The notes under the pieces: model-generated
Told to the model about the DNA's origin: nothing
The model's database searches: none
The model's input: only the letters and a program-made list of their open reading frames with translations
Shown here: in pieces, positions 1-64,000 of the stretch
How the letters are laid out: the number at the start of each line of letters is the position of its first letter
How positions within the stretch are numbered: position 1 is the stretch's first letter
Source: an uncultured Gammaproteobacteria bacterium
Lineage (GTDB): Bacteria > Patescibacteriota > Patescibacteriia > UBA10025 > JAHIVO01
Length of the DNA: 64,000 nucleotides
Direction of reading: 5' to 3'
Assembly: GCA_964592105.1 (NCBI GenBank)
Contig: CAZQBL010000007.1
Coordinates: 58,013 to 122,012 of the forward strand
Position numbers and translations under genes: made by a program

Positions 1-96
1 AATGCGCTCTGTCGGTCAGTCCAATGGAGCTGCATATTCACCAACCGTCGTATTCGTATTCGTGACCAGCAACACATTAACATCTTGATTGTAAGA

Positions 97-240
97 TTAA
101 GTGATGTTGACAATATTCTGATTACTTGACTGAAGGTTGTTTATGGCTGGCTTAGTATTGTTTTGAATATCGCAACCAGTCAGAAAAATAGCACAAATTA
201 TTATACTTATAAAAAACCAAACTTTATTCATTGATTTCAT
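97..240 (-). CDS. small lipoprotein (48 aa), signal peptide with LTGC lipobox
   Basis: ORF MKSMNKVWFFISIIICAIFLTGCDIQ...; hydrophobic N-terminus followed by a L-T-G-C lipobox. The start was chosen at the internal Met at 240 rather than the track start at 300. Confidence 0.4.
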   Translation of the reverse strand: MKSMNKVWFFISIIICAIFLTGCDIQNNTKPAINNLQSSNQNIVNIT

Positions 241-537
241 TGTACCTTTTGACTGAATAAAAATCCACCCCCTTGTACAGTTAGCACCATAAGGTGACAA
301 AATTAACTAATAACCTTTTTGTACCCCTACGCACACACCGGCTAAGGCTGATGGTTTTTCTTGTAATAAAAAAGGGGGGGGCAGGGAAGATTTTTCAAAT
401 GCTAATCTTGTTCTAATCTACGGTTAGCAATTTGGTCATTGCTTTAACAAAATTATCTACATACTATATGCCTTAAAAACAACACTAAATAATTCTGCCA
501 ATTTTTTCATAATTCATTATAAATTATGAATTACTAA

Positions 538-3500
538 CTAGCCCCGCCACCTATCCTCGCATATTTCCCTAAAATCACAACTCTGACACCAGAATCCCGG
601 CGTGGCTTTGAAATCGCTGGACCGGATATTTTTAATCGTGGTCAAAAGGCGTTCTTTGATTTCATTCAAATCATCTTCAGCCTCAAAAGACAATTTTTTA
701 TTGGCTTCCAAATAATAATAACTCAAAATCACCGGCTTCAAACCCAGTACTTCCCGTGCAGCAAGATTGTAAATTTGTAACTGCTCCTTATCGCCGGCTT
801 CCAGCTTGCCGCCTTTGGGCAGTTGGCCGGTTTTGTAATCGATAATTTCCACCTCATCTTTTTTGCCGCCCAGCGAATCGATACGGTCAATAACGCCTTT
901 GAATGGGAACTGCTCTAATTTAATCACGAACTCCCGCTCAAGAAACATGGGAACCGGAAAATGACCGTTGTGTGACTCGTAAAAAGTTTTTAGTATCTTC
1001 TTACCGTTGTCAAAATATTCCTCCATGTGCTCACGCGAAATATACCAGTCGTCTAACCACTCTGCTTTATAAATCTCCAGGAGTTCATCCAAGCTGGGAA
1101 CTGGTATTTTTTTCGTTTTGGCCGGCTGACCGAATAAATCAGTCTGCTGCTTAGCGCCACCATCTTGAACGCGTTTAAAAAATTGGTACAGCGTATTGTG
1201 CATTGATTTGCCGAAGCTGAAGGTATATCGGCCCTCAATTGGCACCCGCAGAATATGCGCGAACTTAAACTGTTTTGGACATGTTTCAAAAGCCTTTATC
1301 TGGGTGAAGCTCGCTCGCTTCGGTACACCTTTTTGCAGATACGAGACATTCTTATCGCTTTTGGGTGCAGGCTCCGGTGGGCGCAAGTGCTCGGTGGGAT
1401 CCAATTCCTCTGTACCTTCCTTGCGCACAAACCCGAGCTCTACTAAAAACCGCGATGGTTTCTTTTTCCTCATACCGCCATAATCATCGGCCGAAGTGAA
1501 AAACAAGCCGGACTTGGCCCGGGTCATGCCTACGTAGAAAAGCCGCCGCTCTTCCTGGAGATGAACGTCTCCTTCAGGAATAATTTCCTTGATCAGTGCC
1601 TCGGGCAACTCAATCGGATCGCGGCGTTCAATCGCGGGTACACGCTTATCCACTAAGTTCACTAAAAAAACATAAGAAAACTCCAAACCTTTAGCTCCGT
1701 GTATTGTCATTATTTTGACAGCTTCCGGACCTTCTTCCCAGGGCTGTGACATACTGCCTTCATCCCCGGCTTCGATGGTTTCATTTAATGCCGCTAAGAA
1801 ATTATGGACTGATTTATCATCTGTACCTGATTCAAACTCCTCTATTTTTCGAAAAAACTGCTTAAGATGTGCGATCTTTTCCAGGTTTTCCGGATTGTCG
1901 GCTTTGGTCAAATGTTTCAGGTAACCGGAGTCTTCCATAAAGCGCAGGGCAACGGGCAGGACGGATTTGGTCTTGGCTAGTTGGCTGTGGTTATGAATGA
2001 GCTTCAAAATTTTATCAATCTCTCCATTCATTTTTTCTGAAATGCCTTGAATTGTCCGGGCTTTCAACAATGTTTCGTATAACGAAATCCTTTTTCGGCT
2101 GGCATAATTGGACAAAATCATCAGTTCCTGCTCCGGCAGATTCCACTGCGGTAAATTCAACACCCGCCACATAGCCGCACTTTCGTGGTAATTATCCATC
2201 ATTTTTAAATACGCCAGGACATCCATGATCTCCGGCTGGACATATAATCCGGCTGAAGCGAAAAACTGATACGGTAGATCATAGCGCCTCAAAGCGCTCA
2301 TGAAATCATTAGCATAAGCATTTGCCCTGACCAGAATGGCAAAATCGCTCCACAATAATTTATTATTTTGCTTTTTGAGTTCGATAATTTTCTTAACCAC
2401 GCCGCTTGCCTCCTCGATGTGCGAGCGGAAATGCAGATGCTGAATCAAACCCTCCTCTTTTTTATTTGATTTAAGTTTTTTGCTAACTTTATTTTTTAAC
2501 GGCGCGCCTTTGGGGTCCACTGTGCCTTTTGACAGTTGATACTCCAGACGGTTTGGATCGTTTTGTTTTATAAAGGCATAAGACAAATCAAGAATATTTT
2601 GGGCATTGCGGTAATTATCGATCAATACGACCTCCTGCGAATCAGGGAAATCTTTCTTGAATTCCAGAATATTAGAGATGGCGGCCCCGCGAAACTTATA
2701 AATCGATTGATCGTCATCTCCGACCACGGTTAAATTATTCTGTGGAGCCGCTAATAATTTAATCAGTTCATATTGGGCATAATTCGTATCCTGGAATTCA
2801 TCAACTAAAATATATTGGAATTGCTGGTGGTATTTTTCCAGAATCTGCGGCCGCGTTTTAAACAATTTTAGGGTATACAAAATCAAATCGCCAAAGTCCA
2901 AGGCACAATTATCCAGCAATAACTGCTGATAGGTATGATAAGCATTGGCCACCTCCATGATCCGCTTGTCTTCGGAAATCTCGTCATCATTATAACTTTT
3001 TTTCTTGATGAATTTGTCGTCATCACGATCCAGTTGCAATTTCTTGGCGTAGGACAAATAATCGTAGGGGAGCACATTTTCATCTTTGGCTCGGGAAAAA
3101 TGCTTGACCAACGCTTGGACGAACTTGGTTGGGTTACCCAAAGGACGGTAATAATCCAGCTCAAAACTGTCCAGATGCTGCTGGACCAGCATGACCTGCG
3201 CTGTCTGATTTAACAGCTTAAAATCCGGAGCCAAACCGATGGCCAAAGCATTGTCTTTCAAAACCCGCTCACAAAAAGCGTGAAAAGTTGAAATCCACAA
3301 ATCGACATAACCATAAGGCAATAGTACATCAACGCGTTCTTCCATTTCCCCGGCCGCTTTGTCGGTAAAAGTCAAGGCCAAAATATTATCCGTGCCGATT
3401 TTTTTATCGATGATCAACCAGGCGATGCGCTGAGTAATTACTGTGGTTTTACCGGTACCAGCACCAGCCACGATTAAAAGCGGCCCTTCACCAAACTGAA

Positions 3501-3543
3501 CGGCTTTTTTTTGGGCTGGATTAAGATTATCCGCGATTCTCAT
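538..3543 (-). CDS. UvrD/PcrA-family ATP-dependent DNA helicase fused to a C-terminal Cas4-like PD-(D/E)XK nuclease domain (AddA-like)
   Basis: Walker A GAGTGKT near the N-terminus; UvrD helicase motifs (TFH, VDEFQDTN, GDDDQSIY). The C-terminus carries ETCPKQF, IIDYKTG (D-EVK-type nuclease motif) and a terminal CQSCDFREIC cysteine cluster. Confidence 0.8.
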   Translation of the reverse strand: MRIADNLNPAQKKAVQFGEGPLLIVAGAGTGKTTVITQRIAWLIIDKKIGTDNILALTFTDKAAGEMEERVDVLLPYGYVDLWISTFHAFCERVLKDNALAIGLAPDFKLLNQTAQVMLVQQHLDSFELDYYRPLGNPTKFVQALVKHFSRAKDENVLPYDYLSYAKKLQLDRDDDKFIKKKSYNDDEISEDKRIMEVANAYHTYQQLLLDNCALDFGDLILYTLKLFKTRPQILEKYHQQFQYILVDEFQDTNYAQYELIKLLAAPQNNLTVVGDDDQSIYKFRGAAISNILEFKKDFPDSQEVVLIDNYRNAQNILDLSYAFIKQNDPNRLEYQLSKGTVDPKGAPLKNKVSKKLKSNKKEEGLIQHLHFRSHIEEASGVVKKIIELKKQNNKLLWSDFAILVRANAYANDFMSALRRYDLPYQFFASAGLYVQPEIMDVLAYLKMMDNYHESAAMWRVLNLPQWNLPEQELMILSNYASRKRISLYETLLKARTIQGISEKMNGEIDKILKLIHNHSQLAKTKSVLPVALRFMEDSGYLKHLTKADNPENLEKIAHLKQFFRKIEEFESGTDDKSVHNFLAALNETIEAGDEGSMSQPWEEGPEAVKIMTIHGAKGLEFSYVFLVNLVDKRVPAIERRDPIELPEALIKEIIPEGDVHLQEERRLFYVGMTRAKSGLFFTSADDYGGMRKKKPSRFLVELGFVRKEGTEELDPTEHLRPPEPAPKSDKNVSYLQKGVPKRASFTQIKAFETCPKQFKFAHILRVPIEGRYTFSFGKSMHNTLYQFFKRVQDGGAKQQTDLFGQPAKTKKIPVPSLDELLEIYKAEWLDDWYISREHMEEYFDNGKKILKTFYESHNGHFPVPMFLEREFVIKLEQFPFKGVIDRIDSLGGKKDEVEIIDYKTGQLPKGGKLEAGDKEQLQIYNLAAREVLGLKPVILSYYYLEANKKLSFEAEDDLNEIKERLLTTIKNIRSSDFKATPGFWCQSCDFREICEDRWRG

Positions 3544-3567
3544 AAATATATAGTATCACACATTAAC

Positions 3568-3608
3568 CCAAAGAAAAAAGCACTAAAAACAAACTGTTTT
3601 AAGTGCTT
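3568..3608 (-). terminator. Rho-independent terminator after the 3639..4019 gene
   Basis: Minus strand reads AAGCACT-(17 nt loop)-AGTGCTT followed by TTTTTTCTTTG. Confidence 0.5.
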
Positions 3609-3638
3609 TATTTGAACTTTTTGCCATTTGACCAAGTA

Positions 3639-4019
3639 TCATTTCCTTGCAGATTCCCGCGACATTATCCGCTTGAGCCGTATTAACGGGACAGCAGTTG
3701 CGAGCAGATACAAAACAACAAGCGCACGCCATTTTACATCAGGTAGTGGTATCTTGACGATCATCCAGTCAACTATCATGATAAGGCAACCCACACTGCA
3801 TAGAATGAATACCCCCCAGACCAATAGTCGAATCCAGCGCAAAACATAAAAAGCCAACAACTCAACAACTGGTGTTAGCCAACCAATGATCAGTAACATT
3901 CCACTCAATGCGCACATTATCAGAAAAATGATAATTGTCATGACATCCTCCTTGATTGCCAATGAACTTTTATTACAGAATTCTATCATAAACCATGCGC
4001 CGGTAAAAAACCGCCACAC
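3639..4019 (-). CDS. small multi-pass membrane protein, unknown function
   Basis: 126-aa ORF, almost entirely hydrophobic helices. The true start may be the internal Met (MTIIIFLIM...). Confidence 0.4.
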   Translation of the reverse strand: MWRFFTGAWFMIEFCNKSSLAIKEDVMTIIIFLIMCALSGMLLIIGWLTPVVELLAFYVLRWIRLLVWGVFILCSVGCLIMIVDWMIVKIPLPDVKWRALVVLYLLATAVPLIRLKRIMSRESARK

Positions 4020-4063
4020 AAATTATGGCAACAACTTTACTATACAAAACATCAGGCAAACAA

Positions 4064-4402
4064 CTACACCCGAGTGGCAAACTTGACCTGATCACCCTCT
4101 ATCCAATACGCCTCAATCTCGTCGACATCGACCTTATTGCGTTTCACGACCTCTCGGGCCAACATCACGCACTCCCGGGGCACGATTAGAAAAAAACTGG
4201 CGTGCCATCGCTGGAATTTTTTCCACTCCTTGGCATTGCGGTCATTAATGGTATCGGCGGTTTCCACTTCTTCGATGATCACGGTCTGACCGAACTCTCC
4301 GTCCGGTTTCCAGACCACCAGATCGGGAAATATTCCATTGCCAATATTGTGGTTTTGGTGCCCGTCCGGATTGGTACTAACCAAATAGCCATTTTTTTCC
4401 AA
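4064..4402 (-). CDS. hypothetical protein (112 aa)
   Basis: Intact ORF; PDLVVW...IIEEVE segment faintly resembles a PD-(D/E)XK nuclease core. No confident family. Confidence 0.4.
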   Translation of the reverse strand: MEKNGYLVSTNPDGHQNHNIGNGIFPDLVVWKPDGEFGQTVIIEEVETADTINDRNAKEWKKFQRWHASFFLIVPRECVMLAREVVKRNKVDVDEIEAYWIEGDQVKFATRV

Positions 4403-4569
4403 CTCTCATACGTCAAAGCCGAGGCCATAATGACCTGGTCATGTTCTTCCTGGGTATATGGTACCGAATAGCCATAACACCATATAAAATAAGGAAATTA
4501 GTCGGTTGGCTAATCTGTTTATCCACAGGACTGTATAGGTTCACTATAGCGCGTTAAAATATTTACGCA

Positions 4570-4598
4570 AGAAAAAAGGGTTGACCATGGGTCAACCC
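4570..4598 (-). terminator. Rho-independent terminator (20-bp perfect palindrome GGGTTGACC-ATGG-GTCAACCC + T6)
   Basis: Minus strand reads GGGTTGACCCATGGTCAACCC followed by TTTTTTCTTGCG, 8 nt downstream of the 4606 stop. Confidence 0.6.
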
Positions 4599-4605
4599 GT
4601 AAAAA

Positions 4606-5100
4606 CTATAATAATGAAAGGCATTTATTCTTGATAACATAGGTGCGGCACCGTTTGTTATCATTTTTTTCGGGTGTCCAATCAACGTGAAAAAGTGGAA
4701 GGATAATTTCTTCTGGTAACTCAAGTAGTTGGGTCAGGTATGCATCGGCGGACAGTGTGTCAAAGATGACTTCTTGTGGCGAACGCCCTAACTCATATGC
4801 CATGCCACATGGATAATGGGAAAAAAGCGTAATCGCCTTTCCTTTACCTTTTTCCCATCCAAACTTGATACTGGCGATGAGTGACCTGCCGTCACGCTCG
4901 TGGAGTGGATGTTCTGGAGCGATAAGCTGAGCACCACCGTTTAAACTGGTCAGGTGTAGACGTGAAGTAAACTGCGCAATGTGGTTGAAGATGTCCTGAC
5001 TGTAATTTCCATCCGGACATATGGTCCCAATTAAACCATTGCTGGCTAATTCCCGCAACCGCGTCAATTTAATTTTTTGTAAACCGCCTTCAATTAGCAA
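4606..5100 (-). CDS. hypothetical protein (164 aa; frame open upstream to ~5172)
   Basis: ORF with a TTG start at 5100. The frame stays open 72 nt further upstream (NKKQSLKILHQGGIIVPYKK...) and an AAGGAGG sits at ~5133-5140, so the true start is uncertain. No recognised family. Confidence 0.4.
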   Translation of the reverse strand: MLIEGGLQKIKLTRLRELASNGLIGTICPDGNYSQDIFNHIAQFTSRLHLTSLNGGAQLIAPEHPLHERDGRSLIASIKFGWEKGKGKAITLFSHYPCGMAYELGRSPQEVIFDTLSADAYLTQLLELPEEIILPLFHVDWTPEKNDNKRCRTYVIKNKCLSLL

Positions 5101-5277
5101 TCTTTCTAAAAATTCCAGATCCTCTTTTTTGTAAGGAACGATAATCCCTCCTTGGTGTAAAATTTTCAGCGACTGTTTTTTATTTCATTATCTTACGATA
5201 TCACACTATAGCGTAATATACACAAAAAGTCAAGGTCTCTAAATATATACCTGCAAAATCAGCGAACCTTCGCTCAT

Positions 5278-5706
5278 TTATATAATTACTTCAAAATCGA
5301 TGCTGTTTTTGCCATCTTTTTCCTCAATTCGGGCTAATATATTTTTTATCTGTAATGTCGGAAATTTTTGGAAAATTATTTTTTTAGCCGCGGTCATATC
5401 AGCTATTTGCCTTTCACGTTCTGTTTGCATGGATGCAAATGCTTGGTGCCCGCCATAAGCACCGCAATCCATATGGTGAATAATTATCACTTCAGAGATG
5501 GCGTGCAACCGCTGTGAAATATCTATCTGTTTTAAAATCATTTCAGCACTGACTATGTCTTTTTCTACCAGCCCTTTCGTGACGCCCGCTAGACTGACCA
5601 AATCATATTGGTCTTTCAGTCCCTGCGAGACTAAAAAATCACGGATAGCCGAATGAAACCGAAAATCCATGCAGTTTATTACTAACGCTTTACACTTGTG
5701 TGACAT
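5278..5706 (-). CDS. beta-class carbonic anhydrase (Cab-type, ~140 aa)
   Basis: CMDFR (canonical CxDxR) at residues 12-16 and HHMDCGAYGG (HxxCG) at ~88-97. Length matches archaeal Cab-type beta-CA. Lies 9 nt downstream of atpC on the same strand. Confidence 0.55.
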   Translation of the reverse strand: MSHKCKALVINCMDFRFHSAIRDFLVSQGLKDQYDLVSLAGVTKGLVEKDIVSAEMILKQIDISQRLHAISEVIIIHHMDCGAYGGHQAFASMQTERERQIADMTAAKKIIFQKFPTLQIKNILARIEEKDGKNSIDFEVII

Positions 5707-5714
5707 AGGAATAT

Positions 5715-6152
5715 TTATTTGATTGAGTTAAGGCGCGGTTCACGACGGCGTCGGCGAGCGACTTTCAGTCGAGCCAATTCTTTTTCAATCTTGGCCGAAA
5801 TAGCCGCAAACTCTACAGAATCGGTACGTTTATCCTCCAACAATTTTTTGGCCTTTTGACGAGCCTCTTCGGCGCGACGTTCGTCAATCTCCTCTTCCCG
5901 CTCAGCAGTATCGGCCAAGACCACCACTTTATCGGGCCGGACCTGAATAAATCCGCCGGAAACCGCCATGTAAATAATTTCGCTCCCCTTTTTAATCCGA
6001 ATCTCACCCGGAACCAATACGGACACCAATGGAATGTGATGCGGCAAAATACCAATTTCCCCGTTTAAAGTCGGTAAAATTATTTCATGCACTTCGTCAG
6101 AAAAGACGACGCGTTCGGGAGTGGTAATCTCGAATTTTATTTTGTTGGCCAT
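5715..6152 (-). CDS. atpC: F1 ATP synthase epsilon subunit
   Basis: 145 aa; N-terminal beta-sandwich sequence and C-terminal charged helix; position after atpD. Confidence 0.85.
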   Translation of the reverse strand: MANKIKFEITTPERVVFSDEVHEIILPTLNGEIGILPHHIPLVSVLVPGEIRIKKGSEIIYMAVSGGFIQVRPDKVVVLADTAEREEEIDERRAEEARQKAKKLLEDKRTDSVEFAAISAKIEKELARLKVARRRRREPRLNSIK

Positions 6153-6326
6153 AATAATATCTAAGATTATTGAGCAGATATCGCCTACTATCGCTTATCG
6201 TCCTTTTTTCTGTTATCACGTATCCGCGACTTGGGGGAAAAAGCGATACTTAATCAAGATTGCTTCATCGGCCTCGCTTTATTCAGCTTCCTTATCAATG
6301 ACATATGTTTAAACAAGACAGCCAGG

Positions 6327-7727
<1,401 letters not shown>

Positions 7728-7812
7728 TTAGAATTGATAATTTATAATTTTGGCTAAAAATATTAGTGATGATAATTCGCAACCATTCGCAAATATTGAC
7801 GCGTATTCGTGT

Positions 7813-8724
7813 CTAACTGATCGCCGCTCTGCCTGCACTGATATCCGCCAATTCCGCCGTAATTGCCTGCTGCCGAGCTTGATTAAAACTCAAAGTCAGA
7901 TCTTCAATCATATCGGAAGCGGAGTCCGAAGCATTGCGCATAGCCATCATCCGGGCAGAATGTTCTGAAGCATTTGATTCCAGCAAGGCCTGAAAAATCT
8001 GCAACTCGATCAAACGATATAACATCTGGTCCAGTACCGCGTCCGGTGACGGCTCAAAAATATATTCAAAGTTTTCTGTTTCACGGGGTTCGGGATATTG
8101 ATCAATGGCAAACCCCAGTTCATCGTCCTGGCGATCCAAGGGCAGTAATTTTTTGACACGGGGTTTCTGGGAAATGGCCGAATAATAATCAGTATAGGCA
8201 ATGGATACTTTGTCATATATGCCTGACAGATATTGATCAATAACCATCTTAGCCAGCGGCGTCACCTCACTGATTCGCTCAGCCGTATCCAGCTTATCGA
8301 ACTCGGCCACGATATCATGGCCGTGCTTAAACATGACTTCCTTACCACGCTTACCCATCAGAAATATCTCGGCCTCAACATCGACATTCTCTTCCTTATG
8401 TCGGCGCATATAGGCCGCCACCGAATCGATGATTTCCCGGTTAAAGCCACCGCACAAACCGCGGTTAGACGCGATCAAAATCAAACCGACTCTTGAAACC
8501 TTTTTCTGCCGGCGCTGCAACAGCGGATGGTAGGCTGGATCGGTCCGGGCTGATAAATCCCTAACAATATCCCAGGCGGCAGTAGCATAAGCTCGAGTAG
8601 CCAAAACAGCCTTAACCGCCTTGCGCATTTTTGAGGCAGCCACCAGTTCCATCGCTTTGGTGATCTTCCGCGTATTGATTATGGACTTGATACGTCTTTT
8701 TATTTCCCTATTCGCTGCCGGCAT
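7813..8724 (-). CDS. atpG: F1 ATP synthase gamma subunit
   Basis: 303 aa; N- and C-terminal gamma coiled-coil helices (MPAANREIKRRIKS..., ...LTLSFNQARQQAITAELADI). Confidence 0.9.
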   Translation of the reverse strand: MPAANREIKRRIKSIINTRKITKAMELVAASKMRKAVKAVLATRAYATAAWDIVRDLSARTDPAYHPLLQRRQKKVSRVGLILIASNRGLCGGFNREIIDSVAAYMRRHKEENVDVEAEIFLMGKRGKEVMFKHGHDIVAEFDKLDTAERISEVTPLAKMVIDQYLSGIYDKVSIAYTDYYSAISQKPRVKKLLPLDRQDDELGFAIDQYPEPRETENFEYIFEPSPDAVLDQMLYRLIELQIFQALLESNASEHSARMMAMRNASDSASDMIEDLTLSFNQARQQAITAELADISAGRAAIS

Positions 8725-8758
8725 AATTTAATTACTGTTTACTAATAACGGCGGCTTA

Positions 8759-10270
8759 TTACTGATTACTAAACTTAGTCTTTTTAAACTCGGTGATGGC
8801 ACTTTTTAACTTTTCTTCAAGTGCAGAACTTAAATCTTTTTGCTCTAAAATTGCTTTCAAGACAGCCGCTTGATTCAGTTTCATGAATGCGTGGAATTCT
8901 GTTTCAAACTCTTTGATGCGTTCCACAGGGACATCGTCGAGAAAACCATTCACAGCGGCATACAAAATTGCTACTTGGTTTTCCACCGGCATCGGCTCAA
9001 ATTGTCCCTGTTTCAAAATTTCCGTCAATCGTTTGCCGCGCTCTAATTGCTTTCGGGTGGATTCATCAAGATCAGAACCGAATTGGGCAAAAGCGGCTAA
9101 CTCACGATATTGCGCCAAATCAAGACGCAATTTTCCGGCTACTTTTTTCATGGCTTTAGTCTGGGCCGCGGAACCGACACGGGACACAGACAAACCAACG
9201 TTCAAAGCGGGGCGAATACCCTGATAAAACAGATCTGATTCCAGATAAATTTGTCCGTCAGTGATAGAAATAACGTTCGTCGGGATGTATGCAGAGATGT
9301 CACCAGCTTGCGTTTCGATAATCGGCAAAGCAGTCAGTGATCCGCCACCATAATCTTCATTTAATTTTGCGGCGCGTTCCAATAATCTTGAGTGTAAATA
9401 AAAGACATCTCCCGGATATGCTTCTCTACCCGGCGGTCGGTGCAAGAGCAATGAGATTTCACGATAAGCCCAGGCATGTTTGGAAAGATCGTCATAAACA
9501 GCTAAAACATCTTTGCCTTGGTCCATAAAATATTCACCCATGGCACAACCAGAGTATGGGGCAATATATGAAAGTGAAGCCGGATCAGAGGCGCCAGCCA
9601 CCACGATAATCGTATGATCCATGGCTCCATGTTTTTCGAATTCCGCCACGATCTTGGCAATCTTGGATTCTTTCTGGCCAATAGCCACGTAAATACAAAT
9701 ACAATTTTTGCCTTTTTGATTGATAATGGTATCAAGGACTAGAGCGGTCTTGCCGGTCTGGCGGTCGCCGATAATCAATTCGCGCTGACCGCGGCCGATG
9801 GGAATCATTGAGTCAATGGCCTTGATGCCGGTTTGCAGCGGCGTAGTAACTGATTGGCGGGTGATGACGCGCGGGGCGATCTTCTCTACCGGATAAAACT
9901 TCTTCGTTTTGATCACACCTTTACCGTCAAGCGCTTCACCTAAAGGATTAACCACCCGGCCGATGAGTTCATCACCGACTGGCACTTCCAAAATTCGCCC
10001 GGTACTTTTGACCGTATCGCCTTCCCTAATGCCCTGGTAATCGCCCAAAATAATAGCACCAACGGAATCTTCATCCAAATTCAAAGCTACTCCATATTTT
10101 CCGCCGGGGAATTCAAGCATTTCCGAAGCCACGGCATCAGACAATCCAGAAATTCTGGCAATACCGTCACCGATCTCTTCAACCGTGCCGACTTTATCTT
10201 TTGACACCGCAGTTTTGAATTCAGTAATTTGTTTTTTTAATTCTTCGATAATGTAATCTCGATGTGACAT
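8759..10270 (-). CDS. atpA: F1 ATP synthase alpha subunit
   Basis: GDRQTGKT P-loop; alpha-subunit conserved blocks. Confidence 0.95.
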
Positions 10271-10418
10271 AAGAATTAAGAATATTGTTAATAATTTTAG
10301 AGCATCGAATAATTCTGTGATCTCACCCTGAACGGAGTGAAGGGTCCTGACAGATAGTTATGAGAGCCTTCGCTTTACTCAGGACGAAAGCATTTCATCA
10401 TTATTCAACACTCTCAAT

Positions 10419-10820
10419 TTATGAACGCAATGCTTTGGCTAATAATTCGATGCGTTTTTTGATGCTACCATCAACAATAACATCGTCGTACTTCAGAATC
10501 AATCCACCAAGCAGGCTGGGATCAATTTCTTCATGTACTGTAATGTCACGATCCAATGTTTTTTTCAGCTGACTGACCACCATTTCTTTCAAACTAGCCG
10601 GCAGTTTCTGTGCCGAGCACAGCGTCACTTCTGCCTGCTTCTCCATGGTATTGGCATAAACCTCAAACGCCTTGATGATTTTATCCACTTTTTTCATATC
10701 TTGATTCCGAATTAGCAAGGCAATAAAAGACTTGATCAACGCCGGAATTTTATCTTTTTCAACGGTGTAGAGTAGCTGATATAAACTAATGGCGTATTTT
10801 TTGGGAGTAATCGAACGCAT
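10419..10820 (-). CDS. atpH: ATP synthase delta (OSCP) subunit, short form
   Basis: 133 aa; C-terminal OSCP-like region (GGLILKYDDVIVDGSIKKRIELL); position between atpF and atpA. Confidence 0.7.
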   Translation of the reverse strand: MRSITPKKYAISLYQLLYTVEKDKIPALIKSFIALLIRNQDMKKVDKIIKAFEVYANTMEKQAEVTLCSAQKLPASLKEMVVSQLKKTLDRDITVHEEIDPSLLGGLILKYDDVIVDGSIKKRIELLAKALRS

Positions 10821-10825
10821 GGATA

Positions 10826-11323
10826 TTATTTTGCCTGATTAATCGTTTCTTCTATTAATTTTTTATTGGCTGACTCGTCCAAATGTTTACCGATAATTTT
10901 CGAGCTGGCGAACACAACCAGATCGGCCACATCGCGTTTGGCTTCCTGAACCATCTTTTCTTTTTCCAATTGCATATCGGCTCTAGTCTTGGCGGCTATT
11001 TTTTCCATTTCTGTTCTGGTTTCGCGCAGTTTTTCCTCTTTCAGATTTTCCGATTCTTTGTATGCTTTTTCCATGATGATCTGAGCTTCTTTTTGCGCTT
11101 CAATTATCATTGCTTGCTTGGTTTTTTCCGCGTTATTTAATTTCTGCTCAATTTCTTTGGCATCTTTCAAACTTTTTTCAATATACTCGGTTCGCTTGTT
11201 CATCATCTTCATCAGTGGTTTTAAAGCAAAATACCACAATACTCCAGCCACAATGGCAAAATTAACCAATTGGGCGGCTAATAATTTCCAATCGATATGA
11301 AATGTTTTGACTAATTCATCCAT
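10826..11323 (-). CDS. atpF: ATP synthase Fo subunit b
   Basis: Single N-terminal TM helix followed by a long charged coiled coil (E/K/A-rich). Confidence 0.75.
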   Translation of the reverse strand: MDELVKTFHIDWKLLAAQLVNFAIVAGVLWYFALKPLMKMMNKRTEYIEKSLKDAKEIEQKLNNAEKTKQAMIIEAQKEAQIIMEKAYKESENLKEEKLRETRTEMEKIAAKTRADMQLEKEKMVQEAKRDVADLVVFASSKIIGKHLDESANKKLIEETINQAK

Positions 11324-11554
11324 AAAAATATAAATTAAACTCTAAATGCGAATTTCGCAATCCAAAACAAATTAAAAATACAAATGATCAAAATTAAAAG
11401 TGAAGAATAAAAATGGAATAGTTTTGAACATTAGGATTTGGAATTTAGATATTGTTTAGAATTTCGGATTTCGTACTTCGAATTTTTAAATAATATTTTA
11501 ATCTACTCGCGTCAGATGGCTTTTATGATCACAAACCATCTGAACGTAAAGAGA

Positions 11555-11794
<240 letters not shown>

Positions 11795-11916
11795 CTACTC
11801 GACATGTCTATTTTTAAATTTATTGTCGGTGCGTCTAAACCTAAGTTATTAATTTCTAATGTCTAAATTAGTCATGGAAATTTGGAATTTGATTAGAAAT
11901 TAGTATTTATTATAAA

Positions 11917-12753
11917 TTAATGTTCTTCCGCAGTTGAGGCGATCGTGAAATAGACCAGGGTCAACATGGCGAAAATCAAGGCCTGAATAATACCAACTAT
12001 AATCTCCAAAAACATGAATGGGATGGGTACCACGAAAGCAAATATCAAAGCCATAGAGGACAATAAAACTTCACCGGCAAAAATATTCCCGAATAATCGG
12101 AACGATAGTGAAGCGACTTTTGCTACTTCGCCAATAATTTCTACGATGCCCACAAAAAATTTAATCGGGTTAACAATGGCAATCGACGGCTCTTTTTTGA
12201 CCTGACCGGGTATGTGTGCCAGGGCGCGAATGTTTACAAACTTATTGAAATATTTCCAGACGCCCACGGTCAAAATGCCGAATAAATTCGAACCGATCAC
12301 GGAAAAAATAGCCAGTGCCAATGTTGTATTCAGATCGGAAGTTCCTCCGCGGAAAAATGGCACAAAAATCGCTTCATGCGCGTCCCGCTCAATAAAACCG
12401 ATCGAACCGATTCCCGGCAACAAGCCCAGCCAATTATTCAATAATATAAAAATAAAAATCCCAAAAACTATGGGAAATATTTTTTGAGTTTTTCGGCGGT
12501 CGCCGGTCACCGAATCAGCCAGATTCATGGCGCCTTCGATAATTATCTCAAAAGCGTTCTGGAGGCCGCGCGGAATCTTTTTAATACTTCTTTTAATGAG
12601 AACAGCCAATAATACCACCAGCACCACCACTACCCATGAATTAATCAGCGTATTAGTCACGGCGAACTTACCGATATGAAAAATTGGTTCCGGGTAAAGA
12701 GTAATTTCGGATGTTACTTCTGTATTTGTGCTATTTGTTGTTACTTCGCTCAT
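11917..12753 (-). CDS. atpB: ATP synthase Fo subunit a
   Basis: 278 aa polytopic protein; conserved subunit-a helix 4 region (LSFRLFGNIFAGEVLL) with the essential Arg. Confidence 0.85.
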   Translation of the reverse strand: MSEVTTNSTNTEVTSEITLYPEPIFHIGKFAVTNTLINSWVVVVLVVLLAVLIKRSIKKIPRGLQNAFEIIIEGAMNLADSVTGDRRKTQKIFPIVFGIFIFILLNNWLGLLPGIGSIGFIERDAHEAIFVPFFRGGTSDLNTTLALAIFSVIGSNLFGILTVGVWKYFNKFVNIRALAHIPGQVKKEPSIAIVNPIKFFVGIVEIIGEVAKVASLSFRLFGNIFAGEVLLSSMALIFAFVVPIPFMFLEIIVGIIQALIFAMLTLVYFTIASTAEEH

Positions 12754-13030
12754 CTTTTTCTTTGGCTTTTTGTTGCTTGTTCTCTTTTGCTATTTGTCTG
12801 ATGTATTTGCCGGCAACGATAACAATGCCAATACATGAAATAACGAAGGCAAGGCCAGTTAAGGTCAGATAATACCAGGGTGCACTATTGTGTTTTTCGT
12901 CCAAATACCTGCCTAGAAATAATGCCGCCACAATCGGTACGACAATCCAACCAGTCACTTCGGCAAAGACAGTCATGGCCGGCTGCCACCAGGCTTTATC
13001 AGATTTTTTATCCTTATCTTCTTCTTCCAT
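12731..13030 (-). CDS. AtpZ/AtpI-like small membrane protein at the head of the atp operon
   Basis: 99 aa, two TM helices, charged ends. Overlaps the atpB start by 23 nt, as AtpI/AtpZ genes typically do. Confidence 0.4.
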   Translation of the reverse strand: MEEEDKDKKSDKAWWQPAMTVFAEVTGWIVVPIVAALFLGRYLDEKHNSAPWYYLTLTGLAFVISCIGIVIVAGKYIRQIAKENKQQKAKEKDERSNNK

Positions 13031-13220
13031 ATTTAGATTATAAAAACACTCCCTGAAGCTGTAGAGGGGGTCTTATGTAGTAAGACCAACACAACTCCAC
13101 TTTATCCACATTCCGCTTCTATTTTACGAAATAATTGCAAAAAAATCAAGGGGTTTATTTTAAAACCCTAGTCAAATTTACTTTTTGCTAATGTTAGCAA
13201 AAATTATTTACTATTTATCC

Positions 13221-13466
13221 TCAGCAGACAACCCTGGCCTTTGATCTAACAAAATAAACACCGTATGCGCCAATAATCATAGATAATACAATAAAATCAA
13301 CTGGAATAATCCGATATTGAGCACGACAGCCCATTTCAGCAGCACACAAACATTCGACAGTAACTCTTTTGGCAAATAATAATGTTGTACCAATTCCAAA
13401 CTTCGCTCCGGCATAACATGAGCAGCATTCCTGCTCAATCAATTTTACCGTAAATGATAAAATCAA
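13221..13466 (-). CDS. small Cys-rich membrane-anchored protein (start uncertain)
   Basis: Track ORF starts at a TTG inside a TM helix. An in-frame open stretch continues upstream to a TGA, and an ATG at 13527 is +1 out of frame across an A7 run (13515-13521). The likely intact product is MRKKIGLILILIAIAGLILSF...CCSC... Confidence 0.3.
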   Translation of the reverse strand: MILSFTVKLIEQECCSCYAGAKFGIGTTLLFAKRVTVECLCAAEMGCRAQYRIIPVDFIVLSMIIGAYGVYFVRSKARVVC

Positions 13467-13527
13467 TCCGGCAATGGCGATCAGTATTAATATCAGACCG
13501 ATCTTTTTTTCTCATCGTGGATAATAT

Positions 13528-14592
13528 TTATTCCTCCTTCGGCTTCTCCAGCTCCAGCGGCTCCACTTCCCCGCCCTTTTCAGAAATTTTCATAACATCC
13601 CTATCAACTTTCTTGAATTCTTTATACGCAGTATTGTATGTATTTACTGTTGTACCAAGCTGTATACCCAGCTTTTTCATGAATTCATCATAACTGATCA
13701 GGTGCTTAGCCAGTTGTTCAACATTTTTGCGAATCTCCTTGGCTGACTCTTCAATCTGCATGGCACGTAAACCTTCCATGACCGTCTGCAAATACGCTAA
13801 AAAGGAGGTTGGAGAAACAATAATGACGTGATACTTATTGGCCGCCCGTTGGATCAGATTTTCAGTGTCCTCGGTGATAGCCCCAACTTTATTAACCAAC
13901 AAATCGTAATAAATCGCTTCCGAGGGAATAAACATAAAAGCGAAATCAGTCGTATCTTCGTTGGGACGGATATATTTGGCAGTTTCCTGGATACGCATCT
14001 TCAAGTCATTGACGAAAACCTTCTCCAGGTTCTTCTTTTCGTTCTGATCGCGCGTCTCGGCCATACGATTATAATTTTCCAAACTGAACTTTGAATCAAC
14101 GGGTATCAGTTTATTTTTTACTTTCACCACAGCGTCAACTATTTCTCCGTCCTTGAATTTGTATTGCTCTTGGAAAGTGCCAGGCGGTAAAACATTTTTT
14201 AATAACGTGTTTAAAAAATATTCACCCACCATACCCCGTTGCTTGGGATTCTGCAAAATATCCTGAAGGTTCTGCAGCTGGTCAGAAAAGTTAAGCACCT
14301 GCCTATTTGTTTCATCAAGCTTGGTTAATTTTTCCGTCACATCCCTGACGATTTTATTGGTCTCGCCGATATGCTCGCGGAAGGCGCGAGTTGATTCGGC
14401 CATTTTTGTATCCAGGACGCGGGCCAGTTCCGTGCTTTTTTCATTTAATTGGCCAATGCGCTCCTCCAACCGGACCATTTTTTCATGGAATTCCTTAGCC
14501 GCGCCTTCGTCTCCCCGGCGGCGGGTATTGATAAAAACCATGATAATGCCGATGAGAATCAAGGCGCCTAAAATAATGGTGATGTAGTTCAT
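13528..14592 (-). CDS. rmuC: DNA recombination protein RmuC
   Basis: N-terminal TM helix and long coiled coil; C-terminal RmuC nuclease-like domain (FAFMFIPSEAIYYD...YHVIIVSPTSFLAYLQ). Confidence 0.8.
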   Translation of the reverse strand: MNYITIILGALILIGIIMVFINTRRRGDEGAAKEFHEKMVRLEERIGQLNEKSTELARVLDTKMAESTRAFREHIGETNKIVRDVTEKLTKLDETNRQVLNFSDQLQNLQDILQNPKQRGMVGEYFLNTLLKNVLPPGTFQEQYKFKDGEIVDAVVKVKNKLIPVDSKFSLENYNRMAETRDQNEKKNLEKVFVNDLKMRIQETAKYIRPNEDTTDFAFMFIPSEAIYYDLLVNKVGAITEDTENLIQRAANKYHVIIVSPTSFLAYLQTVMEGLRAMQIEESAKEIRKNVEQLAKHLISYDEFMKKLGIQLGTTVNTYNTAYKEFKKVDRDVMKISEKGGEVEPLELEKPKEE

Positions 14593-14952
14593 ATAAGTAT
14601 TAAGTATATTGTAGCGTAAACGGGCTCCTGAAACAAGTTCATGATGAGGATGGTAAAAGGCCCTCGTCCTTATACCACTCTGCCGCTAAATCATTAAGGC
14701 GAGATCATCACTCTCACAAGGTTAATCCTCCATTGTCGGTGCCAATTTTTAAATTGCTTCTCGCGGGCGAAAGCCTCAATAGCAAGAGGAAACTTCTCAT
14801 AATAAATAAGTTTAGCTATGTTATAACGGCTGATAAATCACTTAACTGCTTTGTACTTGCGCTGCCATATTCTGTACTCTAAATTACGCGTTGCACCAAT
14901 ATATTGCACTGTATTATGCTTATTGGTCATAATATACAAATAATATTTCCGT

Positions 14953-14980
14953 TTATAAAAACCTTCCGCTCGCGGGAAGG
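14953..14980 (-). terminator. Rho-independent terminator downstream of tatD
   Basis: Minus strand reads CCTTCCCGCGAGCGGAAGG followed by TTTTTATAAAC. Confidence 0.5.
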
Positions 14981-15065
14981 TATTAATAATTAAATTTCTA
15001 CTACTGCCACTTGTTGAAAAAACAAGTTTTAACTAACATTCCATTTTTTCTCCTGAAAGAGAACA

Positions 15066-15905
15066 TTATTTCAAATTAAAAAATTTTATTGCGTTATTTG
15101 TTGTCCGGTCCACAACTTCATCATACTCCATGCCTTTTATCTCGGCAATGCGGGCAGCCACATACCTTACGTAAACCGGCTCGTTACGCTTACCCCGCAT
15201 GATCTGCGGCGCCAAATACGGGCAATCAGTCTCCACCATTATCCGCTCCAGCGGAGTTTTTTTGACGACTTCAGCCAAAGCCGTCGTTTTTGGATAAGTA
15301 ATAATTCCAGTGAAAGAAATCATCAAACCCATATCCAAAAACTTCCTAGCGTCCCCCCAGCCCCCGGTATAACAATGAACCACCGCTTTGGAAAATTCAG
15401 CTTCCTCCAAAATCATGGCGGCATCATGGTAAGCCAGACGCATATCCTTCAGCTCGCCGCGGCAATGCACTATAATTGGCAGATTCAATTTCTTTGCCAG
15501 CTGGGCCTGTTTCAAAAAAGTCCATTTCTGTTTGGTTTTAAACTCGGTGACGGACACACCCTCGGCCTTATGAAAGTAGTCCGGACCACACTCACCAATG
15601 GCCACCACGCCAGGCTGACAAGCTAATTTTTCATAAGCCTCCGAATTGAAATCCTCTCGCCTGGTTGTAAAAGAAAGTTCGGCTTCATCAACGTCCATTT
15701 TAAACAAGTGCAACGGATGTAAGCCCACGGCTGCATACATCGTACCCGGATATTTCTTGGCTAACTCAACCGCCCGCTGGCTGGTGGAATACTGAGAGCC
15801 AACATTGACCACTTTCATCCCTTCGTTTTGTATACGGCCAACTACTTCCTCCAAATCGTCCTTAAAAGCGGCAAAATTCAAATGGGCATGGGTGTCTATC
15901 AACAT
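15066..15905 (-). CDS. tatD: TatD-family metal-dependent DNase/hydrolase
   Basis: MLIDTHAHLNF N-terminus and conserved TatD His/Glu/Asp positions. Confidence 0.85.
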   Translation of the reverse strand: MLIDTHAHLNFAAFKDDLEEVVGRIQNEGMKVVNVGSQYSTSQRAVELAKKYPGTMYAAVGLHPLHLFKMDVDEAELSFTTRREDFNSEAYEKLACQPGVVAIGECGPDYFHKAEGVSVTEFKTKQKWTFLKQAQLAKKLNLPIIVHCRGELKDMRLAYHDAAMILEEAEFSKAVVHCYTGGWGDARKFLDMGLMISFTGIITYPKTTALAEVVKKTPLERIMVETDCPYLAPQIMRGKRNEPVYVRYVAARIAEIKGMEYDEVVDRTTNNAIKFFNLK

Positions 15906-15907
15906 AA

Positions 15908-16432
15908 TTAAATAAGAGTATCGGGATTAAAAGGCACGCGGTATTTTATGGCCGCCGGAATAAGCGGAGTAACAACTTTAGCAATAGTGATCAGTAGACC
16001 GGCCAAGCGGGATTTATCTATAGCTTCGTTAATGGCCGGTGAAACTTGGAAGTGGCTCATCACAAAAAGTATCACTCCCAACACTAAAGCGCCTTCCACA
16101 AAGCCAAGCAAGGCCCCGGCCAGACGGTTAGCTGATGAAGCAAAAGGTATGAAGCGAATAATATTGAAGCCCTGATCTATCATATGGACCATCCAACCAA
16201 TCAACCGACCGGTCACCAAAAAGACGACTATAAAAGCCAGAACTTTAGCCACTTCTTCCTTGAGCAGGAAAAATTGAAAAAACGGCGCGACTTGATCATA
16301 CAAACTGCCGGCGGCCATCACGCCAACCACCACTCCCAAAAGCGCGCCCAGAGTGTGAATCAGTCCAAAATAAAATCCCGCCCCGACAAATCCAAAAAAT
16401 ATTATAAGCAGGACGATATCAAAAATTGGCAT
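15908..16432 (-). CDS. cvpA: CvpA-family membrane protein
   Basis: 174 aa, four TM helices, CvpA-like N-terminus (FDIVLLIIFFGFVGAGFYFGLI...). Confidence 0.7.
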   Translation of the reverse strand: MPIFDIVLLIIFFGFVGAGFYFGLIHTLGALLGVVVGVMAAGSLYDQVAPFFQFFLLKEEVAKVLAFIVVFLVTGRLIGWMVHMIDQGFNIIRFIPFASSANRLAGALLGFVEGALVLGVILFVMSHFQVSPAINEAIDKSRLAGLLITIAKVVTPLIPAAIKYRVPFNPDTLI

Positions 16433-16449
16433 AAGAGTATATAAAATTA

Positions 16450-17910
16450 TTAAATACGTCTAAACAGCGGCTCACCTTTGGTTATTTTCGACGAATTCAA
16501 ACTGCCGATAATAATTTCGGCGGTCTTGGGCATAAAAGGATCAAGGCATGCTGCTAAATCCAGCAAAAAAGCCGCTAAATTGCTCAAAACCTCCTCCAGC
16601 TCATCTTTTTTTGACTCATTTTTGGCCAGTTGCCAAGGAGCATGATCGTCGATATACTGATTGGCCTTAGTTATTTGAAGCCACATGGCCTCCAGGGCTT
16701 CGTTAAAAGCCAGCCGTTCGATAGTTTCCCCTACCAAATCAAGCTGGAAAGGAGATTCGGTTTCGTCAGGAATTTTTCCCTGACAATATTTTTCTATCAT
16801 ATTCAAAACGCGGCTGACTAAATTACCTAGATTATTGGCCAGATCGGCGTTGTACTTCTCGTCAAACCTGCTCCAGCCGATATCGCCATCCGAACCGAAA
16901 GTCGTGGCGCTCATCAATAAATATCGCGTGGCATCCACACCATATTTTTTTACCAAATCTTCAGGGGCAATCACGTTGCCCACACTCTTGCTCATCTTCT
17001 TGCCGTCAACTATGAAATAACCATGAATAAAAAGCTTACGCGGTAGCGGCAAATCAAGTGACAAAAGCATGGCCGGCCAGATAGTAGCGTGAATTCGCAA
17101 AATGTCTTTACTCATCAGCTCTACCTGAGGCGGCCAAAAAGCCAAATGCCTAACGCCAGCCGTGCCGTCCCAACCCAAGCCGGTCAAATAATTCAAAAAA
17201 GCGTCAGCCCAGACATAAGCGGTGTGGCTTTTGTCCCAAGGCAATTTCACTCCCCATTGGACGTTCTTCCGGGAAAAAGAAATGTCCTGCAGACCTTCAT
17301 TTTTATAAAAACTTACTATTTCGTTTTTTCTTTCTTGGGGGCAGATAAGCAACTCATCTTTCTCTATTTTTTGAAGAAGTTCCGGAGCGAATTTAGAAAG
17401 CTTAAACATATAACTCTCCTCGCGCATCACTTCTGGCGGAATGCCATGGTCCGGACATTCGCCTTTAATCAAATCTTTGGCATTTTTGTACTGTTCGCAC
17501 TTCCGGCAATACAGACCCTCGTACTCACCCAGATAAATATCGCCCCGATCGTACATGTGCTGCAAGGCCTTTTGCACGGCTTTCATATGCTGACTTTCGG
17601 TCGTACGGATAAACCTGTCATACTCAATGTTCATCATTTTCCAGGCGGCTTTGAATTGGGCGGCAATCCCGTCAACAAAAACCTGCGGCTCCTGACCAGC
17701 CTCCCGAGCAATGGCTTCAATGTTAGCACCGTGCTCGTCCGTGCCGGTCAGGAAAAAAACATTGGCATCACCAATTTTATTACGCCAATATCGGGCCAAC
17801 ACATCCGCGGCAATAGTCGTATAGGCGTGGCCGATATGGGGCTTGTTATTCACGTAATAGATAGGTGTTGTGATGTAGAACTTCTTTGACATATTTGAAT
17901 AAGAATTCAA
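16450..17910 (-). CDS. metG: methionyl-tRNA synthetase
   Basis: HIGH motif (KPHIGHAYT), KMSKS motif (KMSKSVGN), zinc-knuckle cysteines, anticodon-binding helical domain. Confidence 0.9.
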   Translation of the reverse strand: MNSYSNMSKKFYITTPIYYVNNKPHIGHAYTTIAADVLARYWRNKIGDANVFFLTGTDEHGANIEAIAREAGQEPQVFVDGIAAQFKAAWKMMNIEYDRFIRTTESQHMKAVQKALQHMYDRGDIYLGEYEGLYCRKCEQYKNAKDLIKGECPDHGIPPEVMREESYMFKLSKFAPELLQKIEKDELLICPQERKNEIVSFYKNEGLQDISFSRKNVQWGVKLPWDKSHTAYVWADAFLNYLTGLGWDGTAGVRHLAFWPPQVELMSKDILRIHATIWPAMLLSLDLPLPRKLFIHGYFIVDGKKMSKSVGNVIAPEDLVKKYGVDATRYLLMSATTFGSDGDIGWSRFDEKYNADLANNLGNLVSRVLNMIEKYCQGKIPDETESPFQLDLVGETIERLAFNEALEAMWLQITKANQYIDDHAPWQLAKNESKKDELEEVLSNLAAFLLDLAACLDPFMPKTAEIIIGSLNSSKITKGEPLFRRI

Positions 17911-18237
17911 TTATTTACAGGCTCGTCACGTCCCACACTTTTCTTTTGAAAATAAGTGAAAAAGTGGAGGGGTATTCACATAGTAAATAAGTCAATAGGA
18001 GTTGTTACAAAAAATTTCTTGAACATAGTGATTAAATTATAGCCAAAAATGACTTTTAAATCAAAATGAGAGATCAAGTAAAGCACTACATAAACAAAAT
18101 AAACAAAAATGCAGGTAATGGATAAATCCAATACCTCCTAAGTATTTTTTGCCTCACAATTGTGTAGCGGGCATGACTAGGAATAAGGTAAGACGGCCCG
18201 CTATCTGTAGTATAAACCCATGGACAACCCGGTCAAG

Positions 18238-18918
18238 TTATTTTTTCGAACCGACCGCCACCACAAACTCCCCTCTTATCTGGTCTGCCTGTAATTTTTC
18301 CAAAACTTCCTTGGCCGATCCGCGATAGATTGTTTCAAATTTCTTGGTTAGTTCCCGGCCAACAACAATCTGCCGTTCTGGTTCTAATAAACCAGTCAGT
18401 GCTTCCAGCGTCTTAATAATCCGGTGTGGTGATTCATAGAAAATGACTGTCTTATCAGATCCCTTGATTTGCTTAAACAATGCCTGTCGGCCTTTCTTCA
18501 ATGGTAAAAATCCTAAGAATAAAAACTTATCAGTCGGCAAACCAGCTACAGACGCCAAGGTTATAACTGCGGCGGCACCAGGAATCGGTACAATCTGTGC
18601 CGAATCGCCCATGCGGCTAACGACCTCGTGTACCAAAACACCTCCAGGATCAGAAATAGCCGGCGTCCCTGCATCTGAAACCAGTGCCAGATTATGACCC
18701 TGCCGCAACAGATTAATAATATAATCAACTTTATGCAGTTGCGAGTGTTGATGATAGCTGATCAAAGATTTCTTTAGACCAAAATAATTCAACAGCTGCA
18801 GGGTGTGTCTGGTGTCCTCGCACAAAACAAAATCGACCTCTTTCAAAATGCGGAGGGCGCGTTGGGTCATATCCTCGAGATTGCCGATGGGTGTGGCGAC
18901 CACGTATAAAATAGCCAT
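18238..18918 (-). CDS. rsmI: 16S rRNA (cytidine1402-2'-O)-methyltransferase RsmI
   Basis: LYVVATPIGNLEDMTQRALRIL...VLCEDTRHT tetrapyrrole-methylase-fold signature of RsmI. Confidence 0.85.
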   Translation of the reverse strand: MAILYVVATPIGNLEDMTQRALRILKEVDFVLCEDTRHTLQLLNYFGLKKSLISYHQHSQLHKVDYIINLLRQGHNLALVSDAGTPAISDPGGVLVHEVVSRMGDSAQIVPIPGAAAVITLASVAGLPTDKFLFLGFLPLKKGRQALFKQIKGSDKTVIFYESPHRIIKTLEALTGLLEPERQIVVGRELTKKFETIYRGSAKEVLEKLQADQIRGEFVVAVGSKK

Positions 18919-18927
18919 AGTGATGCC

Positions 18928-19986
18928 CTAAGCCTCAAGCCGGTCCTCGCTGTCCTCTTTCATGGCAAAAAGATCCTCGGCAAAGACCTTGATGATTAAG
19001 GCCAAAGGAATGGCCAAAAGTATACCGACGATACCGGCAATTTTGCCACCAATTAACATAACTATGATTACCACCAGTGGATTCAAGCCCACGGTTTTTT
19101 GCATAACTTTCGGTACCAGCAGATGGTTTTCCAGTTGCTGAATAATAATATACCAAACGACCACCATCATCCCTTTGATAAAACTACCGGTAGTCAAAGC
19201 GATAAACACCGCCGGAATGCCGCCCAAGAACGGCCCGATATAAGGGATGAACTCGGTCAAGCCAGCCCAGAGTCCCAAGACCAAAGCATATTTGATGCCA
19301 AAAATCAAAAGACCAATATAAGACAAAACACCGATAATCAAGCATAAAATCAACTGGCCTTTCAACCATAGTTGCAGCCGTTCTTGCGAACGATTAACCT
19401 GTTGAAAAACGTACGGCTGGTATTTCAATGGAGTAATGGAACGGATAAACTGCCGAACGGCGTTCTCCTCCAAAAGAGCGTAAAAGGTGATGACCAGTAT
19501 GACGATAAAAGAAAAGAACCCCCCGAAGACACTCACTAAAGCGCTAAAAGCGCCAGCCGTGGTCTGGGCCAAATTGGCTTGCAACGATTGCAAGGCGGAC
19601 TCAAGATTATTCAGCAGGGTTTGCTGGGCGGAAAATTCTCTGAAATTCTGGAAATCGCTAACCACCCGGTTATAATAAGTAGGAAAATTTTTGGCAATCT
19701 CGCTGATCTCCTTGGTCAGGGGCGGAATCAGCAACATGATGATTAAAACGAAGGTCCCCAAAAACAAAATATAAATTATGACCGTAGCCAAAATTCTGGG
19801 CACTTTCCGTCGTTGCAAAGCATTAACCCAAGGATTCAGGGCACTAGCTAAAACAATGGAAATGACCAAAAGTAAAATTACGTCCTTGAGTAAATAAATC
19901 ACGGCAAAAGCCAGTAAAATAATAATTATCCGAAAGATAGTTGAGGTGGAAATGTTGATGGTTAGGCTTTTCTCCTTATTTTCCAT
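18928..19986 (-). CDS. AI-2E family transporter (PerM-like)
   Basis: 352 aa; eight-TM topology and the conserved AI-2E C-terminal block (PLVVIIVMLIGGKIAGIVGILLAIPL). Confidence 0.8.
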   Translation of the reverse strand: MENKEKSLTINISTSTIFRIIIILLAFAVIYLLKDVILLLVISIVLASALNPWVNALQRRKVPRILATVIIYILFLGTFVLIIMLLIPPLTKEISEIAKNFPTYYNRVVSDFQNFREFSAQQTLLNNLESALQSLQANLAQTTAGAFSALVSVFGGFFSFIVILVITFYALLEENAVRQFIRSITPLKYQPYVFQQVNRSQERLQLWLKGQLILCLIIGVLSYIGLLIFGIKYALVLGLWAGLTEFIPYIGPFLGGIPAVFIALTTGSFIKGMMVVVWYIIIQQLENHLLVPKVMQKTVGLNPLVVIIVMLIGGKIAGIVGILLAIPLALIIKVFAEDLFAMKEDSEDRLEA

Positions 19987-20009
19987 ATGGCTTTAGTATA
20001 CAACAGCGA

Positions 20010-21275
20010 TTATAACTTTAAAAGACCGGCCAAGACGCCCTTTTCTTTCAGCGGGCCGATCAAAGACAGGTTAATTTTCCTAGTAACTATCAATTCACCG
20101 GCCACCTTTTTTATATCAGCTAATTTAACCTTAGCCAAGAGCTCAAGTTGTTGGGCTGGCGTCAATATTTTATCAGTCAAAATCTCCTGTTTGGAAAACC
20201 AGGAAGCCACATGATCGGACGCCTCCAAATCCAAAATCAATTTTCCTTTGAGAAAATCCTTGGCTTGCTGCAGCTCGGCGGCCGTAATTCCCTCTGTCTT
20301 TATTTTTTTCAATTCTTTTAAAATTTCAACGATAGCTTCTTTCAGCCGTGACTTGTCCAGTCCTGCCTGGATCATGAGATTGCCCGTATCCTGATAAACA
20401 TTAACTTGAGCCCGGATGAAATAACACAGGCCTTTTTTCTCGCGGATTGAAGTGAATAATCGTGAACTCATATTACCGCCCAATACTACTCCCAGCAAAT
20501 ATAAGGAGTACAACTTTTTATCAAAATAATCGTATGACGGAAACCCAAGGCACAACTGAACTTGTTCGGTGTCCTTATATTTCAAAGCAACTCGCGGCTT
20601 ACTCTGGTTTATTACAATTTTCGGAAAATCTTTAACCGGCTGCTTATTGACCGTTTGCCCAAAATATTTCTTGATTAAGCTCAGCAACTTCGCATCCATC
20701 CGTCCAGCTACTGCCACCAACATATTTTTTGGCTGGTAATAATCATGATGGTACTTGATGATATCTTTTCGTTTAATCGACTTAATCACCTCTTTCGGTC
20801 CGGCAATATGCCAGCCCAGAGGATGATCCCCATACATAGTCTGCTCAAACAAATCTTCGGCAAACATCAGCGGGTTATCCTCATACATATTTATTTCCTC
20901 AATAATAACCCCCCGCTCCCGCTCAATTTCTTTAGCTTCGAACAAGGAATTGAAAAGCATATCCGCCAGCATTTCCAAAGCCAATTCGGCTTTTTCATAA
21001 TTGGCCTTGATGTAATAGCCGGTGTGATCTTTTGAAGTAAAGGCATTATACTCCGCGCCAATACCATCTAATTCTTTTGAGATATCTAAACTGGTTGGCC
21101 GTTTTTTTGTGCCTTTGAACATCAAATGCTCAACAAAATGCGAAACGCCATTTATTTTACGGGTTTCGTACCGCGAACCAACCTTAACCAACACCAGAGC
21201 CGTCATGGCTTTAGTCTCATGCATCGGCGCGACAATAACGCGCAGACCGTTTTTAAAAATATATTTTTTGAACAT
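20010..21275 (-). CDS. M16-family zinc peptidase (insulinase-like)
   Basis: HFVEHLMFKGT inverted zinc-binding motif (HxxEH) plus two M16 domains. Confidence 0.85.
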   Translation of the reverse strand: MFKKYIFKNGLRVIVAPMHETKAMTALVLVKVGSRYETRKINGVSHFVEHLMFKGTKKRPTSLDISKELDGIGAEYNAFTSKDHTGYYIKANYEKAELALEMLADMLFNSLFEAKEIERERGVIIEEINMYEDNPLMFAEDLFEQTMYGDHPLGWHIAGPKEVIKSIKRKDIIKYHHDYYQPKNMLVAVAGRMDAKLLSLIKKYFGQTVNKQPVKDFPKIVINQSKPRVALKYKDTEQVQLCLGFPSYDYFDKKLYSLYLLGVVLGGNMSSRLFTSIREKKGLCYFIRAQVNVYQDTGNLMIQAGLDKSRLKEAIVEILKELKKIKTEGITAAELQQAKDFLKGKLILDLEASDHVASWFSKQEILTDKILTPAQQLELLAKVKLADIKKVAGELIVTRKINLSLIGPLKEKGVLAGLLKL

Positions 21276-21299
21276 TGGCTTATAATAATTATTATTTTT

Positions 21300-21687
21300 T
21301 TACAGAAGGATAATCGTTTTTCTCGGGGATTACTCCCGGACACCACACCTGGAATTTTCTACATCGCCCCTATATCGCGGCATGACATGGATATGTAAAT
21401 GAAAAATTGTTTGATCGGCAGCTTCCCGTTATTTACTCCGAAATTATATCCATCAGGATGATATATTTCCTCAATTTTCTTTTTTACTTTGACCAACAAC
21501 TCAAACAAGTCCGGAAATTCTGATTTTTTAAGATCAAAAAGAACAGCGTTTGCCTTTTAGAAATAATCGGGGCGCGCCCGGGATTGACTGGAAAATCATC
21601 AAAAATCGAAAAAAATGATTCGCTCTCGGCAATGATATATTCCCCTTTTTCCCGGTAAAATTTACAAAAATGGCAAGGTTTTTCCAT
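21300..21687 (-). pseudogene. HIT-family (histidine triad) hydrolase gene disrupted by two frameshifts
   Basis: N-terminal part is in frame A (MEKPCHFCKFYREKGEYIIAESESFFSIFDDFPVNPGRAPIISK). The middle is in frame B (ANAVLFDLKKSEFPDLFELLVKVKKKIEEIYHPDGYNFGVNNG). The C-terminal part is in frame C (EAADQTIFHLHIHVMPRYRGD, the HxHxHxx triad). One extra base in an A4 run and one in a G3 run would restore the frame. Confidence 0.5.
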
Positions 21688-21850
21688 GTAAATATTATTT
21701 TCTGAATAAATCCACCCGCCACGGAGTAATCGTTTGAAAATTTAAACACTGAAACAAGTTTAGCCTGAGGACCCTTCTCAATACCTCATCCCGAACCGTA
21801 GTCCCGGCGAATAACGAGATTAATTTCGAAATCCCAAAAATATTCTTCGA

Positions 21851-23197
21851 CTAATCTTTCAAATAATTTTTCAAATAATCCACCAATTCCTCCATCGCTA
21901 CCCGATCTTGTTTCATCGTATCTCGATCACGAACCGTCACTTTTTTATCTTCCAATGAATCAAAATCCACGGTCACACAATATGGCGTACCAATCTCATC
22001 TTGTCGGCGATACCGCCGGCCAATCGAAGCCACATCATCATAGGCAGTCATAAAATGCGGCTTTAGCTCATGATAAATATCCACAGCAACCTTGCTCAAG
22101 TGTTCTTTTTTGAATAATGGCAAAACAGCCACTTTGTACGGCGCTAAGTCCTTATGTAAGCGTAAAACCACCTCCCTCTCTTTATTACTCTCCGTGGTGG
22201 TGGTTCGCCCACCCTTAACTTCGTCATAGGCATCAAGCAAAAATGCCAGAACCGCCCGATCTACCCCGGCTGACGGCTCAATAACATACGGTACAAATTC
22301 TTCCTTAGTCAAATCATCTTTGTAGCTGAATCCGTGCGCCTTCAGATCAAAGTCAGTCCGGTTGGCAATACCCATCAGCTCGGCAAAACCCTTGTCAAAT
22401 GGAAACTTGTATTCAATATCAGTGGTGGCTTTTGAATAATGCGCCAACTCTGTTTTTGGCTGCTCAAATAATCTCAAATTTTCTTTTTTTATTCCCAAAC
22501 CAATAAACCAGTTGTAGCTATCCTCCACCCATTGCTTGAACATCTTGTCATCATCTTTTGGATTGATAAAATATTCTATTTCCATTTGTTCAAATTCACG
22601 GGAACGGAAAATAAAATTACCCGGAGTTATCTCATTTCTAAAAGCTTTACCGATCTGGGCAATGCCAAACGGCACACGCAAGCGCATGGCCTGCCGGACA
22701 TTATCAAAATTAATAAAAATATTTTGGGCTGTCTCGGGACGTAAATATGCAATTGCTGATGAATCCTCCACCGGGCCGACAAATGTCTTAAACATGGTGT
22801 TAAACTGCCGTTCAGCAGTTAATTCGCCACCACAATCTGGACACTTCTTTTTCTTAGTTCTTGGTTCTGTGTTCTGGGCTAGATCGTCCATCTTAAAACG
22901 ATGATGACACTTTTTACATTCAACCAGCCTGTCAGAAAATCCTTTCAAATGCCCGCTTTTTCCCCACACGGTCGGATTGGTGATGATACTGGAATCCAAA
23001 CCAACTATTTCCTGCCGTTCTTGCACGAATTTTTTCCACCAGGCTTTTTTAATATTATTCTTCAGCTCTACGCCCAAAGGCCCAAAATCCCAAAATCCCT
23101 GCAATCCCCCGTATTTTTCACCTGATGGAAAAATAAATCCTCTGATTTTGCACAGGGAAATAAGCTTGTCCATAATAGTATTTTCGTTTATTTTCAT
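21851..23197 (-). CDS. glyQS: glycyl-tRNA synthetase, dimeric class II type
   Basis: 448 aa; class II motifs, a Zn-ribbon-like CxxC...CxxC insertion and a C-terminal anticodon-binding domain. Confidence 0.9.
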   Translation of the reverse strand: MKINENTIMDKLISLCKIRGFIFPSGEKYGGLQGFWDFGPLGVELKNNIKKAWWKKFVQERQEIVGLDSSIITNPTVWGKSGHLKGFSDRLVECKKCHHRFKMDDLAQNTEPRTKKKKCPDCGGELTAERQFNTMFKTFVGPVEDSSAIAYLRPETAQNIFINFDNVRQAMRLRVPFGIAQIGKAFRNEITPGNFIFRSREFEQMEIEYFINPKDDDKMFKQWVEDSYNWFIGLGIKKENLRLFEQPKTELAHYSKATTDIEYKFPFDKGFAELMGIANRTDFDLKAHGFSYKDDLTKEEFVPYVIEPSAGVDRAVLAFLLDAYDEVKGGRTTTTESNKEREVVLRLHKDLAPYKVAVLPLFKKEHLSKVAVDIYHELKPHFMTAYDDVASIGRRYRRQDEIGTPYCVTVDFDSLEDKKVTVRDRDTMKQDRVAMEELVDYLKNYLKD

Positions 23198-23485
23198 AAA
23201 ACAATTATACCGATTTTAATGATTTTTAGCAATAAATTTCACACTCAAATAAACTGAAATCTTAAAATCAGCAGTACTATATTTTTTTGAATTTGGATCC
23301 GGATCTTCTTTGAACCTATCAAATAAGGCATCAAAACAACCAAAAGTCTACAAATAAAAGAGCCGACGTCTCTTTTCTGCCGTTTTTCTGGACGGACAGA
23401 CAAGCGGCCAACTCTTGACTAAAATCACAAACATGCTACCATTACCCAATTCATTGATGCACCTTAAAAATCATGGGAAGAAAAG

Positions 23486-24193
23486 TTGAAAATAATACTG
23501 ATCATTTTTATTTGTTTACTTCTCGCCATCGAAATTGAAGCCATAAGCTGCAATCCGCCATCATATCTAAATGCGGGAGTAACTGCCCAAATACAAATTG
23601 ATTCTCTCCGGCAATGTCCATCGCCAGATACCCTGACACTGGCCATTCTCCTGCACAACCAGGCATTTTACACAAAAAACAAAGATGCCAAAAAACAAGC
23701 GGGGCAGTTCTTTAGTCAGCTACCACAGACAGTTGTCGTCCAAATGTACCAGCATTCATTACGATTGATGGACATCCGCGACCAGGGAAAAATAAACAAA
23801 TTGTTCGGTGTAGTAACCGGGGGATTGATTAAAAATGCCCGCGAACATATCCACCTGATGTCAAAACTGCTAGCCGACGACCCGGCCAATGACACGCTGC
23901 TATTCCTACATAGCTCAGCTATCATTGAAGCAGCCGAACACCTGCCAGAATTCATTCCCGATGCCCAGGACGAAATCAATCGGTTGCGGCAGCTCATCCC
24001 TCCCGATGATACGGTTAAATGGTTTTTTATCGAGCTGATTGAAGCAAAATATTTTTTTAAACGGGCCCTGACGACTGGGGAAGCTAGACATCTTTCCACG
24101 GCTAAAAAGTATTTAGATCGCGCCAAGCAATTGGCATGCGACGCATACCACGTTGCCCAGATCGAATGGTGGGATAAACGAATAAAAAAATAA
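23486..24193 (+). CDS. secreted helical protein, unknown function
   Basis: Signal peptide MKIILIIFICLLLAIEIEA; 235 aa, predicted mostly alpha-helical. Confidence 0.45.
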   Translation: MKIILIIFICLLLAIEIEAISCNPPSYLNAGVTAQIQIDSLRQCPSPDTLTLAILLHNQAFYTKNKDAKKQAGQFFSQLPQTVVVQMYQHSLRLMDIRDQGKINKLFGVVTGGLIKNAREHIHLMSKLLADDPANDTLLFLHSSAIIEAAEHLPEFIPDAQDEINRLRQLIPPDDTVKWFFIELIEAKYFFKRALTTGEARHLSTAKKYLDRAKQLACDAYHVAQIEWWDKRIKK

Positions 24194-24230
24194 GCAGGAT
24201 TCTATTCAGAAGAACCCTGCTTTTTATTTT
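24192..24230. terminator. bidirectional Rho-independent terminator between convergent genes
   Basis: AAGCAGG-(17 nt)-CCTGCTT hairpin flanked by TTTTTATTTTA on the plus strand and ATTTTTT on the minus strand. Confidence 0.45.
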
Positions 24231-24250
24231 ATACTGATACCAAGGAGCAA

Positions 24251-25489
24251 TTACAATTGCGGATTTTGAACGGCCGCCACAAGCTTGCGCCTGACTGACT
24301 CCAGTAAGACCGCCGGCCCGGGCATATATTGATGGAATAACGACCGCGCTTCCCTGAGCTGCATGTCGAGCGCGGCACACACCGGTTTTTTGAAATTTTT
24401 CTCGTTGACTTTTTGTATCCGGCTGAGAATAACCGTAAAACCTTTATCGATTTTGGCAATCTCCGCCTCAATCAAGGTTCGGCGAGGCTTAAACTGTAAT
24501 TGGGTGATGTAGGTGATGAAATTTTCCAGATCGGTGCGAACTGCGCGCAACTTCAGTGATTCACGGCTAACTGACAAAGCCTGCCGAGCATAACCGAATT
24601 TCCGACGATCAATGTACCAGGCCGCTCGTTTTAATTCCTCGCGAAGATTTTTGTCGGGAAAAACAAACGGCTCAATTCTCAACTGGTCAAGTTCCGCGGC
24701 AAAAAACTTAAGCCGGCTGGAAACTTTTTTCTCAAGACCAGGATGCTTGACGAAATAAGCGCTTTCCAGATGCGGATACAAACGCTCAATAAAATCGCTC
24801 ACGGCCAGATGACGAAACTCCAATATCTCAATCAGGCTTTTCAAGGCTTGACGGCGGGCGGCCACCTGTGGTTCAATGCGAAAAATGGCATCCAGTCGTT
24901 CCTGCAAACGGCGGCGCAAGGCATCAACCTGGGATATTTTTGCTGAAGGGTTAACGCGCTGCCAACTGTCCAGCACCTGTTTTAAAATTATTGCCAAATT
25001 GCGCGCCTGGCGTTTCAACTCATCTCGCGGCTGAAGGCCTATTTGCTTGATCACCATATCGGCACTGGTCTCAACTTGGGAAAACAACTTATTTAAATTA
25101 CCTTTCCGCAAACCAATTAAAACATCATGCAAACGCTGAGTATGCTCCAGGGCCATTTGCAAAGCCTGTTTTTCTCCGGATTCAAAAGTCCGACCGTAAT
25201 TCTGGTGCAAGATATGCAGTGTCTGGCGCAAGGCGGTATAAACATCCGGAACAACTTGAAATATCAGAATATCCCCCGTGTATTTAATCTTCGTACGCGA
25301 TAAAGTCGTCTGCTCTAAAGCTTCATGGGCCAACTGGTTTTCCCAGAACGGCACGCCTATCTGGCCAGTCATTGGCGGGTCGATAAATAGCACCAATCCG
25401 GCTGGCAAACTTTGTGCCCGGACTTTTTTCACTTTCCCCACTCCCATCGAAATTTTAACATTAACAATACCGGTTCGGCTTAACATCAC
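24251..25489 (-). CDS. hypothetical protein (412 aa), unknown family
   Basis: Intact ORF, largely helical with Arg/Leu-rich repeats; no confident motif. Confidence 0.45.
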   Translation of the reverse strand: MMLSRTGIVNVKISMGVGKVKKVRAQSLPAGLVLFIDPPMTGQIGVPFWENQLAHEALEQTTLSRTKIKYTGDILIFQVVPDVYTALRQTLHILHQNYGRTFESGEKQALQMALEHTQRLHDVLIGLRKGNLNKLFSQVETSADMVIKQIGLQPRDELKRQARNLAIILKQVLDSWQRVNPSAKISQVDALRRRLQERLDAIFRIEPQVAARRQALKSLIEILEFRHLAVSDFIERLYPHLESAYFVKHPGLEKKVSSRLKFFAAELDQLRIEPFVFPDKNLREELKRAAWYIDRRKFGYARQALSVSRESLKLRAVRTDLENFITYITQLQFKPRRTLIEAEIAKIDKGFTVILSRIQKVNEKNFKKPVCAALDMQLREARSLFHQYMPGPAVLLESVRRKLVAAVQNPQL

Positions 25490-25610
25490 CTCACTCCTTT
25501 TTATGTTGATTTATAGATTTTTCAAATTGCTCTTTTTAATACCTAATAATAATATTACCAACCCTAATGTTGTCAAGCCGTGGCAATACCGCTATAATTA
25601 CTATATAACT

Positions 25611-25988
25611 ATGCGAAAAAACCTGTATAAAATCATAGGATCAATGGCTACGATAGCCGCTTTCATATTATCGGCCAAAAATTCCCTGGCCCAGAAAGTT
25701 GAACTCCCCAGCGATCTCCAGCAATTCGCCACAGAAAACAGACTGACAACAGAAGGGCCGCAAGCTCTTACGGTTAGGACAATCCAGTGGATTTTGGGAT
25801 TTCTTGGGTTGGTAGCCGTTATAATGGTAATATACGGCGGTATAACCTGGATGACTTCGGCGGGCAATGAAAAAAAAATCACTCAAGCAAAACAAATTCT
25901 GACCTATTCGGTAATAGGCCTGGTTATAATACTTTTATCCTGGTCTTTCGTGACCTTTATTATCAGCAGACTCGACGAGTTTTCCTAA
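25611..25988 (+). CDS. small secreted two-TM protein resembling type IV secretion-system pilins (TrbC/VirB2-like) common in Patescibacteria
   Basis: Signal peptide (MRKNLYKIIGSMATIAAFILSAKNSLA) and two C-terminal TM helices flanking GGITWMTSAGNEKK. The start is taken at the internal Met 25611 because the upstream part of the track ORF overlaps the 24251..25489 gene. Confidence 0.4.
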   Translation: MRKNLYKIIGSMATIAAFILSAKNSLAQKVELPSDLQQFATENRLTTEGPQALTVRTIQWILGFLGLVAVIMVIYGGITWMTSAGNEKKITQAKQILTYSVIGLVIILLSWSFVTFIISRLDEFS

Positions 25989-26001
25989 AAAACAAAAAAG
26001 C

Positions 26002-28767
26002 CTAGAGAGCTTCGGCTCTTTTCACTGTTATCTTGCCGCCGGCTTCCAAAACCGCCACATCACGACGGCCGATTTTACCTTGCAAAAAATAAGTAGCCAA
26101 TGCATTATCAACATAATCCTGAATGGCACGCCGCAATGGTCTAGCACCAAAAACTGGGTCAAAACCAAGACGAGCTATTTCCTCCCGTGCCGCTGGAGTC
26201 GATTCCAACCGCACACCTTTAGCCGCTAAGCGTCCGGCGACCTGTTTCAACATCAGGTCTACAATCTGAATAATATGCTCCAAAGACAGTGGCCGGAAAA
26301 TAATGATATTATCGAACCGATTAAGGAATTCCGGGCGGAAATACGGTTTTAATTCTTCGTTCACCAATTCATCCTTGATGCGAGGCAAGGGAATATTTTC
26401 CAAAATTCGTTTCTGAATCAAGGCCGTGCCAGCATTGGAAGTGGCAATCAAAATCACGTTGGTGAAATCTATGGTCCTCCCAAAAGTGTCGGTCAAACGG
26501 CCGTCATCCATGACCTGCAGGAAAACGTTGAGAATGTCAGGATGGGCCTTTTCTATTTCATCGAGTAGAATCAAAGAAAAAGGTTTTGATCGGACGGCCT
26601 CGGTCAAATAGCCGCCTTCACCGGCCCCGCTGTAACCGGGCGGTGCGCCGATCAAACGATTTAAAGATGATTTTTCCTGATACTCGGACATATCCAGACG
26701 AATCATGCTATTTTCCGAACCAAAATAAACTTCGGCCACGGTTTTGGCCAGCTCGGTTTTACCCACGCCTGTCGGACCAAGAAACAAAAGATTGACAATT
26801 GGCCGACGAATGTCGCGCAATTCTGTCCTTGCCCGACGTAAAGCCGAAGCCACGGCTGCCACAGCCTCCTCCTGATCTACCATGCGCTCGTGAATTCTTT
26901 CTTCCATCTTTAATAACTTCTCCGTTTCTTTTTCCGTGATTTTCGTCATGGGCACGTTGGTTTTAGTGGAAATAACTTCAGCCACGTCTTCAGCGCTGAC
27001 CACAGAGTTAGTCCCCTTTTTCCGATGGACGTAAACAGCTACTTCTTCCAGTAAAGAAATGGCTTTATCCGGCAAATATCTTTCATGAATATACCGTTCT
27101 GACAGCTGGACCGTCTTGGCAATTGATTTATAGGAAAAATAAACTCGATTTTTGGCTTCAATTATCCCTGCTTTACCTTCCAAAACTAGAATAGCACCAT
27201 TGGTATCCGGTTCTTCAACCGAAACTTTCTGAAAAACCGAGGTTAGCAAGCTGCTGGGCTCAATATAGCGACGATAATCCAGAGGCGTGGTAGTGGCCAA
27301 GCAAAAAAACAATCTCTTTTGTAAAGCACTGGCTAGTATATCAGAAATATCCAGATTCTCGGCGCCTTCCGTGGAAACACCAACCATGTTCTGAATATTA
27401 TCAATAAACAAAACGATGTTGCCGGAACGGGTTATTTCGTTTATTAGCTGTAAAATTAACCCTTCCAGCTCGCCTTGCCGTCCAGCCGCTCCAACTAAAG
27501 AGGCAACAGACAAACTGACCAGCCGTTTATCCTGCAACGTCTCCGGCACTTCTTCCGAAGCCATGAGTTCAGCGATACCCTCGATGATACTGGTTTTACC
27601 CACGCCGGGATTGCCGCTAAAAATAACATTCTTGCCGCCTTCGATAATACGCAAGGCCTGTTCAATCTCTCTGTCCCGTCCGATACAGGGTGCCAGGACG
27701 CCGCGCCTGGCCAGCTGCGTCAGATCACGACTAAATCTGTCCAGAAGAGGCGTAGCCTGGGCAGTCATGGCCTTATTCATGCCGCCTTTGGATTTGTATA
27801 CGGCCTTACCGCGCCAGTGCTGCCATCTTTCCGCCAGTCGCTTCTGAATATTAAGCCACTCAACCACATTAGCTATTTCGTCCAATTCAATTTCCAAATC
27901 ATAAAATATTTCTCGCGAGGTTTCATCTATTTTCACCAAAGCCACCAGCAACTGCGGTATATCCACTCTAGACTGCCTGGACTGATAAGCTTCATAGTAA
28001 GCTGTTAATAAAACTTTTTTAAAATCAACTGATAGAGAAATGCTACCTTGGCTATAGGCGGGAATTTTATTCAGGCTTCTGGAAATTTTCTCTACTAAAG
28101 TCTTGCCATCGACTCCCAATCGGGCCAGGGCAGTTCTGGTCTGCGGCGCCGACAAAAGAACGGCCAGTAAGTGCAATGGTTTCGTAGTCTGATTCTTTAA
28201 CTGTCTGGACAACTGCCAGGCCTGCTCTACGAATCTTTGGGCACTGGAAGTATAAGTCGCCGATACGTCTATTATTTTTTTCTTATCCGCGGACACGGCG
28301 GTTTCAAAGAGAGCCTCGGGTGTCTCCAGGGTCAAGAGCGAATCAAACTGCCTGGATTTAACGCGCTTTTCCAGAATAGATTCCCGTTGCATCCGGTAAT
28401 AAGCGTATAAATCGGTCAGCAAGGTCACAGCAAAAATGGCCATGAGGCTGTTCCGTTCTTTCAGAAATCCCAAAAATCCAGAACTCAAATTATTAGAGGT
28501 TACAACGGTAACCACGGCAGCGGCAATTCCGATTACCCCAAACAAAATCAAAATGCCATTAATCATGGCTTTAACTGATCTCTCAATCTCACCTTCAAAA
28601 ATCCGCAAAGCGTCGACTTTTCTGCTCCAATATAAAATATCCCCTTCTAACCAGGCCATTACGCCTTTCTCTCCGCAACGTCGGCACGAACCCTGATTAT
28701 CAAAACCAGCCCCCTGGCAAAAAGGACACGTTAATATGACAAAATTTTTACCCGTCTTCTCGGCCAT
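26002..28767 (-). CDS. ClpC/ClpA-like double AAA+ chaperone ATPase with an N-terminal zinc ribbon and two TM helices
   Basis: N-terminal CPFC...CRRC zinc ribbon, two hydrophobic helices (~res 60-110), Clp_N-like repeats, AAA-1 GNPGVGKT and AAA-2 GPTGVGKT Walker A motifs, sensor and ClpB_D2-small C-terminus. Confidence 0.8.
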   Translation of the reverse strand: MAEKTGKNFVILTCPFCQGAGFDNQGSCRRCGEKGVMAWLEGDILYWSRKVDALRIFEGEIERSVKAMINGILILFGVIGIAAAVVTVVTSNNLSSGFLGFLKERNSLMAIFAVTLLTDLYAYYRMQRESILEKRVKSRQFDSLLTLETPEALFETAVSADKKKIIDVSATYTSSAQRFVEQAWQLSRQLKNQTTKPLHLLAVLLSAPQTRTALARLGVDGKTLVEKISRSLNKIPAYSQGSISLSVDFKKVLLTAYYEAYQSRQSRVDIPQLLVALVKIDETSREIFYDLEIELDEIANVVEWLNIQKRLAERWQHWRGKAVYKSKGGMNKAMTAQATPLLDRFSRDLTQLARRGVLAPCIGRDREIEQALRIIEGGKNVIFSGNPGVGKTSIIEGIAELMASEEVPETLQDKRLVSLSVASLVGAAGRQGELEGLILQLINEITRSGNIVLFIDNIQNMVGVSTEGAENLDISDILASALQKRLFFCLATTTPLDYRRYIEPSSLLTSVFQKVSVEEPDTNGAILVLEGKAGIIEAKNRVYFSYKSIAKTVQLSERYIHERYLPDKAISLLEEVAVYVHRKKGTNSVVSAEDVAEVISTKTNVPMTKITEKETEKLLKMEERIHERMVDQEEAVAAVASALRRARTELRDIRRPIVNLLFLGPTGVGKTELAKTVAEVYFGSENSMIRLDMSEYQEKSSLNRLIGAPPGYSGAGEGGYLTEAVRSKPFSLILLDEIEKAHPDILNVFLQVMDDGRLTDTFGRTIDFTNVILIATSNAGTALIQKRILENIPLPRIKDELVNEELKPYFRPEFLNRFDNIIIFRPLSLEHIIQIVDLMLKQVAGRLAAKGVRLESTPAAREEIARLGFDPVFGARPLRRAIQDYVDNALATYFLQGKIGRRDVAVLEAGGKITVKRAEAL

Positions 28768-29274
28768 TTATTTAAATAATATATTTACGCCAGCCAACTG
28801 GTACAAAATAAATAAAATAATCACCACAGGCAAAATCAGCCAAGCCAGGAAAAGAATTATTAAAAATATCAGCCAAAAAATCATCTGAATTAGTTTCCAT
28901 AAAAGCACAATTACGCGCATGAAACCGCTGATGATGCGGCCCTCAATGGTGTAGTCGCCATACATCGGTTTAAAAATATTGCTGATCCAAATACCCAAAG
29001 CCAAGCGTCTGTTAATTTGAAACTGGATGCTTTCTAAACAATATCTACCGATACGTGCCGTTCCTTTGGTGTACCACCACACAGGAAAATAAATAATATC
29101 CCACAGCACCTCAATAAATATGTATTTAATGGTGGCCACTAAAATGTTATCGTTCATGAGTATTTTTTGTAAATAACATCTTAATTGTAACATATTTTTT
29201 CGATTTTGTCCAGATAAATATTCCAGGCAAGTATTCAGCATCACCATATAATGGAGGTATATGAAACAGACCAA
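28768..29274 (-). CDS. polytopic membrane protein of unknown function, translationally coupled to the Clp-like ATPase
   Basis: Its TAA stop is immediately followed by the ATG of the downstream gene (TAAATGGCC); hydrophobic throughout. Confidence 0.35.
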   Translation of the reverse strand: MVCFIYLHYMVMLNTCLEYLSGQNRKNMLQLRCYLQKILMNDNILVATIKYIFIEVLWDIIYFPVWWYTKGTARIGRYCLESIQFQINRRLALGIWISNIFKPMYGDYTIEGRIISGFMRVIVLLWKLIQMIFWLIFLIILFLAWLILPVVIILFILYQLAGVNILFK

Positions 29275-29394
29275 TAATTTATGTTTTCACAGCCAAACAA
29301 ATATTATGCCCCGGACCAATGGCTAAAACTAAATTTAGAAAAAGACCTATACAGACAAAGCCGCCAGGGTTTCTTATGACATATGATGGCCCTT

Positions 29395-29907
29395 TTAAAA
29401 AATAAACTCCAGACCGCTCACTTGGCTGGCAATCCATAAGGCCAGAGAAAAAATAATAGTTGCGTGGAGTCCGGCGAAAAAATCATCCAGCATTACACCC
29501 CAATAACTGTTATGATTATCGAAAAATTTGGCGAGTCCGAACTTGGCGGTATCCATAGCCCTGAACAAAAAAAAGCCGATAGCCAAAGTCAACCATGACT
29601 TTTGAAAATAATAAAGCGGTAGCATGGTCACCATGGTTCCCACCCACTCGTCGATCACGATTAACTTATTGTCATGATCTTTTTTGGTCCTTAAAGAAAA
29701 AAATTCATCAGCATATTTTGACGACCAAAAACCAAGTAGTAAAATCACCACGAGAAGCAACAGATAATAAAACAAAGGTAGATCCAGAAGCCACCAACAT
29801 ACTACCACCATAAAAGCCGAACTCCAGCTGCCCGGCGCCAGTGGGCCATAGCCAAAACCAAACCCTGTAGCCAGAGCTAGCTTAATTTTTTTTATCAGTT
29901 TGTCCAT
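29395..29907 (-). CDS. pgpA: phosphatidylglycerophosphatase A
   Basis: GFGFGYGPLAPGSWSS signature and polytopic PgpA topology. Confidence 0.75.
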   Translation of the reverse strand: MDKLIKKIKLALATGFGFGYGPLAPGSWSSAFMVVVCWWLLDLPLFYYLLLLVVILLLGFWSSKYADEFFSLRTKKDHDNKLIVIDEWVGTMVTMLPLYYFQKSWLTLAIGFFLFRAMDTAKFGLAKFFDNHNSYWGVMLDDFFAGLHATIIFSLALWIASQVSGLEFIF

Positions 29908-29910
29908 GAT

Positions 29911-30387
29911 CTAAGTCAAAAATAATGAAAAGACCAGCTCGTCCCGCCCCGGATAATAATGGTTGCGTAAAACCGCTTCCTGCTGCATGCCCTTATCAAT
30001 GAAAAACCGTTTGATGTTCCGGGAATCGGCATGAATAAGAGAAAACACTTTGCGCAAGCGCCAGCCGTGTTCGCGGTAATAATTATCCGCCTCTGCTAAC
30101 ATGACGTCAAAAAGTGCCTCTTTAACAGCTAAAGGATCGGAATAATCCGAAAGTACAGCCAAACGGCGAAGTTCGGCCACGCCATGCCGCAATGTCCCCT
30201 GCGAGCGCCAACTTATTAAACCGACTACGCCACTTTCTGTTTCAGCCACCCGAAAATGATCTTTGTTTTTTAGTTCCTCCTGAAAACATTTACGCGCTTC
30301 AACCAGAGACGAAAAATTGTATTTCTTTTTCAGAAGTTTCGAAACCACCAAGCTGTCCTTAAGAGAAGCTCTACGTACTGTAATCAT
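29911..30387 (-). CDS. GNAT-family N-acetyltransferase
   Basis: 158 aa; C-terminal GNAT fold sequence (ELRRLAVL...YYREHGWRL...FFIDKGMQQE). Confidence 0.5.
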   Translation of the reverse strand: MITVRRASLKDSLVVSKLLKKKYNFSSLVEARKCFQEELKNKDHFRVAETESGVVGLISWRSQGTLRHGVAELRRLAVLSDYSDPLAVKEALFDVMLAEADNYYREHGWRLRKVFSLIHADSRNIKRFFIDKGMQQEAVLRNHYYPGRDELVFSLFLT

Positions 30388-30396
30388 ATTTATTTG

Positions 30397-31128
30397 TCAT
30401 TGATTTTTATTAAGTTCGTCGTCGATGATTTTCTTGAATTCACTCAGCGATCTCGCACCCTCCACCTTCTGATCATTAATGAAGAATGTTGGTGTTGCCG
30501 TGACTTTATTGCTGCGCCCCACGGCCGTATCACTGAAAACCTCAGATCTCATCTGGTTGGAATCAAGGCATGATTTCATTACCTCCGAACTGATACCAGC
30601 CTGGGCGGCATAGCTTTGAAATTTTTGAACAGGATCGCTGGCACTCACCCATTCGGACTGATGCGAGAAGATAATATCGTAAAACTCCCAAAATTTTCCC
30701 TGATTATAAGCACATTCGCCGGCTTCCAGAGATTTTTCCGACCATTGATGTCCGATATTATAGCTATTAAAGACAATTCTAACTTGTTCGGGATAGATTT
30801 TGGCTATTTCCTTGACTATCGGAGCTGCAACCGCGCAGGCCGGACAGCTAAAATCAGAAAATTCGACTATAGTCACCTTGGCCGTTTCACTACCCAAGGT
30901 CGGATTGCCACTAACAGCCGCCAATAGATCGGTGTTGGTGTTATTACCGTTTGAGTCTGTAACAGCCAAGTAAACAAGCCCGCCGACTACTATGACTACG
31001 ACACAGATGACAATAACGGTGGCCATCTTTCTGCGTCGGTAGCGCTGGTTTCTTTGATCATCGATTGCCTGCTTTTTCAGCTCGCGTCGCTGACGCTTGG
31101 TTAGGCGCTGATCAATTTGATCTTCCAT
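30397..31128 (-). CDS. DsbA-like thiol:disulfide oxidoreductase, membrane-anchored
   Basis: N-terminal charged segment and TM helix; thioredoxin-fold active site FSCPACA; DsbA-like helical insertion. Confidence 0.7.
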   Translation of the reverse strand: MEDQIDQRLTKRQRRELKKQAIDDQRNQRYRRRKMATVIVICVVVIVVGGLVYLAVTDSNGNNTNTDLLAAVSGNPTLGSETAKVTIVEFSDFSCPACAVAAPIVKEIAKIYPEQVRIVFNSYNIGHQWSEKSLEAGECAYNQGKFWEFYDIIFSHQSEWVSASDPVQKFQSYAAQAGISSEVMKSCLDSNQMRSEVFSDTAVGRSNKVTATPTFFINDQKVEGARSLSEFKKIIDDELNKNQ

Positions 31129-31198
31129 ATAATTAATAAATTGTGTATAAATAATCTTGAGTTTGTATTATACCCGAAAAAAATATTTTCATCAATAA

Positions 31199-31228
31199 TT
31201 AAAAAGGCAGGGCAAAATCCTGGCCTTG
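31199..31228 (-). terminator. putative Rho-independent terminator downstream of tgt
   Basis: Minus strand reads AAGGCCAGGATTTTGCCCTGCCTT followed by TTTTAATTATT; imperfect stem. Confidence 0.3.
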
Positions 31229-31357
31229 TAATTCTACTCCGAATTTGTGCCAGGCAGAAAACCGTAATTCACCGCATAAATACTATTGGGGAAATCCGGA
31301 TGGCAACTGTCCAAAGACCTGCCCATTATTACCTTTACTTTTTTACCAAGCCATCGT

Positions 31358-33119
<1,762 letters not shown>

Positions 33120-33148
33120 CTAGGCAAAATCCAGGCCAATAAAATAAA

Positions 33149-35269
33149 TCACAATTCGGTATTAACGCTAGGATTAGTATCTGTATTTGTATTGGAATTG
33201 GTGTCGACCGACTTGATAACCCGGCTTTTACCGGTAACCAGTGGGTCGCTGGATAAATCCGTGGTCACGGCTGGTTGAATTTTTGAGATTTTTTCACTTG
33301 TAAAAGTATCTTCGGCTAAAAGCTGCGTTTCGCCTAATAGATTAAGTTCATGACCGATATCACCAGCCTGGGGTGTTACGCTTACAGAAAAACTAGCTTC
33401 CAGCTCGGCAATAGTCTGGCCGACCTGCGGGGGGATTTTATTTACGGTCCAACTGAGCATTCTGGTAGCAGGTTCATAGCTGAAATTACCAGCCGAAACC
33501 CTGGCATCGTTTACCCAATTCACTCCTGAAGGCAGTGTGGCGGACACAACCACATCCTTTATCTCATTGGCGTTATTCCGCAGATACCAGTAAATTTTAT
33601 AAACGGTGGTCTTACCCACTTCCGGCGGTAAAGGCCCTCTGCCCACTGGCAAATACTGATCATCATAATACCTGCCCTCGACCCGCAAATCAGCACGAGT
33701 TGTTAATTTGGTGGTAATATCATTGCTTTGAACCTCGAGCGGCAGGCCGTCTAAATCGACAACGTTATTTGAACTCGCTGCGGCTTTACTGATCAAAATA
33801 TAATTTTTATCACTAGGTCTCTGGGCCACCACTGAATCCTTGATTTTTATTTTGAAAGAAATCTCCCCACCCTCACCGGGCGGCACCGACTTCAGCGCCG
33901 GCATACTGCCTTCATTCCATTTAATTTTTCTACCGCTGACCTCGCCAGTCACCGGCATCTGGAGTGTGCTCCAATCAAAAAGCTCACCATCAAGCTCCAC
34001 GCTGACAATCATATTGTTAATGACGGACTGACTGTCATTCTGATATTTAACCAAATACTCCAGCTCCTCGCCGAAATGGCCGACATTATTGGTTGTGCTG
34101 CCATTTATGGATAAAGACAGGATGAGCTGAGGATTGACGATAAAAATTATAGCCGACTCTTCATTCTGCTTGTGATATTGCCTCTGGGCGTCCAAATAAC
34201 CCAATTCTGTTTTTAATTCACGGGCAGAACCCTCCTTGGCCGTAATTGTCCCCTGCCAGGATATTGTCTTGGTTTCTTTACTGTCGATTTTATCGAACTC
34301 CCAAACGTTTCCGGACTTAGTCGCTGGCGGATCAAAAGCTGAAACCAATAGATCGTCAGGCAGTACCAAAGTGAACTGTACATGTTCGAATTGTTCTTTA
34401 GAATTATTGGTAATAATTATTTTATAATCAGCCCGCTTGCCGCTGACGACCTTGGTCGGCACCGATAAATCTAAATCCAAAGCCGAACCCGAGATCACCA
34501 AACTAAAATCGCTAGCTCTCGTAAAATCCGAATTAAAGTTAGCCGGACGATAAATCATGACCAAGTGGAAATTTACTGAACTTCCTTTATCGGCGGTTAA
34601 GATGCCGATGATTTGAATTTTTTTTGCCGCCCCGGATTTTATACTATTCAATTTCCAGGTATTGCCGGCTTCGTCATCCGGCGAGGGCGAAGCACTGCGC
34701 AACTCAAAACTGGCCGGGGCCTGAAGTATCAGTTCAGCATTTTTTATATCCACGGCGCCGTTATTGACCGCTTCCATGGTAAAAGTGAATTCCTCCCCAG
34801 AAGCAATACTAGTCGGCAACTTGGTGTTGATAACGATATCCTCTTCATTGAACTTATCTCCCCGCTGAATAAAAAAATAAAAACCCGCCAGTGTGGCCAG
34901 TAATAATATTAATAAAATACCTATAATTAAACCAATAATTTTTTTCTTTCGGTTGGGGTCCCGCCTGACTATTGTTTTCATATCAACTTTATCTTCATTG
35001 TCAGTCCGGTAGAGAGCTGCAAAATTTTCCGCCGTGGCATCTTCGGATTCTTTTTTTCCTTTAGCTGGGCTATGCTCTTCTGCCGGGGTTATCACTATTT
35101 TTGTCACAGTTTCGGACTTTTCTGAATCGACCGCTTGTCCGGATAATAATTCTTTTATCTCCGCCCGGGCTCGCTCAAGTTTTTTATCCTCTTTTGAGCT
35201 GTCCTGGCCCGAATTTGTATTTTTGGTTTTCGTGGTGTTGGTGTTTGTATTTTTTAGTTGACGTGCCAT
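33149..35269 (-). CDS. large membrane-anchored extracellular repeat protein (DUF11/Ig-like beta domains)
   Basis: Charged low-complexity N-terminus (NTNTNT, K/E-rich), one TM helix (~res 115-135), then ~550 aa of beta-rich repeats; NTNTDTN low complexity at the C-terminus. Confidence 0.55.
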   Translation of the reverse strand: MARQLKNTNTNTTKTKNTNSGQDSSKEDKKLERARAEIKELLSGQAVDSEKSETVTKIVITPAEEHSPAKGKKESEDATAENFAALYRTDNEDKVDMKTIVRRDPNRKKKIIGLIIGILLILLLATLAGFYFFIQRGDKFNEEDIVINTKLPTSIASGEEFTFTMEAVNNGAVDIKNAELILQAPASFELRSASPSPDDEAGNTWKLNSIKSGAAKKIQIIGILTADKGSSVNFHLVMIYRPANFNSDFTRASDFSLVISGSALDLDLSVPTKVVSGKRADYKIIITNNSKEQFEHVQFTLVLPDDLLVSAFDPPATKSGNVWEFDKIDSKETKTISWQGTITAKEGSARELKTELGYLDAQRQYHKQNEESAIIFIVNPQLILSLSINGSTTNNVGHFGEELEYLVKYQNDSQSVINNMIVSVELDGELFDWSTLQMPVTGEVSGRKIKWNEGSMPALKSVPPGEGGEISFKIKIKDSVVAQRPSDKNYILISKAAASSNNVVDLDGLPLEVQSNDITTKLTTRADLRVEGRYYDDQYLPVGRGPLPPEVGKTTVYKIYWYLRNNANEIKDVVVSATLPSGVNWVNDARVSAGNFSYEPATRMLSWTVNKIPPQVGQTIAELEASFSVSVTPQAGDIGHELNLLGETQLLAEDTFTSEKISKIQPAVTTDLSSDPLVTGKSRVIKSVDTNSNTNTDTNPSVNTEL

Positions 35270-35343
35270 ATGATTATATTATAGCAGATATTTACCCACT
35301 GACAAATAATTCCTCTTACAGAGACTTTTGACAACGTGAAATT

Positions 35344-36087
35344 CTATAAAGAAATGTTGCCGACGATTTTATCTTCCAGTATGTAATTCAAAAAATCTTC
35401 AGTCAAAGATGATAGCTCCGACTCCAATTTTTTTGCCAATTTTAATCTGCCCGCTTCTCTTAAAGATGAAGTATAAATTAACCTCAATACCTTCAGGGCG
35501 TTTTCCGAGATAAGTCTGTCTTCCTTAAGTTCATGATTACAGGCCAAGCAAATAACCCCGCCTCTTTTGTTACTAAAATAATTGAAGCCCGGCGGTATCG
35601 GTTGGCCACAGCCCTGACATTTATACAACTCCGGCTGATAACCCAAGCTAACCAAATACCGCCAAACAAAATAAAACTTTACCAAGAGGAGTTTGCTGTT
35701 TTTAATTTCCGGGGCTTCGAGATAATACAGCGACTCCAAAAGCAATTGGAAAATCCTGGTATCCTTCTGGTGTTCTTTGGTGGAACTATTAACGAGATAA
35801 CAAAACCAGCCAGCCAGCCAAATCTTAGTCAGACTGTTTTTTATATTTTTGAAATTAGTTATCACATCAGAACCGACTACAGTGTCGTGATTCTTGCCTT
35901 GAGCCACCATGACCTTAGTCAATATTAGCGGCTCCAGACTGCCAGCCAGTTTACTGGTTATCTTCCGAGCGCCTTTGGCCAGAAGTTTTATTTTTCCATA
36001 TTCTTCAGAATAAATAAACAAGAGCTTATCGGCTTCGCGCCAATTCTGGTGCCTAATTATTATCCCGTGCGCATTATAAACGCCCAT
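35344..36087 (-). CDS. recO: DNA repair protein RecO
   Basis: N-terminal OB-fold sequence and the C-terminal zinc-binding CQGCG...CLAC. Confidence 0.8.
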   Translation of the reverse strand: MGVYNAHGIIIRHQNWREADKLLFIYSEEYGKIKLLAKGARKITSKLAGSLEPLILTKVMVAQGKNHDTVVGSDVITNFKNIKNSLTKIWLAGWFCYLVNSSTKEHQKDTRIFQLLLESLYYLEAPEIKNSKLLLVKFYFVWRYLVSLGYQPELYKCQGCGQPIPPGFNYFSNKRGGVICLACNHELKEDRLISENALKVLRLIYTSSLREAGRLKLAKKLESELSSLTEDFLNYILEDKIVGNISL

Positions 36088-36099
36088 GGAATCATGAAA

Positions 36100-39000
36100 T
36101 TACTTTTTTTTAATGGCCAAAGTTATATTTTTACCGTTAATCTTCAGAATCTTCTTTAAATCCACATTATCAGGAAGACCCTTCAAACAATCAACCGCCA
36201 ATACCTCTTGACAAACAATATTTTTGTAATGTAAAAAAGTTCCGGATAATTCCTTGCTGGGTATTTCATAATAAACCGTCACCGAGTCGTTAATCGTCAG
36301 CTTGGCGTCTTTGCGCATGGCGTTTATATGACGCACTATTTCGCGGATCAGACCTTTCTGTTTCAATTCATCGGTGATAGTAATATCCAGGGCGACTTTC
36401 AAACCGCCGCCCTCTTTGGAAACGAATTCGTCTCCTGAAGGAAGTTTTGGCACAAAAACAACATCCTCAACATTCATTTCTTCCTTAAGTATAGCTTTAA
36501 AACTTTCCTCCAGCTGATTATGGGCTACAATGAATTGTGCCAGAGGCTGGCGGACTTTTAAACTGCACTCTTTGCGCAAAGCATGGCCGAGTTCAACCGC
36601 CTGCCTGACGACCTGCATTTTTTTCAGTAATTCCTGATCAAACATATCTGGCCCGACCTCCGGCCATTTTTCCAAATGAACGCTCGGTTGCTTACCATAT
36701 AATTCACTGTAAATTTTTTCGGCAATAAATGGTGCAAACGGAGCTAATAATTTCACCAACTGCGTTAAAACATGATGCAAAGTGGACAAAGCTTGTTGTT
36801 TATCCGCGCCTTCTTTTTTAAACCGGCTACGTGAGCGGCGAACATACCAAGTGGACAGTTCGGCAATGAATTCACCGATCGCCCGACCGGCTTCTGTCAC
36901 CTGATATTTATTTAATCCGTCCGTAACTGTTTTGATCAGGGCGTTCAATTTTGCCATCACCCAGCGATCCAGAATGTGTGAAGCACTGTTTACGGTTAAC
37001 TGATTACTGTCTAAGGTGGACTGATTATCATACATTTTCCAGAACGAAAATATATTCCACAAAATAAGCCAGTTCTTCTTGACTACATCCTCAAGGTTTT
37101 TTTCATCGAATAACTTAGTGTCGCCCGGCTGATTCACGGTGTAGAGATGCCAACGCAGGGTATCGGCTCCATATTTATCGATCATGGCGAACGGATCAAC
37201 TATATTACCTTTGGACTTGGACATCTTCTGACCCTTAGCATCTAAAATCAAATTCAGGCAAATAACATTTTTATAGGGCGCACCCTTGCCCAATAATGTT
37301 GAAATAGCCAGTAAAGTATAAAACCAGCCGCGCGTCTGATCAATGGCTTCGGCTATATATTCGGCCGGAAAACTTAAACCTTGATCAACTCTCTCTTTAT
37401 TGGCGAACGGATAATGCCATTGAGCAAACGGCATAGCCCCTGAATCAAACCACACGTCAATCACCTCTTTTACCCGATGCATTTTCCCGCCGCATTCGCA
37501 TTTTAATTTTATGTCATCGACAAATGGGCGGTGTAAGTCGAGCGCGTCGCTTGTAGCGAGTGGCTTATGTTTTTTTGTCGCATGCCACATGCCACGCGCT
37601 TTTAATTCATCAATACTACCGATACACTCTTTCTTATTGCATTGCTCACATTCCCAAATTGGCAGTGGCGCGCCCCAATACCGCTCGCGGGAGAACGCCC
37701 AATCTTTCAACTCATTCAACCACTCGCCAAAACGGCCCTGCTTGATGTAGCCAGGCACCCAATTAATGCTCTGGTTGTTTTTTATCAATTGCTCCTTCAA
37801 CGCACTCATCCGAATAAACCAAGAGTCTTTGGCGTAATACAAGAGCGGCGTATTACAGCGCCAACAGAAGGGATAGTCATGCGTGTACATTTCTTCTTTA
37901 TACAACAATTCACGCTGGCGTAAATCACTCACAATACTTCTCTCTACTTCCTTATCCTTAACAAATCGGCCAGCCCACTTTGATACTTCTTTGGTAAAAT
38001 TACCATATTCATCCACCGTATGATGTTTGGGCAAGCCAACCTTCTCCCCCAGGCTATAATCGTCCTCGCCATACATGACCGCCGTGTGTACCACACCAGT
38101 ACCGTCTTCAATGGTAACAAAATCGGCCGCATAAACCTGATGCGTCTTGTCCGTACGCAACGGCTTGATATCATACAGCGGGATATATTTCAGGCCTACC
38201 AAGTCACGGCCTTGGAACTCCTTCTCAATTTTATATTCCCCCACCAATCGTCCCAGAGCGGCCTTGGCTAAAATATATGTCTCGCCCTCCTGCTCAACAG
38301 CCACATATTCGATATCCGCCCCGACCGCCAAGGCTACGTTGCCAGGCAAGGTCCAAGGCGTGGTCGTCCAGGACAATATAAATAAATCATCTTTAACTTT
38401 TGGCATGACTTTTTCAGGATTAACTACTAAAAACTTCACGTAAACGGAATTCTCACTCACGGAATCATAGCCTTGGGCGACTTCGTGGGACGATAAGGCC
38501 GTCCCGCAGCGCGGGCAGTGCGGCACGACTTTGTGACCTTTATACAACAAATCCTTATCCCAAATCTGTTTGATAATCCACCATAAAGATTCAATATATT
38601 CATTCTCATAGGTCACATACGGATGCTCCAAATCCAGCCAGTAGCCAATACGGCGAGTCATGTCCTCCCAGACTTTTCGATATCTCCAAACGCTCTCTTT
38701 GCATCTCTGATTAAACTTCTCTATGCCATATTTTTCAATCAAATCTTTAGTTGTTTGTAATTTAACCGAAGAGTGCAAATATGCTTCTTCCTTCATCTTC
38801 TCACTATTTTCTTTCCATTCAATATTTTTAACTTTTTTCTCCTCTAACTGTATTTCTTTTTCTACCTGAAGTTCAACAGGCAAACCATGTGTGTCCCAAC
38901 CGGCTTTACGCTCAACAAAAAACCCCTGCATGGTTTTAAACCGACAGATAATATCTTTATAGGCCCGCGCCAAAACATGATGAATACCCGGCTTGCCATT

Positions 39001-39189
39001 GGCCGTGGGCGGACCCTCAAAAAAAACAAAATGCTTACCGGCCTTAGTTTTGTCTAAAGTCTTTTGAAAAATTTTTTCTTTTTCCCAAAATTTGAGAATC
39101 TTTTCCTCCATCTTGGGAAAATCTATCTTATCACTTTTCTGTTGTGCTGGTTCCATATGATAATCATTATTGTACAAAAAAACATCCAA
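36100..39189 (-). CDS. ileS: isoleucyl-tRNA synthetase (long, type-2-like form)
   Basis: PPTANGKPGIHHVLAR (HIGH region), KMSKSKGN, CP1 editing domain, zinc-binding cysteines; 1029 aa. Confidence 0.9.
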   Translation of the reverse strand: MDVFLYNNDYHMEPAQQKSDKIDFPKMEEKILKFWEKEKIFQKTLDKTKAGKHFVFFEGPPTANGKPGIHHVLARAYKDIICRFKTMQGFFVERKAGWDTHGLPVELQVEKEIQLEEKKVKNIEWKENSEKMKEEAYLHSSVKLQTTKDLIEKYGIEKFNQRCKESVWRYRKVWEDMTRRIGYWLDLEHPYVTYENEYIESLWWIIKQIWDKDLLYKGHKVVPHCPRCGTALSSHEVAQGYDSVSENSVYVKFLVVNPEKVMPKVKDDLFILSWTTTPWTLPGNVALAVGADIEYVAVEQEGETYILAKAALGRLVGEYKIEKEFQGRDLVGLKYIPLYDIKPLRTDKTHQVYAADFVTIEDGTGVVHTAVMYGEDDYSLGEKVGLPKHHTVDEYGNFTKEVSKWAGRFVKDKEVERSIVSDLRQRELLYKEEMYTHDYPFCWRCNTPLLYYAKDSWFIRMSALKEQLIKNNQSINWVPGYIKQGRFGEWLNELKDWAFSRERYWGAPLPIWECEQCNKKECIGSIDELKARGMWHATKKHKPLATSDALDLHRPFVDDIKLKCECGGKMHRVKEVIDVWFDSGAMPFAQWHYPFANKERVDQGLSFPAEYIAEAIDQTRGWFYTLLAISTLLGKGAPYKNVICLNLILDAKGQKMSKSKGNIVDPFAMIDKYGADTLRWHLYTVNQPGDTKLFDEKNLEDVVKKNWLILWNIFSFWKMYDNQSTLDSNQLTVNSASHILDRWVMAKLNALIKTVTDGLNKYQVTEAGRAIGEFIAELSTWYVRRSRSRFKKEGADKQQALSTLHHVLTQLVKLLAPFAPFIAEKIYSELYGKQPSVHLEKWPEVGPDMFDQELLKKMQVVRQAVELGHALRKECSLKVRQPLAQFIVAHNQLEESFKAILKEEMNVEDVVFVPKLPSGDEFVSKEGGGLKVALDITITDELKQKGLIREIVRHINAMRKDAKLTINDSVTVYYEIPSKELSGTFLHYKNIVCQEVLAVDCLKGLPDNVDLKKILKINGKNITLAIKKK

Positions 39190-39405
39190 ATTAACAAGTC
39201 CTATACAGTTAACAATTAAAAATTACGGTTTAACGGTCTTGGGTTGATAGTGTTCATTAGGTAATCAATGAGATAGCAAACACCATGTCATAACCAATCA
39301 TGCAAATATGTAAAATCAAATTAGCCTCAATCCAACTCTTTATACCAAGAATATTATAATTCTCGGCAAAGACGCTATCAGAACTACCTGACCAACAGAC
39401 ACAAA

Positions 39406-40044
39406 TTATAACATCACCGTTATTATCTCCACAAAAAATACCAGGATAACAAAAATAATAGAAAAGAAGTAAGTTACGGACACACTAATTTTACCAAACT
39501 TTAATCGGGGATAATAATTGCCAAAATCGGTATTCAACTCTGAAACTTTCACTACCGAATTAAACACGTACCACATAAATCTTATATGATCAATCCACCA
39601 GAAAAAGGCACTGACAATTATGACAAATAAATGCGTATCCCCGCCAAACATAATAAATGGTAAAGTCAGCAGTAAGGGCCACATTGCGCCGAACAAGGTA
39701 AGGTGATAGGTGGCGACTACCGGTATGCCCATTCGATGACCATAAACTAGTGCGGCCCAAGCCAGCGAAAAAGGACTGTGGAAATGCATGACGTCAGGCT
39801 GAAAATCTTGGATTATTTTTTTGACTTTGATAGGCAGAGCGTATGGGTATTGTTTATATATTGGCAATGTAAAAGACGGCACGCAGATCATAGGAGCGTC
39901 CTGGTGTTCTGCAGTGGGCAGTTTACCGGTCACAAATAAACTTGTTATCCGACGCTTATTAAAATAGTCGATCAGCCTATAAATATAACGAGCCACGCCG
40001 TCAACATTATATTCCATTGATTCGGCAAAGTGTAACAATCTCAT
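39406..40044 (-). CDS. GT4-family glycosyltransferase N-terminal-domain fragment fused to a hydrophobic tail (probable gene remnant)
   Basis: Residues 1-115 match the GT4 N-domain (DGVARYIY...FQPDVMHFHSPFSLAWAALVYGHRMGIPVVATYH). After ATYH the sequence becomes hydrophobic. No catalytic C-domain (EX7E) exists in any frame downstream. Confidence 0.35.
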   Translation of the reverse strand: MRLLHFAESMEYNVDGVARYIYRLIDYFNKRRITSLFVTGKLPTAEHQDAPMICVPSFTLPIYKQYPYALPIKVKKIIQDFQPDVMHFHSPFSLAWAALVYGHRMGIPVVATYHLTLFGAMWPLLLTLPFIMFGGDTHLFVIIVSAFFWWIDHIRFMWYVFNSVVKVSELNTDFGNYYPRLKFGKISVSVTYFFSIIFVILVFFVEIITVML

Positions 40045-40051
40045 ATTTTTT

Positions 40052-40342
40052 TTAATTATAATTCCCCGATATATTAGCCAGAAGCAATTTAATTATAATC
40101 GGTAAAAAAAGTTTAACCTGGCTCAGCTCTCCGCCTTTAACTAGACTAATACTTCTTTGGCTTAGATAAAATAATTGCGCTAGGAATCCAATTAAAGCCT
40201 TATTAGCCTTGCCCTTCTCCGGACAGATCGTGATTTTAATTTTTAAAAAATCGTCGAGAGTGTCGACGATCTGATTTTCTCTGGCATAAGTCAATAATTT
40301 AACCTGAACGATAACGCCATCTTCATGCTGGTGATACCACAT
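40052..40342 (-). CDS. DUF167 / YggU-family protein
   Basis: GKANKALIGFLAQLF...SISLVKGGELSQVKL matches the YggU consensus (GkAN.ali.fLa....v.iv.G..s..K). Confidence 0.6.
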   Translation of the reverse strand: MWYHQHEDGVIVQVKLLTYARENQIVDTLDDFLKIKITICPEKGKANKALIGFLAQLFYLSQRSISLVKGGELSQVKLFLPIIIKLLLANISGNYN

Positions 40343-40343
40343 A

Positions 40344-41480
40344 TTACTTCTTCAAGCTTTCGTACACCTTAATGGTTTCCAGCGCGCACTTCTCCCAGGA
40401 AAACTTCTTAGCTTGTTCGAGGCCCTTCTGCTTAAGACTATCCTGAAGTTTCTTATCCTCCAATAATCTTTGCAGAGCTCGGGCGATATCCTGTTCTTTC
40501 TCCGGATCAACCAATAAAGCTGCTTTCCCGGCTACTTCCGGCATTGATGAAACATTACTAGTAATTACCGGCGTACCTAGAGCCATAGCCTCCAAAACTG
40601 GCAGGCCAAAACCCTCATAACTAGAAGGGAAAGCAAAACAAACAGCTTTTTTCAGTAATTCTATTTTCTGATTTTGAGTGACATAGCCAATACATTTCAC
40701 CTGTTTGCTTAATCGTTCTGATTTAATCGCTGAAAAAATATCCTCACTTTTATAGCCGCTGGCACCAGCCAAGATCAGCTGATAAGCACTATGGGTCGGA
40801 CTGGCATCCAAAAAAATCTTAAAGGCACGCACTAAAGAAATTAAATTCTTTCGCGGCTCCAAAGTTCCAATAAAAAGAACGTATTTAGAGCCAATTTTGA
40901 ACTTGATTAACGAATCAAGGTCTTTGCTTTTCACTGGAATCTTATTAACTACTGCGCCTTCGTAGACAACCCTGATTTTCTTATCGGGGACATTGAAAAT
41001 TTCTTTGAGATCTTTTTTGGTACTTTGCGAGACGGCAATAATTCTGTCAGCTTTTTTCAGACTCTGTGGGACCAGCAGTTTGGTTGAGAAAATCTGCCCG
41101 GGGAACCAGGCGGGATTTTTGTAAATCGCCAGATCATGCACGGTCACAATCGATTTTTTCGGATACGTCAGGGGCAATGATGTAATGGGCGAATGAAAAA
41201 TATCCAGGCCTTCTTTCATCAGATAGGCGGTGATCAGCATGTGCGAATAAGCAAAGGGTAAAAATTTATTATACTGCGAAAAAGGGAAATGCTTTATCTT
41301 TATATTTTTTTGTTCGAATTCCCTGGTGTCCTGGACTCGCCAGTCGAAATACAAAACGTACTCGTTTCTCTTATCGAGCTTAAGTAAGTTTTTTACTAAA
41401 TAATATGTATAGTGACCGACACCGGCACGTTCGCCTATTTTGGGATTTAAAATTGTTCTGCAATCAATGCCTATTCTCAT
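40344..41480 (-). CDS. GT4-family glycosyltransferase
   Basis: 378 aa, two Rossmann-like halves; C-terminal [30 protein letters not shown] (EX7E region). Confidence 0.8.
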
Positions 41481-41561
41481 ATTCGTTATAGTCTAATGTT
41501 TTCGTTATCCGCCCGTATCGGTATCATTTATCGATAGGGTCTTAAAGGTAGATAACGATAC

Positions 41562-43229
41562 CTACATTCTCTCTGGCGCACTAACTCCCATAGCGGACAA
41601 AACATTTTGTAAAACTATTTGCGTGGCCTGGACGAGCTTCAGCCGGCGCTCGTTGACGAGCTGACCATTGATCACCCGGCAACGAGTATAAAAATTATGA
41701 AACTGGGTGGCCAAATCAATAGCATATTGGGGCAATCGGTGCACCTGATAGCTCTGCGCGACCTCCAAAATCAATTCTGGCCAACGAAACAATAAAACGA
41801 TCAATGCCCGCTCTGATTTATCAAGAATCGCCCTCTTATCCGAATTTGCTCGACGCAATTCTTTGACTTTTCTTATTATACTACAAATCCTAGCGTAAGC
41901 ATACTGGACGTAAAAAACCGGATTTTCTTCTGATTTTTTCTTGGCCAGATCCAGATCAAAATCCATGTGCGTATTGAAATCATACATCAAAAAGAAAAAC
42001 CTAGCGGCATCCACACCAACCTCGTCCACTAGTTCTTCCAGAGTAACAAAGACTCCCGCCCGTTTAGACATTTTTAGTTCCTGACCTGATTTCATAAACC
42101 GTACCATCTGGGCAATGATGATGTCCAGTTTTTTATCCAACAAAAAAATCTTCATAGCCGCCTTCATTCTTGGCACATAACCGTGATGATCCGCGCCCCA
42201 AATGTCAATCACTTTATCAAACTTCCTGGTAACCAATTTATTCCAGTGATAAGCGATGTCAGAAAGAAAATAAACTGGCTCCTCGTTGGCTTTGACTAGT
42301 ACACGGTCTTTCTCATCACCGAATGCTTTCGTCTTAAGCCAGATGGCTCCTTCTGATTTATACAGCAAGCCTTTTTCTTTGAATGCTTTTAAGATTTTAT
42401 CTACCAAGCCGCTGGTATAAAGAGTGTGTTCGAAAAACCATTTATCATATTTGATGCCCAATTTTTTTGCCAACAGTTTTTTGCTGTTACCGATCATTTT
42501 CCGCAATATCCTCCCCTTTATTTTATCTTTAATATCATCAAGTCTCTGATTTTTATTAAGTTTGTAGTTGGGGAGGTACAGTTGCCTGGCCAGCCGATCT
42601 ATATACTCACCCTGGTAGCAATAGTCAGGATATTCCATTTTTATACCTTGATGCTGCCAATAGCGACGCAAAACAGATTCGGCTAGAATTTTTACCTGAT
42701 TACCCACGTCATTAACGTAGTATTCCCTCTGGACTTTATAACCGGCCAGAGATAAAACATTGGCCAGGACATCACCACCAAAGCCGCCCCGGCCGTTGCC
42801 CACAGTGATCGGCCCAGTCGGGTTGGCCGAAACGAATTCTACCTGAACTTTTTGACCTCGCCCTGCGTCTCCCCGACCAAAATTCTTTTTGGCCAGAATT
42901 ATACTTTCCGTTTGGCCAGTCAACCATTTTTCCTTTAAATAAAAGTTCAAAAACCCGGGTTTAACAACCTCGATTTTTGAAAACATTACTCCTGGCTTCA
43001 AAGACTTGCTAATGTTTTCAGCGATATCCAGCGGCGATTTGTGCAATTTTGGCGCCAGTTTCATGGCCAGACTCGAGGTGTAATCTCCGAATTTAATATC
43101 AGGCGGGTAATTAATGCCCGCCTTGAACTCCTGACCCCTCAACTCCGGCCAAATCTTTAAGGCTGTTTTAATTATTTTATTTTCCAGTTGCTGTTTGATG
43201 TTCATGACTAAATTATAACAATCCCCCAC
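41562..43229 (-). CDS. argS: arginyl-tRNA synthetase
   Basis: Arg_tRNA_synt_N-like start; SANPTGPITVGNGRGG (HIGH-equivalent); C-terminal DALR anticodon-binding domain. Confidence 0.9.
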   Translation of the reverse strand: MGDCYNLVMNIKQQLENKIIKTALKIWPELRGQEFKAGINYPPDIKFGDYTSSLAMKLAPKLHKSPLDIAENISKSLKPGVMFSKIEVVKPGFLNFYLKEKWLTGQTESIILAKKNFGRGDAGRGQKVQVEFVSANPTGPITVGNGRGGFGGDVLANVLSLAGYKVQREYYVNDVGNQVKILAESVLRRYWQHQGIKMEYPDYCYQGEYIDRLARQLYLPNYKLNKNQRLDDIKDKIKGRILRKMIGNSKKLLAKKLGIKYDKWFFEHTLYTSGLVDKILKAFKEKGLLYKSEGAIWLKTKAFGDEKDRVLVKANEEPVYFLSDIAYHWNKLVTRKFDKVIDIWGADHHGYVPRMKAAMKIFLLDKKLDIIIAQMVRFMKSGQELKMSKRAGVFVTLEELVDEVGVDAARFFFLMYDFNTHMDFDLDLAKKKSEENPVFYVQYAYARICSIIRKVKELRRANSDKRAILDKSERALIVLLFRWPELILEVAQSYQVHRLPQYAIDLATQFHNFYTRCRVINGQLVNERRLKLVQATQIVLQNVLSAMGVSAPERM

Positions 43230-43492
43230 ACCTTTTGTCTATGATGTATGAATCGGTCGTATTTTTTATAATCAATGAACACATACGAACCAACATTATT
43301 AGCATCATAATTATGTTATCAAACAAAAGATGTGGCGGATTGACAAATTAACCAAAAAGGTCTATTATTTTTTATTGATTTAACATAAAAAGCACCTTTT
43401 AAAAATGGAGGGATAAATGCCTCAAACCGAAGTTAAAATTCTTGGCATCAGCACGACCGGTCTGCTTTCTCTTCTCATAAATAATAAATAAA

Positions 43493-43510
43493 GATGATAA
43501 AAAAATCATC
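43493..43510 (-). terminator. weak AT-rich intrinsic terminator/attenuator hairpin in the argS leader
   Basis: Minus strand reads GATGAT-TTTTTT-ATCATC followed by TTTATTTATTATTTATG, ~265 nt upstream of the argS ATG on the same strand. Confidence 0.3.
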
Positions 43511-43752
43511 GGTTTACAACAGGAAGTCTTGCTGAGCTTATTAACCCTAAAAGAAATTAGCGGGCGGCGACTGATTATCTTTTGTTGCGTGACACCTCGC
43601 ACCTCCTTCAGTTATGGCCTACCCCTTATTTGCCGCACCGTACCAGAAACCCATGACCTGCCTGTTGTGTAATAATTATTAAAGACAAAGTATATAAACC
43701 ATATCTATCTATAAAATTTGTCAAGGGCGATTTCTCTCATTATAATAACCTC

Positions 43753-44202
43753 ATGCCGCTCCTCGCCACTAACAAAAAAGCTCTGCATAACTACCATGTT
43801 CAAGATAAATTTGAAGCTGGAATTGTTTTGACCGGCGCAGAAGTAAAATCAGTGAAAGCCGGACAGATTAACCTCATGGGCAGCTATATTAGCGCCCGGG
43901 ACAATACCCTATGGCTTGTTAATTGCCACATCAGTCCGTACAAAATGGCTTCTACCCAACACGGCTATAATCCCACCCATGACCGTAAACTACTGCTAAA
44001 ACGAAAAGAAATCTCCTCTCTCATAGGTACTTTAACTGCTAAGGGCTTGACTGTTTTGCCGATATCTGTTTATACTAAAGGAAGCCTCATTAAGCTTGAG
44101 ATAGGTGTTTGTCGTGGCAAGAAGCAACACGACAAACGCGAGACCATAAAAAAGCGTGATGCCAAAAGGTCAATGCAAAGGTTAATGAGAAATAAACCAT
44201 AA
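43753..44202 (+). CDS. smpB: SsrA-binding protein
   Basis: 149 aa; SmpB conserved core (KALHNYHV...GIVLTGAEVKSV...) and basic C-terminal tail. Confidence 0.9.
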   Translation: MPLLATNKKALHNYHVQDKFEAGIVLTGAEVKSVKAGQINLMGSYISARDNTLWLVNCHISPYKMASTQHGYNPTHDRKLLLKRKEISSLIGTLTAKGLTVLPISVYTKGSLIKLEIGVCRGKKQHDKRETIKKRDAKRSMQRLMRNKP

Positions 44203-44320
44203 TCTTCCCAGCCGAACCTGCGGATCTCGGGAACTCGACGCGAAGTATCAGTTGCAATGCAAAGGACAAAGAGAAAAGAAGCGATGAGGGGAAGCCGTAG
44301 GTGTCTCCTCATAAACATAC

Positions 44321-44721
44321 GGGAGCGTTTTAAATCGATAGTCGTACCTTTATAAGAATGGCAAACCGCCCTATTCTATCTTACGGCGTTAAACTGATAA
44401 TAGAAATTATACAAATGCCAAATCATTTGTAAGCAAAGTCGCCAGTGCAGTGCGTAATGCATTCACACCGGCCTTTGCGCCAGCAATCGCTTAATACCGA
44501 TTGCCATCTTACCCGCTGACATCCGATAGGCGGACTAAGGTGCCATTTTTCGGGTTTGCTTAAGATCGTTAGTCTTTGGACCATGAGCAATATCATAAAG
44601 ACTAGGATAATAAAATTTTGTCTGTCCATATCTATTATCCGAAACAACCAGACAGAATAAGTTTGTAGATATTCTTATAAGGTAAAACTAGACAGGGGTG
44701 CAATTCCCCTCGCTTCCACCA
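44321..44721 (+). ncRNA. ssrA: tmRNA (transfer-messenger RNA)
   Basis: Immediately downstream of smpB. The 3' end GACAGGGGTGCAATTCCCCTCGCTTCC-A-CCA is a T-arm plus 7-nt acceptor strand plus encoded CCA. The 5' GGGAGCG at 44321 pairs with CGCTTCC (one G-U). An internal ORF ends ...AFTPAFAPAIA-TAA at ~44441-44542 and is the candidate tag. Confidence 0.65.
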
Positions 44722-45283
44722 TCATATATATTTTATGTCCTCCAAAGTAAATCAGATCCGAAACACATTTACAAAGGTCATACGGAGAATTTGAACCAAA
44801 GAATAAAAGAATAATTGATCATACTTTTGGCAAATCAAAACATACGGCAAAATATCGACCCTGAGATATTGTATTCTATTGTGTCTTGCCCGGCAAAAAA
44901 AGAGCTCAGGACTTCGAGCAATATTAAAAACTGCTTCAGACATTGTCTTAATAAAAAAGGTTGATTATTACAATACAAAAAAATAATTCATGATCAACCA
45001 TGCCTCTGACACCTCTATCGTCCACTACACTGATAATACCCTTTATACCGGCTAACGAACAATCTGGATGGCCGCATCCAATGGTATAACAAAAAACAAG
45101 TAGCAAAAAACACACTGCCGGCAGATTCCCGGCAAAACTTGTATATTTTGAAAAATTTGCTACACTACTAAATGTAGCTCGTAAACGTGAAGCCGAAATT
45201 CAGAGTTGGCGTAAAAAGAATAAAGAAAATCTCATTAAATTCGGGCGCACCATAAACCAACTAATCATTAATTCTCAAAAAAA

Positions 45284-45790
45284 ATTAGCAAAAATCTACG
45301 TATCAATGGTCTAATCAGAGCTCCTCGGATTGTCGTCATTGACGAGAAAGGCCAGCAGCTCGGGCAAATGGACACCTATCGCGCCATCCAATTGGCCAGG
45401 GAACGAGATTTGGACCTTGTTGAAGTCTCCCCTCTCACCCAACCCCCTGTTTGCAAAATCATGGATTATGGAGCCTACCAATACCAGCAGGAGAAAAAAG
45501 AACGCAAACAGAAAGCTAAGCAAAAAAAGATTGAAATCAAGGGTATCCGATTAGGGCTTAACATCGGGGCGCACGACTTGGAAATCAGAAAAAATCAGGC
45601 CTTGAAATTTCTCGAAAAGGGAAATAAAGTCAAAGTTGAATTGATTCTAAGGGGACGCGAGAAAGCTTTCGTAGAGCGTGCCACAATGATAATTGAAGAA
45701 TTTGTAAAAACTTTGGGGGATAATGCTGTGGTCGAACAGCCACTAACCCGCCAGGGAGGGCGACTGTCTTTGTTGGCTGCCAAAAAATAA
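45284..45790 (+). CDS. infC: translation initiation factor IF-3, probable AUU (ATT) start codon
   Basis: The track ORF starts at Met 45368 inside the N-domain. The frame is open back to a TAA at 45269-71 and encodes (I)SKNLRINGLIRAPRIVVIDEKGQQLG, which matches the IF-3 N-domain consensus. There is no ATG; ATT at 45284 or ATC at 45302 would be the start. The C-domain is intact. Confidence 0.7.
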   Translation: MSKNLRINGLIRAPRIVVIDEKGQQLGQMDTYRAIQLARERDLDLVEVSPLTQPPVCKIMDYGAYQYQQEKKERKQKAKQKKIEIKGIRLGLNIGAHDLEIRKNQALKFLEKGNKVKVELILRGREKAFVERATMIIEEFVKTLGDNAVVEQPLTRQGGRLSLLAAKK

Positions 45791-45915
45791 TTAATAAGAA
45801 ATTTGACCACTAATTCAATTTCACTAAGCGACACTAATTACCCGATAACCATTATCTAAGTATATTAGTGAAAATTAGTGATAATGAATTAGTGTATATA
45901 ATAAGTACGGTAATT

Positions 45916-46113
45916 ATGCCAAAACTCAAAACACACAAAGCCACAATTAAGCGTTTCTATTATACAGGTAAAGGCAAACTTATGCGGAAACAAGCCGGCC
46001 AAGATCATTTTAACGCCCGAGAAAGGGGCTCGATCACCAAGAAAAAACGTAAAAATATCGAGGCAAACCTTACTTCAGTCAGAACAATTAAAAAGTTAAC
46101 ACCTTACCACTAA
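45916..46113 (+). CDS. rpmI: 50S ribosomal protein L35
   Basis: MPKLKTHKATIKRFYYTGKGKLMRK... matches the L35 N-terminus; 65 aa. The start is taken at the internal Met 45916. Confidence 0.85.
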   Translation: MPKLKTHKATIKRFYYTGKGKLMRKQAGQDHFNARERGSITKKKRKNIEANLTSVRTIKKLTPYH

Positions 46114-46114
46114 T

Positions 46115-46456
46115 ATGCGCATCAAAAGGGGTACAGCCCACGTAAAAAGACGAAAAAATCTACTCAAGCAGACCAAGGGTTTCCGTTGGGGCAGAAAAAG
46201 CAAGATTAAGTTAGCCAAGACCGCCGCCCTAAAAGCCGGGGTTCATGCTTACCGAGGCCGGAAGGAAAAAAAGCGCGAATTCCGCCGTCTCTGGAATATA
46301 AAAATAAATGCCGCTGCACGCGAACATGGATTATCCTATAGTAAATTTATTTATGCCTTAAGAAAGGTAAAAATTGGCCTAGATCGCAAATCACTGGCCA
46401 ATCTGGCTGAAAACGACCCTAAAGCATTTGCAGAGATTGTAAAAAAAATTAAATAA
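46115..46456 (+). CDS. rplT: 50S ribosomal protein L20
   Basis: MRIKRGTAHVKRRKNLLKQTKGFRWGRK... is the canonical L20 sequence; infC-rpmI-rplT gene order. Confidence 0.9.
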   Translation: MRIKRGTAHVKRRKNLLKQTKGFRWGRKSKIKLAKTAALKAGVHAYRGRKEKKREFRRLWNIKINAAAREHGLSYSKFIYALRKVKIGLDRKSLANLAENDPKAFAEIVKKIK

Positions 46457-46513
46457 TTCTCGGTAAGAATATAATTAACATCCCCACACCAATTCACTGG
46501 TGTGGGGGATTTT

Positions 46514-47706
46514 TTACCTGCTTAGTGGTTTGAATATCTTCCGGTATTCAATCAGTAGATACGAACCTATAAGCAGCGTGCCAACTCCTAGCATAATCAA
46601 GGCCACTGGCAAATTTACAACTTTTAAAACAAGGCCGAAAATTCCCAAAAACACGAACTGGGCCAGAGCATCAACCGCCCACTGCACGGAACTGACCGTG
46701 GCGCGGCGTTCTGATTCCAAATGATCATTCAGATACTGTCCCATAAATGGACGCAAATATCCTCTCGTTACATTCTGGAATAAAACCAGCCAGACCATGG
46801 GCAGAATCGTCAGGGCGCCCATTAAAATGATGGGCAAAGCGGTGATCAGGACCATTACAGTAAAACAGGTCATTGGTCCAAAGCGCTTAGCTATCTCATG
46901 GGCAAAATAACTGAAAAAAGCAGCTACAACGTTCAGGGCGAAGAATATCCAACCATAATACTCAAGCGGCAATGACACCAGTTCGAAATAAGGATTGTAG
47001 GTAAAAACCATACTTTTCCAATCACGCCCAATAAGGCAGTGTAGAGGATTATCCATTTAACCCGTTTGTTTTTGGCCACAAATAATACGGACAACTTCAT
47101 TATATCCTGGATTTTTTTCTTGGCGATGTCCTTGTCGGTACGCGGTGGTTCAACCATGAAACAAATAATTATGCAGGTGGCCAATAAACTTGGGATCCCC
47201 AATAATACAGGTAAGCGGATATTGGTCGCGGCTAAATATCCCGCCACCGGCGAGGCCAAAGAGAACAGCAAAAAACGATAAGCATTAGACCTGCCGTCAA
47301 CCAATTTATAATGATCACTCCTTTGCTGGGTAGCCAAAGTATCGTAAAGCAGTGCGGAGTCGGCTCCAGTAATCAGAGAAAAGCCAAAGGTCCACAGAAT
47401 GTTGGCGATCCAAATTTCCTGGGAACTACGAGCCAAGCCGAACATTAAACAATCCCCCAACAGCAGAATACTTCCCGCCAGCATAGTTTTCTTCCTGCCG
47501 ATTAAATCCGCAATTGCCCCCGTGGGAATCTGCAGAACAAACAGTAAAATTACACAGACCGATTCCATCTGATAGATTTGTGCCAGGGACATGGCAGAAA
47601 CTTTTTGAATGTAAATGATCAATACCGGCCCCCAAAACAGCGGCTCCCTCAATGCTTGATAGAACTTATACAGCAAGACATTACTCTGTACTTGTCGCAA
47701 ATTCAT
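46514..47706 (-). CDS. MFS transporter, reading frame interrupted by a single-base shift at an A5/T5 run (47007-47011)
   Basis: Two overlapping ORFs (46933..47706 and 46514..47056) encode the N-terminal 7 TM and C-terminal 5 TM of one MFS protein. Reading T6 instead of T5 on the coding strand gives ...GKVWFFTYNPYFELVSLPLEYYGW... Confidence 0.55.
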
Positions 47707-47744
47707 AGACTCTCCTTTTTATTTTCTTTTTTGACGTAATCAAA

Positions 47745-47782
47745 GAATAAAAAATATCTCGGCCTTTATTTAGCCGAGATAT
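47745..47782 (-). terminator. strong Rho-independent terminator (10-bp perfect stem)
   Basis: Minus strand reads ATATCTCGGC-TAAATAAAG-GCCGAGATAT followed by TTTTTTATTCTTTG; ~325 nt downstream of tRNA-Asp on the same strand. Confidence 0.55.
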
Positions 47783-48109
47783 TCTATGAGATATTCTAGA
47801 AGAGCTTCTTATATTTTATGTTTCATAAATATCATCCAAACTAAATAAAGGCGACGAAGCATCGTTAGCACAATCGACACTAACAATACCCATCTGCAGA
47901 TGATTTAAAAACCAATTATTTAATTGTGGATACTTATTTTTCATATAATTCTTATAGGCAGTAGTATATAACATATACTATCTACTGTTAAATCTTCTGG
48001 CTGACCAAACTCCTCGGCTGCGAGGCGGACTCTTCTATGATCTCCCCCTTATGCCCAACAATTTGTTAGCAAGTGTGAGACGAGCAAAAAGGCTTCTTCT
48101 TAATCTAAG

Positions 48110-48184
48110 CGGGCCCAAGGGGATTTGAACCCCTGATCTCCTCCGTGACAGGGAGGCGTGTTAACCGGGCTACACCATGAGCCC
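48110..48184 (-). tRNA. tRNA-Asp (anticodon GTC)
   Basis: Reverse complement is GGGCTCA-T-GGTGTAGCCCGGTTAACAC-G-CCTCC-CTGTCAC-GGAGG-AGATC-AGGGG-TTCAAAT-CCCCT-TGGGCCC-G. The 7-bp acceptor stem (one G-U), 5-bp anticodon stem, CT-GTC-AC loop and TPsiC loop TTCAAAT are all present. CCA is not encoded. Confidence 0.85.
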
Positions 48185-48399
48185 GCTTAGATAAGAATTT
48201 TATTTTGTAAAAGTAAGGCATGTCTACTCTGTCAAATGAGGAGGTGCTTTTAAGGCGTTATTTACTCAAAATAAACCATGTAAAAATATAATAACAAAAA
48301 TTGTTGGCCGTGTCCAGCCTTTTACTGCGTGTATAGTTAACAGGTATCAGCCATCATCCTGCCAAGGGTCAACGGTATGTGTTAACTGTACAGACCCTA

Positions 48400-48427
48400 T
48401 TGACAATTATTAAAAATATGCTATTAT
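48400..48427 (+). promoter_or_regulatory. sigma70-like promoter for the 48506 gene (TTGACA-16 nt-TATTAT)
   Basis: TTGACA at 48400-05, a 16-nt AT-rich spacer, TATTAT at 48422-27; ~80 nt upstream of an AGGAGGG-ATG start. Confidence 0.35.
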
Positions 48428-48505
48428 TTCTAGTTATTTAACAATTCAATAAAAAAAATAAAAAAACCAGAGCGCTTGGCTCTTTAAAAATGAAGGAGGG
48501 ACACC

Positions 48506-49567
48506 ATGTCCTCAGTAATTGATGAAACTGAAAAATTGCCCACAATTTACAAAATAGCCACACATCCAAACCCTCATTTCGACGAAATCGTAGCTATTTT
48601 CTTAATAAGAAAATACGGACATAAAAAATACCGCGGCATCGACTCGGCTAAAATCATTTTCATGAACAGTGACAGTGGTAACGCCGTGACAAAAAACACA
48701 GTAAAAGATTATGAGAAGGAGGGCACCCTGGCCATCGGCATAGGCAATGGCCGTTTCGATGAACATAAACAAGGAAGCGGCGTCAAGGAATCAGAATGTG
48801 CTGCCACGCTGGTGGCTAACTACCTCGGAATCAGCAAGAATCCGGAACTGACACAGCTCCTCAAATACGCACTTAATAACGACCGGAAGGGAGCTTCTTC
48901 ACCGTTTGATCTAGCTTCCATAATCAAATCTCTCTACCAAAATTATCCCGATGATCCGATGTTCGTCATAAACTGGGCCATGACGGCTCTTGAGTCAAAA
49001 CTGATGGAACAAAAAAAATTTTTCGACCAATCGGCTGACCACTACGCCAAGGCCAAAAAATTAAATTTCAGTTTTTTAAACCGCAATTATCTTTTGGTGG
49101 TGGCAGATTCAGACGAACCACAGTTCAACAAATACGCTAGATGGCGAGGCGCGGCGATAGTTATTCAGCGTAATTCAAAAGGAAATGTGCAAATTTTCAC
49201 CAACAAGAAGCTTGCCAATTTCCGGATGAAAGACGTAATTCGAATTTTGCGCATCAAGGAGCAAAAAAAATCTTCAACTCCTAACCCCATCACCGACTGG
49301 AAAGTACTGGCAACCGAAGGTTCATGTGCCAACTGGTACTACCAGCAAGAAACCGAGACTATTCTTAACGGTTCGCTGACAAATCCCAATATTGAACCTA
49401 CCAAATTAGACCTTAAAACGATAATCAGTGCCGTCATTACCGGCGTGAACCCCGCATCCTTTCCTAAGAACTGCCCCGTCAACAAGTGCATAAGCAAACA
49501 ATGTTCTTGGTACCACTTGGGACTATCCAGATGTTCAGCCAAACGCTTTAAACAAAAAAATAAATAA
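48506..49567 (+). CDS. hypothetical protein, possibly a UPF0160/MYG1-like metal-dependent hydrolase, with a C-terminal Cys cluster
   Basis: Strong SD (GAAGGAGGG); ATHPNPHFDEIVA and GIGNGRFDEHKQ resemble the MYG1 H.G.FH.DE and GG.YD...DHHQ blocks; C-terminal CPVNKCISKQCSWYH. Family assignment is tentative. Confidence 0.4.
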   Translation: MSSVIDETEKLPTIYKIATHPNPHFDEIVAIFLIRKYGHKKYRGIDSAKIIFMNSDSGNAVTKNTVKDYEKEGTLAIGIGNGRFDEHKQGSGVKESECAATLVANYLGISKNPELTQLLKYALNNDRKGASSPFDLASIIKSLYQNYPDDPMFVINWAMTALESKLMEQKKFFDQSADHYAKAKKLNFSFLNRNYLLVVADSDEPQFNKYARWRGAAIVIQRNSKGNVQIFTNKKLANFRMKDVIRILRIKEQKKSSTPNPITDWKVLATEGSCANWYYQQETETILNGSLTNPNIEPTKLDLKTIISAVITGVNPASFPKNCPVNKCISKQCSWYHLGLSRCSAKRFKQKNK

Positions 49568-49583
49568 TCGCTCTTTTGACCAC

Positions 49584-49625
49584 AAAAATAAGGCCTAACT
49601 CAGATAAGTTGGGCCTTTTTTTATT
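49584..49625. terminator. bidirectional Rho-independent terminator between convergent genes
   Basis: AGGCCTAACT-CAGATA-AGTTGGGCCT hairpin followed by TTTTTTTATTTG on plus; A-rich tract before it serves the minus strand. Confidence 0.5.
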
Positions 49626-49638
49626 TGCTCAATCAACT

Positions 49639-51855
49639 CTACTGCACTACGCCATTTACCAGCCTCACTGTATTACTGCAAGCCACCTGATCAACCTGAT
49701 CCACGACGCAAATCGAATAATAATGAGTTCCCTTACTTAAATCAACTTCAACTGCGCGCGTACCAGTTCTATTACCTTCATCAGTATAGGTCGCGGTTGT
49801 TTTTTCCGAAATCGGAGTCAAATAACCATCAGCCGGGTAAACGGGTGTGGACTTGGTTTGCGACCAGACGATTTTATAATACTTGAAATCTTTTTCGGTT
49901 GAAACAGTCCAATTCAGCGTCATTTTTTCGCCGGCAAAACTTCCGGCCAAGGATACCGACGCCGGAGCTGTATTATCGTTAGTGGCCGTCACCCGCTCCA
50001 CGTTGCCGCAATAAATCTGATCACCAACCGCGCAAATACGGTAATAATAAGTTTTACCCTTGACCGAGGCGTAATCCCGGTAGCTCTCCCCGCCTTTTTC
50101 ACGCACAGTAATATAGCCATCATCCGGATATTTCAGATTTGGATTTATTTCAGAGCGAACGACTTTATAATATTTGAAACCGGGAATGTTTGAACGATCG
50201 CCCCACCACAAACCCACGCCGTCTTCACCCGCCTGGGCGGATAAATTCGGCCCTGAATATTGGGGCGTCACGCTTTTGGCTGTGACCGAAACATTATTGC
50301 TGTAAACCAAGCACTTACCGTTGCCGTCATACTGGCACACTCGGAAATGGTACTTCTTTCCATCGGTTACAGCCCAGGTGTAACTTCTCACCGAGTTATC
50401 GGTCAAATACTTGAAATCATTGCCCGGATAAACCGGATTGGAGTTTTCGCCCTTGACTACTTTAAAGCCGTTGGAAATAATCAGATTCGTGATCTTCCAG
50501 CTCAAATGAATGCCGTCGTCTTTAGCTTCTCCAACTAATCTTATTCCGGTCTCTACCTCATCTTCGACTTTCGTCTCTTTTTTAATGACATTAGGATTGG
50601 TAACCGAATGTTTTTTTCCTTTCATGTAAACGATATTGGAACAGAAAACTTTATCTCCGGACATGACTTCGCACACCCGATAATAATAAGTCTTATCCAC
50701 GCTGACATCGGTGTCAATAAAACTGTTTTGGCCTTTATCCTGTTGGAAAATATAACCATCTTCCGGATATTTCAAATTGGCATTACTCTCCGAGCGAACC
50801 ACCTTATAATGCAGGAGGGCGGCGCTAGTAGATTCGTTCCAGGATAAATGCACACCGTCGTCTTCAGTAGCCGCTTCAAGTTTCAAGGGCGTAGCTGAAG
50901 CCTGGATATCATAAAAAATTTTTATTTCTTTGATAGTTCTTTGTCCGTCAGCATTTTCCGCTGTAATGATAATGATATTTTTATTGGCACTCAAATTGAT
51001 CTCTGAATTGAATTGACCGTTATTATTGGTGACTTCCTGATCATTAATCTTCAACTTGGCGGCCACATCACTGACCGTACCGATAACAGTGACCCAAGCA
51101 TTGGTAACATGACTGCCGTCTTTGGGACTAGTAATTGTCAAGGTTGGACCGGCGTATTCTTCAAGGATTCCAAGTTTATCCGTTGATTTTGAATCTTCTT
51201 CCTTGTTCCAGGTGTACCAGTCATTAGTTAGATCCTTTCGATTAATATCACCAACATTTATATCGTCCTTACCATTCTCAATGGTGGCGGTTTTGCCTTC
51301 TGCTACCTCCCTCTCTTCTTTTTCGGTCACGACTTTAACGTTGCTTTCCACGACATTAACATCCACCGCGCCCTCGGATTGAATCGTGTCAAAGGCCGTA
51401 CCCAAAGCCTGGATAGTTACTTCTCCGCTTTTTACCTCATAGAGACGGGACAAATTCTTGGCCACACGGCTATAGCTAGCTCCAGATAGCTGAGTAATAG
51501 TCACATTTTGTTTATTCAAACTGGTCAAAAATATTTCAGTATTATAGCCGGCTCTTATTTTGTCACCATTTTCTATCTCAATAATGGCTTTACTGTCATA
51601 GCCGGTTTTTAAACTGTCGCCAGTATGTAAAACCGTATCGGTCTCAGCTGCCTGCCAATCAGAACCTGCGAGCCGAACCTGAACATCGCCTTTCTGGTAA
51701 GCCAAAGTCGCAGCTAAGTCCTGATTCTGGGAAGTTACTTGGACCAAAGTTGGTTGAATAATGTCCTTATTCTGTATGTACCAGAGCACAGCCCCTCCCA
51801 AGATTAAGACAGCCAAAGAGACGGCAATTATGATTGGAGCAATTTTTTGCTGCAT
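49639..51855 (-). CDS. cell-surface protein: signal anchor, FecR-like domain, Ig-like region and four tandem FN3-like repeats
   Basis: N-terminal TM helix; FecR-like segment (GDSLKTGYDSKAIIEIENGDKIRAGYNTEIFL...). Four ~90-aa repeats share the [HY]YK[VI]V[RW]S...YP.DGY...YYYR[VI]C pattern. Confidence 0.65.
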   Translation of the reverse strand: MQQKIAPIIIAVSLAVLILGGAVLWYIQNKDIIQPTLVQVTSQNQDLAATLAYQKGDVQVRLAGSDWQAAETDTVLHTGDSLKTGYDSKAIIEIENGDKIRAGYNTEIFLTSLNKQNVTITQLSGASYSRVAKNLSRLYEVKSGEVTIQALGTAFDTIQSEGAVDVNVVESNVKVVTEKEEREVAEGKTATIENGKDDINVGDINRKDLTNDWYTWNKEEDSKSTDKLGILEEYAGPTLTITSPKDGSHVTNAWVTVIGTVSDVAAKLKINDQEVTNNNGQFNSEINLSANKNIIIITAENADGQRTIKEIKIFYDIQASATPLKLEAATEDDGVHLSWNESTSAALLHYKVVRSESNANLKYPEDGYIFQQDKGQNSFIDTDVSVDKTYYYRVCEVMSGDKVFCSNIVYMKGKKHSVTNPNVIKKETKVEDEVETGIRLVGEAKDDGIHLSWKITNLIISNGFKVVKGENSNPVYPGNDFKYLTDNSVRSYTWAVTDGKKYHFRVCQYDGNGKCLVYSNNVSVTAKSVTPQYSGPNLSAQAGEDGVGLWWGDRSNIPGFKYYKVVRSEINPNLKYPDDGYITVREKGGESYRDYASVKGKTYYYRICAVGDQIYCGNVERVTATNDNTAPASVSLAGSFAGEKMTLNWTVSTEKDFKYYKIVWSQTKSTPVYPADGYLTPISEKTTATYTDEGNRTGTRAVEVDLSKGTHYYSICVVDQVDQVACSNTVRLVNGVVQ

Positions 51856-51907
51856 GAATTTTAATTAATACTTAATTACTTAATTTCAACTTACTTTCTT
51901 ATCTTAA

Positions 51908-54900
51908 TCAATTCTCATCAACATTGATAATCCTGACCTGAGGCCCTCCAGAGCTTCTGGGTATAGTTAAAAGCTCGTCTGCTCCGTCGCCGTCAACATC
52001 ACCACCAGCTAGATTGACGCCTCCCAAAAAGTTGAAGGCATAGACATAGAACTGCTTTTGCATTATTGCCTTGATGTCATAGACCTTGACCAAAGGTTTA
52101 GCATTAAGGCCGACCCCCACCAGCAACTCTTTGGTGCCGTCACCGTTGGTATCGACTCCGGCTAAGGAGACACCACCGCGGTAATCAGCGGAAAAAGCGT
52201 AAAAGCCGGGTGATAAACGGTGAATATTACCCGCTCTTAGTTGAAAAATCTGGATGTGCGGAGCGCCGACTTCGGGGCCGGTCACTATCTCATCCCTGCC
52301 ATCGCCGTCAATGTCGGCTGTGGCAACTTTGATGCCACCCCTGAAATTCCTGTCATAAGCGAAAAAATTGACCCTGATATTGCCATACTGATCATAGACT
52401 AGGACATGGGGGCCGCCACCCTGGCTAGCAGCCACGATAATGTCTTTAACCCCATTGCCGTCGATATCGCCGCAGGAGAGGTTGGCGCCGCCGCTAAATT
52501 TACCGTCCAAGGCAAAAAAGCTAAGCGCAATTTCCTTGCCATAAGCGTTTAAAATTCTGATTTGCGGCCGACCACCTTTCCCGGGTACCGTAATGATCTC
52601 GTCCAAACCGTCGTTATTGACATCACAAGCCGTAACCCTGACTCCAGTGCGCAAAGTTGAGGAGTAGGCGTAAAATTGCGCTTTGACATTGCCCGCGCTG
52701 TCAAAAACTCTGACCTGAGGAGCCATGCCATGACCAGTACCGGTTACTATTTCATCGTTAGCTCCACTCAAAACATTTCCAGAAGCCATATAATAACCAC
52801 CGCGCATGGTCGAAGCATAGGCCATAAAACCGGTACTACTGGCCGTTTTTATGGAATCAACCGCAAAATTATTAGTTGTCTCTGGAGTCTTTTGTGAATA
52901 CTCATAATAAGTATCCGGAGTCGTGCCGCTGGAATCGGTAATACCCAAAGCGCGCTCGCGAGTAGATTTCTGTCCATCAACATTGACTACCGTCACGTCG
53001 TACCAACCTGCATTTAATTTTGACAAAGGTAATTTAACAGCCAAAGACGTGCCTGTTTGTACGTATGTTTTCTCTCCCTCAATATCCCCAAAAAAAGTTT
53101 TAGCACCATAGCGAAAGTTCGTGCCCTTGATCCCGACTTGCAAGCCCGAACCTTTGTCCCAAGAAGGATTCACCACGCTTGGCGAAACCGAGCTGACTGT
53201 GGGCGCGGGATCAGCGTATGGTGCCGTGCCGGTAATATCAATTTTTCTGATCATGTCATTCCAATTGTCAGTCACATACAGACTGTTTGTCACGGTGTCA
53301 ACCAAAAGTCCTTTGGGATTATTAAATTCCGCCGTGGTGCTGGCGCCATTCTTGAAACCACGCTGACCAGAACCGGCAATTAATTTGGAAAGTCCAGTTG
53401 AGGGGTTAAGCTGTCTAATACGCTGCGAACCGACCTCAGAAAAATATAGCATGTTGTCGGGACCCATTTTAACGTATTCAGGATAAGAAAGTACGGCGTT
53501 GGAACCAAGACCTTCTTGATAGCCGGCCGAACCGTTGCCTGCTAAGGTAGAAACTGCACCGGTGGCGATAACGATTTTTCTAATCCGATGATTATTAGAG
53601 TCAGCCACGTATAAATTGCTGCCTGAAGCGTCCATGGTAATGCCAAATGGCCTGTTAAATTTAGCCGCTGCACCAATACCGTCGGCAAAGCCAGCCTCAC
53701 CAGAACCAGCCACCAGCCAGGTTTGACCATCAGAAATTCGCACTTTACGAATACGATTATGACCAGTATCGGTAACATACAAATAAGTATTAGTAGGGTC
53801 GATAACCAAACCGGATGGAGTCTGAAAATAAGCGCAACCCGCCACCCCGGTCGATTCCTGGTCCGCGCATTTCACACCCTCCTGATAGCCGTTGTCTTCC
53901 GTGCCGGCTATATTTGGCAGACCAGCACCGCTAACCAAATAGCTGTATACTGGCGAGGCTTCCAGATTAATACCGCGAATTCTGTTATTCCATCGGTCAG
54001 CGATATAAAGCCTGGTGCCCGAAGAATTGATAACAATTCCCTGAATAGCGCTAAATCTGACCGGCCAGACAGGTGTAGTTGGTGAGTCCACCCCCTCATG
54101 ATAACCATCGACACTGTTACCAATTAAATGCGCTACTTCACGGGTAGCTACAGTAATACGTCTTATTTTATTATTGTCAGCAACGTAAATATACTTCCGA
54201 TCCGGACTCATGACCATGTCGTACGGCCGGCCGAACAGGGCCTCCGAGGCACTGCCGTTACGGTTCCCAAAACGCTCTTTACCGGCCACAAGGTTATTGT
54301 CATGCCAGTTATTTTTATTAAAACGATAAATATTGCCGTTGCCACCGAGATATAAATAATCGCCGGAAATTCTGATGCCGGAATCGACGTTCATGCCGAG
54401 CATTGAAGCGTCATAATAAAACTGCGAAGTTACTCTCGAAACTAGGTCAAGCTTGCGGATAATGCCAGTACGGGTTTGATCCTGGTCAACCACATAAATA
54501 ACATTGGCATCATCGTCAATTACAATCCCGCCCAAGTGATAAAACTGGGCTTCGGCAAAAGGGCCTTCCGCATAACCAGCCGTGCCACTGCCTATGGTAT
54601 CCTGAACTCTGCCACTGGTCGCCGACAATTTCAAAATACGGTAATGCCCGGCATCCAAAACATAAATAGAACTTCCGTCAGAGGTTATGTCCATTTTGGT
54701 TGGAGCGGAGAGGTCCGTACTGTTAAGCGTGATCATGGTACCGGTGGACAAAGTAAATCTTTTCAAAGCATTGCTTCCGGAATCAAGAATATACAGATAA
54801 TCACCGTAAACAGCAATACCAATCGGCGCCTTCAGTTGGTCAGCCGTTACGACGGTGGAAACTATACCACCGGCAATTTTTCGAATGGTGTGACTTGAAC

Positions 54901-55264
54901 TATCAGAAACATAAATCTCTCCCCCGCCGCCGATGGCTATACCTTTGGGCAGGGCAAACTCGGCCTGGGTGACGGCACCGTCCGTGTTGCCATAACTACC
55001 AGTACCGGCCAAGGTGGAGATAATGCCGCTATTATCAATGGCCCGAATGACGTTATTATAGGTATCGGCAATGTACATGGTGCCACCTGAATCAAAAACC
55101 AAATCCTCGGGAAAATCCAGATAGGCGCTAACGGCCTGACCGCCGTCACCGTCATACAATTTGCCCAAGTACGTGGTTACATCACCGTACGCGGCCTGAG
55201 CGCTGGGCGCGTACAAAGACAACATGGCTACCAAACTTAAAATAGTAATGATTTTTTTAGCCAT
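51908..55264 (-). CDS. giant secreted surface protein with NHL repeats, an IPT/TIG-like domain and five FG-GAP/VCBS repeats
   Basis: Signal peptide. At least 7 NHL-type blades (YVADTYNNVIRAID, YVSDSSSHTIRKIA, YIADRWNNRIRGINL, YVTDTGHNRIRKV, YVADSNNHRIRKIV, YVTDNWNDMIRKID...). C-terminal D.DGDG..E repeats (DVNNDGLDEIIT, DIDGNGVKDIIV, DIDGDGRDEIVT, DTNGDGTKELLV, DVDGDGADELLT). Confidence 0.7.
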   Translation of the reverse strand: MAKKIITILSLVAMLSLYAPSAQAAYGDVTTYLGKLYDGDGGQAVSAYLDFPEDLVFDSGGTMYIADTYNNVIRAIDNSGIISTLAGTGSYGNTDGAVTQAEFALPKGIAIGGGGEIYVSDSSSHTIRKIAGGIVSTVVTADQLKAPIGIAVYGDYLYILDSGSNALKRFTLSTGTMITLNSTDLSAPTKMDITSDGSSIYVLDAGHYRILKLSATSGRVQDTIGSGTAGYAEGPFAEAQFYHLGGIVIDDDANVIYVVDQDQTRTGIIRKLDLVSRVTSQFYYDASMLGMNVDSGIRISGDYLYLGGNGNIYRFNKNNWHDNNLVAGKERFGNRNGSASEALFGRPYDMVMSPDRKYIYVADNNKIRRITVATREVAHLIGNSVDGYHEGVDSPTTPVWPVRFSAIQGIVINSSGTRLYIADRWNNRIRGINLEASPVYSYLVSGAGLPNIAGTEDNGYQEGVKCADQESTGVAGCAYFQTPSGLVIDPTNTYLYVTDTGHNRIRKVRISDGQTWLVAGSGEAGFADGIGAAAKFNRPFGITMDASGSNLYVADSNNHRIRKIVIATGAVSTLAGNGSAGYQEGLGSNAVLSYPEYVKMGPDNMLYFSEVGSQRIRQLNPSTGLSKLIAGSGQRGFKNGASTTAEFNNPKGLLVDTVTNSLYVTDNWNDMIRKIDITGTAPYADPAPTVSSVSPSVVNPSWDKGSGLQVGIKGTNFRYGAKTFFGDIEGEKTYVQTGTSLAVKLPLSKLNAGWYDVTVVNVDGQKSTRERALGITDSSGTTPDTYYEYSQKTPETTNNFAVDSIKTASSTGFMAYASTMRGGYYMASGNVLSGANDEIVTGTGHGMAPQVRVFDSAGNVKAQFYAYSSTLRTGVRVTACDVNNDGLDEIITVPGKGGRPQIRILNAYGKEIALSFFALDGKFSGGANLSCGDIDGNGVKDIIVAASQGGGPHVLVYDQYGNIRVNFFAYDRNFRGGIKVATADIDGDGRDEIVTGPEVGAPHIQIFQLRAGNIHRLSPGFYAFSADYRGGVSLAGVDTNGDGTKELLVGVGLNAKPLVKVYDIKAIMQKQFYVYAFNFLGGVNLAGGDVDGDGADELLTIPRSSGGPQVRIINVDEN

Positions 55265-56480
55265 ATGTTTTTATTATTAATAAACTTTGCCAATTAATTA
55301 TCAATAAAAACATTATTAGAGCGGCGCTTCCCCATTTTTTCAAAAATCGTGGCAACAACTGCAACAAGCCGACCGCCATGATCAAACCGTAAATGCCGAT
55401 AATCGAAAACATATACCTACCCTGGGGCTGGTAAAAACTCAAATTATAACCGAAAACTCCGACTAGAATAACAGCCGCCAAAATAATCATCAAAAGTATT
55501 GACGCCCGCCTGTCCTTATCCATAATTTTGAATTTATTAAATAAGAAAGCAATAAAACCGATTATGGCTAGCAGCCCCAACACCTCCACAATTACATAAT
55601 AGACCCTCGGCAAAGCCAGATCAAAATACCCAAACCTGGCCCAAAAACTTTCATATAACGTTTTCAGCCAATTCCAAATGCCTGATAAATTTAAAAAATC
55701 CCGGTGCTGCTCTGAATACCACAAATCTTTCAAATAATTAAAACCAGTCAAACTGCCGTAAAGCCTCTGGTTCCTTGCCAGCCACCAAACCATGACCGCG
55801 TACAATGGAGAAAAAACCAACAAGCTGTGCAACAACTGTTTTTTTCCTGATCTCCAAAGAGCTGTTATAAAAAGGACTGACACGAATGGCCATAAAACCG
55901 TTTTTGTAAGAAAAGCGGCTGTTCCGACCAGGCAAAAAACAAGCGTCCGGACCCAATTCCAACCTCCTTTGACGATGAACAAAATCAACAACAACAGACA
56001 CAAAGCTGCCAACATATTGGTCAGAACATCGTTATTAATAATTCCCGACATATAAATGAACTGGGGATTCAGGGCAACCAGAGCTGTGGCCGTCAAAGAT
56101 ATCAAGTCATTACCCAAAAATAACTTGCGCATCATAAAATAAGTCATGATAATTACGGTGCTGGATATTATCAGTCCGAAGAACCGCAGGGCCACTACGC
56201 TCCCCCGTTCTGACCATGATTTTGTCAGTTGGTAAATCGGCTGAACTAACCAGTAATACAATGGCGGCTGGTGCGATTCTTTGGTTACCTTTTCTGAAGT
56301 TATGACGGGTAATTTGCCGGTCTGACCGACAGTTTTTACATAATAGTAATGCATACGTTCATCCGGCGCCTTAAAAGTATTGGTGAATAAAATGAACAAA
56401 GAACCAAAACCAAGATATAAAAGTAAAAACAAAACAAAGGTGATGACTGAGTAGTTTTTCCGTATATATTGAATCGTCAC
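55257..56480 (-). CDS. GT-C fold membrane glycosyltransferase (GT39/GT83, PMT/ArnT-like)
   Basis: ~11 TM helices; the first extracytoplasmic loop carries KAPDERMHYYY (DE motif of GT-C enzymes). Overlaps the downstream surface-protein gene by 8 nt. Confidence 0.5.
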   Translation of the reverse strand: MTIQYIRKNYSVITFVLFLLLYLGFGSLFILFTNTFKAPDERMHYYYVKTVGQTGKLPVITSEKVTKESHQPPLYYWLVQPIYQLTKSWSERGSVVALRFFGLIISSTVIIMTYFMMRKLFLGNDLISLTATALVALNPQFIYMSGIINNDVLTNMLAALCLLLLILFIVKGGWNWVRTLVFCLVGTAAFLTKTVLWPFVSVLFITALWRSGKKQLLHSLLVFSPLYAVMVWWLARNQRLYGSLTGFNYLKDLWYSEQHRDFLNLSGIWNWLKTLYESFWARFGYFDLALPRVYYVIVEVLGLLAIIGFIAFLFNKFKIMDKDRRASILLMIILAAVILVGVFGYNLSFYQPQGRYMFSIIGIYGLIMAVGLLQLLPRFLKKWGSAALIMFLLIINWQSLLIIKTYG

Positions 56481-56756
56481 AAGTGAAAAAAATAATTACG
56501 GGTTACACAAAAACTAGCCCTGGTTAATCCGGTGCTTGTGTCGTATTTATTATAAATACTTGTCATAATATAATTTTTTTTGATTTTTGTTTTTCGTTTA
56601 ACTAATACTATTATATCATAAAAAAAGAGTTTTAGCAAGGTCGCCTTGCTTATTTTTATTTGTTAAAAACTTTTTAAAATTGTTCATTCCATAAATTACA
56701 AATAATGGTGGGCGATAAAAAAGGGGCCGCACGTTTTTCGTGTGACCCCGTAAGGT

Positions 56757-57482
56757 TCAGGTGTCGCAGTAGACAGTGAAAATAAAAGGATAGTCTTCCT
56801 CGGCATCGTAAATAAACACTCTTGCTATCTCGGTTTTTTTAGTCATCGGAGGAAAATAAAGTTGCGCCCTGATTGTCTGATCATGATTCAACAACAGCTT
56901 TTCGTTAATGGGCACTATGTCAATAGATTTGAGGTACAAAACCTTGCCATGACCATAGATAATATGAGTTCTCTGGTCTGCGCTGACATACACCTTCGAT
57001 GTCCGCGGATTGCTCCAGGATACCGTTACTCTGGTGAATTCTGTTGTCATTTTTATTTCCTCAAATTTCAGTGTGTAGTTTTTAGCCTGAGGGGTAACAA
57101 TGTGCTGTCTGACAATTACTGTTTTTTCAGAAACTGGACGAGAACCACTTATATCCTCAAGTAGATGCCCGCCGTATTTCACAACCACCCATCCCACAAT
57201 TACTATAATAGCAATCGTGAATAGAGTGGAAATGATTCTGGAAACTCCGGATTTCTTTGAGACCCGGACACCAGATGCCGGGGCAGATTTCCTGGCTCCC
57301 ATCTCGGGTTTGGCCAACGGCTTTTTTTCTTTTGACTCAATTTCCTCAAGATCGGCCGCCCACTGTTTAGCAAACAGTGAAAAGCCGCCAATCACAAGTG
57401 AAGTAAAGAGGAGGCCAGTTATGACCAACACTGGGAAGGGTAATTGCCAAACTTCTTTGAATAATCTAAATAATTCTGCCAT
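56757..57482 (-). CDS. membrane protein with a C-terminal beta-rich domain (possible NfeD-like partner of the adjacent SPFH protein)
   Basis: Two TM helices, a Lys/Ser-rich linker, then a beta-strand-rich ~130-aa domain. Ends 10 nt downstream of the SPFH gene stop on the same strand. Confidence 0.35.
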   Translation of the reverse strand: MAELFRLFKEVWQLPFPVLVITGLLFTSLVIGGFSLFAKQWAADLEEIESKEKKPLAKPEMGARKSAPASGVRVSKKSGVSRIISTLFTIAIIVIVGWVVVKYGGHLLEDISGSRPVSEKTVIVRQHIVTPQAKNYTLKFEEIKMTTEFTRVTVSWSNPRTSKVYVSADQRTHIIYGHGKVLYLKSIDIVPINEKLLLNHDQTIRAQLYFPPMTKKTEIARVFIYDAEEDYPFIFTVYCDT

Positions 57483-57491
57483 GGCTCCTCC

Positions 57492-59099
57492 TTATGCCTT
57501 GTTACCAAGTCCGAGAAGATTCAAAATCTTATCGATATCCGGTACAGCGACAAGGTTAATACTCGTGCCCTGCAAGGCCTTGGCCATTTCAGCCAATGGT
57601 TTATCGCCAAAGACTAGAAACTTAAGGTAAGGCCCCACCTTCTTCACATCATCATCAGTAATCTTAGCCATGGCTTGACTCTTGGCTTCAAATTCGGCCA
57701 AGATCTTCGCCTTATTGGCTTCTGCCTCACCCCGACCTTTCAGTATAATCGCTGCTTTTTCGCCTTCAGCCTCCTTAATTCTGGCCTTGGCTTCAAAAGC
57801 TTTCTGATCAATCTGGACCTTTGAAATGGCCTTCTTGTCTAGTGCCGAAACCATGGCTTCGGTGGGTTTTACGCCCCTGACCACTACGCGTTCAAACTTA
57901 ATACCCAAATACTGCAAATCATCCTTGAGTATCTGGTTTAGCTCTTCAGAAAGCCCGTCACGCATTGTCAGGGCTTCCTCCAGACTGCCAATCCCACTGG
58001 CGACGTAGGCCCGGACAAACGAGGCCACCTTATCACCGATGAGACCCAACATCAGTTTTGAACTACCATCTTCGGAAATACGGGTCGTTTCTTCCAGTTT
58101 TGCCTTGATATCCCAGTACGAGGTTCCTAGTTCCGTGACCACGTCCCAAATCTTATCAAAGTGATAAGCAATGGAGGTGTCCACCTCAATCGATTGCGAT
58201 TCATCACCGATGATTATCACGTTCTCCGGAACCATATCATAGTACTGCACGGCTAGAGGGAGTTTAACTAATGAACCTAATTTCCAGGGCACCAAATGAG
58301 GTCCACGATCAACTTCTTCATAGGGCATACCCATAAAAAATTTGATGCCTTTTTCGGTGTTTCCGACCAACCTGATACTTAAAAACAGGTAAAAAAATCC
58401 AGCCGTGCCAAAGAATATCAAAAAAATCAAGGTGTAGGGACCAAAAACCCAATCGGTCTTTTCCAGTCTTAACACAAACCATATTAAAGCGGAGATAATA
58501 ACCAGAACCCCGGCAATCATTATTGGAAATAGCCCCTTTTTTACGTACTCACGTTGGGCCTCCCTTTTTTCTTTCTTCAACTTACGGAAGCCCTCGATTT
58601 CAACTACTGTCTTTGCTCCACTGATACCGGTACTGGTAATCGTTCCGCCTTCACGGTACGCTTCCATAACATTCTCGTTAAATTTCTCCAGCTCACTTTG
58701 GCAGTCTGCTATCTCTTTTTCAAGTTTGGTAATTGCGACGGAGTCTGACTTTCTCCTTTTTTCTTTTTTTAGGGCCTTCTTTCTTCGGAGCTCATTATTC
58801 AGTTTTCTCTTGGACTCAAACAATTTTTTTCTTAGCAAATCGTAATTTTTCTGCTCCTTTCGAAACCCCCGTTCCAGCTCAAGAATTTTATCATTCGTAT
58901 CTTTGATGGCCTTTTTGCCTAGTAGAGCCACCTTCCACCAATGAATAATCGCAGTAATTGAAAACAGTACAACATTCATCAAAAGATAGACCGGCCAGCA
59001 CCAGTCACAGCCGGTAGCAATAACTCCAATTAACCCAATGGCTGAAAGGGCAATAGCTACCCAGAAAAACGACTTGAAGAACTTATTTAAAGCTTCCAT
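57492..59099 (-). CDS. SPFH/Band-7 (flotillin/stomatin-like) membrane protein with a long coiled coil
   Basis: N-terminal TM helices, a K/E-rich coiled coil, further TM helices, then an SPFH core (...FERVVVRGVKPTEAMVSALDKKAISKVQIDQKAFEAKARIKEAEGEKAAIILKGRGEAEANKA). Confidence 0.7.
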   Translation of the reverse strand: MEALNKFFKSFFWVAIALSAIGLIGVIATGCDWCWPVYLLMNVVLFSITAIIHWWKVALLGKKAIKDTNDKILELERGFRKEQKNYDLLRKKLFESKRKLNNELRRKKALKKEKRRKSDSVAITKLEKEIADCQSELEKFNENVMEAYREGGTITSTGISGAKTVVEIEGFRKLKKEKREAQREYVKKGLFPIMIAGVLVIISALIWFVLRLEKTDWVFGPYTLIFLIFFGTAGFFYLFLSIRLVGNTEKGIKFFMGMPYEEVDRGPHLVPWKLGSLVKLPLAVQYYDMVPENVIIIGDESQSIEVDTSIAYHFDKIWDVVTELGTSYWDIKAKLEETTRISEDGSSKLMLGLIGDKVASFVRAYVASGIGSLEEALTMRDGLSEELNQILKDDLQYLGIKFERVVVRGVKPTEAMVSALDKKAISKVQIDQKAFEAKARIKEAEGEKAAIILKGRGEAEANKAKILAEFEAKSQAMAKITDDDVKKVGPYLKFLVFGDKPLAEMAKALQGTSINLVAVPDIDKILNLLGLGNKA

Positions 59100-59424
59100 A
59101 ACTTCCTCCTTTAAAGGAATTATTGTTTTATTATTGTTTTATTTACTTTTCAATGATCTTTCCTTAACACCTTAACCCCAAGTGTGCCTGTTTGCGCTTG
59201 CTTGATAATTTACACCAAGAGTAAATTATCAGAGCCTACAATATTACACCATTTTGACGATTTTGTCAAGTCCACTTTAAAAAATACTTATCAACAAGCG
59301 GAAAATTATGAAAAAATAATCTAATTTACCACCTTGACAATATAAATCACCTATACTAGGCTTGTTTAAAAAGCCAATCAACAAAAAAATAACAAGAATC
59401 GAACTTTGAAAAAAGGAGGAGAAA

Positions 59425-59859
59425 ATGAAAACCTATGATGATATGACTCCAGGATTTGTCTTTAGTTTGTCGGCGATAATTTTTGTAATTTCGTTTACGT
59501 TCCTAATTTCCTACCTAACTTTCTACGACTCGACTCGAGATTACGTGGTGATAAAATACGAGATAATCAATCCTGGTGGTTTTCAGAACAAAGTAAAAGC
59601 AGCAGGATATCTAGGAGCTTTTATCTATAATCGTATTAAAACAAAACCAGAACTGGCAAGATTTAATAAAAAAATTCATTGTCGGCGCCTCTCTTCAGAC
59701 TTAGAATTTCATTTCCAACGTGAATTCAAAGATTATGAAGAGGCGCTAAACTGGACACAAGAAGCAGAAAAAGAAATTGATAAATTACTATCAGAGAACC
59801 AATCTTACCTCAAACTAGTAAACATAAAACCTCCTGTCCACAAAATAGAATTAAGATAA
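59425..59859 (+). CDS. hypothetical membrane-anchored protein (144 aa)
   Basis: Strong SD (AAAAGGAGGAGAAAATG), one N-terminal TM helix, no recognised family. Confidence 0.45.
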   Translation: MKTYDDMTPGFVFSLSAIIFVISFTFLISYLTFYDSTRDYVVIKYEIINPGGFQNKVKAAGYLGAFIYNRIKTKPELARFNKKIHCRRLSSDLEFHFQREFKDYEEALNWTQEAEKEIDKLLSENQSYLKLVNIKPPVHKIELR

Positions 59860-59917
59860 CTTAGTTTTGCTTAAGCCTCTTATTTTAATAAGGGGCTTTG
59901 GTTTTTCCTGCCCATCG

Positions 59918-60778
59918 CTATCTCTTTAACGTCCGCCCATCACTTATCATCTCAACATCACCCTCTTTATCATTTCTCAAAATTTGAACCCCCAAGCCAT
60001 TCAATTTATTCAAGGTAATTTTATGAGGATGGCCGAATTTGTTATCCTGGCCGACCTGAATAACCGCGTACTGCGGGCAAACTGCTTTCAAAAACTCCAT
60101 TGACGACGAATACTTGCTGCCGTGATGTCCGACTTTCAAAACATCGCTTTTTAATTCTGCTGGCTTTTGCCTTAACAGTTGTCTTTCAACTGTCTCGGGT
60201 GCATCACCGGTAAAAAGGAATGAAGTATCCTGATATTCCAGACGGGTAACTATCGAAGTATCATTAAGATCCTTAAATTCTTTTTGACTGATATCCTCAA
60301 ATGGATATAAAATTTCCAAATCCGCCTCGCCAAACTTATAAACCTGACCGGCCGCTGGTTTAACCATGGCGATTCCTTTTTGGGAAATCAAATCTCGCCA
60401 TTCCCTAAAATCCGCAGAACTGCTGGCCACTTCAGTGTATAAAACTTTTTCAACCTTGTAGCGCTTGACCACCTCAACCAAGCCGGCCACATGATCGGAG
60501 TGCGCGTGAGTCAGAATCATCAAATCTATGGTGTGATCATAAAAAGGCAGAGCTCTGCCCAGTTTGCTCAGCACCGACGAATCAGGTCCGCCGTCAATCA
60601 AGATATTCTGATGCGACGGAGTTCTGATAAAGATACTGTCACCCTGACCGATATCGAAAAAATACACCTTTAACCGGCTGTCCTGCTCATTAAAATAAAC
60701 TGAAAAAAGCAGAAAAGCCGAAATTATCAGTAAGCCGATTAAACCTGCAAGTATTTTTTTGTTTCTCGTTTTGGTCAT
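59918..60778 (-). CDS. ComEC/Rec2-related metallo-beta-lactamase domain protein (membrane-anchored)
   Basis: N-terminal TM helix, then VYFFDIGQGDSIFIRTP...LMILTHAHSDHVAGL (MBL HxHxDH motif). This region corresponds to the C-terminal domain of full-length ComEC. Confidence 0.75.
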   Translation of the reverse strand: MTKTRNKKILAGLIGLLIISAFLLFSVYFNEQDSRLKVYFFDIGQGDSIFIRTPSHQNILIDGGPDSSVLSKLGRALPFYDHTIDLMILTHAHSDHVAGLVEVVKRYKVEKVLYTEVASSSADFREWRDLISQKGIAMVKPAAGQVYKFGEADLEILYPFEDISQKEFKDLNDTSIVTRLEYQDTSFLFTGDAPETVERQLLRQKPAELKSDVLKVGHHGSKYSSSMEFLKAVCPQYAVIQVGQDNKFGHPHKITLNKLNGLGVQILRNDKEGDVEMISDGRTLKR

Positions 60779-60875
60779 TGACCTGTAAAAAGATAAATGC
60801 TAAACTAACAAAACCTTTGCTATTTGAAAATTTACTAATATAAACCCCAAACTTTCAAAAAATAAGGAGGACGTT

Positions 60876-62045
60876 TTGAGCAAAATTACCCTCACTGCCA
60901 TCAAGGCAGACATCGGCAGCATCGGCGGACACATAAAACCCTCACAAGCAATTCTGGAAGCGGTCAGAACGGCTATTGGCGAAGAAAAGGCGATAACAGA
61001 CTTCCGCATCACCTACACTGGCGACGATATCCTGATACTCATGGCGCATCATGAAGGGATCAACAGCTGGGTTATCCATGCGGCCGCCGATCGTGTTTTC
61101 CGCCAAGCCACGGAAATTGCCAAACGACAGGGCTTGTACGGGGCCGGTCAGGACCTTTTGACCGACGCTTTTTCCGGAAATGTCAAAGGTGCGGGTCCCG
61201 GAATCGCCGAGATGGAATTCGAGGAAAGGCCAAATGAGGCCTTTATCGTCTTCGCCGCGGACAAAACCGATCCCGGTGCTTACAATCTGCCTTTGTACCT
61301 GGCTTTCGCCGATCCCATGTACAACGCCGGCTTACTACTGACCGCGCACATGCAAAAAGGCTTCACTTTTTCCATCATCGACGTCAATTACGCGGAATGC
61401 AAGCAATGCGGAAAATTCCATTTTACCGATCAGCGCTGCGCTGAGGCCACGGCTAACAACCCCAAAGGCGACCGGCTCATAAAACTGTCGGCGCCCGAGG
61501 ACATCTACAAAATCGCCGCTCTGCTCCGCGACGGCGAAAGATTCGCCATCCAGTCCATCCATTCCCGATATGATGGTTCCCAAGCTGCCTCTGTCTCCAC
61601 CACCCGGCTCCACAACATCGCCGGCAAATACACAGGTAAGGACGATCCGTGCGCCATTGTTCGGGTCCAAGGCTCATTTCCAGCGACGGGAGAAGTGCTT
61701 TCCCCCTTTGCTCTGGGACATTTGGTGGGCGGCTTCATGCGCGGTTCGCATAACGGCCCGCTGATGCCGGTAAAACAAAATGAGATTATTTCCTTTTTCG
61801 ACGGCCCGCCGATTGTTTCCTGCGCCGCTTACTGCGTCAAGGACGGCAAGCTGACCGAAGCTGTTGATGTTTTTGACCACCCCGTATGGCACTATATCCG
61901 CCAGGAAGTTGCCCGCAAGTCAGTGGATATCAGACGTCAAGGATTCTTCGGTGCGGCCATGCTGCCCATGACCGAGCTTGAATATGGCGGCATTGTCGCC
62001 ATCCTCCAATCTCTTGACACACAGTTTGAGATTGTTCCAAGCTAA
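60876..62045 (+). CDS. fbp: fructose-1,6-bisphosphate aldolase/phosphatase (class V FBPase, bifunctional)
   Basis: TTG start after AAGGAGG. The N-terminus SKITLTAIKADIGSIGGH...GDDILILMAHHEG...LYGAGQDLLTDAFSGNVKGAGPGIAEMEFEE matches the archaeal-type FBP aldolase/phosphatase signature (KADIGS..GH, Y..GQDL.SD.FSGN..G.GPG.AE). The gene is ~54% GC against ~40% in its flanks. Confidence 0.85.
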   Translation: MSKITLTAIKADIGSIGGHIKPSQAILEAVRTAIGEEKAITDFRITYTGDDILILMAHHEGINSWVIHAAADRVFRQATEIAKRQGLYGAGQDLLTDAFSGNVKGAGPGIAEMEFEERPNEAFIVFAADKTDPGAYNLPLYLAFADPMYNAGLLLTAHMQKGFTFSIIDVNYAECKQCGKFHFTDQRCAEATANNPKGDRLIKLSAPEDIYKIAALLRDGERFAIQSIHSRYDGSQAASVSTTRLHNIAGKYTGKDDPCAIVRVQGSFPATGEVLSPFALGHLVGGFMRGSHNGPLMPVKQNEIISFFDGPPIVSCAAYCVKDGKLTEAVDVFDHPVWHYIRQEVARKSVDIRRQGFFGAAMLPMTELEYGGIVAILQSLDTQFEIVPS

Positions 62046-62067
62046 AAAAACACTCCATTATTAAATC

Positions 62068-62092
62068 GCTGGTATTTTACCGGCGGTTTTTT
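62068..62092 (+). terminator. Rho-independent terminator after fbp
   Basis: GCTGGTA-TTT-TACCGGC stem-loop followed by GGTTTTTTG. Confidence 0.4.
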
Positions 62093-62188
62093 GTCTGCTT
62101 AGCAAAATTTACGAGCCGAAGTAAATAAAATAAATTAAAAATCGGTCATGAAAATTTTGTAAAGGCAAACAATCCCGCTTATCGAGTT

Positions 62189-63724
62189 TCAACTTGAGAA
62201 ACGAGATTTTTCAGTTATTTTCAAAAAGCTCTTTCTAAAAAGTATAAATATCAAAATTCCATAACCTACTACTAGCCACCACCAACTGATATTGCCAATT
62301 GAAAATGAGGCGAAATTTAACGTTGAAAATTTTTCCACAATAAATATTATATAACTTAAGATTGTCCAGACAATCCAGGCGGAAATATGTCCCGCCGGAA
62401 GCCAGACCAGAGATAATAATCCGGTCATAAACCCAAAACCCATGGCTACTGGTATAGCCGGCAAAATCAAAACATTGACCAAGGGTGCGACTAAAGAAAA
62501 TCTCCCGAACTGCCACAGAATCAAAGGCGTGGTCATGATAATAGCGGACAAAGTCGCGGTCAGAGTCTGCCTGATCTCCAAAATTTGCGGCAGCCAAGAC
62601 AACCATCGTTCTAAAAACGGCGAGAGATAAACCAAACCAATAGTCGCCAGAAACGACAATTGAAATCCCGTGTCAAAAAATAATACTTTAGGATTAATCA
62701 GAACCATGATCCCCGCCGTTACCGCCAGCGCGTTAGTTATCCGGCTCAAACGCCCCAGTTGCCTAGCTAGTAAAACCAGCATACCCATAATCCCCGCCCG
62801 CACCACCGAGGCCTGGGCTCCGGTCATCAAGACAAAGAAAACAATGGCGCCCAGCGATACCCAAAATGATTTTTTCCGAGAAATCCACAAAGACCTACAC
62901 ACACTCAATATCAAAACCCCAATAATAGTAATGTTATAACCGGACAAAGCCACAATGTGGGTAGTGCCGGTGCGGTTGAAACTGGCCATCAGATCATCGG
63001 GAATGGATTTTTTGGTCCCCAAAATCAAGCCGCCCAGAAAAGAGGCCTGCGGTTCTGGCAGGACCTGTCCAATAGCTTGCATAAATTGGTTTTTAACCGA
63101 CAGTAGTCCGGACATAATCAAATTGCCCTGATCGTGCGCCAAAACCTTAATTTCTGGACGGTAACAAACCGAATAGATGCCGTATCTAGCTAAATATTTA
63201 TCATAGGCAAAATCTCGCTGTCCTGCCTCTGACTCAAAAGTCAAAGCTACCGGCGTCTGGAGTTGACATTTAATATCCAGTAAATCACCATAGCGGTATT
63301 CGGGATACAAATTTGTTTTAACCAAAACCTTGCCCGTAACAAACGCGGGCATATTGGCCAAGCCCCTCACAATATTTGTCGTCAACTTGACATGATCTTT
63401 TCTGACATCCGGCTCCGCACTAACGAGACCGGCCCAGCTGACCTCCTTATTATTATAAAACTGAATGTTTTGAGTCGTCAGCCTAGGTACGGAAAAATCA
63501 TATCTGAAAACACCCAGACCGAAAAAGATAAGCAAAAAACCTATTAAACGACCACGGTGGTTTTGCCAAAAAAACGTAATGACTAAAATGCCCACCAAGC
63601 ATAGGGCGTAAATTGCAAGAAACGAAGTCGGCACCACAGACCCAAAACCCACGCCGATAATAAAAGCCAGAGATATGATTAAGAATAATTTTGGTCTGGA
63701 TCGTGTCGTCATAAACCGATACAA
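62189..63724 (-). CDS. comEC: ComEC/Rec2 competence protein, membrane channel part (DUF4131 + Competence domain), lacking the MBL domain
   Basis: 511 aa, ~10 TM helices; ComEC competence-domain sequence (GTTHIVALSGYNITIIG...LVLLARQLGR...). The MBL domain is encoded separately at 59918..60778. Confidence 0.75.
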   Translation of the reverse strand: MYRFMTTRSRPKLFLIISLAFIIGVGFGSVVPTSFLAIYALCLVGILVITFFWQNHRGRLIGFLLIFFGLGVFRYDFSVPRLTTQNIQFYNNKEVSWAGLVSAEPDVRKDHVKLTTNIVRGLANMPAFVTGKVLVKTNLYPEYRYGDLLDIKCQLQTPVALTFESEAGQRDFAYDKYLARYGIYSVCYRPEIKVLAHDQGNLIMSGLLSVKNQFMQAIGQVLPEPQASFLGGLILGTKKSIPDDLMASFNRTGTTHIVALSGYNITIIGVLILSVCRSLWISRKKSFWVSLGAIVFFVLMTGAQASVVRAGIMGMLVLLARQLGRLSRITNALAVTAGIMVLINPKVLFFDTGFQLSFLATIGLVYLSPFLERWLSWLPQILEIRQTLTATLSAIIMTTPLILWQFGRFSLVAPLVNVLILPAIPVAMGFGFMTGLLSLVWLPAGHISAWIVWTILSYIIFIVEKFSTLNFASFSIGNISWWWLVVGYGILIFILFRKSFLKITEKSRFSS

Positions 63725-64000
63725 TCAATCTCAATTAAAAAATTATCAATTCCCGGCGCTAGAATAAAGATAATCCATGGGCTTAGACACTAACCCTGCG
63801 TGTATGGAATTTTGGTGGATGTAATTTAATTTATGCCGCATTTTTCTAGGAGGATATATATTGAAGTAGTAAAATGTTTTTTCCTATATTTTATTGACTG
63901 AAAGAATGTGGACAATCCTATTATTAATCCCATAATGGACATCGGGCAGCGACGAGTCCTTGCTCACTGCTTTGGAATAGAGCGAAAATGAGAGCTTTCG

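Follow-up and report, generated by a model that had tools for sequence, protein, structure and literature searches.

Our analysis shows that the window (the whole 64,000-nucleotide stretch of contig CAZQBL010000007.1 analyzed here) carries a two-gene operon encoding a small membrane protein (here, the partner) and a membrane-tethered AAA+ ATPase of the Hsp100/Clp type (here, the anchored Clp). Hsp100/Clp ATPases are textbook soluble machines, and no description of a membrane-anchored Clp/Hsp100 was found in the literature searched. The ATPase joins an N-terminal zinc ribbon and membrane anchor to two tandem AAA+ modules, a degenerate D1 and a D2 with canonical motifs. The pair may well be a protease-independent, D2-driven, membrane-tethered remodeler of membrane or envelope proteins. 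Positions in the window are as follows.

29184 to 29212, minus strand: promoter-like site TGGACA-17 nt-TACAAT with a TG extended -10 (10/12 consensus matches)
28768 to 29157, minus strand: partner gene, 129-amino-acid small membrane protein of an unnamed family (public product, homologs)
26002 to 28767, minus strand: ATPase gene, Hsp100/Clp-type AAA+, 921 amino acids (open reading frame, Pfam and NCBIfam matches, public gene call)
28675 to 28728, minus strand: zinc ribbon, probably of the DnaJ cysteine-rich type, residues 14-31, CPFCQGAG...CRRC (Cys conservation)
28498 to 28569, minus strand: transmembrane (TM) helix 1, residues 67-90 (hydrophobicity scales)
28396 to 28449, minus strand: second hydrophobic helix, putative TM2, residues 107-124 (conservation and charge pattern)
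27808 to 28254, minus strand: Clp N-domain, residues about 172-320 (PF02861 at 185-232)
26908 to 27735, minus strand: D1 AAA+ module, residues about 345-620, apparently catalytically degenerate (motif alignment)
26053 to 26907, minus strand: D2 AAA+ module plus D2-small, residues about 621-905 (canonical motifs)

Gene pair and partner protein

An independent public gene call on an identical contig gives the same 921-amino-acid ATPase, in which Pfam places Clp_N at residues 185-232, AAA at 381-494, AAA_lid_9 at 524-618, AAA_2 at 655-821, and ClpB_D2-small at 827-901. The domain order is zinc ribbon (CxxCxGxG...CxxC), TM1, a weaker hydrophobic helix, Clp_N, D1, and D2. Orthologs are publicly named “ATP-dependent Clp protease ATP-binding subunit,” a misleading annotation, or “hypothetical protein,” and some of their starts are truncated, with shorter deposited N termini in proteins of 855 or 861 amino acids.

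As had been predicted, the TAA of the upstream gene directly precedes the ATPase ATG (...TTT AAA TAA/ATG GCC..., 0 nt from stop to start). The original prediction gave the upstream protein 168 amino acids and several membrane passes, neither of which we retain. Its start is the ATG at 29157, in agreement with the gene call, an identical 129-amino-acid public product, and 35 homologs of about 130 amino acids; the longer version results when the open frame is read from its first TTG, and the promoter-like site (29212 to 29184), located 27 nt upstream of the ATG, falls inside the supposed extension. The site is a consensus match and a putative promoter. Because the partner has a single 34-residue hydrophobic stretch, at its C terminus, a polytopic topology is not established. 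This stretch follows the invariant motifs YFPVWWY.KG, KPM(Y/F)G, and GRIIS..MR; residues 30-88 are strongly basic and residues 89-122 uncharged. An AF2 model (pLDDT 87.8) predicts a simple helical hairpin of helices 5-52 and 71-122, with no significant match among PDB structures (best E-value, 2.5). Pfam searches with 20 members gave nothing at an E-value of <0.003 (best stray match, 0.003 in a single member) and no family matched by more than 2 of the 20, and the window's copy has no match in Pfam, NCBIfam, or PADLOC. Homology of the partner to the N-terminal module of the anchored Clp was considered and rejected (hhalign probability, 1.3%).

At least 585 GTDB species genomes encode a relative of the partner; the best 80 of them are essentially all Patescibacteria. 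Of about 75 informative species loci, nearly all have the anchored Clp directly downstream, and the gap between the two genes ranges from -20 to +12 nt in 64 of 78 loci. The suggested check, on whether the upstream membrane protein is conserved beside the ATPase in related genomes, thus comes out positive. The two genes are the only ones common to all loci. Since the arrangement recurs across dozens of species, it is not due to chance.

Zinc ribbon and membrane anchor

The four Cys residues of the predicted N-terminal zinc ribbon (C14-P-F-C17-Q-G-A-G ... C28-R-R-C31) are invariant in an alignment of 34 orthologs. Among 69 orthologs, 64 have two CxxC motifs and 5 have lost the ribbon. The window's ribbon contains one exact CxxCxGxG (C14-G21) and one CxxCGEKG. 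The CxxCxGxG signature and weak Pfam matches suggest a tie to the DnaJ cysteine-rich domain (also to BSD2 and Anti-TRAP), although DnaJ has two zinc centers and the anchored Clp ribbon has one. The DnaJ family model PF00684 weakly matches 25 of the 34 orthologs (best E-value, 2e-4), other weak matches being to Anti-TRAP (17 of 34) and BSD2_CRD (6 of 34); the ribbon of the window's copy has no Pfam match, to PF00684 or otherwise, at an E-value of ≤1. A Cys4 zinc ribbon at the extreme N terminus is known in the Clp ATPases ClpX and ClpE, but here TM helices come next.

TM1 (residues 72-90) peaks at 2.78 on the Kyte-Doolittle scale (19-mers), and its summed Hessa dG is -2.5 kcal/mol. No other segment of the ATPase reaches such values, and in 68 of 69 orthologs the dG of TM1 is below 2. 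The prediction of a membrane-tethered ATPase on a Clp/Hsp100 chassis is borne out. Two TM helices had been proposed; the first is strong, whereas the second, residues 107-124 (LMAIFAVTLLTDLYAYYR), is marginally hydrophobic (dG of >3 in the window's copy; family median, 2.8). This putative TM2 is the most conserved portion of the N-terminal module (F112, Y124, and R125). The K+R counts are 3.2 ahead of TM1, 1.7 in the loop of about 17 residues, and 4.3 past TM2, a distribution consistent with an in-out-in hairpin. From this distribution, and because the ATPase must stay cytoplasmic, TM2 is presumed to insert in the membrane.

The N-terminal extension is genuine: it is present in orthologs and is conserved at the protein level down to 14 to 30% identity, with invariant Cys residues, F112, Y124, and R125. 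The module is confined to the N termini of anchored-Clp proteins (94 cluster representatives; full-length proteins of 888 to 963 amino acids), and searches with the N-terminal 186 amino acids or a 34-sequence profile returned short N-terminal fragments alone. An AF2 model of residues 1-275 (7 sequences) had a pLDDT of 47.6, too low to use. No covariation indicative of a TM salt bridge was found between Clp Asp119 and partner K/R88, which is kept with or without the Asp. The partner motifs are all kept in lineages without the zinc ribbon, so nothing suggests that the ribbon is the partner's docking site.

Clp N-domain and AAA+ modules

The Clp N-domain aligns with Staphylococcus aureus ClpC residues 6-150 and carries a 12-residue insertion; a family-specific conserved insertion lies around N300-V301-W304. 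In D1 of the window's copy, Walker A reads GNPGVGKT, Walker B reads FIDN (N457 in place of Glu), S510-V511 occupy the Arg-finger positions, and the pore loop is GRQG instead of KYRG. Across 69 orthologs, GK[ST] is found in 26, and none has a Walker B Glu, Arg fingers, or a pore Tyr in D1. Judged by these motifs, D1 is catalytically dead. Hence, of the “full double-AAA+” protein originally described, the two tandem modules stand, but the ATPase is not a full double ATPase.

D2 of the window's copy has GPTGVGKT, LLDE737, the pore loop GY712SG, sensor-1 TSN, an Arg finger in FLNRFD, and sensor-2 GARPLRR. Among the same 69 orthologs, Walker A is kept in 68 and the Walker B DE in all, and sensor-2 and the Arg finger are conserved. 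The pore loop is the exception: G[YFW]xG occurs in D2 of 13 of the 69 orthologs and in D1 of none, most orthologs having lost the D2 pore Tyr through a deletion of 4 to 6 residues, whereas 12 of the 19 members of the window's clade keep a canonical GAPPGYSG. Processive unfolding is therefore plausible for the window's copy but not family-wide, and threading cannot be how the whole family works unless the substrate is gripped by other residues.

The suggested check for an IGF/LGF ClpP-docking loop in the second AAA+ module was negative; an IGF/VGF tripeptide occurs in none of the 69 orthologs. This region is 7 residues shorter than in ClpC, the window's QKR--ILENIP-----LPRIKDE being aligned opposite ClpC KRNKYVGFNVQDETQNHKDMKDK. 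An M-domain was likewise not found by alignment: Bacillus subtilis ClpC residues about 396-463 correspond to only ~9 window residues, so that, of the 67 residues that separate the D1-small domain from D2 in ClpC, ~58 are lacking. No ClpP gene is present in the window or in the 86 loci surveyed.

Relationship to known AAA+ families

Matches to PF00004, PF17871, PF07724 (5e-63), PF10431, and PF02861, all above their cutoffs, place the ATPase in Hsp100/Clp class I. Within this class it fits none of ClpA, ClpB, ClpC, ClpG, ClpK, and ClpV/TssH. The specifically ClpC-like identity originally proposed did not hold up, as ClpC and ClpB score about equally against the window's ATPase among PDB sequences and all NCBIfam equivalog models score far below their cutoffs. 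The best is ClpB (TIGR03346; 660 bits in two separate stretches, cutoff 1232), with lower scores for ClpA (TIGR02639; 556 bits, cutoff 993), ClpK (534, cutoff 1900), ClpV/TssH (519, cutoff 885), and ClpG (512, cutoff 1900); the window shows no T6SS genes. We also rejected (i) ClpC, for the lack of an M-domain and an IGF/VGF loop, (ii) ClpA, for its score and the lack of a ClpP-docking tripeptide, (iii) ClpB, for the lack of an M-domain, a D1 without Walker B Glu and Arg fingers, and half of the cutoff score, and (iv) an anti-phage defense ATPase, since in PADLOC D2 shows only generic similarity, to PDC-M37B and DolB, nothing matches the partner, and the context is housekeeping.

The anchored Clp shares with ClpA, ClpB, and ClpC the order Clp_N, D1, D2, D2-small, and its D2 is up to about 50 to 60% identical to that of ClpC or ClpB over more than 320 residues. 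Unlike these three, it has an added zinc ribbon and TM hairpin, and its D1 is without Walker B Glu, Arg fingers, and pore Tyr. The M-domain of ClpB and ClpC and the IGL/VGF ClpP loop of ClpA and ClpC are both missing.

FtsH is a bacterial AAA+ machine that has two N-terminal TM helices and a substrate-entry face on the membrane side, as the anchored Clp probably does, but it combines one AAA module with an M41 zinc protease, and a sizeable domain outside the cytoplasm separates its two helices. The anchored Clp has two Clp-type modules, no protease domain, and the short loop described above. With no Peptidase_M41 match in Pfam and a C terminus formed by a Clp D2-small domain, it does not belong to the FtsH family. 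The FtsH-like character originally proposed holds for membrane tethering, but there is no sign of a protease, either as a domain or as a partner; because the M-domain and the docking tripeptide are absent, the analogy is limited to tethering.

Genomic context

In other clades, mraZ-rsmH-FtsL-like genes lie upstream of the pair in 23 to 27 of 83 loci. A WecA/MraY-family transferase gene (PF00953) lies downstream in 27 of 64 loci, representing 6 of 13 sequence groups, and FtsW or VanW follows in other loci. Neither dcw nor transferase genes neighbor the pair in the window's own clade. As a side observation, a single sequence (locus L022; P0092 is identical) shows an in-frame Clp-transferase fusion, which may be an assembly or frameshift artifact and was left out of the evidence. 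The secretion link originally suggested finds no support in this context: a T4SS pilin gene (PF18895) lies 13 nt past the Clp stop in the window, and also adjoins it in 13 related loci, but it runs convergently on the opposite strand and occurs nowhere outside the window's sequence group, and the other clades point to envelope and division genes. On the same grounds, the T4SS pilin was rejected as a functional partner.

Proposed function and alternatives

As a remodeler, the ATPase would form a hexamer, with ribbon and ATPase body in the cytoplasm joined through the in-out-in helical hairpin, which would hold the substrate-entry face (N-domain/D1) against the inner membrane surface. D1 would bind nucleotide at most and act as an assembly ring, with D2 as the motor. 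The basic cytoplasmic helical hairpin of the partner could dock on the ATPase while its hydrophobic tail joins the TM ring. Such a machine would pull or remodel membrane-embedded or membrane-associated clients without degradation, functionally comparable to Msp1, PEX1/PEX6, or Cdc48; the synteny in other clades suggests cell envelope biogenesis or cell division proteins as likely clients. Weighing against this reading are the loss of the D2 pore loop in most orthologs, the marginal hydrophobicity of TM2, the negative covariation result, the unchanged partners of ribbon-less lineages, and the want of dcw or transferase neighbors in the window's clade. More specifically, and more tentatively, the pair could be a dedicated hexameric dislocase or assembly factor for FtsL/FtsW or phosphoglycosyl-transferase complexes in ABY1-type Patescibacteria.

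Some features would suit a non-threading ATP-driven switch or scaffold, in which cycling of the D2 ring gates or assembles a complex in the membrane (with the partner, a phosphoglycosyl transferase, or divisome proteins) and no polypeptide is translocated: loss of the D2 pore Tyr in most orthologs and of the D1 pore Tyr in all; conservation, despite that loss, of the partner, of the TM module, and of the ATPase motifs in D2; and tight linkage with WecA/MraY-family, FtsW, and FtsL-like genes. We consider this a serious though minority possibility, because the GAPPGYSG loop in 12 of 19 members of the window's clade argues that substrate gripping is retained at least there and because the remaining translocation-related D2 elements are all conserved.

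A membrane-localized general disaggregase or chaperone, that is, a ClpB/ClpG-like stress protein tethered in very small cells, appears improbable. ClpB does give the best NCBIfam score, the ribbon seems to be of a type known from binders of non-native polypeptides, and the ClpP-loop region of D2 is as long as in ClpB; yet that score is half the ClpB cutoff, the M-domain for Hsp70 coupling is absent, D1 is apparently dead although disaggregases use both rings, and an obligatory membrane partner with envelope-gene synteny would be unexpected of a general chaperone.

An export or secretion motor resembling the Plasmodium HSP101-EXP2 translocon, feeding for example the T4SS-type pilin through a partner channel, is very doubtful. 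The neighboring pilin gene speaks for it; the opposite strand and narrow distribution of that gene, a modeled partner hairpin that matches no channel, and an N-terminal anchor that, judging from Hsp100 architecture, would set the entry face and not the exit face of the ring at the membrane all speak against it. Finally, an ordinary soluble ClpC/ClpA subunit of the ClpP protease with a start called too far upstream, as public ortholog names and the shorter deposited versions might suggest, is scarcely credible given the conserved extension, the ATG that abuts the upstream stop, the docking loop missing from 69 of 69 orthologs, and the absence of ClpP from the window and 86 loci.

The protease-independent remodeler that we favor would resemble Msp1/ATAD1, PEX1-PEX6, and Cdc48/p97, which are membrane-tethered or membrane-recruited extractors that do not degrade their clients. 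In PEX1/PEX6 and p97, the D1 ring is weak or inactive and D2 serves as the motor; a small tail-anchored protein (PEX15/PEX26) keeps PEX6 at the membrane. These systems are eukaryotic, belong to the classical AAA clade, and have no sequence kinship to the anchored Clp beyond the AAA+ fold; the resemblance would be one of mechanism only. Msp1 is described as a membrane-anchored AAA+ extractase (PMC12793716).

Implications

Should the dislocase or assembly-factor role hold true, the pair would give the Hsp100 family its first membrane-integral member and bacteria a counterpart of Msp1 or PEX1/6, with a single active ring. A lineage-wide, membrane-built Hsp100 would widen the known range of the family, with the chemistry of one ring and the protease dock lost and with a dependence on a new small membrane protein. 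That some sister clades keep the D2 pore-loop Tyr and others lack it makes for a natural experiment on a Clp ring deprived of its usual grip. Patescibacteria have tiny cells, reduced genomes, and a poorly understood envelope and division biology; in them, the pair would be a candidate for handling proteins of the membrane, divisome, or envelope.

Conservation and layout of the gene pair

The anchored Clp, a 921-aa Hsp100/Clp-type AAA+ ATPase, and its partner, a small membrane protein, form a real and conserved feature. ORF calling in the window placed a hydrophobic ORF directly upstream of the Clp ORF:

26002..28767, minus strand: anchored Clp ATPase gene, 921-aa ORF (ORF call)
28768..29157, minus strand: partner gene
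29212..29184, minus strand: promoter-like site TGGACA-17-TG-TACAAT (consensus match), inside a supposed 168-aa extension of the partner

As originally predicted, the partner stop is contiguous with the ATPase start (...TTT AAA TAA ATG GCC...). The predicted partner length of 168 aa has to be corrected: it is the maximal open frame counted from a TTG, and the start is the ATG at 29157. The product is 129 aa, because (i) public collections contain a protein of identical sequence and length, together with 35 homologues of 109 to 143 aa, most about 130, (ii) on an identical contig of 35.7 kb, genes called independently encode 129 aa and 921 aa, and (iii) the promoter-like site falls within the extension.

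By profile search, at least 585 GTDB species genomes encode a relative of the partner. The best 80 of these loci belong to Kerfeld-, Falkow-, Magasanik-, Buchanan-, Jackson-, and Komeilibacteria and other “Patescibacteria group” MAGs; a few of their record titles are apparent placeholder or mis-binned names. In these 80 loci and three more from the protein index, the partner is followed immediately by a Clp orthologue of about 920 aa, at an intergenic distance of -20 to +12 nt in 64 of 78 loci, so that conservation of the upstream product beside the ATPase is borne out. The two are the only genes common to all loci examined. The pairing is obligatory, with one informative exception (L060, in which RuvA lies behind the partner), and, among the best 80 of at least 585 loci, restricted to Patescibacteria. 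Orthologues are publicly named “ATP-dependent Clp protease ATP-binding subunit,” “AAA family ATPase,” “Clp R domain-containing protein,” or “hypothetical protein,” some with truncated starts, and the full-text literature that could be searched yielded no description of a membrane-anchored Clp.

Otherwise the window is unremarkable as Patescibacteria chromosome: its genes include those for the F-type ATP synthase and several aminoacyl-tRNA synthetases, as well as tgt, recO, and PgpA. Overlapping ORFs of 180 aa and 257 aa, each matching MFS_1 (46514..47706, minus strand), look like one gene broken by a frameshift or sequencing error. A 389-aa protein (60876..62045, plus strand) matches PF01950 FBPase_3 (E 3e-145), the class V type of fructose-1,6-bisphosphatase, whose best-known examples are from archaea and deep-branching bacteria. 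Away from the pair, 57492..59099 (minus strand) encodes a 535-aa protein of the SPFH/Band 7 family, which elsewhere in bacteria includes FtsH membrane partners.

N-terminal module of the anchored Clp

The N-terminal extension is genuine, since orthologue similarity begins at residues 1 to 14 of the window protein. Its proposed zinc ribbon (CPFCQGAG...CRRC, residues 14 to 31) stands as a motif, with two CxxC motifs in 64 of 69 orthologues, but zinc-ribbon models match it weakly: among 34 orthologues, PF00684 matches 25, Anti-TRAP 17, and BSD2_CRD 6, and the window copy matches none of these at E <= 1. A DnaJ cysteine-rich type is thus weakly suggested.

Of the two predicted TM helices, TM1 (residues 72 to 90) alone in the protein is strongly hydrophobic (KD 2.78; summed Hessa scale, -2.5 kcal/mol), whereas the second (residues 107 to 124, LMAIFAVTLLTDLYAYYR) is only marginally hydrophobic, and we infer its insertion. 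No part of the module is better conserved than this stretch: F112, Y124, and R125 are (nearly) invariant. Mean K+R counts in 69 orthologues fall from 3.2 ahead of TM1 to 1.7 in the loop and rise to 4.3 behind TM2. This distribution fits an in-out-in hairpin that would leave both zinc ribbon and ATPase body in the cytoplasm; the ATPase could not work in another arrangement. The predicted structure of the module was of too low quality for use.

A phmmer scan of all 1.84 billion cluster representatives with residues 1 to 175 gave 94 matches, every one at the N terminus of the matched protein; the complete proteins measure 888 to 963 aa, save one of 1231 aa (P0092). The module is therefore confined to this Clp family.

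Partner protein

No credible family was found for the partner in Pfam, NCBIfam, or PADLOC: the window copy has no match, and the best stray match among 20 homologues (E = 0.003) concerns a single member. Invariant residues cluster in YFPVWWY.KG (23 to 32), KPM(Y/F)G (63 to 67), GRIIS..MR (73 to 81), and W106/P110. An AF2 model from 20 sequences (pLDDT 87.8) has two helices of about 50 residues (5 to 52 and 71 to 122) joined by a conserved loop, and no matching structure was found in the PDB. Residues 30 to 88 carry about 8 K/R versus about 2 D/E, and residues 89 to 122 are an uncharged 34-residue hydrophobic stretch. With this single stretch, and residues 5 to 29 only moderately hydrophobic, the earlier polytopic reading is not demonstrated. 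We read the partner as a basic cytoplasmic helical hairpin with a C-terminal hydrophobic anchor (a single long TM helix or else a tight hairpin), on which the amphipathic N-terminal helix may pack. Homology to the Clp N terminus was rejected by direct comparison of the two.

ATPase body and motor state

Pfam recognizes Clp_N, AAA, AAA_lid_9, AAA_2, and ClpB_D2-small in the 921-aa protein. The assignment as specifically ClpC-like could not be maintained. Of the solved structures, ClpC (516 bits) and ClpB (509 bits) come equally near, with the strong similarity in D2, the second AAA+ module, and the scores of the matches to the NCBIfam equivalogs ClpB, ClpA, ClpV, ClpG, and ClpK are at most about half of the respective cut-offs. 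Compared with ClpC, the protein lacks about 58 of the 67 residues that separate the D1 small domain from D2 there, namely the M-domain, and the D2 loop bearing VGF is 7 residues shorter and lacks such a tripeptide. In residue-level alignment, D1 (the first AAA+ module) has FIDN for FIDE in Walker B and GRQG for KYRG in the pore loop, and the Arg-finger pair ERRFQ is replaced by TSVFQ. The anchored Clp is of the Hsp100/Clp kind, outside ClpA, ClpB, ClpC, and FtsH.

Motif conservation in 69 full-length Clp orthologues
D1 Walker B catalytic Glu: 0/69
D1 Walker A GK[ST]: 26/69
D1 Arg fingers: absent
D1 pore Tyr: absent
D2 Walker A: 68/69
D2 Walker B DE: 69/69
D2 sensor-1, Arg finger, sensor-2: conserved
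Canonical D2 pore loop G[YFW]xG: 13/69
IGF/VGF loop: 0/69

Both AAA+ modules are thus present, as predicted, but by these motifs D1 is catalytically dead and D2 live. D1 is therefore a predicted pseudo-ATPase ring and D2 the sole predicted motor; the window copy of D1, with an intact GNPGVGKT, could bind nucleotide. The IGF/LGF loop for ClpP docking, raised in the original prediction, has no counterpart in any orthologue.

In most orthologues, a deletion of 4 to 6 residues (columns matching window residues 707 to 719; e.g., L004, L023, L024, and L028) removes GYxG from the D2 pore loop, which is kept in 12 of 19 members of the window's sequence group (GAPPGYSG in the window copy). Canonical aromatic gripping would thus be open to the window copy but not to most of the family. 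Many deleted orthologues have a Tyr five residues upstream (S-I-Y-R-L-I-G), not seen in the Tyr-retaining clade, which may compensate. Long ORFs antisense to Clp (27416..27847, plus strand, and similar) recur in 40 to 57 loci and were rejected as genes, being shadows of the conserved coding sequence.

Genomic context

In 23 to 27 of 83 loci, the pair lies behind mraZ (PF02381), rsmH (PF01795), and a gene for a 114- to 126-aa protein that FtsL models match below cut-offs (E 1e-7 to 5e-5); this context occurs in a Magasanikbacteria-type group and a second group. A PF00953 WecA/MraY-family transferase follows on the same strand in 27 of 64 loci with enough sequence, often after 0 to 25 nt, and in 6 of 13 sequence groups (identity between groups below 50%); other loci have FtsW/RodA or VanW downstream.

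L041 2118..9087 (also L028, L052, and about 25 others; Magasanikbacteria-type genomes): dcw-cluster order mraZ - rsmH - FtsL-like - partner - Clp - WecA/MraY-family transferase (or small protein + FtsW, or VanW) - DUF192
Window 25644..25988, plus strand: T4SS_pilin PF18895, 114 aa, signal-peptide-like N terminus, convergent to the Clp gene, the two stop codons 13 nt apart

L022 (4231..7935) has a 1234-aa ORF in which a zinc-ribbon-less Clp orthologue is fused in frame to the downstream PF00953 transferase, itself without its first TM helix. P0092 is identical to this fusion; since only one sequence shows it, a faulty assembly or a frameshift may account for it.

No dcw or transferase genes were found within the 64-kb window. 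The window's group has PgpA, GNAT-like, and DsbA-like genes upstream and the convergent T4SS-type pilin downstream. The pilin converges on Clp in this way in 13 related loci, all of this group. A 412-aa ORF without a Pfam family (24251..25489, minus strand) has homologues similarly placed, past the pilin genes, in L003, L081, and L083. A membrane-anchored DsbA/Thioredoxin_4 protein is encoded two genes upstream of the pair (30397..31128, minus strand), and its gene is also near the pair in L003, L018, and L019.

Possible mode of action

The main rival to a membrane-held remodeling motor is an ATP switch or scaffold that does not thread its clients; for most of the family this is favored by the frequent loss of the D2 pore loop, which the window copy keeps. 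Progressively less likely are a ClpB-like disaggregase (the M-domain is absent, D1 is dead, and the ClpB equivalog score is low), an export motor (the pilin lies on the opposite strand and is confined to the window's group), and a soluble ClpC with a mis-annotated start, given the genuine N-terminal extension. Neither covariation between Clp and partner nor lineages that have lost the zinc ribbon gave support for specific contacts between the two.

The closest working analogies to such a membrane-held motor are PEX1/PEX6 with a tail-anchored receptor and Cdc48/p97. Msp1 is a third; PMC12793716 presents it as an AAA+ extractase anchored in the membrane. The function that we infer for the pair is as follows: the anchored Clp would assemble into a hexamer with its N-domain/D1 face held at the membrane, the partner would touch the ATPase physically, and the complex would act, without proteolysis, on membrane-embedded or envelope-related clients.

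Follow-up and report, generated by a model that had tools for sequence, protein, structure and literature searches.

GtrA/GtrB/GtrC systems are built from three components, in which a GT2 enzyme is followed by a flippase and a GT-C glycosyltransferase. The same logic applies to the lactococcal CsdA/CsdB/CflA proteins: once the GT2 has loaded polyprenyl phosphate, it is moved by a flippase, and the GT-C performs the transfer outside (PMC9574508). The DUF2142 members WpsI and WpsJ move a C55-P-linked oligosaccharide onto a glycan (PMC9574508, PMC12599335). GT39 Cbes_1864 of Caldicellulosiruptor bescii, a GT-C from outside the Actinobacteria, is encoded near celA and glycosylates the secreted CelA (PMC6151902). 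In the Pgf system of Streptococcus mutans (cnm-pgfS-pgfM1-pgfE-pgfM2), cnm is co-transcribed with pgfS-pgfM1, and the enzyme and substrate genes occur independently among strains (PMC5856776).

Members of the Patescibacteria (the candidate phyla radiation, CPR) are ultra-small, and most have not been cultured; they probably live attached to hosts, and almost nothing is known of their surface biology. The literature was searched for Patescibacteria together with either GT-C or NHL/FG-GAP, and nothing relevant was found. The present study analyzed a 64-kb stretch of DNA from this group (hereafter, the window), in which a GT-C gene lies beside two surface-protein genes. A link to glycosylation is a plausible and reasonable hypothesis of a familiar kind, a GT-C gene beside surface-protein genes; it is no surprise, and the locus is fairly ordinary.

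Organization of the three-gene unit

Three consecutive minus-strand genes encode a GT-C protein, an NHL protein, and a FecR/FN3 protein (Table 1), as an earlier reading of the DNA without database searches (the sequence-only reading) had described. Each protein has many full-length homologues; therefore, the three open reading frames are real genes. The 8-nt overlap that had been reported between the GT-C and NHL genes was confirmed, with the stop codon of the former (TAA) and the start codon of the latter (ATG) sharing ATGGCTAA. The GT-C gene had been described as overlapping the 3' end of both surface-protein genes; instead, the overlap joins its own 3' end to the 5' end of the NHL gene alone, at the start codon. 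The FecR/FN3 gene follows after a gap of 52 nt. Upstream, an AT-rich gap of 276 nt separates the GT-C gene from a gene for a 241-aa protein, and a promoter-like site within this gap, approximately 130 nt from the GT-C start, matches the consensus at 10 of 12 positions, with TG preceding the -10 hexamer. A downstream hairpin likely terminates both the three-gene unit and a convergent gene for a 353-aa protein. Based on the overlap, the short gap, the promoter-like site, and the terminator, we consider the three genes likely to be co-transcribed as one unit, which agrees with the sequence-only reading. Unrelated genes elsewhere in the window are packed just as tightly. The three genes had been assigned approximately 10% of the window; this arithmetic was right (10.7%), but the share is not unusual, and proteins of 1118 and 738 aa are large rather than giant.

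Table 1. Features of the three-gene unit and its flanks in the window
Feature	Positions	Strand	Remarks
GC-rich hairpin with A-run and T-run flanks	49590..49617	.	Likely bidirectional terminator
Type-II membrane-anchored FecR/Ig/4xFN3 protein, 738 aa	49639..51855	-	Conserved partner gene of the NHL protein
Secreted NHL-TIG-FG-GAP protein, 1118 aa	51908..55264	-	Member of a conserved Patescibacteria family
Flexible linker, residues 776-810 of the NHL protein	52835..52939	-	13 S/T in 35 residues
Overlap ATGGCTAA	55257..55264	-	Identical junction in L003, L004, and L005
GT-C-fold membrane glycosyltransferase (predicted), 407 aa, GTG start	55257..56480	-	PMT_2/DUF2142 group; ~11 TM helices; no soluble domain
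Codons for D40-E41 (gat gaa)	56358..56363	-	Conserved acidic pair opening extracytoplasmic loop 1
Promoter-like site TTGCTA-17 nt-TATAAT with TG extension	56610..56638	-	Consensus match only; putative function

The domain make-up that had been claimed for the two surface proteins was confirmed by profile matches and repeat alignment. The FecR/FN3 protein consists of a TM segment (residues 7-28), a FecR-like domain (81-174), an Ig-like domain (Glucodextran_B/Big_7; 237-316), and four FN3-like repeats (approximately 319-738), which align mutually and each contain a conserved Cys pair; Pfam matches were FecR, Glucodextran_B/Big_7, and fn3. The NHL protein contains a signal peptide (1-24), two NHL beta-propellers (approximately 29-330 and 345-680), an IPT/TIG domain (688-775), a linker (776-810), and an FG-GAP beta-propeller (811-1113), with Pfam matches to NHL (E 4.6e-35), TIG (688-766), and FG-GAP. 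A membrane or wall anchor is absent from this protein. A Foldseek comparison of its model with the PDB returned generic propeller arrays only (LRP2/4/6, SOQ1, and NHLRC2), with no functional lead. No carbohydrate-binding module was detected using Pfam and NCBIfam, and PADLOC found no defence-system match among the three proteins and their neighbours.

The description of the surface proteins as Ser/Thr-rich was overstated. Their S+T contents are 14.8 and 15.9%, versus a mean of 10.9% in 29 other proteins of the window, and neither contains low-complexity S/T tracts. The sequence-only reading also pointed to possible linkers, and one short flexible segment was found, in the NHL protein. This linker is the only flexible segment of that protein; pLDDT falls there, to below 50 at residues 800-803. 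If the NHL protein is a substrate, O-glycosylation would most plausibly occur here. Its S/T content is equal in NHL orthologues without GT-C, and NHL orthologues with and without GT-C do not differ in S/T enrichment. The FecR protein has 8 N-X-S/T sites, a slightly elevated sequon density; N-glycosylation of this protein was rejected because the GT-C enzyme is not an OST.

The 407-aa membrane protein

PMT_2 (PF13231; ArnT/PMT-like) matched residues 71-223 of the 407-aa protein at 35.3 bits (E 1.7e-8), above the gathering score of 26.1. The AF2 model was very confident (pLDDT 96.2), with approximately 11 long helices and no soluble domain. Hydropathy indicated approximately 10 TM segments, and R7/K8 at the N terminus fit an N-in topology. 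The protein is polytopic, lies within the range of approximately 8-13 TM helices used to define GT-C enzymes, and has a fold matching solved members. The structural neighbours of the model were ALG12, PMT, AftB, and ArnT, and the second-best match was Pmt4, a protein O-mannosyltransferase. Its size is similar to those of ALG3/PIG-M/PimE, and an acceptor-binding soluble domain is absent. As judged from profiles and the model, we conclude that the 407-aa protein is a genuine GT-C-fold, PMT/ArnT-like membrane glycosyltransferase, as had been proposed, and it did not classify with a non-glycosyltransferase membrane family.

The DE motif reported in loop 1 was also recovered: D40-E41 comes directly after TM1, which the model places at residues 10-32, and lies in the first extracytoplasmic loop. 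All of the 14 closest relatives carry this pair, and its conservation among 106 homologues is at least 90%. By analogy with GT-C enzymes, D40-E41 is the putative catalytic site. The residues invariant or nearly so across the 106 homologues are D40, E41, H44, E68, Q71-P73, Y75-Y76, R99, N150-D151, K193, and R355.

Three families had been named for a profile search (GT39, GT83, and DUF2142); the protein itself matched PMT_2. PMT (PF02366, GT39) did not match the protein and matched 2 of its 14 relatives, and the model lacks a MIR or other soluble domain. For GT83 ArnT, there was no NCBIfam match at E <= 0.01 and no C-terminal periplasmic domain. DUF2142 (PF09913; WpsI/WpsJ-type) did not match the protein itself at E <= 0.01, but matched 11 of the 14 closest relatives (best E 9e-13). 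The large C-terminal periplasmic domain with WWDYG that marks oligosaccharyltransferases (STT3/PglB/AglB, GT66) is absent.

Distribution of the genes among relatives

Conservation of the neighbourhood, which the sequence-only reading proposed to assess, was partial. GT-C and NHL occur together in the window, L004/5, L003, and L006, and their adjacency is kept at GT-C identities of 82, 59, and 36%. The 8-nt junction is unchanged down to 59%, and at 36% the adjacent NHL protein is 34% identical, showing parallel divergence. In contrast, none of the four lineages sampled through NHL (orthologues at 61, 57, 57, and 51% identity) has a GT-C within 10 kb: NHL and FecR are adjacent without GT-C in L174 and L175, and NHL stands alone in L170/171 and L172/173. 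Conversely, two lineages have a GT-C orthologue but no NHL; in all, the loci with GT-C and without NHL were L002, L168, L167, and L169, and in the first two FecR is also missing; the L002 orthologue (47%) occupies the same ComEC-MBL...L20-IF3 slot. Linkage of FecR/FN3 to GT-C was seen only in the window's own species. Two groups of membrane proteins were rejected as GT-C relatives. A 539-aa protein upstream of GT-C in L003 showed no relation to the family by Pfam, NCBIfam, and hhalign and was left unclassified, and unannotated proteins upstream of NHL in L170, L174, and L175 belong to a family with a TM segment and a C-terminal beta domain.

Across Patescibacteria, what is conserved is the NHL and FecR/FN3 pair, which keeps a fixed syntenic position. 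Clustered at one and the same level, NHL orthologues gave approximately 100 clusters and GT-C orthologues only approximately 9, and an exhaustive search yielded approximately 10 GT-C orthologue representatives. Identities across Patescibacteria are 40-64% for NHL and 47-82% for FecR/FN3. Since the pair is well conserved and syntenic, its members are candidates for a conserved surface structure. This syntenic pair of NHL-TIG-FG-GAP (approximately 1100 aa) and FecR-Ig-FN3 (approximately 740 aa) proteins in many Patescibacteria is the more durable by-product of the present study.

Gene contexts were also informative. GT-C relatives at 30% identity lie within GT2/GT4/Wzx/Wzy_C/DUF4012 polysaccharide clusters. 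In L006, the GT-C orthologue is preceded by an ArnT-like PMT_2 gene, a GT2 gene, and an LPG_synthase_TM flippase-like gene; the best NCBIfam hits of the GT2 were ArnC and PgfS (second-best), and a 558-aa protein distinct from the GT-C orthologue matched ArnT at 117 bits. Loading genes of this ArnC/GtrB/PgfS type adjoin the orthologue in L006 and lie outside the window here. Among the open reading frames of the window, no GT2 donor synthase or flippase-like gene was found, only GT4 genes (39406-41480), and a pathway for an acceptor glycan was likewise not identified there. In L106, the genes that come after a 44% NHL orthologue, in the same orientation, encode a TuaH-like GT4, an unrelated PMT_2 GT-C, and a GT2. 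As a background set, we used 160 distant GT-C loci (25-31% identity, mostly Chloroflexota) from scans of public genome and metagenome contigs, which were saturated by generic peptide patterns and did not return the window's genome or its close relatives. An NHL-like neighbour was present at only 2 of the 160 loci; therefore, NHL adjacency is not generic to the GT-C family.

Candidate acceptors and comparison with known systems

We tentatively favor, with a probability of roughly 40%, a non-protein envelope component as the acceptor, namely, a glycolipid or a glycan linked to the wall or to a lipid, by analogy with WpsI/WpsJ and Gtr/Csd-type systems. The enzyme would take a sugar from a polyprenyl-phosphate carrier on the outward-facing side of the membrane, similar to ALG12, PMT, AftB, and ArnT. 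The carrier would be loaded by a GT2 of the ArnC/GtrB/PgfS type and then flipped, and the sugar would be passed to the extracytoplasmic acceptor. The GT-C gene would be an accessory gene heading a far more widely conserved two-gene surface cassette, consisting of the secreted NHL-TIG-FG-GAP triple propeller and the membrane-anchored FecR-Ig-FN3 stalk protein. Adjacency to this cassette may reflect inherited gene order and tight packing rather than a dedicated enzyme-substrate pair. The PMT_2 match, the DUF2142 relatives, the confident model, the donor module in L006, the relatives in polysaccharide clusters, and the ALG3/PIG-M/PimE-like size without an acceptor-binding soluble domain are consistent with this interpretation; the separate occurrence of GT-C and NHL, the cluster counts, the equal S/T contents, and the tight packing elsewhere argue against a dedicated pair. 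The conserved overlap and adjacency, the independent association in L106, the match of the protein itself to PMT_2 rather than DUF2142, its similarity to Pmt4, the lack of an identified acceptor glycan pathway in the window, and the Pgf and celA precedents, which also lie beside a substrate gene and, for Pgf, likewise show enzyme and substrate apart, count against it.

It is also possible, with less than even odds, that the neighbours are the substrates, as the sequence-only reading had suggested and as our results only partly support. The GT-C would O-glycosylate them as in Pgf, transferring sugar from polyprenyl phosphate to Ser/Thr of the NHL protein and possibly of the FecR/FN3 protein. 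The NHL protein would be co-translated and Sec-exported, the likeliest site would be the linker or the TIG domain, and the modification would stabilise or mask the surface proteins. The operon structure with its conserved junction, adjacency across the three GT-C identities, and its rarity in the background set point in this direction, as do the PMT_2 and PgfS/ArnC-like GT2 module directly upstream in L006, the second, unrelated GT-C/GT2 module beside NHL in L106, the PMT_2 match with Pmt4 similarity, and the cnm and celA precedents. However, the adjacencies in the window, L003, and L006 are not independent events because all lie in one inherited syntenic block, no GT-C accompanies NHL in the four NHL-sampled lineages, and GT-C persists without either surface protein in L002 and L168. 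Moreover, S/T-rich tracts are absent, lineages without GT-C show no difference in linker composition, the FecR/FN3 linkage was seen only in the window's own species, the enzyme lacks a soluble acceptor-binding domain, and its closest relatives are of the DUF2142 type, a group whose known acceptors are all glycans. If the GT-C does modify NHL/FecR, the locus would provide a concrete, testable glycoprotein system for Patescibacteria. A stronger form of this proposal is somewhat less likely still: in one Patescibacteria sub-clade, a minimal DUF2142/PMT_2-type GT-C of 407 aa, free of additional domains, would be a dedicated protein O-glycosyltransferase, coupled translationally to a conserved triple-beta-propeller surface protein as its substrate, which a FecR-FN3 stalk would hold on the cell. 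If true, DUF2142 would gain its first member with a protein acceptor and the CPR its first defined glycoprotein system, possibly tuning attachment to host cells.

We consider it improbable that the two proteins are functional partners without a substrate relationship, in which the anchor-less NHL/FG-GAP protein binds or processes a surface glycan that has been made or decorated by the GT-C. Such a partnership would resemble S-layer proteins with secondary cell-wall polymers, or WpsI with its co-polymerase WpsH, and co-expression would serve stoichiometry. The exported, unanchored NHL protein, its translational coupling to GT-C, the resemblance of its tandem propellers to ligand-binding arrays (LRP4/6) and hybrid two-component glycan sensors, and the glycosylation modules adjoining NHL orthologues in L006 and L106 fit this idea; however, NHL orthologues mostly lack GT-C, the conserved neighbour able to anchor NHL is FecR/FN3 rather than GT-C, and a carbohydrate-binding module was not detected. 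It is very unlikely that the 407-aa protein is an inactive, degenerate GT-C fold (a scaffold or transporter) in a locus unrelated to glycosylation, as might be read from the modest Pfam score (35 bits), the lack of an NCBIfam match, and the lack of a donor-synthase gene in the window, because D40, E41, and other residues are invariant or nearly so across the homologues, the model is canonical, and the L006 orthologue lies in an intact GT2/flippase-like/GT-C module.

The solved structures of eukaryotic ALG12/ALG3/PIG-M and PMT4 share 11-15% sequence identity with the GT-C protein, which lacks the MIR domain of PMTs. The fold match is compatible with either kind of acceptor because ALG12/ALG3/PIG-M act on lipid-linked glycans and PMT4 on proteins. 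The locus is similar to that of Cbes_1864 in that a bacterial GT-C gene outside the Actinobacteria lies close to a secreted-protein gene. However, Cbes_1864 is a 556-aa GT39 whose substrates have long Ser/Thr/Pro linkers, whereas the protein of the window is smaller, does not match PF02366, and has neighbours without such linkers.

Similar to Pgf, the gene for a PMT_2-type polytopic membrane protein, set beside PgfM1/PgfM2 by family and arrangement, probably shares a transcript with a surface-protein gene; the GT-C and NHL genes are also found apart, and the L006 relative carries a PgfS-like GT2. In contrast to Pgf, the operon and the 64 kb around it lack a GT2, an epimerase, and a second membrane protein, and the neighbours are globular propeller and FN3 proteins, whereas Pgf substrates are collagen-binding adhesins with Thr-rich repeats. 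Relative to the three-component systems, the window locally has the GT-C component only, whereas the module is intact around the orthologue in L006.

WpsI and WpsJ of Lactococcus are encoded within a cwps polysaccharide cluster and transfer oligosaccharides to rhamnan (PMC9574508, PMC12599335), whereas the GT-C gene of the window lies in no glycan cluster and its product falls below the DUF2142 threshold at E 0.01. The genes around the L006 orthologue suggest that the donor carries a monosaccharide, unlike that of WpsI/WpsJ. On the other hand, the GT-C protein shares with WpsI/WpsJ its Pfam neighbourhood (11 of 14 relatives), a small polytopic GT-C form without a large soluble domain, and, presumably, a lipid-phosphate-linked donor outside the membrane, and its relatives at 30% identity lie in comparable polysaccharide clusters.

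The three-gene unit and its glycosyltransferase

The three consecutive minus-strand ORFs described in the sequence-only reading were recovered by the ORF listing, and Pfam supported all the domains named for them. The 407-aa protein (GT-C) matched PMT_2 with 35.3 bits (cut-off, 26.1). The NHL protein contained NHL repeats (E 4.6e-35), TIG (residues 688-766), and FG-GAP, and the FecR/FN3 protein contained FecR (81-174), an Ig-like Glucodextran_B/Big_7 domain (237-316), and fn3, with four mutually alignable FN3-like repeats that each carry a conserved Cys pair. These two proteins, previously called giant, are only large.

Features of the window and of relatives' loci
Feature	Locus	Positions	Strand	Remarks
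GT-C gene	window	55257-56480	-	407 aa, GTG start; ORF listing
NHL protein gene	window	51908-55264	-	1118 aa; ORF listing
FecR/FN3 protein gene	window	49639-51855	-	738 aa; ORF listing
Promoter-like site	window	56638-56610	-	TTGCTA-17-TATAAT, TG extension; in AT-rich 276-nt gap 5' of GT-C
Hairpin	window	49590-49617		flanking A and T runs; 3' of third gene
NHL and FecR/FN3 pair	L174	7960-13614
NHL and FecR/FN3 pair	L175	6968-12652
TM and beta-domain protein	window	56757-57482	-
TM and beta-domain protein	L170	8479-9855
TM and beta-domain protein	L002	8931-9899
TM and beta-domain protein	L175	4711-6573
Split NHL architecture	L106	1106-12259		579-aa FG-GAP protein upstream of 759-aa NHL+TIG protein
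Membrane protein	L003	3237-4856		539 aa; ~12 TM helices, C-terminal soluble domain; directly upstream of GT-C orthologue
DsbA-like gene	window	30397-31128
DsbA-like and LGT genes	L172	4713-9974		two DsbA-like genes and LGT gene directly upstream of NHL orthologue
DUF11/DUF7619 protein gene	window	33149-35269	-	706 aa; highest Ser+Thr in window (17%)
Partial GT4 ORF	window	39406-40044	-	212 aa; N-terminal Glyco_transf_4 half only
Complete GT4 gene	window	40344-41480	-	378 aa; adjoins partial GT4
MFS gene	window	46514-47706	-	two ORFs (257 and 180 aa, 124-nt overlap), both MFS_1
FBPase_3 gene	window	60876-62045	+	archaeal-type fructose-1,6-bisphosphatase, class V; E 3e-145

The GT-C and NHL genes overlap by 8 nt (ATGGCTAA; TAA is the GT-C stop codon and ATG the NHL start codon). 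The overlap is thus real; however, it involves a single neighbour, at its 5' end, and not two genes at their 3' ends as had been described. Since a promoter-like site precedes the unit, a terminator-like hairpin follows it, and the 52-nt NHL-FecR gap contains no terminator, the three overlapping or closely spaced genes very probably form one transcript. The overlap alone is weak evidence of shared function because tight spacing and small overlaps are common among functionally unrelated genes elsewhere in this genome (e.g., TatD/CvpA/MetRS and RecO/IleRS).

An exhaustive search returned 5588 GT-C homologues at E <= 1e-3. Most relatives carry DUF2142 and/or PMT_2; among the 14 closest, DUF2142 was present in 11, PMT_2 in five, and PMT in two. 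An alignment of 106 homologues showed near-invariant P39-D40-E41, H44, E68, Q71-P72-P73, Y75-Y76, R99, N150-D151, K193, and Q351-x-Q353-G354-R355. The AlphaFold model (pLDDT 96.2, pTM 0.94) has ~11 transmembrane helices and lacks a soluble domain; short juxtamembrane helices lie in loop 1. D40-E41 directly follow TM1 in this model, and the loop that holds them should be outward-facing judging from R7/K8 at the N-terminus. The catalytic acidic residues of GT-C enzymes occupy the same place, the loop after TM1. Based on its family, conserved residues, and confident predicted model, we regard the 407-aa protein as a genuine GT-C-fold enzyme and not as a member of a non-glycosyltransferase family. 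The fold match does not identify the acceptor because the matched enzymes include those acting on lipid-linked glycans and those acting on proteins.

Neighbourhoods in relatives and the window setting

The neighbourhood survey was run from two sides, through GT-C and through the NHL protein. The proposed linkage to large surface proteins proved clade-restricted, being retained in some relatives. In L004/L005 (GT-C 82% identical) and L003 (59%), an NHL orthologue (88-89% and 72%, respectively) lies directly downstream with the same 8-nt junction. In L006 (36%), a 93-nt gap, which holds a -10-like element belonging to the NHL orthologue, precedes a 653-aa double-NHL-propeller orthologue (34%), and an ArnT-like PMT_2 gene, a GT2 gene with ArnC and S. 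mutans PgfS as its top NCBIfam matches, and an LPG_synthase_TM gene lie upstream. However, L002 (47%) occupies the same syntenic slot (GlmS-ComEC-MBL ... MFS-L20-IF3-SmpB) and lacks NHL and FecR, L168 (34%) lacks NHL on a contig covering 5.6 kb, and L167/L169 (30%) lie inside a GT2/GT4/Wzx/Wzy_C/DUF4012 polysaccharide cluster. Only 2/160 loci around distant GT-C homologues, together covering 2.1 Mb, had an NHL- or FG-GAP-like ORF within 10 kb. In one of these, L106, genes for a TuaH-like GT4, an unrelated 653-aa PMT_2 GT-C, and a GT2 come after that of a 44% NHL+TIG orthologue in the same orientation. Since the window, L003, and L006 belong to one inherited block, their adjacency counts as approximately one event, and L106 is one partly independent association. 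L106 also encodes a divergently oriented, DUF2142-like 573-aa GT-C. Pfam, NCBIfam, and an hhalign comparison with the GT-C profile gave no family for the 539-aa protein of L003, which could be a very divergent GT-C.

From the other side, the NHL-TIG-FG-GAP family (~1100 aa) comprised ~100 full-length members among the 120 clusters listed (38-64% identity). GT-C was absent within 10 kb (tblastn, E 1e-4) in L170/171 (NHL 61%), and also absent in L175 (57%), in which a FecR/FN3 orthologue directly follows NHL, and in the Kerfeldbacteria loci L172/173 (51%). L174 (57%) has the window gene order minus GT-C (ComEC-MBL-Band_7-small membrane protein-NHL-FecR/FN3-convergent gene-L20-IF3-SmpB-ArgRS-GT4-IleRS). 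The FecR/FN3 family comprised ~30 full-length clusters (47-82%), and ten NHL/FecR cluster pairs shared the same longest contig size, some contigs being only 8-16 kb. These matching sizes suggest that the adjacency seen directly in L174 and L175 is widespread. At the same 90% clustering level, ~9 GT-C orthologue clusters (>= 34% identity) were listed versus ~100 for NHL, and the exhaustive search yielded ~10 orthologue representatives. A pair at a fixed syntenic position, NHL and FecR/FN3, forms the conserved core, to which GT-C is accessory. Since the pair and GT-C each occur without the other, there is no obligatory enzyme-substrate relationship.

In many Patescibacteria, the slot of the pair lies between ComEC/MBL and L20/IF3/SmpB. 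In several lineages, the position just 5' of the GT-C/NHL slot is taken by members of an unannotated family without a Pfam match, which have TM helices at the N-terminus and a beta domain at the C-terminus; the window and L170 members share 25% identity over 92 aa, and the likeness of L002 and L175 was judged by eye.

The two large proteins have named relatives in 'Patescibacteria group bacterium', Candidatus Kerfeldbacteria, and Candidatus Andersenbacteria, and the organism is an uncultured member of Patescibacteria (CPR). A protein of this locus also occurs in SRR10519663 and in JGI metagenomes. Nearly all of the window's housekeeping genes share a strand (ATP synthase, several aminoacyl-tRNA synthetases, ClpB, TGT, RecO, ComEC, tmRNA/SmpB, and IF3/L20). 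The FBPase_3 gene, which has the opposite orientation and is flanked by ComEC and an MBL-fold gene, is arranged likewise in L172. The split MFS gene, intact (397 aa) in L002, is frameshifted, either as a pseudogene or through an assembly error. The partial GT4 may be a truncated duplicate.

The two large proteins

The NHL protein model (pLDDT 92.9) comprises a signal peptide (AQA|AY), two NHL propellers, TIG, a linker (776-810), and an FG-GAP propeller; no membrane or other anchor was found, and Foldseek returned only generic tandem-propeller ligand-binding arrays. The two proteins had been described as Ser/Thr-rich. Their enrichment is mild (14.8 and 15.9% S+T versus a mean of 10.9% in the other window proteins), and neither has low-complexity S/T tracts. 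The linkers expected on that reading came down to the single short, flexible NHL linker (13 S/T in 35 residues), whose S/T content is equal in orthologues from lineages without GT-C, as is overall S+T; the FecR/FN3 protein has no S/T-rich linker. Judged by their sequences, neither protein bears a mark of heavy O-glycosylation.

Since the NHL protein is anchor-less and the FecR/FN3 protein is anchored in the membrane at its N-terminus, the two may form a surface complex. We found no literature on this pair, and its conservation in Patescibacteria is the more useful by-product of the analysis.

The Cys pairs of the FN3-like repeats (residues ~319-738; YYYRxC...C) suggest disulfides. A DsbA-like gene is present in the window, and L172 has a third DsbA-like gene ~4.5 kb further upstream of the two in the table. 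The 706-aa DUF11/DUF7619 protein is probably another large surface protein.

Candidate acceptors

Judging from the enzyme family and L006, an ArnC/GtrB/PgfS-type GT2 would make the donor, a polyprenyl-phosphate sugar, which would then be flipped to the outer side. Since no GT2 or flippase genes for this donor were found in the 64-kb window, they would lie elsewhere in the genome.

We tentatively favour a non-protein envelope component as the acceptor (probability of approximately 0.4) because of the DUF2142 precedent, the 30% relatives in polysaccharide clusters, the small enzyme without an extra domain, and the uncoupled distribution. The Lactococcus DUF2142 enzymes WpsI and WpsJ are the precedent for a glycan-side acceptor (PMC9574508, PMC12599335). 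Somewhat less probable is the proposal of the sequence-only reading, in which GT-C O-glycosylates the co-encoded proteins in the manner of the S. mutans Pgf system. In its favour are the GT-C/NHL junction kept in relatives, the gene contexts in L006 and L106, the resemblance to PMT_2 and Pmt4, and two precedents (S. mutans cnm-pgf and C. bescii Cbes_1864-celA); however, the distribution data weaken it. The enzyme class and operon of that reading stand, whereas the neighbours are not established as substrates. A partnership without a substrate relation, in which the anchor-less propeller protein might bind the glycan, is unlikely. An inactive 407-aa protein, to which the modest Pfam score and absent local donor synthase could point, is very improbable.

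A GT-C gene adjoining surface-protein genes is an arrangement type already known. The accessory gene cnm of S. mutans is co-transcribed with pgfS-pgfM1; the pgf genes belong to the core, and WapA is also Pgf-modified (PMC5856776). In C. bescii, the GT39 gene Cbes_1864 lies near celA (PMC6151902). The window locus is a new, uncharacterised case of this arrangement in a poorly studied phylum.

Follow-up and report, generated by a model that had tools for sequence, protein, structure and literature searches.

In the 64,000-nt stretch of DNA analysed here (the window), genes for the channel and the metallo-beta-lactamase (MBL) parts of ComEC lie on the same strand on either side of an oppositely oriented fbp gene. 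Did this gene split an ancestral comEC and leave both halves as independent ORFs, as the original prediction proposed, or was ComEC already encoded by two genes, the alternative raised alongside it? Along the minus strand the order is the comEC channel gene (comEC-N; 62189..63724), the plus-strand fbp (60876..62045) and then the MBL gene (59918..60778); re-reading of the ORFs from the window sequence gave the predicted coordinates and strands for all three. Our analyses indicate that the locus is very probably a two-gene Patescibacteria ComEC with an fbp cassette put later between both genes, and that the cassette did not split comEC. Its architecture is a known one, and the variation in gene order is unremarkable. 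Its features are as follows.

59918..60778, minus strand: standalone ComEC-type metallo-beta-lactamase (nuclease domain) with N-terminal signal-anchor, 286 aa (ORF, TIGR00361)
60779..60875, no strand: divergent spacer between MBL start and fbp start, 97 bp (signals and comparison with L173, L005 and L008)
60664..62257, no strand: block without DNA homology to the fbp-less sister L004 (blastn of L001 versus L004)
60876..62045, plus strand: bifunctional fructose-1,6-bisphosphate aldolase/phosphatase (class V, PF01950), 389 aa, TTG start (profile and PDB matches)
61398..61472, plus strand: fbp insert of ~23-25 aa, residues about 175-199, C175-x2-C178-x3-H182-x5-C188 (alignments)
62046..62188, no strand: convergent spacer between fbp stop and comEC-N stop, 143 bp (hairpin, comparison)
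62189..63724, minus strand: comEC channel gene (OB-fold DUF4131 plus Competence transmembrane domain), 511 aa (ORF, profile matches)

The Two Proteins Jointly Span a Full-Length ComEC

The channel protein matched PF13567 DUF4131 (E 2.1e-12, 47.5 bits versus a cut-off of 31.6) and PF03772 Competence (E 5.8e-51, model positions 1-267 of 270). Its ORF starts at TTG 63724, with an in-frame ATG at 63712 that may be the true start, and ends in a stop codon at 62189-62191; the MBL domain is encoded in a separate ORF ~1.4 kb away. The protein departs from the canonical three-domain ComEC form in that the C-terminal MBL is absent from the channel polypeptide, and neither window protein reaches the TIGR00361 equivalog cut-off of 190 bits (73.9 and 126.3 bits). 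Here, as in most Patescibacteria, a separate protein provides the MBL domain in trans.

The MBL protein begins with a Lys/Arg-rich N terminus (MTKTRNKK) followed by a single hydrophobic helix, the membrane anchor of its own that had been predicted for it, and these two features suggest an extracytoplasmic site for the domain. It matched PF00753 (E 3.4e-19) and retains an intact metal-binding motif, H91-A-H-S-D-H96 (HxHxDH). Its best NCBIfam match was the C-terminal third of ComEC/Rec2 (TIGR00361, positions 422-663, E 1e-36), and its best PDB matches were ComEC 30bt_A (residues 511-789, E 2.7e-38) and 9ic4_A, annotated as "Competence protein". Nuclease activity of the MBL domain is known for Moorella and Bacillus (PMC8579336, PMC12455585).

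When the two halves were aligned to the solved ComEC 30bt_A (801 aa), channel residues 17-502 fell on chain residues 9-494 and MBL residues 11-282 on residues 511-789. Thus, the window proteins jointly span residues 9-789 of the 801-residue chain and adjoin with neither loss nor overlap. The same tiling was obtained against a fused homologue from L057. The break point would lie in the cytoplasmic loop just ahead of the helix that takes the MBL domain outside the membrane, so that the two proteins would jointly reproduce a complete ComEC. Presumably, they assemble in the membrane, where one DNA strand would be degraded and the other imported. Deletion of comEC abolishes transformation in a cultivated Saccharibacterium, where the gene is dispensable for growth (PMC10633639), and it is by analogy with that comEC that the window channel protein would have a role in DNA import.

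The Two-Gene State in Relatives

Close relatives that lack fbp hold the same two genes directly adjacent, with no gene between them and no fused homologue, and the claim that the insertion split comEC fails for this reason. In L004 (85% identity), the comEC-N/MBL junction reads TAG-tt-ATG, and in L006/L007 (64%) it reads TAA-t-ATG, so that only 1-2 nt follow the stop codon. The two genes are 8 nt apart in L176 (64%), and L012 and L013 were also classed as adjacent. In L177 (62%), a candidate downstream gene on the same strand overlaps the end of comEC-N, and the contig stops before it can be identified. The original prediction had called for a search of the syntenic site for a single-chain comEC without fbp; the empty sites of L004, L006, L176, L012 and L013 carry two ORFs. 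The MBL genes of fbp-less genomes, like that of the window, have a signal-anchor and a start codon.

The wider sample gave a consistent picture. The 120 best homologues of the channel half all lack an MBL domain (376-522 aa; complete ones have about 500 aa), and the 120 best of the MBL half are without exception standalone proteins (273-347 aa), i.e., 240 of the 240 listed. Among 80 GTDB-species loci, the genes are adjacent but separate in 37, interrupted in 19 and fused in 4, three of which are labelled Anaerolineae; another 16 have no MBL gene within at least 1.5 kb, and the remaining 4 loci are too short. According to Méheust et al. 2019 (PMC6744442), MBL fusion is essentially absent from the ComEC proteins of CPR bacteria, and the ancestral two-gene arrangement is essentially published already. 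In the passages on MBL-less ComEC consulted from this paper and PMC6299819, we found no mention of an MBL as the next gene or of genes inserted between both.

These data argue that the ComEC split is an ancestral two-gene arrangement. The ancestral locus would have encoded a channel protein with an OB fold and a competence domain and then a separately translated, membrane-anchored MBL nuclease, tightly coupled on one strand, within a conserved ancestral neighbourhood of prfA, glmS, a PDDEXK gene, comEC-N, MBL and Band_7.

The Inserted Gene Encodes a Class V Enzyme

The middle gene had been described as a GC-rich fbp on the plus strand. Its composition was borne out: with a GC content of 0.542 and a GC3 of 0.622, against window means of 0.437 and 0.474 (z about 3.0 for both), it is the top GC/GC3 outlier among the 51 retained window ORFs (those of at least 100 aa). 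It is not a classical fbp, however, but an archaeal-type bifunctional class V enzyme, as follows from a full-length match to PF01950 FBPase_3 (model positions 1-361 of 361, 484 bits, E 3e-145) together with its score against NF041126 FBP aldolase/phosphatase (494.5 bits, just below the curated 520-bit equivalog cut-off). The NF041126 shortfall coincides with a 23-aa insert that splits the alignment. PDB matches were to 3r1m, 1umg and 3t2b (E 1e-87 to 1e-90).

GKYTGKDDP (residues 250-258), D12, D50-D51, D93 and D129-K130 are invariant in a nine-sequence alignment, and they align with ST0318. These positions may correspond to the Schiff-base Lys/Tyr stretch and the Mg-binding acidic residues. 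With the full-length PF01950 match, the conserved motifs suggest that the enzyme is probably active. It probably supplies fructose-6-phosphate from triose phosphates, judging from the function of the family, in an organism with patchy upper glycolysis. The Cys and His residues of the insert are invariant in the nine-sequence alignment; the insert is present in aligned subfamily members of 388-427 aa and absent from aligned homologues of 366-370 aa, and the alignment with the solved 3r1m, which is without it, breaks at query residues 175-200.

The Cassette Carries Its Own Expression Signals

The signals that had been ascribed to the cassette, a promoter, a Shine-Dalgarno (SD) sequence and a terminator, were found in the sequence. 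The SD, AAGGAGG, lies at 60864-60870. The promoter that had been named, TTGCTA-16-TATAAA, is present upstream of fbp at 60817-60844, but it is probably not the main one, because a second predicted promoter, TTGACC-17-(TG)cTAAACT (60778-60806, plus strand), is conserved in five lineages, L010 included. The -35 element of the latter overlaps the MBL start codon. A candidate MBL promoter runs on the minus strand from 60858 to 60829 inside the same 97-bp spacer, and a conserved block, TTGCTATTTGAAAA, occupies 60817-60830. The upstream spacer is 96-97 bp long with common blocks in the window, L173, L005 and L008; for the most part these blocks consist of generic promoter and SD elements.

Downstream of fbp, the convergent spacer contains an intrinsic-terminator-like hairpin (62063-62089, plus strand; 12 pairs, 5 of them GC) followed by TTTTTTG. 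Spacer and hairpin are kept in L172 and L173, and the spacer measures 9 bp in L005 and 6 bp in L008; the cassette thus has its terminator in the window group. A suggested search for a target-site duplication around the cassette revealed nothing convincing, only short AT-rich chance repeats such as TGAAAATTT at 60825 and 62149, and the ORFs of the cassette include no transposase or integrase gene.

Insertion and History of the Cassette

That the cassette was inserted here, as originally proposed, was confirmed: the closest fbp-less relative and 80 of 80 species-level loci have no fbp at the site, close relatives differ in whether they carry the cassette, fbp is a compositional outlier, and the cassette brings its own promoter, SD and terminator. 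At least six lineages show the same layout (the window, L005, L008/L009, L010, L172 and L173). In the history that we favor, a cassette of ~1.4 kb comprising fbp and its own promoter would have entered the junction on the opposite strand in a subclade including the window organism. The insertion would have uncoupled the MBL gene from comEC-N without creating the split, and the MBL gene would therefore now have to be expressed from the 97-bp divergent spacer.

For the inner clade (window, L172, L173, L005 and L008/L009), a single origin of the cassette is most likely, because its fbp proteins group together and have the homologous 96-97 bp upstream spacer in common. Indeed, the site-linked fbp copies of this clade form one neighbor-joining clade and fbp identities run in the same order as comEC-N identities. 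The comEC-N tree joins the window and L004 with L005 and L008 (bootstrap 60); all trees are neighbor-joining trees of single proteins with weak deep support, used in place of a species tree. In L004, the cassette would then have been lost or replaced, with recombination breakpoints inside both flanking genes. The L010 cassette would stem either from an independent insertion or from an older one shared with these lineages.

The window and L004 differ by a discrete block. In blastn of L001 against L004, identity is 87% up to L001:8521 and 85% from L001:10116 (window coordinate = 70779 - L001). The nonhomologous block between takes in 69 nt at the end of comEC-N, the entire cassette and 115 nt at the start of the MBL gene, in place of which L004 has 165 nt. 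Accordingly, the MBL anchor is 30% identical between the window and L004 versus 82% between the window and L173, and outside the anchor the identities are 87% and 84%, respectively. The replacement is compatible with either direction, the data giving no polarity. No donor for either junction block was found among the sampled sequences.

Presence/absence parsimony does not favor a single gain: one gain plus one or two losses equals or exceeds two gains, depending on the position of L006, and with L010 included one gain needs at least five losses. The strongest alternative, which we hold to be possible but doubtful, is that the comEC-N/MBL junction is a recurrent insertion site, with the cassette entering repeatedly or spreading laterally instead of descending from one insertion; lateral spread among related Patescibacteria would rely on homologous recombination in the conserved flanks, comEC-N and MBL, and on DNA taken up by natural transformation. 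The host trees interleave lineages with and without fbp, such that parsimony allows two to three gains, and the L010 fbp, with spacers of 139 and 31 bp, lies outside the group of other site-linked copies. The window/L004 block, with breakpoints in both flanking genes, is what recombination would give. Fbp GC3 in the window group is still un-ameliorated (0.62-0.67 versus 0.45-0.53 in the flanks); this persistence is unexpected if the insertion is old and needs codon selection or a more recent replacement. Other cargo also occupies the junction elsewhere, namely a Methyltransf_11 gene in seven loci, a Peptidase_S11 gene in one and unknown ORFs. However, the divergence of fbp between the window group and L005/L008 parallels that of the hosts and is of comparable depth, the upstream spacer occupies homologous positions in the window, L173, L005 and L008, no junction block is closer to any sampled donor than expected, and DNA similarity between the window and L005 continues without a jump across fbp and into the MBL gene.

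A broader version, to which we give still less credence, is that the junction repeatedly receives cargo genes (for FBP aldolase/phosphatase in the window, for a SAM methyltransferase in Magasanikbacteria-like lineages and for a DD-carboxypeptidase in others), making the competence locus a platform for metabolic-gene exchange among relatives. If so, cargo would enter and leave by homologous recombination through both conserved flanking genes, and the block of 1594 nt in the window against 165 nt in L004 would be an instance of such an exchange.

It is improbable that fbp sits here for a functional reason, co-regulated with DNA uptake from the divergent spacer and converting sugar of imported DNA via triose phosphates to fructose-6-phosphate, for example for GlmS. 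The layout and the spacer blocks persist over substantial divergence (fbp identity 72-74%), wherever the upstream flank of comEC-N was recovered it includes glmS, at a distance of two to five called genes, and CPR bacteria have been proposed to scavenge DNA for nucleotides (PMC6744442). Yet fbp is missing from the site in close relatives, related fbp genes (L011, L175) have unrelated surroundings, most of the conserved spacer blocks are generic elements, as noted above, and comEC in the cultivated Saccharibacterium serves transformation and not growth (PMC10633639). Finally, the scission of an intact single-chain comEC by the cassette would account for the channel-MBL domain order of fused ComEC, for the loss-free abutment of the halves and for a cassette that is truly an insertion, but can be set aside almost entirely against the two ORFs of fbp-less relatives with their anchored MBL proteins, the uniformly standalone homologues and the rarity of fusions, in our loci and in the literature cited above.

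Implications

The attractive account of a split by insertion is thereby corrected in favor of a two-gene ComEC with a later insertion. The MBL domain that has been called missing from CPR ComEC is usually still there as a neighbouring gene (adjacent in 37/80 loci, nearby in 19/80), which matters where domain content is used to infer whether Patescibacteria process incoming DNA. The fbp insertion is a small, datable example of the patchy gain and loss of central-carbon enzymes in reduced CPR genomes, in agreement with Jaffe et al. 2020, and a natural experiment on the uncoupling of both ComEC genes. Current understanding of ComEC and of FBP aldolase/phosphatase is unchanged by these results.

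Comparison with Known Systems

Like ComEC/Rec2 (TIGR00361; the solved full-length 30bt and 9vc6; Bacillus subtilis ComEC), the window system comprises an OB fold, a PF03772 channel and an MBL domain with HxHxDH, in that order. Unlike it, the window encodes two polypeptides, with the break ahead of the helix leading into the MBL domain, and the genes are parted by a gene on the opposite strand. Compared with the MBL-less ComEC of CPR/Patescibacteria described by Méheust et al. 2019 (PMC6744442), the window channel protein is a typical member (DUF4131 plus Competence, ~500 aa), and it is 45-85% identical to many Patescibacteria proteins. It also fits the "DC" domain profile of Pimentel & Zhang 2018 (PMC6299819), the MBL-less ComEC type. 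The window fbp shares the full-length family match, GKYxGKDDP and the acidic motifs with the class V FBPases of Sulfolobus tokodaii (ST0318; 3r1m/1umg) and Thermoproteus neutrophilus (3t2b), and differs in its C-x2-C-x3-H-x5-C insert (~23 aa), which is missing from the solved archaeal enzymes and the 366-aa bacterial forms.

Three ORFs at the comEC Locus

On ORF reading, all three ORFs predicted at 59918-63724 are present exactly as described:

62189..63724, minus strand: channel gene (comEC-N), 511 aa, beginning at TTG, with an ATG in frame at 63712; DUF4131 and Competence domains
60876..62045, plus strand: fbp, 389 aa, TTG start with AAGGAGG 5 bases upstream; PF01950 across the whole model
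59918..60778, minus strand: MBL gene, 286 aa; basic N terminus, single hydrophobic anchor, HAHSDH intact

The top family match of the MBL protein is the C-terminal third of TIGR00361 (ComEC/Rec2; positions 422-663). Membership tests found the ComEC features at the locus, that is, a Competence domain, an OB-fold, and a ComEC-type MBL domain; a single-polypeptide, three-domain ComEC is missing here, as in almost all Patescibacteria (CPR). An Rfam scan of 56000-64000 gave no matches.

Separate Channel and MBL Genes Are Ancestral

The original prediction held that insertion of fbp had cut an intact, single-chain comEC, with an ancestral two-gene arrangement as its fallback. The first reading is refuted, because fbp-less relatives already have two separate, adjacent genes, and the fallback is correct. 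The top 120 channel-protein homologues, reaching down to 43% identity, measure 376-522 aa, the shorter ones apparently truncated; all 120 contain the Competence domain, nearly all contain DUF4131, and none contains an MBL domain. Pimentel & Zhang 2018 (PMC6299819) give this DUF4131+Competence profile as common. Likewise, the top 120 MBL-protein homologues all stand alone (273-347 aa), and those among them bearing a taxon-specific source name come from Patescibacteria, including Kerfeldbacteria and Parcubacteria. In the closest fbp-less relative, L004, both proteins are 85% identical to those of the window, and the genes lie on the same strand with a TAG-tt-ATG junction and a GGAG inside the comEC-N end. 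Three further fbp-less arrangements were seen: a TAA-t-ATG junction in L006/L007 (64%), an MBL gene that follows after 8 nt in L176 (64%), and, in L177 (62%), a downstream gene that overlaps the comEC-N end on a contig too short to show whether this gene is an MBL.

We also surveyed 80 species-representative genomes, recovered via channel-protein alignment and classed by ORF structure.

Arrangement of the MBL gene relative to comEC-N in the 80 surveyed loci
Adjacent, separate gene: 37
Downstream at an estimated distance of at least 200 nt: 19 (17 with at least one intervening ORF of at least 80 aa)
No MBL inside at least 1.5 kb: 16
Fused: 4 (3 labelled Anaerolineae)
Contig too short: 4

None of these 80 loci carries fbp at the comEC-N/MBL site. 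Thus, the close fbp-less relatives and the survey together display the separate, adjacent genes that the original prediction had itself named as evidence against an fbp-driven split. The ancestral two-gene arrangement of ComEC is essentially known already; in the literature, we found no explicit account of a two-gene ComEC, nor of FBP aldolase/phosphatase in CPR, beyond Méheust 2019 (PMC6744442).

The Two Proteins Abut on Full-Length ComEC

The predicted abutment of the two halves was borne out by alignment. Residues 17-502 of the channel protein align to 9-494 of the solved full-length ComEC 30bt_A (801 aa), and residues 11-282 of the MBL protein to 511-789. Similarly, on the fused 791-aa homologue L057, the channel protein aligns to 43-483 and the MBL protein to 510-782. 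The break falls immediately ahead of the helix leading into the MBL domain. The channel protein has a basic tail, RKSFLKITEKSRFSS, and the MBL protein a basic N terminus, MTKTRNKK; both ends fit a cytoplasmic break point by the positive-inside rule. The MBL domain would then lie on the outer side of the membrane, the arrangement of fused ComEC.

Most likely, the channel protein of such a two-piece ComEC would bind and conduct single-stranded DNA, and the anchored MBL protein, by analogy, would act as an extracellular nuclease degrading the other strand. The nuclease role has been shown for the fused MBL domain in Bacillus and Moorella (PMC8579336, PMC12455585), and transformation of a cultivated Saccharibacterium requires comEC (PMC10633639).

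fbp Is a Polymorphic Insertion between Coupled Genes

The fbp gene is a lineage-specific, polymorphic metabolic-gene insertion between two ancestrally coupled genes. The same layout, with fbp on the opposite strand between the channel and MBL genes, occurs in L005, L008/L009, L010, L172, and L173. Identity of fbp to that of the window is 74% in L005, 72% in L008/L009, 65% in L010, and 93% in L172; the MBL protein of L173 is 82% identical. The related fbp genes of L011 and L175 lie in unrelated contexts. Most fbp-containing and fbp-less loci with recovered flanks share the order prfA, glmS, PDDEXK gene, comEC-N, [fbp], MBL, Band_7, with the PDDEXK and Band_7 genes each absent from some of them. 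This common synteny indicates that the cassette entered a pre-existing gene pair.

Comparison with L004 revealed the footprint of the exchange. The window and L004 are 85-87% identical in DNA across comEC-N and the MBL gene outside the junction block, and homology ends 69 nt short of the comEC-N stop, resuming 115 nt into the MBL gene. The resulting nonhomologous block (60664-62257) measures 1594 nt in the window versus 165 nt in L004. The MBL anchor of the window is 30% identical to that of L004 and 82% identical to that of L173, compared with 87% and 84%, respectively, for the protein outside the anchor. The loss of homology and the anchor divergence mark the presence/absence difference as a replaced block whose breakpoints lie within the genes on either side, the pattern expected of homologous recombination with a diverged allele. 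A donor search for the junction blocks identified none and did not set the direction of the event; the L004 anchor resembles a clade with ∼60% body identity (50% over 32 aa), and the window anchor showed no specific resemblance. The target-site duplications or terminal repeats sought around the cassette came down to short AT-rich matches, and we rejected transposition as a reading of them.

The Insertion Alters the Regulatory Context of the MBL Gene

The consequence of the insertion is regulatory: two spacers replace the tight stop/start junction.

62046-62188: convergent spacer, with a terminator inside
60779-60875: divergent spacer, 97 bp, from MBL start to fbp start

The terminator predicted after fbp is a clean hairpin with a T-run at 62063-62089. 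A fbp promoter, TTGCTA-16-TATAAA, had also been proposed; we located it at 60817-60844, but its TATAAA is not kept in L005 or L008. Upstream of it, five lineages share an extended −10 promoter, TTGAC[CGA]-17-TGnTA[AG]AnT (60778-60806), whose −35 element overlaps the opposite-strand MBL start codon. The TTGCTATTT block is also conserved, as part of a second conserved block in the fbp 5′ leader, TTGCTATTT[GA]A, which could be an operator or part of a divergent MBL promoter; promoter and block together span window 60778-60830. The MBL gene would now be expressed from the divergent spacer, which has a weak candidate promoter at 60858->60829.

A Single Origin of fbp within the Inner Clade Is Favored

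Presence/absence parsimony on neighbor-joining trees did not tell one gain with losses apart from two to three gains, and we therefore turned to the homology of the spacers and the monophyly of fbp. A single neighbor-joining clade unites the fbp proteins of the window, L172, L173, P0243, L005, and L008, and their pairwise identities rank as the comEC-N identities do. Between the MBL and fbp starts, the window, L173, L005, and L008 all have a spacer of 96-97 bp with a shared series of blocks, in unchanged order: TTGAC overlapping the MBL start codon; exactly 17 nt on, TGnTAAAnT; TTGCTATTT; and AGGAGG. The comEC-N tree groups (window, L004) with (L005, L008) at a bootstrap of 60, so that one gain plus one loss in L004 suffices. 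Two observations count against a single origin. The concatenated tree places fbp-less L006 beside L005/L008, and fbp-containing L010 branches outside several fbp-less lineages, with an fbp that does not group with the others and different spacer lengths. On these sequence comparisons, the fbp insertion probably had one origin within the inner clade (window, L172, L173, L005, and L008/L009).

Composition Gives Partial Support for a Foreign Gene

The description of fbp as GC-rich and foreign stood in part. With a GC of 0.542 and a GC3 of 0.622 (z ∼3 for both), fbp deviates more strongly in composition than any other of the 51 retained window ORFs of at least 100 aa, and its family is patchy. However, its total GC excess is present in every host, and the L010 fbp shows no GC3 excess (0.285 versus 0.22-0.32 in the flanks), so that the GC excess partly reflects amino acid composition. 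GC was accordingly rejected as proof of recent foreign origin. The large GC3 excess is mainly confined to the window group (0.62-0.67 versus 0.45-0.53 in flanks; window 60876-62045, L172:49-1218, L173:531-1700), with just 0.47 versus 0.40 for L005/L008. For a rough comparison with highly expressed genes, we took the F-type ATP synthase alpha, gamma, and beta genes (window 6327-10270, minus strand); their GC3 reaches only ∼0.52, mildly above the window mean, and expression-linked codon bias thus does not fully explain the fbp value. The window-group GC3 excess sits poorly with an old insertion, under which it would be unexplained. Upper glycolysis in CPR is patchy and shaped by lateral transfer (Jaffe et al. 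2020; PMC7304191), which is a natural context for fbp.

Other Genes at the Junction and Its Surroundings

The comEC-N/MBL junction is repeatedly occupied by different genes. Seven Magasanikbacteria-like genomes carry a same-strand Methyltransf_11 gene (class I SAM methyltransferase, ∼200-220 aa) between the channel and MBL genes (L023:6543-7196, L026:4554-5177, L030:6916-7587, L037:2711-3334, L042:6484-7098, L045:6782-7435, and L054:4303-4908). A Peptidase_S11 gene (D-Ala-D-Ala carboxypeptidase) occupies the junction in L075, and ORFs without known identity occupy it in L022 and L025. A further, less likely reading is that the junction acts as a recombination-mediated cargo site.

Farther out, an SPFH/Band_7 protein (57492-59099, minus strand, 535 aa) combines N-terminal TM segments with a long, charged, coiled-coil-like region; its gene is a conserved downstream neighbor of the MBL gene in several relatives. 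Between the two lies a 144-aa ORF (59425-59859, plus strand) without a family match, with its own terminator (59873-59898), found at that place only in the window's lineage. Just past the window's right end, on the 168-kb metagenome contig Ga0212092_1000022 from which the window comes, glmS (L001:2861-4695) appears as two calls with a 4-nt overlap (132-aa GATase and 479-aa SIS), as compared with one gene of 613-672 aa in relatives. The two calls reflect either a genuine split or a frameshift/assembly error, and glmS makes a stronger case than comEC for recent gene splitting. Three related loci, L006 (5384-6004, a faint match), L008 (7691-8230), and L009 (3651-4190), have an IS200/IS605-type Y1 transposase gene directly upstream of comEC-N, in fbp-containing and fbp-less genomes alike from the same samples. 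In L006 and L009, this gene and the comEC-N start share 4 nt; in L008, a 48-aa ORF call intervenes.

The Inserted Enzyme Belongs to a Distinct Subfamily

The middle gene, predicted as fbp, is present but is not a classical fbp; it encodes a bifunctional fructose-1,6-bisphosphate aldolase/phosphatase (PF01950, NF041126), an enzyme found mainly in archaea and deep-branching bacteria. Its best NCBIfam match, NF041126, scores 494.5 bits, under the 520-bit equivalog cut-off, and the product is probably an active FBP aldolase/phosphatase. The family has a patchy distribution. Outside the small site-linked group, the nearest homologues are 59-65% identical, and their few named sources are Deltaproteobacteria/Thermodesulfobacteriota, Aminicenantes, Proteobacteria, and one other Patescibacterium. 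A metagenome scan with the fbp alignment returned, among the matches listed, only outgroup genes in this 59-65% range and no further close contexts. The enzyme contains an insert of ∼23 aa (window 61398-61472, residues ∼175-199) with an invariant C-x2-C-x3-H-x5-C resembling a zinc knuckle. This insert marks a subfamily of 388-427 aa in CPR and other uncultured lineages, and it distinguishes the window's enzyme from the solved archaeal structures and the 366-aa bacterial forms, all of which lack it.

Follow-up and report, generated by a model that had tools for sequence, protein, structure and literature searches.

An FBP aldolase/phosphatase gene inserted long ago as a cassette between ComEC-N and MBL in a Patescibacteria lineage, with a codon bias that does not date its arrival

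One gene in the 64,000-nucleotide stretch of DNA analysed here (the window) stands apart from its surroundings in base composition and encodes a fructose-1,6-bisphosphate (FBP) aldolase/phosphatase, which raises the question of how and when it entered the genome of a bacterium. An earlier note, made from the letters alone, had read the deviant composition as a sign of likely horizontal acquisition. The GC content that it gave for the gene, 54%, agrees with the measured value of 54.1%, but its background of ~40% was too low, as the remaining window has a GC content of 42.6% (about 43%). The gene and its expression signals are as follows.

60876..62045, + strand: coding sequence of the FBP aldolase/phosphatase, 389 aa, TTG start and TAA stop (ORF list, sequence)
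60864..60870, + strand: Shine-Dalgarno (SD) sequence AAGGAGG, spaced 5 nt from the TTG start (sequence)
60778..60806, + strand: promoter-like site, TTGACC, 17 nt, TG-n-TAAACT (consensus scan, so that its function is a prediction)
62063..62099, + strand: intrinsic terminator hairpin (CCGCTGG...CCGGCGG) followed by a T-run (terminator scan)

The TTG start at 60876 and the SD at 60864–60870 confirm what the earlier note had reported. The AAGGAGG heptamer is also present in the orthologues L136, L137, L004, and L138, with CAGGAGG at the equivalent position in L003. The note had further held that most native genes lack a strong SD, and this holds for 43 of the 50 window ORFs; the other seven have an SD of at least 6 nt, and the full heptamer was found in five of the 50. 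The −35 hexamer of the promoter-like site adjoins the start codon of the divergent metallo-β-lactamase (MBL) gene, and L003 and L004 have a matching promoter layout (TTGACG, 17 nt, TGATAAnnT). The core of the terminator hairpin is unchanged across the window sequence (WIN), L136, L137, L003, and L004. A search with Rfam gave no regulatory RNA close to the FBP gene, the only matches elsewhere in the window being a tmRNA and one tRNA.

The gene encodes a full-length FBP aldolase/phosphatase that is apparently active. The PF01950 profile is covered from position 1 to 361 of 361 with a score of 484 bits (cut-off 25, E=3e-145), and the solved enzymes, with 40–41% identity, are matched at E values of about 1e-90 (PDB 3r1m and 3t2b). 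An AlphaFold model of the protein (pTM 0.88) retrieved 3t2c, 3r1m, and 1umg in Foldseek with E values of 1e-34 to 1e-37 and TM scores of 0.76–0.86 (0.77–0.86 for 3t2c and 3r1m), further matches being noise. All 91 alignment columns with at least 97% conservation among 167 family members are kept in the window protein. Y252-T-G-K255-D256-D257 aligns with Y229/K232/D233/D234 of ST0318, and D12, H19, D50/D51, Q92, and D129/K130 align with D11, H18, D52/D53, Q95, and D132/K133 of the same enzyme. Y252-x2-K255-D256-D257 would hold the Schiff-base lysine and the catalytic tyrosine, and the conserved Asp, His, and Gln residues presumably bind Mg, these being the roles reported in the structure papers (Fushinobu 2011, Du 2011). 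Three low-confidence loops of the model coincide with the positions of the catalytic loops. The window protein thus shares the full-length profile, the fold, and the conserved residues with the solved enzymes, and the earlier call of a bifunctional class V FBP aldolase/phosphatase is confirmed at the level of the family. The host is a Patescibacterium and, as far as can be told, neither a thermophile nor an archaeon. Its ComEC matches proteins named as Patescibacteria or Kerfeldbacteria, and the housekeeping genes of the window are bacterial.

The protein differs from the solved structures by an additional segment of ~23 aa after residue 174.

61398..61469, + strand: insertion of about 23–24 aa (residues 175–198) with C175-x2-C178-x3-H182-x5-C188, a putative zinc knuckle (alignment)

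The insertion is gapped in the PDB structures, where it splits the alignment, and is also missing from 366-aa forms of the protein. It coincides with a shortfall against the NCBIfam equivalog NF041126, for which the protein scores 494.5 bits, below the curated cut-off of 520. The C-x2-C-x3-H-x5-C motif was found in 17 of the best 120 matches and is invariant in all 17 carriers. AlphaFold models the insertion as a β-hairpin and a short helix with a pLDDT of 84–88. With four candidate ligands at conserved spacing, we assign it as a putative zinc-knuckle or zinc-ribbon-like mini-domain; a homologue search with the 62-aa insertion segment alone returned no match. Other carriers of this CCHC subfamily lie in gene-rich, non-CPR contexts.

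Evidence for how the gene arrived comes from its place between the two parts of a split ComEC, the gene for DNA uptake.

60779..62188, + strand: whole inserted segment, 1410 bp, from the MBL start codon to the ComEC-N stop codon (empty-site comparison)
62189..63724, − strand: N-part of ComEC (DUF4131 and Competence, 511 aa), one flank of the insertion (Pfam, homologues)
59918..60778, − strand: stand-alone membrane-anchored MBL, the C-terminal module of ComEC, 286 aa, the other flank (Pfam Lactamase_B)

Four relatives share the synteny GlnA-PrfA-GlmS-ComEC-N-MBL-Band_7 but have no FBPase at this site, and their ComEC-N and MBL are separated by only 1, 8, −4, and 2 bp (L139, L140, L141, and L142, respectively). 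The ComEC of L142 is 85% identical to that of the window. Because ComEC-N and MBL abut in related genomes, which leaves this site empty, a horizontal acquisition of the FBP gene is supported; this part of the earlier proposal stands, whereas the composition on which it had been based fails as a sign of recent transfer, as described below. ComEC-N and MBL form one fused gene in most bacteria, so the empty sites are likely ancestral. The inserted cassette of ~1.4 kb (promoter, SD, coding sequence, and terminator) lies opposite in orientation to ComEC-N and MBL, and the same cassette, with homologous promoter and terminator, occupies the same site in L003, L004, L005, and L136.

The borders of the insertion contain no integrase, transposase, or tRNA target and no convincing target-site duplication or direct, inverted, or terminal repeats. 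The IMG/VR viral contigs contain no relative of the FBP gene and thus give no sign of phage carriage. The window gene resembles the islets of Lawrence & Ochman in being a single gene of atypical composition between conserved neighbours, with empty sites in relatives. It differs from them in lacking an integrase, transposase, tRNA target, or repeats, in a compositional deviation that is undecayed at near-saturated synonymous sites, and in synonymous sites that evolve more slowly than those of the flanks.

The composition itself was then resolved into its parts. The FBP gene is the highest-GC interval of 1170 nt in the 64 kb (z=3.7), and GC shifts abruptly at both of its borders. Its GC1/GC2/GC3 values are.582/.421/.621, the GC3 of the other 49 ORFs being.469 ±.046 (z=3.3), so that it is also the strongest outlier in GC3. 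Its codon-usage chi-square and its tetranucleotide distance, about 4.5 sd over the mean, are the largest in the window, so that each of the three checks proposed in the earlier note (windowed GC, codon usage, and tetranucleotides) ranks the gene as the top outlier of the 64 kb. The GC content expected from the amino-acid sequence is 48.5%, a value that atpD equals, and the synonymous part of the excess amounts to 5.8 points (z=3.7). In 41 low-GC hosts, members of the PF01950 family lie 5.5 ± 1.3 GC points above their flanks, with a GC3 difference of 1.4 ± 3.0, and against this baseline the GC3 excess of the FBP gene over its flanks is an outlier (z=4.3). The 11-point GC excess therefore consists, about half and half, of the amino-acid sequence (~5 points, typical of the family) and of synonymous C at third positions (~6 points). 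C3 is.42 in the FBP gene versus.21–.26 while G3 is not elevated, and the C3/GC3 bias is found in every member of the clade. Part of the preference for C over T is a strand effect, since the C-fraction at NNY codons in the other window genes is.49 on the + strand versus.33 on the − strand. GC3 and C3 are high along the full length of the gene with a mild mid-gene peak, making a mosaic or partial replacement unlikely.

The same-site carriers allow the insertion to be placed in time. Their enzymes are 72–93% identical, and the most diverged carriers show identities of 72–74% for the FBP protein, 68% for ComEC, and 61–68% for MBL. The insertion is old and took place before the split of lineages whose enzymes are now 72–74% identical. 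At four-fold sites, the proportion of differences (p) is.54 between WIN and L137 and.64 between WIN and L003, near saturation, yet the GC3/C3 excess persists. Because the bias is kept in same-site orthologues at this divergence, the base composition gives no indication that the transfer was recent.

Beyond the clade, the nearest relatives are bacterial with 60–68% identity, and archaeal proteins are at 40–45%. A search of 5.8 billion clusters gave no sequence above 68% identity that lies outside the clade, and scans of GTDB species representatives and metagenome contigs with the protein gave nothing nearer than 60–62%, the close relatives all coming from exact-protein look-ups. In a neighbour-joining tree, the clade (P0001–5, 100% support) falls within a large and mostly bacterial one (100%) of CPR and non-CPR members, which includes other Patescibacteria and MAGs named Synergistaceae, Deltaproteobacteria, Syntrophobacterales, and Aminicenantes. 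The phylogeny called for in the earlier note thus does not nest the protein in archaeal or thermophile sequences. Support inside the bacterial clade is only 12–46%, too low for this tree to single out a donor. The CCHC insertion is common to the window protein and non-CPR carriers.

Synonymous sites of the FBP gene change about half as fast as those of neighbouring genes, with 28/177 versus 24/79 differences in one comparison with the flanks (p=.011) and 76/149 versus 136/220 in a second (p=.042). The C3 excess probably reflects selection on codons for high expression rather than a residue of the donor. An Akashi-type test gave no signal of selection for translational accuracy, as C-ending codons were not enriched at conserved residues (odds ratio 0.7–1.4, not significant), and atpA/D/G, infC, and rplT, which are presumably well expressed, show no C-ending bias. 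The slower synonymous divergence could also arise if the cassette coalesced more recently than the genes beside it. A further idea was that, with C-rich third positions, antisense RNA reading through from the ComEC operon stays rich in G and thereby resistant to Rho; we dropped it because other parts of the window have an overall GC skew as extreme as the −0.085 of the gene.

Could the locus be explained without any insertion? An artefact (a chimeric assembly or contaminating DNA), or a composition set by a hidden antisense gene, would fit the abrupt GC change at both gene borders and the several antisense ORFs of 54–111 aa opposite the FBP gene. However, two JGI samples (3300022548 and 3300010308) yielded identical junctions in contigs 168,734 and 120,281 bp long, a further NCBI/Logan contig (168,780 bp) contains a member of the FBP cluster, and the arrangement is kept in the four related genomes L003, L004, L005, and L136; because the junctions recur in independent assemblies, the insertion is not a chimera. 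As for the antisense strand, its description as almost stop-free was overstated, as the three antisense frames contain 5, 11, and 21 stops (31.6/kb, the other genes having 47 ± 9.5). Shuffling synonymous codons gives antisense open stretches as long as the longest one observed, 129 codons (p=0.82), and the open stretches are not conserved in the orthologues, indicating that the ORFs are compositional by-products, spurious as the earlier note had judged, and ruling out a hidden antisense gene. We regard this whole explanation as hardly credible. A native, vertically inherited gene whose GC reflects amino-acid composition and expression level accounts for half of the excess and agrees with the equal expected GC of atpD and with the ~5.5 points by which the family exceeds its flanks in all low-GC hosts. 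It is nevertheless very improbable, given four relatives of the same synteny without the gene and with ComEC-N and MBL abutting, together with the synonymous excess within the window and the GC3 excess relative to the family.

Two other explanations accept the insertion and differ in how they read the composition. If the gene had come recently from a GC-rich, archaeal, or thermophilic donor, its composition would be an unameliorated donor signature; the strength of the outlier, the presence of empty sites in relatives as close as L142, and the existence of GC-rich CCHC carriers such as L143 (GC3.87) are compatible with this. Yet the same-site cassettes remain biased at near-saturated synonymous divergence, the lack of a G3 increase is unlike GC-rich family members (C3.38–.42, G3.27–.28), and the searches gave no close sequence outside the clade and only distant archaeal ones. 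A rough two-state amelioration estimate would also require an ancestral GC3 of >0.8–1.0 from WIN/L137 versus ~0.64 from L003, which is inconsistent. We therefore consider a recent transfer improbable. The cassette might instead have been exchanged repeatedly among Patescibacteria, by transformation and recombination via the flanks, its composition reflecting a somewhat GC-richer shared pool and not codon selection. Presence and absence are indeed mixed in both subclades (present in WIN and L136 but absent from L142; present in L003 and L004/5 but absent from L139), and the carriers are not monophyletic by ComEC, MBL, GlmS, or PrfA distances, so that a single ancient gain needs at least three clean losses or transfer within the lineage. 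The lower four-fold divergence of the FBP gene relative to the flanks, the differing background GC3 among relatives (.43–.56 in L142 genes), and the fact that these organisms encode ComEC point in the same direction. On the other hand, binned ComEC/MBL similarity between carriers is not higher near the junctions and gives no signal of co-transfer of flanking segments with the cassette, the FBP/ComEC ratio of Kimura protein distances is constant at about 0.7 across all pairs, and a background GC3 of.62–.70 was found in none of the sampled relatives. Repeated exchange is thus unlikely, although part of the pattern speaks for it.

We favour, with moderate confidence, an old cassette insertion whose codon bias has been kept by the recipient lineage. 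The cassette, with its sigma-70-type promoter, consensus SD, coding sequence, and intrinsic terminator, would constitute a self-contained expression unit, which would have entered exactly between the normally abutting ComEC-N and MBL cistrons, in opposite orientation, in an ancestor within the Kerfeldbacteria-related Patescibacteria. As donor, a non-CPR bacterium with an enzyme of the CCHC-insertion subfamily is most likely, rather than an archaeon. The present patchiness would stem from subsequent losses or from homologous recombination that exchanged alleles, while the recipient lineage would maintain the ~6-point synonymous shift to C-ending codons, probably through selection for efficient expression, the gene presumably being a strongly expressed one. 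The encoded enzyme is predicted to join DHAP and glyceraldehyde-3-phosphate and to hydrolyse their product in a single irreversible step, giving fructose-6-phosphate, which it may thereby supply for GlmS and for cell-wall and pentose synthesis. A more far-reaching version, which we hold only tentatively and find doubtful, is that the clade keeps its C-rich, slow synonymous profile since the enzyme is among the most abundant proteins of these cells, possibly offsetting slow catalysis, and that it belongs to a Cys3His subfamily under metal or redox regulation that has spread from free-living bacteria to Patescibacteria. If true, this would be one of few instances in which an ultra-small symbiont shows translational selection at a detectable level, together with a gluconeogenic switch that is regulated.

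A bifunctional FBA/FBPase has been described in CPR Gottesmanbacteria and ascribed to lateral transfer (Jaffe et al. 2018, PMC6389311), so that the same enzyme family is already known in a CPR genome. Current knowledge is not overturned. The present case differs in that the lineage is related to Kerfeldbacteria, a RuBisCO/PRK context is not visible, and the point of insertion, its empty counterparts in relatives, and the age of the event can be shown directly. Upper glycolysis and gluconeogenesis are patchy in CPR (PMC7304191), and a single-gene route to fructose-6-phosphate in a reduced genome is plausible. The locus illustrates that composition can mislead as a clock of transfer: although the empty sites prove that the gene was acquired, we do not read its atypical GC as something that the donor left behind. 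In addition, the locus draws attention to a Cys3His-insertion subfamily, so far unstudied, within a well-known enzyme. For the organism, the finding means that a genome-reduced Patescibacterium has gained a predicted one-enzyme route from triose phosphates to fructose-6-phosphate as a plug-in cassette, which brings its own promoter, SD, and terminator into a genome mostly without SD sites.

The protein encoded at 60876-62045 matches the Pfam family PF01950 along its entire length (E=3e-145) and is 40-41% identical (E ~1e-90) to the solved fructose-1,6-bisphosphate (FBP) aldolase/phosphatases from Sulfolobus tokodaii and Thermoproteus neutrophilus. Its AlphaFold model (pLDDT 84, pTM 0.88) can be superimposed on the Sulfolobus and Thermoproteus structures with TM-scores of 0.77-0.86. 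In an alignment of 167 bacterial and archaeal members, 91 columns show a conservation of 97% or more, and all of them are kept here, including the residues of the Y-x-G-K-D-D motif and the Asp, His and Gln metal ligands, whose catalytic and ligand roles we presume to be those of the 2011 structure papers. By homology, a Schiff-base lysine would join DHAP and GAP, after which a loop rearrangement would allow FBP to be hydrolysed irreversibly to F6P at the same Mg site. This condensation/hydrolysis mechanism was reportedly established for the family by Say and Fuchs in 2010 and by the 2011 structures. The NCBIfam equivalog score (494.5) is slightly below the cut-off of 520, apparently because an insertion of ~23 aa after residue 174 splits the alignment. 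The insertion bears an invariant C-x2-C-x3-H-x5-C motif, is confidently modelled as a hairpin and a short helix, and was present in 17 of the 120 best matches, while it was found neither in the 366-aa forms nor in any solved structure. We regard it as a putative zinc knuckle that would define a subfamily of the enzyme; to our knowledge, such a Cys3His-insertion subfamily has no prior description. The features of the locus are as follows.

59918-60778, minus strand: MBL, the metallo-beta-lactamase partner of ComEC, with its own N-terminal membrane helix
60778-60806, plus strand: putative promoter-like site (TTGACC, 17 nt, TG-n-TAAACT)
60779-62188: inserted segment of 1410 bp dividing MBL from ComEC-N in the window
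60864-60870, plus strand: Shine-Dalgarno (SD) sequence AAGGAGG, 5 bases upstream of the start
60876-62045, plus strand: FBP gene, TTG start, 389 aa
61398-61469, plus strand: insertion with C-x2-C-x3-H-x5-C (residues 175-198), putative zinc knuckle
62189-63724, minus strand: ComEC-N, the N-part of the competence protein (DUF4131 and Competence domains)

The window carries ordinary bacterial housekeeping genes, among them an F1Fo ATP synthase operon, several aminoacyl-tRNA synthetases, a ClpB-like ATPase, Tgt, RecO, SmpB with tmRNA, IF3 and L20. The minus strand holds 42 of the 50 ORFs, and the plus-strand GC skew is negative in all 1-kb windows but one over 64 kb, both consistent with a single replichore in which the FBP gene is one of just eight lagging-strand ORFs. 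ComEC-N matches Patescibacteria only, with Candidatus Kerfeldbacteria as the nearest named match (58% identity). ComEC is split in this lineage, ComEC-N (~500 aa) and the membrane-anchored MBL being encoded separately; a Lactamase_B domain was found in none of the 120 best ComEC-N matches, and the two ORFs abut or overlap in relatives, which suggests translational coupling.

The FBP gene is the most deviant of the window in GC, codon usage (chi-square) and tetranucleotide distance; a strongly deviant base composition had been pointed out in the earlier note. At 54.1% GC it is the top 1170-nt window of the 64 kb (z=3.7), followed by atpD at 50.4%; the background estimated at ~40% is in fact 42.6% in the remainder of the window. 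GC1, GC2 and GC3 are.582,.421 and.621, compared with a GC3 of.469 +/-.046 in the other 49 ORFs. The TTG start and the canonical SD are both present, and SD sequences of at least 6 nt precede only 7 of the 50 ORFs, so most native genes indeed lack one. The opposite strand had been described as almost stop-free, whereas its stops are fewer than usual but not absent (31.6 vs 47 +/- 9.5 per kb). The antisense ORFs were rightly called spurious: their open stretches do not exceed in length those of synonymous shuffles (p=.82), and orthologues do not conserve them.

Several other oddities were observed in the window. The 43 ORFs with no SD-like motif include many with a TATAAT-like box 6-10 nt 5' of the ATG (for example at 23197, 35269 and 43753), which looks like leaderless or very-short-leader mRNAs. 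The rare AAGGAGG-led genes are mainly accessory or of unknown function and cluster at 56757-62045, plus one at 48506; two weaker AAGGAG sites lie 5' of 24251 and 46933. An MFS transporter occurs as two overlapping minus-strand ORFs in different frames (46514-47056 and 46933-47706), possibly a frameshift, a pseudogene or an assembly error. The minus-strand ORF 4064-4402 (112 aa, without a Pfam match) has a GC3 of.62, and its synonymous GC excess (+5.6 points) ranks second in the window; it may be one more gene of odd composition, or no gene.

Horizontal acquisition is supported by an empty site rather than by composition. The order GlnA-PrfA-GlmS-...-ComEC-N-MBL-Band_7 is kept in four related genomes (L139, L140, L141 and L142; ComEC identity to the window 64%, 64%, 58% and 85%), in which ComEC-N and MBL are separated by 1, 8, -4 and 2 bp, respectively, with no FBPase between them. 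The inserted segment holds a single gene on the strand opposite to its flanks, equipped with a promoter-like site, a consensus SD and a terminator hairpin of its own. The same arrangement was found in the related loci L136 (enzyme 93% identical), L003 (74%) and L004/L005 (72%). The 96-97 bp MBL-FBP spacer and the promoter-like boxes common to the window, L003 and L004, together with a terminator core invariant in all five cassette copies, including L136 and L137, show that the cassette has a single origin. A chimeric assembly was excluded, because two JGI assemblies have identical junctions, an NCBI/Logan contig of 168,780 bp carries a cluster member, and related genomes show the same layout. 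No repeats, transposase or integrase were found at the cassette borders, and no relatives of the gene on viral contigs. In several relatives, IS200-like Y1 transposase genes lie directly beside ComEC-N or MBL (L004 10730-11269; L005 3651-4190; L139 5384-6004; L141 8496-9011), in a neighbourhood that may be insertion-prone. In L003 (11183-11250) and L004 (9222-9290) the final ComEC-N codons traverse the FBP terminator hairpin (...KKTAGKVTAV*), and thus the C-terminus of a host gene was rebuilt using cassette sequence; the window and L136 have an additional ~110-bp spacer instead.

The insertion is old. Four-fold degenerate sites of the FBP gene differ from the window by p=.16 in L136,.54 in L137 and.64 in L003, the latter two therefore being near saturation, and the FBP/ComEC ratio of Kimura protein distances stays at ~0.7 in all pairs (.07/.10,.17/.25,.32/.42), which fits co-divergence. 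Host genes do not place the carriers in a monophyletic group. The cassette-free L142 clusters with the window and L136 (100% bootstrap). Another cassette-free genome, L139, is nearer L003/L004/L005 than the window is by ComEC and MBL, as are both L139 and L141 by GlmS, PrfA being less clear. Either the cassette was cleanly lost at least three times, or it passed between related lineages by homologous recombination via its flanks. A test of similarity in bins gave no sign of flank segments transferred along with it.

What, then, raises the GC content? The protein recoded with window-average synonymous usage has an expected 48.5% GC, equal to atpD, and therefore the amino-acid sequence explains ~5 of the 11 excess points. 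Likewise, at 41 PF01950 loci in hosts of at most 45% GC, the gene lies 5.5 +/- 1.3 GC points above its flanks, with GC3 hardly raised (+1.4 +/- 3.0). The synonymous remainder (+5.8 points, z=3.7) comes with a C3 of.42 (vs.21 in minus-strand and.26 in other plus-strand genes) and no rise in G3. The C-fraction of NNY codons is.63, compared with.49 in other plus-strand and.33 in minus-strand genes; the C-over-T preference is thus in part a strand effect. The synonymous excess is seen in every member of the window clade, with GC3 of.62 in the window,.67 in L136 and.70 in L137 over backgrounds of ~.47-.54, and.47 in L003/L004 over.39-.40. We rejected a donor residue, since the orthologues are near synonymous saturation and, in a rough two-state calculation, passive decay from one donor-like ancestral state would demand discordant values (GC3 >0.8-1.0 on one side, ~0.64 on the other); the C-ending bias is therefore kept up in the recipient genomes. 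Fewer four-fold differences in the FBP gene than in flanking genes of the same genome pair (28/177 vs 24/79, p=.011; second pair 76/149 vs 136/220, p=.042) are consistent with constraint on synonymous sites. Translational selection would provide such a bias, but atpA/D/G, infC and rplT do not share it and an Akashi-type test was negative, so the cause is only inferred.

A neighbor-joining tree with 100 bootstraps nests the window clade (P0001-5, 100%; with P0006, 84%) not among archaeal or thermophile sequences but in a large, mainly bacterial clade (100%) that also includes Moraniibacteriota, Paceibacterota, Synergistaceae, Acetomicrobium and unnamed MAG proteins. Nitrosopumilaceae and Micrarchaeota are the next outgroups, and the remaining archaeal and Bacillota sequences are just 40-45% identical. 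Support inside the clade is weak (12-46%), and the shared CCHC insertion is the better marker. Its two carriers outside the window clade with readable context, L143 (GC 62%) and L144 (GC 43%, with TonB-dependent receptor and cobalamin genes), both lie in gene-rich non-CPR surroundings. Together with the bacterial placement, this indicates that "archaeal-type", correct for the family, is probably a label and not the provenance of this copy.

In CPR bacteria, phosphofructokinase is mostly missing and aldolase is patchy (PMC7304191), and a single-gene source of F6P for GlmS, cell-wall precursors and the non-oxidative pentose pathway would therefore be a sensible benefit. GlmS sits four genes from the FBP gene in L001, the contig that carries the window sequence. 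This F6P consumer lies just past the right end of the window (L001 15209-17043), broken by in-frame stops into two ORFs, GATase (132 aa) and SIS (479 aa); it is unbroken (613-672 aa) in L003, L004, L139, L140 and L141. A bifunctional FBA/FBPase of the same type in CPR Gottesmanbacteria was ascribed to lateral transfer (PMC6389311), and the window locus is a further member from another CPR lineage. It adds an insertion mapped precisely between two ComEC cistrons with proof of its age, a compositional anomaly that does not stem from donor residue, and a putative Cys3His-insertion subfamily.
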